Under the pieces are notes generated by a model. The model was not told the origin of the DNA. It saw nothing but the letters and a program-made list of their open reading frames with translations, and made no database searches. Position numbers and translations under genes: made by a program. A DNA stretch of 13,430 nucleotides from positions 1 to 13,430 of the forward strand of contig JBIKWF010000116.1 of the NCBI GenBank assembly GCA_044356455.1, written 5' to 3'. Below are positions 1-13,430 of this stretch, piece after piece (within the stretch, counting starts at the first letter, position 1; every line of letters begins with the position of its first letter). This stretch comes from Bdellovibrionota bacterium. GTDB lineage: Bacteria; Bdellovibrionota_C; UBA2361; JBGSMV01.

Positions 1-820
1 TACGGTGGATTCCTGGAGTCAGTCGGCAACTCAAAGTTTCGTAGACGAACTCCTGCGCCTGGGCCAAGCACCTGCCTCAGTGGCACGTCGTCTTGCTACC
101 CTTAAGCATATGGGTCGTACCTTGGCGGAAAAAGTGCCTGGGTTTGTGAACCCCGCACGAGAGGTGAAGCCTCCCAAGTTCGAAGTGAGCAAGCCAAAGG
201 CACTTAAAGAAAGTGAGGTGCTTCAGGTAAAGCAGCGCGCCTCAGACCGCGTAGGTGAGAAGCGCTCCTATACGCGAGTAAGAAACGAAACAATTCTTCA
301 CCTGCTCCTTGATACGGGACTTCGCGCAGAGGAGCTGCGGCTTCTCAGGCGTGAGCAGCTAGACGAAGAAATTGAGTGGCTCTCCTCAGTCAGAACGAAG
401 GGACGCCGCTACAGGAATGTGTATGTAACGTCAGCAATGAGACCAAGGCTCAAGGCTTATCTCGAGGCGCGAGCTACCGAGCTGCGGCGTTTCTTCCCCA
501 AGCTCTCCTCTCTCACCGACAAGGCACTTCCACTCTTTATCAGTAGCTATAGGGCGAATCCGGCGAAGCCCGAGAGCTTCTTCATGGGAGCTAAGACGTT
601 GTGGCGAGCGGTACACGAATGCTCTGCGGAGTTGGATCTTCATCCGCACCTTTTGCGGCATTCGTTTGCCCTAGAATTGCTTGAGCACTCTGGGGATATT
701 CGGCTTGTCTCTCAGGCCTTGGGTCATGGTGATACCAAAGTGACGATGCGCTACACCGAACGACGAGGTGAAGAAGTTGCGCGGGCTTTGGAAAAGATGC
801 GAGTTAAGAAGGGGAAATAG
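1..820 (+). CDS. Tyrosine recombinase/integrase, XerC/XerD-like; probably 5'-truncated by the window edge
   Basis: Catalytic residues are visible: LLLDTGLRAEEL (Arg), RTKG (Lys), HPHLLRHSFA (HxxR), LGH and TMRYT (Tyr). The N-terminal 'PASVARRLATLK' resembles the SAM-like domain. The frame is open from position 2; stop TAG at 818-820. Confidence 0.92.
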   Translation, partial: TVDSWSQSATQSFVDELLRLGQAPASVARRLATLKHMGRTLAEKVPGFVNPAREVKPPKFEVSKPKALKESEVLQVKQRASDRVGEKRSYTRVRNETILHLLLDTGLRAEELRLLRREQLDEEIEWLSSVRTKGRRYRNVYVTSAMRPRLKAYLEARATELRRFFPKLSSLTDKALPLFISSYRANPAKPESFFMGAKTLWRAVHECSAELDLHPHLLRHSFALELLEHSGDIRLVSQALGHGDTKVTMRYTERRGEEVARALEKMRVKKGK

Positions 821-831
821 AAGATGCGGGA

Positions 832-2565
832 TTATCCTGCCTTTTTCATTTCTTGGCTGAGTGCGCGTTGCCGGTGAATATAAAATTCAAGTTCTTTGGC
901 ATTTTTCGGCTTCTGTTCTTCCCATCCAAGAGTAGTGCCTCGGAGCCGGAAAGGGTACGCCGAAAACCCTCCTTGGTTTGATTCTTGGAATGATACGTAG
1001 TGAAAGGGCGGATCGTCTAGAAAGAGTAGATGAGTCGACAGTTGCTGCTCGGGTTGGAGTACCTTTCCAAGAGAGGTGAATAGGTCAGCCTGCTGAAAGC
1101 TGCGCCGATCAATAACACCTCGCGGTATGTCCGGGCCAACGATGAGGAGAGGAACTCTCGCACTTGAAGCTTCTCCGAACTTAGCAATCTCTTGCAACTC
1201 GCGCGGCACGCGTTTGCGATGGTCTCCAAGAACGATTAAGAAACCATTTTCAAAAAAGCGATCTGCTTTCAGGCCCTCATAAAATTCCCCAAATTCGGTA
1301 TCAACGTAATTCCATACATTTGCTTGCACATCCCCGGGACGCTTGAGAGGATCGTGCCAGGGGAGGTGACTGCTCGCGGTGAAGATAGAGAGAAACAAGG
1401 GCTTCGATGTGCTCCTCTGAGTGCGTATTCTCTTCAGCGCCTCCTGATAGAGAACTCTATCGCTTGGGGAATCAAACGTGATGCGAGGTGCCTTTCGGAA
1501 AGCCTCCACTTCATCTCTTCCTGAGACAACTGAAAAGCCTGCGGCCGTGAGATAGTCCCCATAGTTCAAGAAGGAAGTGGGGAATGTGCTGAGCGCCTCA
1601 GTCTGGTAGCCCCGCGCTACCAGCATCTTCGGAATGGCCGGGAACGAGCGAAAGGACGTATACCAGTCCCCACTAGAACCAGGGAACGGCAACGGGACCA
1701 TCGCGTTGAAGAGCGCGATCATGGCCCCTTCCGACTGACGGGTGTTCGAAAAAAAATTGCTGAAGAGCAAACCTTCCTTGCTGATACGGTCAAACTGCGG
1801 CAGGGAATCCTTCATCCCTGAGAGCCTCATCGAATCAATATTTGAAAGGCTTTCAATTACAAGAAGAATGTAATTGCTGTCTCCGGGGAACAGATGGGGT
1901 TCGGGGATTGCGGGTGGCGTGCGGGCGAAGGCAGCAAGATCGTGTTCCGCGTATTCCGAACTTGCGTCCCCAGGATCGGAGGATTGAAGAAAACCAGTAA
2001 TGAGAGTGGAACGGTAAGGAAGCAAGAATGAGGGCGATAGAGAGAAATTCAACTTTGGTAGAAGCGCGCAGAGAGATATCACGACAACGGTGAAGGGCAG
2101 CGCGAACCTACCGGCAGGGATCCAAACTGCCCATGTCGCTACGAAGAGAGCAAGGCTTAGTGCATGCCAGGGGCGCACAAATGCAATTATGGATGAGCTC
2201 TCCCCAATAAATTTCTCAAGATGGGCCCACGTGAGTCGTTCGTCGATGGCGAAAAGGCAAACCGTATCAAGAAGGTAAAGGAACACGAGGGAGCCAAGAG
2301 CTGCAGTAGATGAGAGAAGCAAGGTTTTTCTTAGCGCGCTGGGACGAAGGGAGTCGGCAGCTAAGACAAAAAGAAGCGCGGTGAGGATTACGCCGAGAGT
2401 GGGGAGGTCGCCTATTGCAATGGCAACACTTTGAGAAAAAGGGGCTTCAGGACTAATGAAATGGCCAAGAAAGTAAGTTTTAACCCCAAGAATGAGGAAC
2501 GAAAAAAAACCCGTGATAGGGAATCTCCCCGTACTTTTCCTGGTGGCTGCCGCAGATTGAGACAA
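832..2565 (-). CDS. LTA synthase family / sulfatase-like (alkaline phosphatase superfamily) membrane protein
   Basis: About 5 hydrophobic N-terminal segments are followed by a soluble domain with ILLVIESLS, SSHLPW, 'NYVDTEFGEF', VLGDH and RVPLLI motifs typical of LtaS/MdoB-like enzymes. The TTG start is uncertain. Confidence 0.85.
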   Translation of the reverse strand: MSQSAAATRKSTGRFPITGFFSFLILGVKTYFLGHFISPEAPFSQSVAIAIGDLPTLGVILTALLFVLAADSLRPSALRKTLLLSSTAALGSLVFLYLLDTVCLFAIDERLTWAHLEKFIGESSSIIAFVRPWHALSLALFVATWAVWIPAGRFALPFTVVVISLCALLPKLNFSLSPSFLLPYRSTLITGFLQSSDPGDASSEYAEHDLAAFARTPPAIPEPHLFPGDSNYILLVIESLSNIDSMRLSGMKDSLPQFDRISKEGLLFSNFFSNTRQSEGAMIALFNAMVPLPFPGSSGDWYTSFRSFPAIPKMLVARGYQTEALSTFPTSFLNYGDYLTAAGFSVVSGRDEVEAFRKAPRITFDSPSDRVLYQEALKRIRTQRSTSKPLFLSIFTASSHLPWHDPLKRPGDVQANVWNYVDTEFGEFYEGLKADRFFENGFLIVLGDHRKRVPRELQEIAKFGEASSARVPLLIVGPDIPRGVIDRRSFQQADLFTSLGKVLQPEQQLSTHLLFLDDPPFHYVSFQESNQGGFSAYPFRLRGTTLGWEEQKPKNAKELEFYIHRQRALSQEMKKAG

Positions 2566-2720
2566 TTTCCAATTCCCTTCTGATACCGATCTGGCCTCTC
2601 CGTCTTCAACAAGAAACGCCGGGTGCTACCTTTGCCTCAGGCGAGAGGCCCTGCCATCTATGAAGATGAGTGGTTGCGTACCTTCACGCTACTGACTCCC
2701 GCACGCAAGATCTCAATTAG

Positions 2721-2850
2721 GGAACCTCTGAAAAACTCACCTCTGTGTACCTCTGAGTCCTCTGGGGTGAAATTTTCATGGAGAAATTCACCACAGAGGA
2801 CGCGGAGGTACACAGAGGTGTCTTATGAATGAAGGTTTTTCGGAGGTTCC
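2721..2850. mobile_element. MITE copy A (130 bp, 16-bp TIRs, TTAG direct repeats)
   Basis: GGAACCTCTGAAAAAC (2721-2736) and GTTTTTCGGAGGTTCC (2835-2850) are a 15/16 inverted match. TTAG flanks both sides (2717-2720, 2851-2854). There is a long internal hairpin at 2738-2820. Confidence 0.85.
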
Positions 2851-3092
2851 TTAGAGCTCACTTGATATACTGTCGGAATCGGTACTGCCGTTCTTTTTTA
2901 ACGGTCGGAATCATAGATGCCAGAAGTCGAGATCGCGATCTGGATGAAGGAGAGAATCCTTACGACGTTCTTCTGAGGGCATAGAAGGCAGAGCTAGAAA
3001 AGGGGAGATGCTGAGTAAGTATCTCTTTTGCCTTCGGGCTCGAGAAGCGTGCTTCTATCCGTGCTTCTCGAGCCCCCAACCTTTTGTGTGCG

Positions 3093-3572
3093 CTAGGCGA
3101 AGAGCAATCCTTGCTCTTCGCGGGTAGTCCGAGGGTCCAGAGAGTCGAGGGCACTCTTTAGGACCTCAAGGAAACCGCTGCCGCGGGAACGAGGAGGAAT
3201 GACTCCTCTCTTCCTGCGGTACCAGCGCTTCGCCTCCAGTCTCGCGTGGTTCGCAGTGAGGGCGCGTGTGACAGAGGTAAATACCCAGTCACGCTCGCTT
3301 TCACAGAGGGGGCCAGCCTCGTCACGATACCACGCGAGCCATCTTGAGAGGCACCAAGAGGTGTGTTGCTCCAGGAGGAGAGCCTCCAGGGCAGTGCGCC
3401 TCTCGGTGCGCAAAAAATCAAGCATTCCAGGAATGCCGGCCAGCACTCCCGGAAGAACGGCTCCGACCGGGGCACAACCCGGTCGGTCTTCGCGTCCATG
3501 CGCCATACTCGCTTCGGTCATCCTGACCCAAGCGTCGAGCTCTCCGAGCTCGAAGGTTCTTGCTGAACCCAT
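3093..3572 (-). CDS. Hypothetical protein (159 aa); start re-assigned to ATG 3572
   Basis: Same frame as the 3093..3602 ORF. AAGGAG (3585-3580) lies 7 nt upstream of ATG 3572. No family recognised. Ends in EEQGLLFA. Confidence 0.6.
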   Translation of the reverse strand: MGSARTFELGELDAWVRMTEASMAHGREDRPGCAPVGAVLPGVLAGIPGMLDFLRTERRTALEALLLEQHTSWCLSRWLAWYRDEAGPLCESERDWVFTSVTRALTANHARLEAKRWYRRKRGVIPPRSRGSGFLEVLKSALDSLDPRTTREEQGLLFA

Positions 3573-3899
3573 GGCGCTGCTCCTTTCCACTATCACCACC
3601 ACGGCGACAGTGCTCTCAGCTCCGCAAGTCAGCGGAGTTCAAAGCACTGGGTGGGGTGAAAAAACCTTACTACTCACTCAGCATCTCAGCTCACTCCGGC
3701 CAATAAAGCAGCGAGTCAGCTGAAGAGCTAAGCGGGGCAACTCTTGGCGCAGTATTACAGACCCGCGCCAGTTAGTCGCGTAGTTCGTCGCACTCTCAGA
3801 CTCGGCAGAATGGAGGGGGCAGTGCCAAGGAGGGCTCTTCCTCACAGGCCTTTAATGCTGCCATGCGGTGAGCGACTGCGGCTCGCATCTGAGCAATTT

Positions 3900-3943
3900 A
3901 GGTCCTATCGAGGACCTCTGACATAGCCACGGGCTCTTTTTTT
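3900..3943 (+). terminator. Possible intrinsic terminator on the + strand
   Basis: Perfect hairpin AGGTCCT-ATCG-AGGACCT (3900-3917), then AGCC-ACG-GGCT (3925-3935) followed by T7 (3937-3943). The final stem is only 4 bp. Confidence 0.4.
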
Positions 3944-4081
3944 CTGGTCATTTTCGTAGCCGTTTTAGAGAGTTAGCGCGCAACTTAGGCTCAGGTTCGG
4001 GACTATCCCATGTCACGAGATCCGCTACCCACTGAATAACCCTAGGGACTGAGTATTTAGAAGATTTCTCGGGAGGTGTGT

Positions 4082-4882
4082 ATGACCGAAGTTACTCTGG
4101 GCCGGTCTCCTGTAAGTGCCACCGGCACGGTTACTATTCCCTCTGCAAAGGAGATGATCGCTTCCGCTACCGCCGAGTTTCAAGCCCGCAGCAGTCAGGA
4201 TCGCCTTGATGAACTTAAGGCGTAAGAGAGCCGAATCATTAAACCAGGGGGAAAGGGTGCGCTTTTGGCCCTTGAAGAGTCTGGAGCAGCAGGCGACCCG
4301 GTTGCCAAGTTTTATTCTGGACTTATTCACCTGCGAGGAAAAGTGGTTGAGCGGAATGAGACTATTGCTGCTGATCGACTGAGGTCGGCTAAGGAACATA
4401 GAGTGGCTCTTCCTCAAGGGAGTCTTGCAGAGCTTGTAAACAGCCCAGCTCCGCAGATTGAAAGGTTAAGCAACCCCGAGCTGGCGGCTCTGCTTAACCG
4501 TGCCATGTTAGCAGCGCTTACCCCGTCCTCGCCACGCGGGGACGGTGCGCGTGACAATGCGCGAAAATTTTTAATTCGTGAAATTGAGAGTTCGGAGGAG
4601 GATGTCGCCTCTACTTTGCAAGCTGGAAGGGTTCCGAGTGCGTTACGTGATGCTGATTCCAAGGTGAAGACTTTGTGTGCAGCTCTCGCAGGCCTTACTC
4701 CAAGCGAAGCCAAAGCGTTCGTTGTCGATTTAGAACTAAGAACCCACCGCACGGTCGGAGCAAACAGTCCACCTTCGAACAAGCACGGAGAGCGGGATGT
4801 GGTGCTCCAAGAAACCGACGAACACATCCTAGAGCAAAGGGACGTGCTTGAGGGAACGAAAAGAGAGCGCCAGTTAGTTTGA
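4082..4882 (+). pseudogene. Hypothetical gene with one Sel1-like repeat, interrupted by an in-frame TAA at 4223-4225
   Basis: GGAGGT (4072-4077) precedes ATG 4082. MTEVTLG...DRLDELKA* continues in the same frame as ESRIIKPGGKGALLALEESG... into the 4265..4882 ORF, which has only a TTG start. The segment GDPVAKFYSGLIHLRGKVVERNETIAADRLRSA resembles a Sel1 repeat. Confidence 0.6.
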
Positions 4883-4943
4883 AGATCTCGCATTTATAGC
4901 GATAATTCCGCGGCAAGAACGCCTTTTGCCCCCCCAGTCGTAA

Positions 4944-5897
4944 TCACGAGGTGCTCTTTAGCGAGCTACTAAGCACGTTTAGGGCTCCAAACAAGCTCCG
5001 CTCAAATTCTGCTCGTGAAATGTGGGTTATCACCCTGATGTTTTCTGGCCCTTGCGCTTTGAGGCGAGAGTCGATTATGAGCATTCCCCGTGTCTGACGG
5101 CTTTCTGTCTCGATAGCTCCGCGCATGGGCTTCCCTTGTGTTCTCACTGGTCGCAATGCACAGAAGACCGCAAGTGGGTCATACATAATGGCGCCCCGAA
5201 TTCCCTCCTCCTTCCAATTTCCCTGCATATAGGGTCCTAGCAAATCGAGAATTGCTCTTCTCAGCTTGCCATTCTTGACTCGACCAAAGTCTTTCCGCCT
5301 GAGTGATATTGGATAACACGCATCGAGCGTCACGAGTCTAATTGGCACACCTGCAGTAAGCACCACCGCAGCTGCTTCGGGATCCACATAGAAATTGAAC
5401 TCCGAGAGCGGCCCCTTGTTTCCGGGCGCATGTACGGTGCCGCCAAGTATAACGAGCTCCTTAAACATTCTGAACCCTGAGGGGTCGAGCTTATAGGCCG
5501 CCGCCAAATTGGTAAGGGGAGCGAGAGCAATCAAAGTCACTTCTCCCGGAAGGGAGCGGGCAACTTGCGTGAGTTCCCTTGGGGCTTGCGCCCCTGCCCA
5601 TTTGCCTGCCGGCAGTCTTAGACTCCCAAGCCCGGACTCTCCATGCACTACTGACAGTTCAAGCCTGCGCCGAAGGGGCTTTGCACAGCCGGAAAAAAGA
5701 GGCACATCCGCTTGGCCAAGAAATGAAAGTACCGCGCTCGCATTTCTAGTGGTCGTGCTTACCGAGGCATTTCCTGCGCAGGTTGTGACCGCGACCACGT
5801 CAAGTTCTTTCGAGCCAAAGGCGTACATCAGAGCAAGGGCATCATCACAGCCCGGGTCACAGTCAATCACGACTTTCAAGGCTTTAGTGGTGCTCAT
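4944..5897 (-). CDS. Nucleoside hydrolase (inosine-uridine-preferring / Rih family)
   Basis: VVIDCDPGCDDALAL (DxDxxxDD Ca-binding motif), AGN, VHGESGLG, LAPLTNLA, SEFNFYVDPEAA, YDP and TRGM are present. GGGAGG SD at 5909-5904. ATGA overlap with the upstream stop. Confidence 0.95.
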   Translation of the reverse strand: MSTTKALKVVIDCDPGCDDALALMYAFGSKELDVVAVTTCAGNASVSTTTRNASAVLSFLGQADVPLFSGCAKPLRRRLELSVVHGESGLGSLRLPAGKWAGAQAPRELTQVARSLPGEVTLIALAPLTNLAAAYKLDPSGFRMFKELVILGGTVHAPGNKGPLSEFNFYVDPEAAAVVLTAGVPIRLVTLDACYPISLRRKDFGRVKNGKLRRAILDLLGPYMQGNWKEEGIRGAIMYDPLAVFCALRPVRTQGKPMRGAIETESRQTRGMLIIDSRLKAQGPENIRVITHISRAEFERSLFGALNVLSSSLKSTS

Positions 5898-7849
5898 AGC
5901 AGGCCTCCCATACTCCCAACTGTTGCTTGTTCTTCAATTACCACCCTGAGCGCGCTCAGCGTTCCAAGGAGGTACGGGAGTCGTGTGCGCAAAACGCCAG
6001 GTGTCTCGCTGAGCGGCACCCTAGAATTCGCAACTAAAATTGTTCTTTGCCGAGGTCCGGGAGAGACCAAGTCAGCGCGAGAATCGCCAATCATAGTGAT
6101 GTCGACGCCAACTCCCGCGAAGGCGTTGAGCACGGTTCCCTTCGCTTCATCCAGGGCAGCAATCGGGTGAATAGAAGCGTATCCGTAGAGTCCCGCATCC
6201 GGATTGATCTCGAGGGCACATCGAAGTCCGGCCAGATCGCGCAGTTCTGTTTCAAGAACTTGAAGGCTTGCAATAAACTCGCGGTCTCCAAAGATTGCTA
6301 CTGAGGCTTCGCGTCCGGCTCCAAACGAAAACCAGCGCCCTTGCAGTGGTGGTGCCGTCCCACCGAACTCTGTGGCCCACCTCTCGGGGAGCTCGTCGCG
6401 ATTCATCTGGGACGCATACACCCGTACTCTTTCCTTGAGCGCAGAAATATTTGTCAGCGTTCTTAGCGAAACTTTGCTTCCATCCTCGGTCCACAGCACG
6501 CTTCCCATCTCAGCGAGAATAGGTCCGCGAAGTCCCAATGATAGGGCAAGTTTTTTGAGTGGTTCGCTTGGGCTATCTGAGCACAAGCCGACAGCGATGT
6601 CCGAGCGCTGGGCTTCCGCAACGAGAGTTTTGAGCTCTTTGCTGAGAAGGGGATCGAGCGCCGATTCTCCTGGTGCGAAAAGTGTCCCGTTGACGTCAAG
6701 AAGAACTACTTGAGGGGGGAGCCCCACATTCGCCACAGCAGAGACGAGATTCGCTTCCTCTGGAGAACTGACAAGTTTCTCTGAAGTCATCCTGCTGATT
6801 GCTGATTTCAGCAGATCCGCCAGGCGAGTTTGCTCAGATACTCCAAGGATACAGGCCGCGTAGCGTGCGAATCCTTGGGTGCAGTCAGCGAGAGAGAGGG
6901 TGAGCCCCTCTTGTGCCTCAAGAACCTCGGCAAACTGCAGATTTGCTTTGAGCACAGCGACTGAGAACGAGACTGCGGCACTTTCCGGAATGCTTGCTCG
7001 GCTGGCGGGGTCGGCGAAGGGAAGACAGTAAGGGAGTTGACCGAGTGTTTCACCGGGCAAAGAAACCCAGGCTCCTCCCAGGCCGACCATGAAATCTGAC
7101 AAGTCGACAAGGTCCATGCTCTGAAGAGGATTGTTATTTGGGTCGCTGAAGCGAACTACTGAATCCGGTGCAAGATCGTCCAGCATTCCAACTTGAGTGA
7201 AGGCAGCCACCCTTTTCGGAGTGATGCCTACTTGTCTTAGAAGCGACGCCGCGCGGCGAATTGTTCCGCCCGTCACAATGTGATCATCCACCAAAGAGAT
7301 TTCTTTTCGCTCCTCCACACTTGATTGTCCAAGGAGCGCTTCAAGCTGAGTAGAAATAGGGGTTCCAAAACGCGGCGTGAATCCGATTCTTCGCTGCCCC
7401 GAGAGCGTAAAAAGCCGCGCGAAGTCCCAGAGTGGAATATTAAGTTCAGAGGCAAGCTCTGGAGAAAGAGAGATGCAAGACTCCTCTTGATTGCGGCAAG
7501 GAATTCTCGCTGCCAACTCAGCCTGGTCTAAGGTGAGAAGACGAAAGCGTGACTGCCGCTCTGATTGCTGGCTCCATTCCTTAGATTCGATAAATGCGCG
7601 TTGAAGAGCGATGGCGACAGAATTTCGAAGTTCAATCAGTCCTGGACTCACGGCTGCACGCGCACGAGAACTGGGGATACCAAGCCGCTTAGCAAGTCGC
7701 TCCCCGAGTCCGTTCGCAACTCCCGGGGCCTCGTCGATAAGCGCAAAAGTGAAGGATGCTCGCCGGAGATCGATATCTCGCTCACCGGCCCAGGTTTCTC
7801 CCACTGGGATAATCTGATTCTTAGGGTAGTTTTCGCTTTTTTGTGCCAC
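5894..7849 (-). CDS. Fusion protein: N-terminal type I phosphoribosyltransferase-like domain plus C-terminal HAD-superfamily (Cof/IIB-like) hydrolase domain
   Basis: ISLVDDHIVTGGTI matches the PRPP-binding loop. HAD motifs: I VVLLDVNGTL, II LCSD, 'PILAEMG' at the C2-cap junction, III AKG, IV MIGDSRAD. GTG start with a weak SD. Confidence 0.8.
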   Translation of the reverse strand: MAQKSENYPKNQIIPVGETWAGERDIDLRRASFTFALIDEAPGVANGLGERLAKRLGIPSSRARAAVSPGLIELRNSVAIALQRAFIESKEWSQQSERQSRFRLLTLDQAELAARIPCRNQEESCISLSPELASELNIPLWDFARLFTLSGQRRIGFTPRFGTPISTQLEALLGQSSVEERKEISLVDDHIVTGGTIRRAASLLRQVGITPKRVAAFTQVGMLDDLAPDSVVRFSDPNNNPLQSMDLVDLSDFMVGLGGAWVSLPGETLGQLPYCLPFADPASRASIPESAAVSFSVAVLKANLQFAEVLEAQEGLTLSLADCTQGFARYAACILGVSEQTRLADLLKSAISRMTSEKLVSSPEEANLVSAVANVGLPPQVVLLDVNGTLFAPGESALDPLLSKELKTLVAEAQRSDIAVGLCSDSPSEPLKKLALSLGLRGPILAEMGSVLWTEDGSKVSLRTLTNISALKERVRVYASQMNRDELPERWATEFGGTAPPLQGRWFSFGAGREASVAIFGDREFIASLQVLETELRDLAGLRCALEINPDAGLYGYASIHPIAALDEAKGTVLNAFAGVGVDITMIGDSRADLVSPGPRQRTILVANSRVPLSETPGVLRTRLPYLLGTLSALRVVIEEQATVGSMGGLL

Positions 7850-7910
7850 AAGATGATTCCAATCGAAGTGGCCCTAAGCGGTGTTTGTTTGTGCTAGTGG
7901 TGCGCGAGAC

Positions 7911-7940
7911 AACAAAAAACCGGCTCAAGGCCGGTTGTTT
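7911..7940 (-). terminator. Intrinsic terminator (attenuator) in the 5' leader of the PRTase-HAD gene
   Basis: The minus strand reads AAACAACCGGC-CTTGA-GCCGGTTTTTTGTT: a GC stem followed by U6, about 60 nt upstream of GTG 7849 and in the same orientation as the operon. Confidence 0.85.
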
Positions 7941-8036
7941 AAGAGAGTAAATCTAGAATTTCCAAATGCCAGGAACTTCCAAATGTAGTGCCCAAAAGTA
8001 ATGCAGTGACTGCACTAAACCGACCACACTGATGCT

Positions 8037-8090
8037 TCAGTGCTTATGTGGAGTGAGTCGATGATGTTTGAAGTTCGCGGAAAACTGCAT
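8037..8090 (-). CDS. Putative attenuator leader peptide MQFSANFKHHRLTPHKH (17 aa, 4 His)
   Basis: ATG CAG TTT TCC GCG AAC TTC AAA CAT CAT CGA CTC ACT CCA CAT AAG CAC TGA. It overlaps a predicted protector hairpin and precedes the antiterminator and terminator. Confidence 0.7.
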   Translation of the reverse strand: MQFSANFKHHRLTPHKH

Positions 8091-8096
8091 GCCTAA

Positions 8097-8125
8097 GAAA
8101 TAGCAAGGTTGTGAGGCGTAATCAA
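8097..8125 (-). promoter_or_regulatory. Candidate sigma70-type promoter for a leaderless leader-peptide transcript
   Basis: TTGATT (8125-8120), a 17-bp spacer ending TGC (extended -10 TG), TATTTC (8102-8097), then 6 nt to ATG 8090. The -10 lacks the conserved final T. Confidence 0.45.
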
Positions 8126-8154
8126 CAAAAAAGATCAGGTATCAGAATGTTTTC

Positions 8155-8355
8155 ACCACAAAGGACGCAAGGGACACAAAGGTACACATTGAAATTGCTA
8201 GGAGTCTGTCCCCTAGAAAAATCTCACCACTACAGGCTGTGGTGGCAACGGGGCAGGCTACCTCCGGATCGTGTCCGAAATGCAGATTAATGTTTCTAAG
8301 GGACAAATCTGAGTTTGAATTGAGCTTTCTTTGCGTCCCTTGTGTCCTTTGTGGT
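8155..8355. repeat. Long-range inverted repeat of 9-nt-period units enclosing a nested hairpin
   Basis: ACCACAAAGGACGCAAGGGACACAAAG (8155-8181) and CTTTGCGTCCCTTGTGTCCTTTGTGGT (8329-8355) match at 25/27. Inner stems: AGTCTGTCCC/GGGGCAGGCT (8203-8259) and CACCAC/GTGGTG (8225-8244). Confidence 0.8.
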
Positions 8356-8450
8356 CCAATAATGTCTTGAGTGATTTTAGCGTTTCACGCCAAACATTCT
8401 TACGCCCCACAAGTATTTTTCCCAAAAGGCCGAAGGTCTCCCTTTTAAAA

Positions 8451-8474
8451 GCATGCATGTTATAAGATGCATGC
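8451..8474. promoter_or_regulatory. 24-bp near-perfect palindrome, candidate operator upstream of the cupin gene
   Basis: GCATGCAT-G-TTATAA-G-ATGCATGC has a single mismatch pair and ends 32 nt before ATG 8507. Confidence 0.5.
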
Positions 8475-8506
8475 GTGGCGAAGTGGGGAGCTTTAACGAG
8501 TAAATT

Positions 8507-8869
8507 ATGAAATGTGTTCATCTATATACGAACGAAAGTGGAGAGTCTGCCTTTGGTGAAATTGAGATCCCCTATGAGCACTCGGGACCCGAGCAGTTTG
8601 CTTTCGTGCGCGCCCCTTCGTCCATGCTCCTCAATGAAACAGTACCTGGGCATCAGTATGACTGGCACAACGCCCCCCGCCGACAATGGGTAATCACCTT
8701 GCAGGGAGAAATCGAAGTGCAGCTTCGAAGTGGCTTGAAGAAGCGGTTTGGCCCTGGGTCTCTTCTTTTAGCTGATGATACCAGGGGATCGGGGCATGCA
8801 ACCAAGGTGGTGAGCAGTGACCCGTGGCGGTGCGCGTATCTTCCATTTGAGGGCGAGCTTAGGCTTTAG
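8507..8869 (+). CDS. Cupin domain protein
   Basis: WHNAPRRQWVITLQGEIEV and FGPGSLLLADDTRGSGHAT correspond to the two cupin motifs. ATG start, 120 aa. Confidence 0.88.
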   Translation: MKCVHLYTNESGESAFGEIEIPYEHSGPEQFAFVRAPSSMLLNETVPGHQYDWHNAPRRQWVITLQGEIEVQLRSGLKKRFGPGSLLLADDTRGSGHATKVVSSDPWRCAYLPFEGELRL

Positions 8870-9046
8870 TCTTGCGAGCCTTTCTTGTGATCCTTGGGAA
8901 TTGCAATTGCTGGCTGGCGAGGGTTGGCAGGGCATAGTACCCCTCTCTTATCGACTTCTGCTTGAGTACTAGGTGCGAGGCAGTATGTGCGAGGCCTACG
9001 AGCAACGACTAGTAAGCGCGTGGGTATATTACCTCTAGGAGCCTAG

Positions 9047-9176
9047 GGAAACTCTGAAAGACATCGCTAGCTCATTTTTCCCCCTCAGTGAACTCTGTGC
9101 CCTCTGTGGTTGATTTAAATTGTTGAAGAACCACAGAGGACACAGAGTTCACTGAGCGGACTTTTTCAGAGATTCC
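9047..9176. mobile_element. MITE copy B (130 bp; apparently inverted relative to copy A, diverged)
   Basis: CTAG-GGAAACTCTGAAAGAC ... CTTTTTCAGAGATTCC-CTAA. The internal inverted repeat 9084-9111 / 9129-9156 matches at 27/28. Confidence 0.8.
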
Positions 9177-9243
9177 CTAACTCTAAGAGTGAGTCCCGTA
9201 GAAACGTGCTTGTTCATTTTGAACATAAATCCTTAGGTGACCT

Positions 9244-9870
9244 ATGAAGCTTGGAGCGATGATTCTTGTAGCTGCGTTCGCGTTCCCCTTTGCGGTAAGA
9301 GCAGAGGACTTGCCCGAGCCTCGGCCTGGCCTTTGGCAGATGACTAATTTTAAAGAAGACGGAACAAAGCTTCAGACAAGTACGCGCTGTATCGATGCGG
9401 CGAGCGAAGCGCGCGTGCGCGAGTTTGCCAACAGACCTGAAACTAAAGAGGCGTGCCCAAAAAACACTACGGAGAAAAAAGGTGACGTATACGAGAGTTA
9501 CTCCGAGTGCAACATTATGGGCTCAAAAACGATAACCATTTCCCGTACTACCGGGGACTTCAACTCGGAATACACTACGACAATAGAGACCACCATGGAG
9601 CCGCCTATGAGAGGCATGGCCAAGCGGGTATCAAGGTCCGAGTCAAAATGGCTTGGAGAGTGCCCCCCAAACATGAAGCCAGGGGATGTCTCTGTTGATG
9701 GAAGAGCACCCGTCAACGGGATTGACTCGGCCTTAAAGGCTCAGAAAATTCACGACGATTTGATGAAGAAGGATCCTAATTTTGCCAGAATGGTGAATGA
9801 AGCCAAGCAAGGCAAGATCCCTCAGTCAGATTCTGGTGGGGGCGTGCGAATACATGCGCGCCCAAAGTAG
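9244..9870 (+). CDS. Secreted DUF3617-like protein
   Basis: Signal peptide ending AVRA, followed by RPGLWQMT, four Cys and the KWLGEC motif characteristic of this family. Confidence 0.8.
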   Translation: MKLGAMILVAAFAFPFAVRAEDLPEPRPGLWQMTNFKEDGTKLQTSTRCIDAASEARVREFANRPETKEACPKNTTEKKGDVYESYSECNIMGSKTITISRTTGDFNSEYTTTIETTMEPPMRGMAKRVSRSESKWLGECPPNMKPGDVSVDGRAPVNGIDSALKAQKIHDDLMKKDPNFARMVNEAKQGKIPQSDSGGGVRIHARPK

Positions 9871-9926
9871 TACTGAGAAGTAGGAGGTTTGTTTACTGAT
9901 CGATATTTTTTGAGGACAAAGAGAGT

Positions 9927-10502
9927 ATGGTCGCTTCTTCATTTCGAGTTCTTCTTCTTGGGATTCTGAGCGGGGCAGCACTTGGGTGTGCGGCGCAGGG
10001 TTTGGGGGTGTTCAATACCATGAGTCAAGGCGGCTCAGGGGACCAAGGCGAAGTATCTGCCGAGTATGACTCGATCTTCCATCAGATTGAAGATTTCCCG
10101 CGCCTCCCTGACTCAAAGCTGGTCTTTAGGCGGGTATCGCCCTCAGAATATGGTCCCTTTGTAGAGATGACGTTGGCTTCACAAAGTACCGTGAGTGAGA
10201 TCGCATCGTTCTATGAACGTACCCTCGGAGCGAAGGGCTGCGAACCCGATTCGGAGACGCTGCGCAGAGTTGGCGACTCCTTTGAGAGAAAGTGGAGCTG
10301 TGTAGCAGGCTATGAGGAAGATACGGAGCTTGAGATCGTTCCCGTTGCGGGCAAGAAAAACATAAAAAATTCGGTACACGTGGCATTTGGGCTGAGAAAA
10401 GCTTCTCCTGTAGTGTATGGGACCGAAGGTGTTGAGGACACGGGAACAGTAACCTTTAGGCCCATAGTCAGAACCTATCCGACTGGAGACAAAGCCAAAT
10501 AA
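9927..10502 (+). CDS. Hypothetical lipoprotein
   Basis: Hydrophobic signal ending AALGC (lipobox-like). ATG start, 191 aa, co-oriented with the upstream gene. Confidence 0.7.
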   Translation: MVASSFRVLLLGILSGAALGCAAQGLGVFNTMSQGGSGDQGEVSAEYDSIFHQIEDFPRLPDSKLVFRRVSPSEYGPFVEMTLASQSTVSEIASFYERTLGAKGCEPDSETLRRVGDSFERKWSCVAGYEEDTELEIVPVAGKKNIKNSVHVAFGLRKASPVVYGTEGVEDTGTVTFRPIVRTYPTGDKAK

Positions 10503-10592
10503 ATGTTTGGTCTTGCTGCCAGATCTCAGCTTATCCCTAGCAGACCGGTAAGCTTCTTCCCGCACATCAGAGAACTCTACTTTCCAATCTAG

Positions 10593-10669
10593 GGAACCTC
10601 TGAAAGATCCATGTTGTGTACCTCTGCGCCATCCATGGTGGATTTCTCATGACGAAATTCACCACAGAG
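10593..10669. mobile_element. MITE copy C (degenerate, right part missing)
   Basis: CTAG-GGAACCTCTGAAAGAT...TGTGTACCTCTGCGCC...CATGACGAAATTCACCACAGAG aligns to the left part of copy A. No right TIR was found. Confidence 0.75.
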
Positions 10670-10720
10670 TGAAGCGGTTCAATTTGATGAGGACATTCCA
10701 TTCTAAAGAATCGCATCCTC

Positions 10721-10868
10721 GGTAGGGCGCCGCGTCCTCGCGGTGCCGCAACAAATGCCGCGCGGGCATCCACGGGCGGTAGAGAATCGTTATCTGTGAG
10801 GTGCACAAAAACTTGCCACGTGCCGGAACGAGAGATCTTGCGGCACCCTGAGGACAGGGCGCCCTACC
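10721..10868. repeat. GTAG-type REP doublet (REPIN-like): two inverted 31-bp REPs with an 86-bp spacer
   Basis: GGTAGGGCGCCGCGTCCTCGCGGTGCCGCAA (10721-10751) versus the reverse complement of 10838-10868, GGTAGGGCGCCCTGTCCTCAGGGTGCCGCAA. Each is a GTAG followed by a hairpin. Confidence 0.85.
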
Positions 10869-10871
10869 CAG

Positions 10872-11000
10872 GGAACCTGTGAAAAACTGACCTCTGTGTA
10901 GCTCTGCGCCCTCTGTGGTGAAATTATCATGAAGAAATTGACCACGGAGGACACGGAGTTACACAGAGGTGTACTAAGAATGGAGGCGTTTCAGAGGTCC
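10872..11000. mobile_element. MITE copy D (129 bp, close homologue of copy A)
   Basis: CCAG-GGAACCTGTGAAAAAC...GCGTTTCAGAGGTCC-CTAG is collinear with 2721-2850 along its whole length, including the internal hairpin. Confidence 0.85.
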
Positions 11001-11876
11001 CTAGTATTGAATGTACACCTGGTTTTGGGTCTCTTCCAGAACCCAGCTTAGCATCTCTTCCGTGGCGATAAGCGTATGGGAGTTATACGTAGGCGGAGCG
11101 CATATCCCGTTCGATACCGCCGAGTTCACGCCAATTACCAGTAGCGGCCAAGCGGGGTCGAGTGACATGAGAGAGGGGCCACCAGAATCACCATGGCATA
11201 CGCCACTTTCAGAGTAGTCGAAGAAGGCTGATACATAAAGATTCAAATCTACTGAGATGCCATCGACACTTGATTGGCCCACGCGCAGCTGGCCATCGGT
11301 TGCCTGAGTATTAGGATCAAAGCGGCCATATCCCGTAATAAGGGTCGGGGTGCCTACCCCAGGAGTGTAGGAGGAAAGTACTCCAAGAGCGCCATAGTAA
11401 GGTCTCTCAAAAGTAATAATCGCAGCATCATACGGGAAATGAGGAATCACCCCGTTCTCGTCAACATACTGAAAGTAGCCATGCACGTAGTTGGGGTGCG
11501 GCGCGACAGCGGTAGCACGGTTGAAGCTGCCATCCTCCATAAGAAGAAACAGTTCCTCGGGTGCGGCGAGTCTTGGACTTTCTCCTACGTGGACGCAGTG
11601 CCCTGCGGTCAGATACTGATAGGGATTAATCATTGTTCCGCTGCATGTAGAAACTAGGTTAGTGAAGGAGTCAACTGCATACATCTGCTTCACATACGGA
11701 AGCTGCGCCGGGTCGATTACCACCCCATTAATGATGCGCTCTTGAGCGGCAGGTGCTGAGCCCTCAGATCCGCTTCCACTGCAGCCTGTGAGAGTTGCTG
11801 TGAGAAGAACCGCGGCTGAGCAAAAAGAGATTGTCTTACGAAGTAATGAATCATTCAGGGAAACTGAGAAACGCAT
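11001..11876 (-). CDS. S1 (chymotrypsin/trypsin-fold) serine protease, predicted lipoprotein
   Basis: Lipobox LTGC, R-IINGV mature-type N-terminus, CSGTMI..LTAGHC (His), YDAAII (Asp) and CHGDSGGP (Ser). GAGGTG upstream favours ATG 11876 over ATG 11894. Confidence 0.93.
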   Translation of the reverse strand: MRFSVSLNDSLLRKTISFCSAAVLLTATLTGCSGSGSEGSAPAAQERIINGVVIDPAQLPYVKQMYAVDSFTNLVSTCSGTMINPYQYLTAGHCVHVGESPRLAAPEELFLLMEDGSFNRATAVAPHPNYVHGYFQYVDENGVIPHFPYDAAIITFERPYYGALGVLSSYTPGVGTPTLITGYGRFDPNTQATDGQLRVGQSSVDGISVDLNLYVSAFFDYSESGVCHGDSGGPSLMSLDPAWPLLVIGVNSAVSNGICAPPTYNSHTLIATEEMLSWVLEETQNQVYIQY

Positions 11877-12000
11877 AGAGCACCTCACCACCATAACCTT
11901 AGTGCCCTTTCGTTGGGGCGTTCTTAGGTTGTTATCGTGCTCTTTAGAGAATAGTTGCTTAGATCCCTTTCTCCCTGGGATTTCAGGTTATTAGCCTAGA

Positions 12001-12022
12001 TCTTTCAGAGTAGGTTCCCTAA
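12001..12022. repeat. Solo MITE terminal repeat (copy E)
   Basis: The reverse complement reads TTAG-GGAACCT-ACT-CTGAAAGA, i.e. the TIR with a 3-nt insertion. It overlaps the ATPase stop codon. Confidence 0.55.
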
Positions 12023-13430
12023 GGAATCCCCAGTTCCTTAAATGCACTTTCAAGGTCGCCCTTTTCGACCACATAATCGCGGCTTCCTCTGGCGGACTCT
12101 CGCTTGAAGGCATTGAGCCCGGCTTGATTGCAAATGGTGCGAATATCGGCAGCGGCCTTGCCGTTAGTACGCCGGGCAAGTTGAAGCACGTCTGCAGGTT
12201 CGCGAAGCTTAAGCTTGGCAAGATAGAGTGAAAACAGTTTCTGGCGCGCTTCAAGTGAAGGCAGCGGAATTTCTATAACTTTATTCAGGCGACCGCCGCG
12301 CTTGAGCGCTGGGTCAACAAGATCGGCCCTATTCGTAGCTGCAATAATGTAAATACCTTCTCGTGTGATTACGCCGTCGATAAGCTGCAGAAGGTGATTG
12401 AGCAAATTGTCGGCATGTTGCGCATTGCCTTCTGAGCGATTTTTCGCGATTGAATCAACCTCGTCAATAAAGATAACTGCGGGGGCGTGTTTGGCCGCAG
12501 CCTTGAACAGCCTCGTTAGATTTTTTTCAGATTCGCCCACCCATTTTGAGATCACCTCGTCCATCTTAAGTACGAAGAAGGAGAGTTCGGCGGTAGAGGC
12601 AATTATTTTTGCAATTGTCGTTTTGCCGGTTCCCGGCGGCCCGTTAAGAAGAATCCCCTTAGGGACATCTATCCCGTAGTTTTTTGCAGTTGCGGGGTCC
12701 TTAAGTAAATCGACCACTGATTGAAGCTCTTGGCGCAGGGCAGGGTCGATGATGACATCATCCCACGTCACCCGCTCTATGCCCTTATTGAGTGGAACCG
12801 GCGAAACGGCGGCGTCGGGTTTGTCCTCAAGGAGGTCTTGTTCGGTCACGGCATAGTCGCTTAGAGCTGCTTCAATATCCTCTGAGGAGATAAGAAAATC
12901 CCGCTGATCTTTGCCCTTAGACGACTCGCGCTTATAGGCATGGAGTCCTGCTTGATTGCAGATTTCTTTGATATCAGCAGCAGAGTTCCCCGCCGTCGCA
13001 GCGGATAGCGCTTCCAAGTCCACGTCGCTTTCAAGGTGCAGGTGCGCAAGATACAATTCGAAAAGTCTCCTACGGCTTGCGTCATCAGGACGGGGAATTT
13101 CGATGACTCGGTTAAGCCTACCTGCTCTTTTCAGCGCATCATCAACTAAATCAGGACGATTTGTGGCAGCGATTATGTAGAGGCCTTCGGTCTTTACCAC
13201 CCCGTCCATCAGCTGCAAGAGATGGTTGAGAAGTCCATCCCCAGATTCAGATTGGCTATCGGAACGCTTTTTCCCGATAGCGTCGATTTCGTCGATAAAG
13301 ATTACCGCAGGCGCCTGCTTCTGGGCTGTTTCGAAAAGACGAGTTAAATTCTTCTCTGAGTCGCCGACCCACTTTGAGACAATTTCATCTGGCCTGAAGG
13401 CAAAAAAGTTAAGCCCCGCGTCACTTGCCA
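12019..13430 (-). CDS. Tandem-domain AAA+ ATPase (classic clade, CDC48/p97-like architecture); 5'-truncated by the window edge
   Basis: The frame stays open to the window end (ASDAGLNFFAFRPDEIVSKWVGDSEKNL...IFIDEID...). The C-terminal module has GPPGTGKT, KWVG, IFIDEVD and AATNR..LVDPALKRGGRL. The preceding module has Walker B and SRH motifs. Confidence 0.95.
   Translation of the reverse strand, partial: ASDAGLNFFAFRPDEIVSKWVGDSEKNLTRLFETAQKQAPAVIFIDEIDAIGKKRSDSQSESGDGLLNHLLQLMDGVVKTEGLYIIAATNRPDLVDDALKRAGRLNRVIEIPRPDDASRRRLFELYLAHLHLESDVDLEALSAATAGNSAADIKEICNQAGLHAYKRESSKGKDQRDFLISSEDIEAALSDYAVTEQDLLEDKPDAAVSPVPLNKGIERVTWDDVIIDPALRQELQSVVDLLKDPATAKNYGIDVPKGILLNGPPGTGKTTIAKIIASTAELSFFVLKMDEVISKWVGESEKNLTRLFKAAAKHAPAVIFIDEVDSIAKNRSEGNAQHADNLLNHLLQLIDGVITREGIYIIAATNRADLVDPALKRGGRLNKVIEIPLPSLEARQKLFSLYLAKLKLREPADVLQLARRTNGKAAADIRTICNQAGLNAFKRESARGSRDYVVEKGDLESAFKELGIP

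Follow-up and report, generated by a model that had tools for sequence, protein, structure and literature searches.

The window analysed here, a stretch of 13,430 nucleotides from a lake bacterium (genome label G000; assembly 93% complete), carries a gene for a 651-residue protein that fuses an enlarged PRT-fold domain to a HAD domain, coupled to a group I nucleoside hydrolase gene and preceded by what is probably a His attenuator. The pairing is real and beyond chance, because the domains have real folds and the arrangement recurs in other genomes. As to its role, we tentatively read the operon, with less than even confidence, as a route induced by His starvation that would lead from a ribotide via a riboside to histidine and ribose. 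The substrate, N-ribosylated histidine or a close imidazole nucleotide, is deduced from regulatory logic and not from the active site.

Both open reading frames, the PRPP loop, the HAD motifs, the ATGA overlap and the GGGAGG Shine-Dalgarno sequence described in an earlier note on this DNA were all found in place (Table 1). The GTG start of the fusion is backed by the N-termini of P0002 and P0003, its nearest homologues, and contigs from two other lake runs span both the leader-to-gene and the gene-to-gene junction, with no frameshifts listed in either gene. Full fusion copies are patchily distributed, with 8 in 124 genomes of the class; the hydrolase adjoins the fusion in seven of the eight full-length carriers, so that the neighbourhood survey bears out a conserved pairing. 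No characterised match was found in the family databases and literature searched.

Table 1. Features of the operon and its upstream region in the window.
Feature	Position	Strand	Basis or remark
Group I inosine-uridine-type nucleoside hydrolase gene, 317 aa	4944..5897	-	open reading frame confirmed
ATGA overlap, fusion/hydrolase	5894-5897	-	sequence
PRT-fold/HAD fusion gene, 651 aa	5894..7849	-	GTG start; open reading frame confirmed
GGGAGG Shine-Dalgarno sequence for hydrolase, within fusion gene	5904..5909	-	6 nt before hydrolase ATG
HAD subfamily IIB (Cof/phosphoglycolate-phosphatase-like) domain, residues ~376-640	5930..6724	-	fold and motifs
Enlarged type I PRT-fold domain, residues ~24-360 (fold spans 24-365)	6770..7780	-	structure model and fold comparison
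PRPP-binding loop VDDHIVTGGT, residues 187-196	7262..7291	-	family consensus D/E-D-D; His190 in window's clade
Intrinsic terminator-like hairpin and U run	7914..7936 (hairpin 7936-7918)	-	~65 nt before fusion start
Predicted antiterminator strand	8017..8025	-	pairs with terminator 5' arm in nascent RNA (folding)
His-codon leader peptide MQFSANFKHHRLTPHKH	8037..8090	-	short ORF, 4 His in 17 codons

The assignment of the N-terminal half to the type I PRTs stands, as fold comparison and the PRPP loop agree. A model of the domain built on 69 alignment rows has a pLDDT of 92.9, and via structure comparison the top 37 rows were all PRT-fold chains, the best being 1vdm (Z 9.3, rmsd 4.0, 139 residues aligned). 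A segment of ~130 residues (DLSDF...PYCLPF...RASIP, from ~7105), formerly unplaced and taken as separate from the domains, falls inside this fold as its C-terminal part. The PRPP loop has the two acidic residues followed by T/S-G-x-T, and profile matches to APRT/OPRT reach E ~4e-5; scores against the named PRT families (APRT, OPRT, HPRT, PRS, ComF) in NCBIfam and Pfam are all far below cut-off. With type I PRTs such as the archaeal purine PRT 1vdm, HGXPRT 4z1o, APRT and OPRT, the domain shares the core fold and the PRPP loop, but it is ~340 residues long instead of ~150-200, shows an identity of ~11%, a Foldseek E above 1e-3 and a score below the Pfam cut-off, and after the DD its family has a third acidic residue, replaced by His in the window copy. 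Because this copy also misses several family-conserved residues, namely D129 (66 of 69 rows), S144 (67), R251 (64) and R271 (67), its PRT domain may have no transferase activity. The PRT/HAD family is large, with 1325 clusters at E<=1e-10 for either domain. The clusters matched in the ESM Atlas were all either unnamed or labelled as PRT (score 0.90-0.92), PRT relatives were absent from the phage records and viral contigs searched (query P0049), and HAD relatives from the plasmids searched.

The C-terminal half is a HAD domain, as had been claimed: all four motif regions are present (D385-V-N387-G-T389, C423-S-D-S426, K570 and G588-D-S-x-x-D593) and kept in homologues, and structure comparison finds the HAD-IIB features, a Rossmannoid core with a C2 cap. 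Fold (E 2e-10, TM 0.74 to the target) and motifs II-IV are shared with HAD-IIB phosphatases (PH1421 1wr8, TA0175 1kyt, Cof, YedP), from which the domain differs by its DxN motif I, an invariant Asp425 in CSDSP, His561 in the cap and the PRT fusion partner. In the usual DxD motif I of HAD phosphatases, the second Asp is the general acid/base; here this position is N in 25 of 31 HAD rows and D in 4, with gaps in 2, a change that could lower phosphatase activity. The nucleophile Asp, the Lys and motif IV are retained. Among the homologues, the HAD domain of G018 is fused to Nudix, and four PRT-HAD-APH proteins carry an added APH-family kinase.

The hydrolase belongs to PF01156 (263.8 bits against a cut-off of 34.2) and is the only member of its family in G000. 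It is nearest to RihA/RihC; its scores for RihA/B/C and UriH in NCBIfam stay under the cut-offs. The Ca-binding DxDxGxDD is intact, and with RihA/RihC the protein shares DxDxxxDD, the first His, Glu166/Asn168 and the last Asp, but has a Tyr for the proton-donor His: Tyr239 sits where His precedes the last Ca-binding Asp. According to the accessible text of PMC8910321, this residue is His in group I, Trp in group II and Cys in group III nucleoside hydrolases, and other group I hydrolases without the His exist. G000, G023 and G086 lie within a single clade of fusions (SH-aLRT 99, quick tree). Its members from genomes carry DDH in the PRPP loop, and the hydrolases paired with them, where full-length, show Tyr at the leaving-group site.

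Among 1278 upstream regions of G000, a short ORF with at least four His occurs in 2 and a terminator in 14, and only here do both occur together; His was, however, picked post hoc among 20 amino acids. In nascent-RNA folding the terminator arm is sequestered with P 0.96, and this value drops to 0.73 only when a ribosome of 16-nt footprint sits at the stop codon; the antiterminator duplex was equalled by 28 of 500 shuffles, a marginal result. A strain variant of the leader (one contig, depth 3) has three changes, none in His codons. Apart from a repeat element, no DNA counterpart of the leader was found in 40 relatives, nor any DNA similarity to the relatives' leaders; Rfam gave neither a His leader nor a riboswitch in the window and only a tRNA in nine homologous loci, and there is no promoter consensus directly before the leader. 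The his-operon attenuators of enterobacteria and the B. cereus group share with the window a His-rich leader and an intrinsic terminator; they also have an alternative helix, which for the window is a prediction with the marginal shuffle result just given. In contrast to those in the part of PMC9413887 available, the His codons of the window leader do not stand 3-5 in tandem, and the genes it would control are not for his biosynthesis or transport, which His attenuators and HisR normally govern.

Histidine also turns up beside related loci. In G023, which belongs to another family (~31% protein identity) and has neither hisG nor hisD, a MTNIVLNHFRSFHHRRA*-GCG-U/C tract precedes the same operon; within the class, leaders at 8 of 12 hisG loci examined show this pattern. 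It has 0 occurrences in the 1278 G000 upstream regions, and is the only match, though a weak one (E 1.1), that an nhmmer profile of his leaders gave across 155 kb of loci. In G086, a second, monofunctional hisB (IGPD) lies directly upstream of the fusion. Of the 10 fusion loci for which upstream DNA exists, 8 have no leader with at least three His, among them that of the same-genus G001 and both CPR-like loci.

Two other accounts of the leader were tried and rejected. QueK is a queuosine hydrolase, and G000 carries queA and two tgt genes; queuosine sensing via His/Asn codons was dropped because the leader has no Asp/Tyr codons, because the G023 leader resembles the his leader of the class, and because of these queA/tgt genes. 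Capture of a leader by deletion within a his operon has no template, because the his operons of four relatives (G002, G004, G086, G122) all lack the module as far as they were read, which for three was the whole way to the end. A third possibility is detoxification of a histidine analogue or of a nucleoside-type HisRS inhibitor, which would lower His-tRNA charging, open the attenuator and then be ribosylated or cleaved. This would suit a device that responds to uncharged tRNA rather than free His (as the available text of PMC9413887 has it), the patchy distribution and the APH-family kinase in some homologues; no such inhibitor was identified, however, nor was there any sign of a resistance or biosynthetic context, and we consider it very unlikely.

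Is the substrate then a histidine pathway intermediate? The earlier note had named histidinol phosphate and AICAR/ZMP, to which the His leader and the IGPD gene upstream in G086 would lend some colour. The check on the genome that it called for found no hisG, hisA/F, hisB-IGPD or hisD in the G000 assembly, although they could merely be missing from an assembly that is 93% complete. Histidinol phosphate is an unlikely substrate because without hisD, as likewise in G023, histidinol could not become histidine, and AICAR/ZMP is not supported because the absent pathway would make no AICAR. Class prototrophs, moreover, are already supplied with a HAD-IGPD HisB. HisB-N is a member of HAD subfamily IIIA, unlike the IIB-like domain here, which has no family match among the histidinol-phosphate phosphatases (HisB-N/HisN/HisJ). 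Taken together, we give these intermediates hardly any chance.

Ordinary nucleotide catabolism, from NMP to nucleoside to base and ribose and on to ribose 5-phosphate/PRPP, is a more serious contender, with the leader serving an auxotroph as an all-purpose sensor of starvation, or else acquired by accident in two lineages. It is favoured by the closeness of G000's sole hydrolase to RihA/RihC, by the loci without a His leader, by a ribokinase gene adjacent to the module in G001, G035, G112 and G014 (in G000 it lies on another contig), and by genes for an IMPase-family protein and a 2H phosphoesterase nearby in G031 and G112. However, it leaves the dedicated, enlarged PRT family and the Tyr239/DDH clade unexplained, and His links turn up in three branches; we regard it as somewhat less likely than the salvage of ribosylated histidine.

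Pyridine-nucleotide salvage, from NMN/NaMN via NR/NaR to nicotinamide/nicotinate and ribose with an unusual type I pyridine PRT, is distinctly less probable. In operons with nadE and a 2OG-Fe oxygenase (Streptomyces, Paenibacillus, Variovorax plasmids; relatives), a homologous, sister PRT domain is joined to an NMNAT-like nucleotidyltransferase, the Nudix fusion in G018 points the same way, and PncB/NAMPT is absent from all 11 genomes searched (10 carriers and G018). Isn1 and Sdt1 are the HAD partners of URH1 in the yeast route from NMN via NR to nicotinamide. Yeast URH1 hydrolyses nicotinamide riboside (PMC8910321, accessible portion), a precedent with which the route proposed for the window has in common that a phosphatase acts first and a group I hydrolase then cleaves a non-nucleobase riboside; the yeast route, however, has neither a PRT fusion nor His control, and the likeness drawn here is one of scheme. 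Against pyridine salvage, NadC was found in all five carriers tested, none of the loci read showed a recognisable nadE or NMNAT gene next to the fusion, and the His leaders are left unaccounted for. The nadE operons differ from the fusion in their partners, are themselves uncharacterised, and are not NARP3 as far as the available part of PMC13464706 describes it.

Salvage of ribosylated histidine would proceed as follows. With ribosomes stalled on the leader His codons, the strand 8025-8017 would be available for pairing to the terminator arm, allowing read-through. The HAD domain would take the 5'-phosphate off the ribotide, the Ca-dependent hydrolase, with Tyr239 for the usual His, would split the N-riboside into base and ribose, and ribokinase would turn the ribose back into ribose 5-phosphate. 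The PRT-fold domain may bind the same ribotide or PRPP; because the window copy misses several family-conserved residues, a role in pyrophosphorolysis or as a sensor is envisaged. As to the suggestion that all three domains act on one ribonucleotide, a salvage cycle of three activities on one compound is not supported because it would only burn PRPP; an imidazole ribotide remains a candidate. Since G000 has no his pathway, salvage would be the remaining way to raise its histidine supply. The hut degradation cluster that the genome carries speaks against this reading. Across carriers, hisG is present in 3 of 10 against 57 of 124 class genomes, no clear enrichment for His auxotrophy, and the literature searched offered no bacterial source of ribosyl-histidine.

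Finally, we would like to place the operon in a wider context. Known His attenuators precede genes for histidine synthesis and uptake, whereas here one appears to precede nucleoside-processing enzymes in a genome without a his pathway, which points to some tie of ribosylated compounds to the supply of histidine. Such a link was not found in the literature searched; the HisR regulon lists that supplement PMC9413887 could bear on its novelty. In its general form, the proposal is that His auxotrophs own an unrecognised salvage of histidine from N-(5-phosphoribosyl)-histidine or ribosyl-histidine, via a new type I PRT family, a DxN HAD phosphatase and a Tyr-type hydrolase, put under His-sensing switches several times independently; stated this broadly, it is less likely than not. 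If the substrate were ordinary, there would still be a His leader that has been turned to use as a gauge of starvation. For the PRT/HAD family, large and uncharacterised, the proposal supplies a concrete idea of the substrate; another branch of this family sits in the equally unexplained nadE operons.

The operon had been described in the earlier note by its two ORFs, PRPP loop, four HAD motif regions, Shine-Dalgarno sequence and ATGA overlap, and all of these were found as stated. The window corresponds to contig C96 in a genome of 4.7 Mb and 93% completeness. Contigs from other lake runs span both the leader-to-first-gene and the first-to-second-gene junctions, and none of them is listed with an indel within either gene. 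Against family libraries, the fusion gave weak PRT and HAD-IIB hints only, every one under the cut-off; the hydrolase gave a strong hydrolase match, with no named NCBIfam family passing.

A model of fusion residues 24-365, built from a 69-row alignment (pLDDT 92.9), was compared with 48,161 solved chains. The top 37 rows are PRT-fold proteins without exception, led by 1vdm (Z 9.3, rmsd 4.0, 139 aligned, model positions 10-269), and Foldseek returned the same PRT families at E > 1e-3 only. The structure comparison thus supports the PRT fold proposed earlier for the N-terminal region. As the 1vdm-aligned range takes in the ~130-aa segment that the earlier note could not assign, this segment forms the C-terminal portion of a single, enlarged PRT domain. 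Judging from the anatomy of purine PRTs, it would be the base-binding region. PRT activity is uncertain, because the domain has His at position 190, which is acidic in 61 of 69 family rows, and departs at D129, S144, R251 and R271, residues kept in 64-67 of the 69. The C-terminal domain of the fusion is HAD-IIB (best structure match 1wr8, E 2e-10); in a 31-row alignment D425, K570, G588 and D593 are invariant, and the second position of motif I is Asn in 25 rows. The hydrolase keeps its Ca site and has Tyr239 at the place of the proton-donor His, a group I nucleoside hydrolase feature (PMC8910321).

A word search found eight homologues and a profile search 1325 clusters at E<=1e-10; among the best 150 clusters, ~38 cover both domains and the others are fragments or proteins with PRT or HAD by itself. 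In the class (124 genomes, the full phylum set searched), eight genomes carry the full fusion and two a partial copy, cut by a contig end in G085 and a truncated remnant in G121. The neighbourhood survey confirms that the pairing is conserved elsewhere: the hydrolase adjoins the fusion in 7/8 full carriers and lies ~10 kb off in G112, and its family is present in all ten carriers versus 23/124 class genomes overall. A ribokinase adjoins the module in G001, G035 and G112; the source genome's orthologue is on a different contig, and in G014 a ribokinase lies beside a divergent PRT protein. Four metagenome loci were considered, of which L014 and L016 (like L009) hold the G113 protein or a near-identical one and so were not recounted. 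L015 and L017 appear to be CPR-like. The hydrolase is coupled to the fusion in L015, and a His leader is seen in neither locus; their upstream short-ORF/hairpin regions gave no Rfam match.

Other architectures recur. Four proteins are PRT-HAD-APH kinases, and PRT and/or HAD is fused to an APH-family kinase in P0016, P0017, P0024, P0026, P0041 and P0063. A nucleotidyltransferase-PRT occurs in nadE and 2OG-Fe oxygenase operons (L088, L089, L090, L091, L092-L094), both of relatives and of Streptomyces, Paenibacillus and Variovorax plasmids. The parts of this operon are merged into a single protein in G019 (1143 aa) and P0153 (1429 aa), and an ATP-grasp-like gene precedes the operon in three relatives.

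Features of the window and of related loci
Location	Position (strand)	Feature
Window	5-820 (+)	Xer-type tyrosine recombinase
Window	832-2565 (-)	Membrane sulfatase/LTA-synthase-like protein
Window	2743-2815, 8138-8200, 9085-9155, 10894-10966	REP-like palindromic repeats; at least 16 close copies of 8138-8200 occur at other sites in the genome
Window	4944-5897 (-)	Nucleoside hydrolase
Window	5894-7849 (-)	PRT-fold/HAD fusion
Window	8090-8037 (-)	Leader: four His codons, then terminator
Window	11001-11894 (-)	Trypsin-like lipoprotein
Window	12019-13218 (-)	Two-domain AAA ATPase near contig end
Source genome, C43	248-2326 (+)	Second tgt gene, fused to ~300-aa C-terminal domain, presumably an MnmD-type methyltransferase
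L015	~240-325	Short ORF without His enrichment, then terminator-like hairpin, upstream of fusion
L017	~1380-1518	As L015
L038 (G031)	139-1616	Genes for an IMPase-family protein and a 2H phosphoesterase, upstream of fusion on opposite strand
L042 (G112)	2683-5671	As L038
L040 (G086)	207-1979	Iron-ADH/glycerol-1-phosphate-dehydrogenase-like gene and second IGPD, directly upstream of fusion
L043 (G018)	4138-5829 (-)	Same HAD domain joined to Nudix hydrolase, without PRT
L096 (G014)	5364-7757 (-)	797-aa protein whose PRT domain is divergent, followed by hydrolase and ribokinase

The leader is singular in its genome. Among 1278 upstream regions with at least 250 free bases, 23 hold a short ORF with at least three His (two with four) and 14 a terminator hairpin; four His and a terminator coincide at the fusion locus only. 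In the predicted nascent RNA, 8025-8017 would pair with the terminator 5' arm (P 0.96), dropping to 0.73 with a ribosome at the stop codon (16-nt footprint). Equilibrium folding is predicted to favour the terminator in every case, and the duplex alone was equalled in 28/500 shuffles.

Counting against a His link, no His-rich leader was found at 8/10 fusion loci. The G023 fusion operon carries the leader type of the class his operons, with a His-rich end, a stop codon, GCGC and a U/C-rich tract, seen at 8/12 hisG loci examined; this leader was the sole nhmmer match in 155 kb, and a weak one (E 1.1), and the pattern is absent from the 1278 source-genome regions. Upstream of hisG (L055, L056, L058-L061, L064, L065), the His-rich short ORFs end mostly in HH-x-A/G-stop, and in most cases GCGC and a U/C tract poor in G come next; these leaders possibly act by Rho- or translation-level attenuation. 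The source, G023 and G086 fusions form a single clade. G023 is without hisG and hisD, and G086 has an additional IGPD (hisB-type) gene just upstream of the fusion, while its his operon encodes a bifunctional HisB.

In the source genome, Pfam searches found no hisG, hisA/F, IGPD or hisD, each family being detected in 14/14 control genomes, and eight His proteins of G002 gave a lone partial HAD match; hisS, a hut cluster and NadC are present, and PncB/NAMPT was not found. Same-genus G001 is also without hisG and hisD. Across the class, hisG occurs in 3/10 carriers versus 57/124 genomes, likewise counting against the His link. Histidinol phosphate or ZMP, both candidates in the earlier note, are very improbable substrates. 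His-controlled genes usually raise histidine supply (PMC9413887), and there is no synthesis route here; therefore, we rank a histidine-freeing route first. Without synthesis, a phosphatase and an N-ribohydrolase could raise histidine only by release from a ribosylated form. A ribotide would be converted to the riboside and then to histidine and ribose, and either the ribotide or PRPP would be bound by the PRT-fold domain; we hold this reading tentatively.

Ribosylhistidine can form by NAD glycohydrolase base exchange. In the literature it occurs as a metabolite name, no bacterial source was found in the papers searched, and histidine is described as an ADP-ribose acceptor (PMC10952255). Ordinary nucleotide breakdown, with His as a starvation gauge, is possible and ranks under the histidine-freeing route. 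NMN/NR salvage seems unlikely. A role in detoxifying a His analogue or an inhibitor of HisRS is more doubtful still.

The literature search found no paper that deals with this PRT/HAD fusion, or with a hydrolase operon under His attenuation; NARP3 is unrelated (PMC13464706). All the parts belong, as divergent members, to known superfamilies, and no part passes the test for a named enzyme. The fusion-hydrolase operon is real, conserved and uncharacterised.

Follow-up and report, generated by a model that had tools for sequence, protein, structure and literature searches.

Why does a leader with the parts of a histidine attenuator stand in front of two genes outside histidine biosynthesis? The question is raised by a 13,430-nt stretch of DNA from a Bdellovibrionota bacterium (the whole stretch analysed is hereafter called the window). 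The type of switch is textbook, and its cargo is unexplained. A preliminary description of the locus had stated that the regulated genes are not his biosynthesis genes, and our Pfam and NCBIfam searches, which revealed neither his biosynthesis nor transport genes among them, agree with this. The leader comprises the following elements:

8097..8125, minus strand: putative promoter with a -35-like hexamer (8125-8120), a 17-nt spacer and a weak -10-like hexamer (8102-8097), placed by the TTG-to-start spacing
8090-8037, minus strand: leader uORF of 17 codons with His at codons 9, 10, 15 and 17 (ORF translation)
8019..8062, minus strand: protector with a lower stem (8062-8056/8025-8019) and an upper stem (8043-8037/8032-8026), from folding (-14.1 kcal/mol)
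8018..8025, minus strand: 5' arm of the antiterminator, which pairs with 7936-7929 in folding and has bases in common with the protector lower stem
7999..8017, minus strand: inner hairpin 1 (8 pairs), within the antiterminator multiloop, from folding
7938..7996, minus strand: inner hairpin 2, within the antiterminator multiloop, from folding
7914..7936, minus strand: predicted intrinsic terminator with the stem 7936-7930/7924-7918 and U6 at 7919-7914

The uORF had been described as carrying four His codons among its last nine, and its translation bears this out (three of the His codons end in U and one in C); such an enrichment in codons of a single amino acid is characteristic of attenuators. 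E. coli HisL shares a motif likeness with this uORF. TTG precedes the start codon by 35 nt, the same distance as in a leader of another genome of the class (G023, 35 nt), and 19 hisG leaders described below have a spacing of 34-37 nt. With this spacing transcription would begin at the start codon, so that ORFs of this kind are likely leaderless; the transcription start of the window uORF would thus probably lie at or beside its start codon. A sigma-70 consensus scan did not pick up the putative promoter at 8097-8125. The rule for leaders of the class (TTG 34-37 nt before the start and at least three His in the last 13 codons) also holds for the window, with its 35 nt and four His. This genome has 4163 short ORFs in which TTG lies at the same distance from the start. 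At least three His in the last 13 codons are found in 23 of them; eight of the 23 have four His, and two of these eight add a terminator, namely the window uORF and one ORF inside a gene. The Rfam covariance search of the window gave 20 matches (E up to 5), with His_leader (RF00514) absent among them, and no His-rich leader was found at hisS or at the HutH-like gene of this genome.

Folding confirmed that a helix extends over the His codons and the stop codon, but the limits proposed for it previously (8060-8021) had to be replaced by those of the two stems listed above. The lower stem is covered by a ribosome at His 9-10, and the upper stem spans the last His codon and the stop. The proposed pairing of 8025-8018 with 7936-7929 (8/8, one G-U) was also found, with a duplex energy of -11.5 kcal/mol; when the leader was shuffled 1000 times with its dinucleotides preserved, 15 shuffles offered an equally good partner for the terminator arm 7936-7929. 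The distance of 11 nt between the uORF stop and the antiterminator holds as well. Two inner hairpins (8017-7999 and 7996-7938), absent from the preliminary description, draw the arms of the antiterminator together. The intrinsic terminator noted earlier is likewise predicted, as a stem of 7 pairs (7936-7918, -10.9 kcal/mol) followed by six U at 7919-7914. The layout is indeed mutually exclusive: 8025-8018 is common to the protector and the antiterminator, and 7936-7929 is common to the antiterminator and the terminator. Compared with its shuffles, the fold of the whole region shows a modest gain (z -1.81, 12/200).

In the full transcript, the terminated (-47.2 kcal/mol) and antiterminated (-46.2 kcal/mol) forms are near-equal end states. 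The values obtained for the ribosome-free protector lower stem were 0.94, 0.11, 0.80, 0.91 and 0.49 at transcript ends 8015, 8000, 7980, 7960 and 7940, respectively. At equilibrium, the antiterminator prevails over the protector (0.96) at any ribosome position once the terminator 5' arm is transcribed, and the terminator dominates (0.84-0.89) once its 3' arm is transcribed. Masking a ribosome footprint of 9-10 nt past the A-site codon left the fold outcome unaltered; with the ribosome masked at the stop, the antiterminator reached 0.84, 0.65 and 0.20 for 12, 13 and 15 nt covered past the stop. Of the ribosome-set switch proposed earlier, the exclusive parts are present, but equilibrium folding switches only at a footprint of 13-15 nt past the stop. 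The constrained folding with ribosome positions, suggested at that time as a check, gave a similarly divided answer: a stop-bound ribosome weakens the antiterminator at 13-15 nt, but the stall position has no effect at usual footprints. Since equilibrium folding yields no ribosome-dependent switch at usual footprints, the models imply that the switch decision must be kinetic.

We infer the promoter, translation, stalling and timing from the sequence, and propose the following course of events. Transcription would begin at the uORF start codon, where the ribosome would load in a leaderless manner. If His is plentiful, the ribosome would reach the stop and cover or melt the first bases of 8025-8018, or it would leave and the protector would re-form; the terminator would then form at 7914. 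If His is short, a stall at codons 9-10, 15 or 17 would cover the 5' strand of the protector and free 8025-8018, and the antiterminator would seize the terminator 5' arm while the 3' arm is still to be transcribed. The leader is, in our judgement, most likely a genuine His-sensing attenuator of the classical terminator type, but a leaderless one.

DNA of the window occurs in lake-water metagenomes. A close strain, X19 (one contig of depth 2.1, from one run), is ~94% identical in the coding region. Its leader is changed at 5 of 177 bases (2.8%), compared with 119 of 1805 bases (6.6%) in the coding region (P about 0.02). Among the 13 differences in 7837-8134 (10 of them listed), five lie within 8090-7914. 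The changes seen in the leader are (i) Lys to Asn at codon 8, directly before the His pair, (ii) a synonymous change by which pair 8043/8026 of the protector upper stem becomes A-U in place of G-U, (iii) changes at 8007 and 7970, in the loops of inner hairpins 1 and 2, respectively, and (iv) a change at 7948, which breaks one A-U pair of inner hairpin 2. The start, stop, His codons, antiterminator and terminator are all unaltered. A DNA search of the 124 genomes of the class with the window leader revealed no homologue, just three chance-level matches of 22-32 nt, and the terminator-type layout rests on the window's genome and one close strain.

One further element lies near the leader:

8138..8400, no strand assigned: copy of a dispersed palindromic repeat, directly upstream of the putative promoter (more than 100 overlapping genome matches)

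In the X19 contig, position 8135 is joined to 8435 via 54 other letters and the repeat is absent, which marks it as a recent insertion; the repeat is outside the switch. The window contains further long palindromic dispersed repeats of this family (2743-2815, 9085-9155 and 10894-10966). Its other genes encode a tyrosine recombinase (5-820), a sulfatase/LTA-synthase-like protein (832-2565), a cupin (8507-8869), a DUF3617 protein (9244-9870), a trypsin-like protease (11001-11894) and an AAA ATPase (12019-13218), and we saw no link of the leader to any of these six genes.

The genes that the leader would control are the following:

5894..7849, minus strand: 651-aa fusion of an N-terminal type I PRTase-like part and a C-terminal HAD-IIB (Cof-type) domain, from weak Pfam/NCBIfam matches and structure
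4944..5897, minus strand: 317-aa IU-family nucleoside hydrolase (PF01156, E 3e-78), with a 4-nt overlap with the fusion stop

The fusion matches no family above cut-off (PF00156 scored 17.9 bits, under its cut-off of 26.3). It contains a PRPP-loop motif at residues ~186-197, and PRTase-domain clusters are the nearest to its N-terminal part (0.93, an Atlas lead). Residues 379-644 of the AlphaFold model (pLDDT 90) were superimposed on the HAD-IIB structure 1wr8 (Z 18.6, rmsd 3.1, 223 aligned), and the protein displays the HAD-IIB fold together with motifs I-IV, motif I being DxN. Residues D385, T389, S424 and K570 are invariant in 34/34 members of the fusion family, and the second Asp is replaced by Asn (DxN) in 30/34. 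Three structure searches with the full model returned HAD-fold chains only, their matches being filled by the HAD domain and not addressing the N-terminal fold; a single-sequence model of an N-terminal-only homologue had a pLDDT of 33. The family has about 35 full-length representatives, and its halves are also found apart. In some members a further domain is fused on, of the APH-type kinase, NUDIX or cytidylyltransferase-like kind (HAD-NUDIX in G018 and P0060). Related proteins of ~580 aa (L022-L027) have an N-terminal extension joined to the PRTase-like half, and their genes either follow a gene that is 2OG-Fe(II)-oxygenase-like by eye or are fused with it; proteins similar to these match CTP_transf_like.

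The nucleoside hydrolase, the sole copy in the genome, scores 263.8 bits against PF01156 (cut-off 34.2) and retains an intact N-terminal DxDxGxDD motif, and it scores under the NCBIfam cut-offs of RihA/B/C and UriH. The late His of IU nucleoside hydrolases is usually catalytic; it is replaced by Tyr in 6 of the 9 aligned copies, the window's included. The hydrolase always sits behind a PRTase-HAD gene. A ribokinase gene adjoins the pair in three genomes (G001, G035, G119) and is located elsewhere in the window's genome. The name 'nucleotide-metabolism operon' used in the preliminary description is correct insofar as the PRTase-HAD and nucleoside hydrolase families were found, but it is a label of families only and says nothing on the substrate.

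Full-length fusion genes are present in eight genomes of the class. His uORFs upstream of them, sought as had been recommended, include one in G023, but they precede 2/8 class homologues in all (G000, which is the window's genome, and G023), and the helices could be compared with one close strain, in which one pair goes from G-U to A-U and one is broken. No His leader precedes the fusion gene of G001, which is of the same genus as the window, and four genomes (G001, G031, G119, G120) have neither a HisD match nor a His leader at the fusion gene; G035 and G097 are His prototrophs, yet carry it. In G097 (L032:207-4195) the fusion gene follows a glycerol-1-phosphate-dehydrogenase-like gene and is accompanied by a second, monofunctional IGPD, away from the main his operon; IGPD beside a fusion gene was seen this once. 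The G023 fusion belongs to a different family from the window's (38% protein identity), and a quick, unrooted tree placed the two proteins in separate well-supported clades, with that of G023 beside two copies without such a leader. This distribution would fit either separate recruitment or repeated loss of the His leader. The closest homologues of the window fusion are P0002/P0003 (47-48% identity), a genome scan with P0009 alone found nothing, and the named records bearing homologues belong to Bdellovibrionota or Deltaproteobacteria, CPR taxa and Streptomyces.

Profiles of HisD, HisG, HisA/F, IGPD and HisI found no match in the window's genome (93% complete), with 14/14 controls detected, and a tblastn search of it with eight His proteins of G047 revealed merely weak HisC- and HisN-like paralogues. 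The organism is thus probably a His auxotroph, judging from its gene content; a his operon might still lie in the missing part of the genome. HisR/YerC also found no match there. The genome has two TGT genes and queA, with no match for QueC, and the second TGT (L031:248-2326) is fused to a C-terminal domain of ~300 aa that is methyltransferase-like by eye.

A HisG match was found in 57 of the 124 class genomes. Among the 30 best hisG loci, 18 have a short ORF located 34-37 nt after TTG with at least three His in the last 13 codons, and 2 of the 12 loci without the leader end early. This class-wide His leader upstream of hisG (L049-L077, L044, L045) seems to be undescribed. Its ORF is likely leaderless, a short GC hairpin spans the stop codon, and the leader ends in a tract rich in C/U and poor in G; it has no intrinsic terminator and would be of the Rho or translation type. 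The model R1 was built from 19 hisG leaders alone, and it is a sequence-only model, because RNAalifold found no consensus pair in them. Scanning with R1 revealed 66 places in 54 genomes (E up to 0.05). The best 38 of the 66 comprise (i) 23 that adjoin hisG (19 of them training sequences) and one before the second his cluster of G047, (ii) one before the PRTase-HAD/hydrolase pair of G023 (E 6.4e-6) and eight before other non-his pairs, and (iii) one before a transposase-like fragment (G112), two Ile-rich leaders and two chance-like places. All nine places at non-his pairs sit in genomes lacking a HisG match. The 22 loci from outside the class that were scanned with R1 gave no match. Nor did the window leader, which does not combine a GC hairpin at its stop codon with a pyrimidine tract (its tail has a G content of 0.28 and a pyrimidine content of 0.56). 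The window leader most likely evolved, or was acquired, apart from the class-type leader.

The cargoes of the class-type leader are diverse. In five loci (L108:761-2757, L109, L113, L119, L177) it precedes a PvcA/TyrRS-fold-like protein, with an S66 peptidase behind in four of them; the label is a lead (PF05141 on 21% of the cluster). This cargo was found in 6/124 genomes, none with a HisG match. The cargoes at four other loci (L110:718-2534, L112:717-2347, L114:882-2710, L120:751-2878) are, respectively, a SAM methyltransferase with a Rieske oxygenase, an M20 deacylase with a GNAT protein, an unknown protein with DUF6282, and an unknown protein with a thiohydantoin-desulfurase-like one. A further His leader, in G049, was found via its cargo. 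G023 lacks HisD, HisG and IGPD matches, and IGPD was absent from all His-leader cargo genomes (0/12; completeness 70 to 96%). Strong HisF-like matches in G023, G118 and G107 were rejected as his operons on their neighbours (hisH-like, sugar amidotransferase and nucleotide-sugar genes). Comparison of 33 upstream stretches of cargo leaders and his operons revealed four pairs with similar neighbours, all among HisG-bearing genomes. In the last 13 codons of the hisG leaders (247 codons), His occurs 81 times and Asn, Asp and Tyr together 5 times. Other observations made in these genomes were Ile-rich leaders of the same architecture before uncharacterised genes (L116:629-704 and L118:696-756, in G045 and G083), the split his operon of G047, whose two His leaders lie apart (L117:334-408 and 4159-4232), and a TrpR-like gene, HisR/YerC-like by eye, divergent from the his operon of G004 (L044:3947-4221).

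Outside the class, 11 CPR-type loci (nine + two) were compared. The leaders upstream of their PRTase-HAD genes (L143-L153) are T-box-like; their stem I is very short, and by eye a CGC triplet is common to its loops. At gathering score, Rfam found a T-box in 0 of 10 loci, and sub-threshold matches occurred in 5 of 7 submitted loci. The automatic intersection of the stem I loops was empty (L152 folded differently), the Arg specifier having been read by eye; an earlier assignment of these T-boxes as Tyr-specific was replaced by Arg. Short ORFs with two or three Arg codons precede attenuator-like hairpins in L153, L012 and L150, and in L153 the Arg-codon attenuator stands in tandem with what remains of a T-box. 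The CPR-type homologues therefore appear, by these sequence features, to follow Arg. A PLP decarboxylase, an APH kinase and an iron redox enzyme are encoded near the Streptomyces homologues, in what look like biosynthetic clusters, which suggests that the family is able to build as well as break ribosides. In the actinomycete loci L160, L161, L165, L167 and L168 we observed a PLP decarboxylase, split PRTase-like and HAD genes, a GFO oxidoreductase and tailoring genes; a ribosylated natural product is a possible outcome of such clusters.

The R1 match before the same gene pair in G023, together with the cargo leaders in genomes without HisG, indicates that control by His starvation is likely real. 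The reading of the locus as a His attenuator has gained from the hisG leaders with the same start geometry, the G023 leader and the lack of his genes, but the details of the switch were borne out only in part. We consider it likely that the attenuator turns on the PRTase-HAD protein and the hydrolase at low charged tRNA-His in a probable auxotroph, possibly freeing ribose-phosphate-linked His.

What the enzymes do is a matter for more tentative proposals. The removal of ADP-ribose or ribose phosphate from an amino acid takes a chain of activities to which a phosphatase, a riboside hydrolase, a ribokinase and an occasional NUDIX domain correspond. Our best guess, which we rate above defence, storage by a write/erase system, breakdown of nucleotides in general and salvage of queuine, is that the enzymes may salvage His from its ribosylated forms. 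The substrate of the HAD domain would be N-(5'-phosphoribosyl)-histidine, derived for example from ADP-ribosylated proteins that are degraded in prey or detritus. Once the phosphate is removed, the hydrolase would split the product into His and ribose, the latter to be recycled by ribokinase; the part of the PRTase-like domain would be to bind the phosphoribosyl adduct or to interconvert it. In favour of this guess, the CPR-type homologues appear to follow Arg, which like His is an acceptor of ADP-ribose. For His this is described in PMC10952255, and ribosylhistidine occurs in the literature accessible to us, mostly in metabolomics. Against it stand the two His prototrophs that carry the fusion gene and the biosynthetic-looking surroundings of the Streptomyces homologues, and we know of no source of ribosylated His in this habitat. 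A wider and speculative extension is that auxotrophs of the class repeatedly wired a His-starvation leader to unrelated enzyme pairs, each recovering a differently modified His (ribosylated, methylated, acylated or peptide-bound). Together, the PRTase-HAD protein and the hydrolase would then salvage ADP-ribosylated or phosphoribosylated amino acids (His here, Arg in CPR) by a hitherto undescribed route, in which the leader codon names the substrate.

Several other explanations of the same data have to be weighed against salvage. It is unlikely that the attenuator is real and the enzymes defend against, or detoxify, a His mimic or a nucleoside-type HisRS inhibitor sensed via uncharged tRNA-His. 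The S66 peptidase (of the family of MccF), GNAT and methyltransferase among the other cargoes would suit this, as would the company kept by the Streptomyces relatives (PLP decarboxylase, iron redox enzyme and APH kinase); however, prototrophs would need such protection too, yet 0/24 of the best R1 places in HisG-bearing genomes precede non-his cargo, and the six PvcA-like cargo genomes of 124, which are kin and not independent, include none that bears HisG. Most of the cargo pairs can be seen as a transferase with a remover (methyltransferase and Rieske demethylase-like protein, GNAT and M20 deacylase, PvcA/TyrRS-fold protein and S66 peptidase, PRTase and hydrolase), and there is a small chance that the PRTase-like and HAD parts make a ribosyl-histidine store or signal from which the hydrolase releases His. 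Against this, both genes would be induced in starvation, when storage of His harms, and their co-expression would be a futile cycle unless the writer is gated. We give similarly little weight to the idea that the His codons are a general starvation gauge of an auxotroph whose enzymes degrade ordinary nucleotides to bases and ribose. The family does follow different amino acids by lineage (His here, apparently Arg in the CPR-type loci), has ribokinase neighbours and lacks the leader in 6/8 class homologues, but the other His-leader cargoes are unrelated to nucleotides, and the hydrolase falls under all Rih cut-offs and has Tyr at the usual late His.

It is quite improbable that the leader was orphaned by the loss of a his operon, or that a chance ORF happens to stand ahead of a premature terminator of the ordinary kind. 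The His leader of G112 followed by a transposase-like fragment, the window layout without a homologue and the modest folding z-score would agree with such an origin, but the same gene stands in two separate clades under two different His leaders, the upstream neighbours of cargo leaders are unlike those of his operons, and X19 shows a purifying pattern. Least probable of all is that the leader senses whether tRNAs with a GUN anticodon carry queuosine, and that queuine is salvaged by the operon via a QueK-like hydrolase (QueK is a queuosine hydrolase, for which the family IPR023186 is used in the accessible part of PMC11130926), as the two TGT genes and queA without a QueC match and the Asn codon before the His pair of X19 might hint, because the G023 leader belongs to the hisG leader family, with its 81 His against 5 Asn/Asp/Tyr in 247 codons, Arg control in CPR-type loci is unfitting, and no tgt or que gene lies beside any pair.

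Returning to the reading of salvage under His control, the leader labels uncharacterised enzymes with the metabolite to which they answer. About half of the 124 genomes have no HisG match; ten of these, and also the window, have a His leader before one of six different non-his pairs, which are testable candidate routes for the acquisition of His by auxotrophs. If the PRTase-HAD family handles ribosylated amino acids, a gap in the recycling of ADP-ribosylated proteins would be filled.

With respect to known systems, the available parts of PMC9413887 and PMC3766115 describe His attenuators in gamma-proteobacteria and predict them in some Firmicutes, always before biosynthesis or transport genes. 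A literature search, with subscription journals and supplements outside its scope, found no His leader in this lineage or before PRTase-HAD/hydrolase genes. The enzymes have their own relatives: the window hydrolase shares PF01156 with RihA/B/C, UriH and QueK, but is below the NCBIfam cut-offs of RihA/B/C and UriH and has Tyr for the late His, and the fusion has the PRPP-loop motif and HAD-IIB fold in common with type I PRTases (APRT, OPRT) and HAD-IIB/Cof phosphatases, but DxN instead of DxD. As regards the leader, hisL of E. coli and Salmonella (RF00514) works, as far as the accessible text relates, through a His-rich leader ORF and exclusive protector, antiterminator and terminator (PMC9413887), and the window has the same parts, including a predicted intrinsic terminator. 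Unlike in hisL, the His codons of the window are scattered, not tandem, the ORF is probably leaderless, there is no Rfam match, and the genes under the leader's presumed control are not biosynthetic and belong to a genome in which no his gene was matched. The His leaders predicted in the B. cereus group, Eubacteriales and Erysipelotrichales resemble the window in being non-Rfam, with three to five His codons, a terminator and an antiterminator, but in the portion of the source at hand these Firmicutes-type leaders control his operons or His transporters, whereas the cargo of the window is an uncharacterised enzyme pair (PMC9413887). The class-type his leader (R1) agrees with the window in TTG-to-start spacing, length and His-rich tail, and heads the same pair in G023, but it has the GC hairpin over the stop and the pyrimidine tract without an intrinsic terminator; a weak proposal involving Rho, from the accessible part of PMC1262725, offers a comparison for it. 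Finally, the mycobacterial poly-Cys sORF 'ribulon', in the part of the preprint available (bioRxiv 10.1101/834739), is like the window a leaderless short ORF that serves as an amino-acid sensor before unrelated operons; there stalling frees an RBS, whereas the window has a predicted intrinsic terminator and its relatives have a stop-codon hairpin and a pyrimidine tract.
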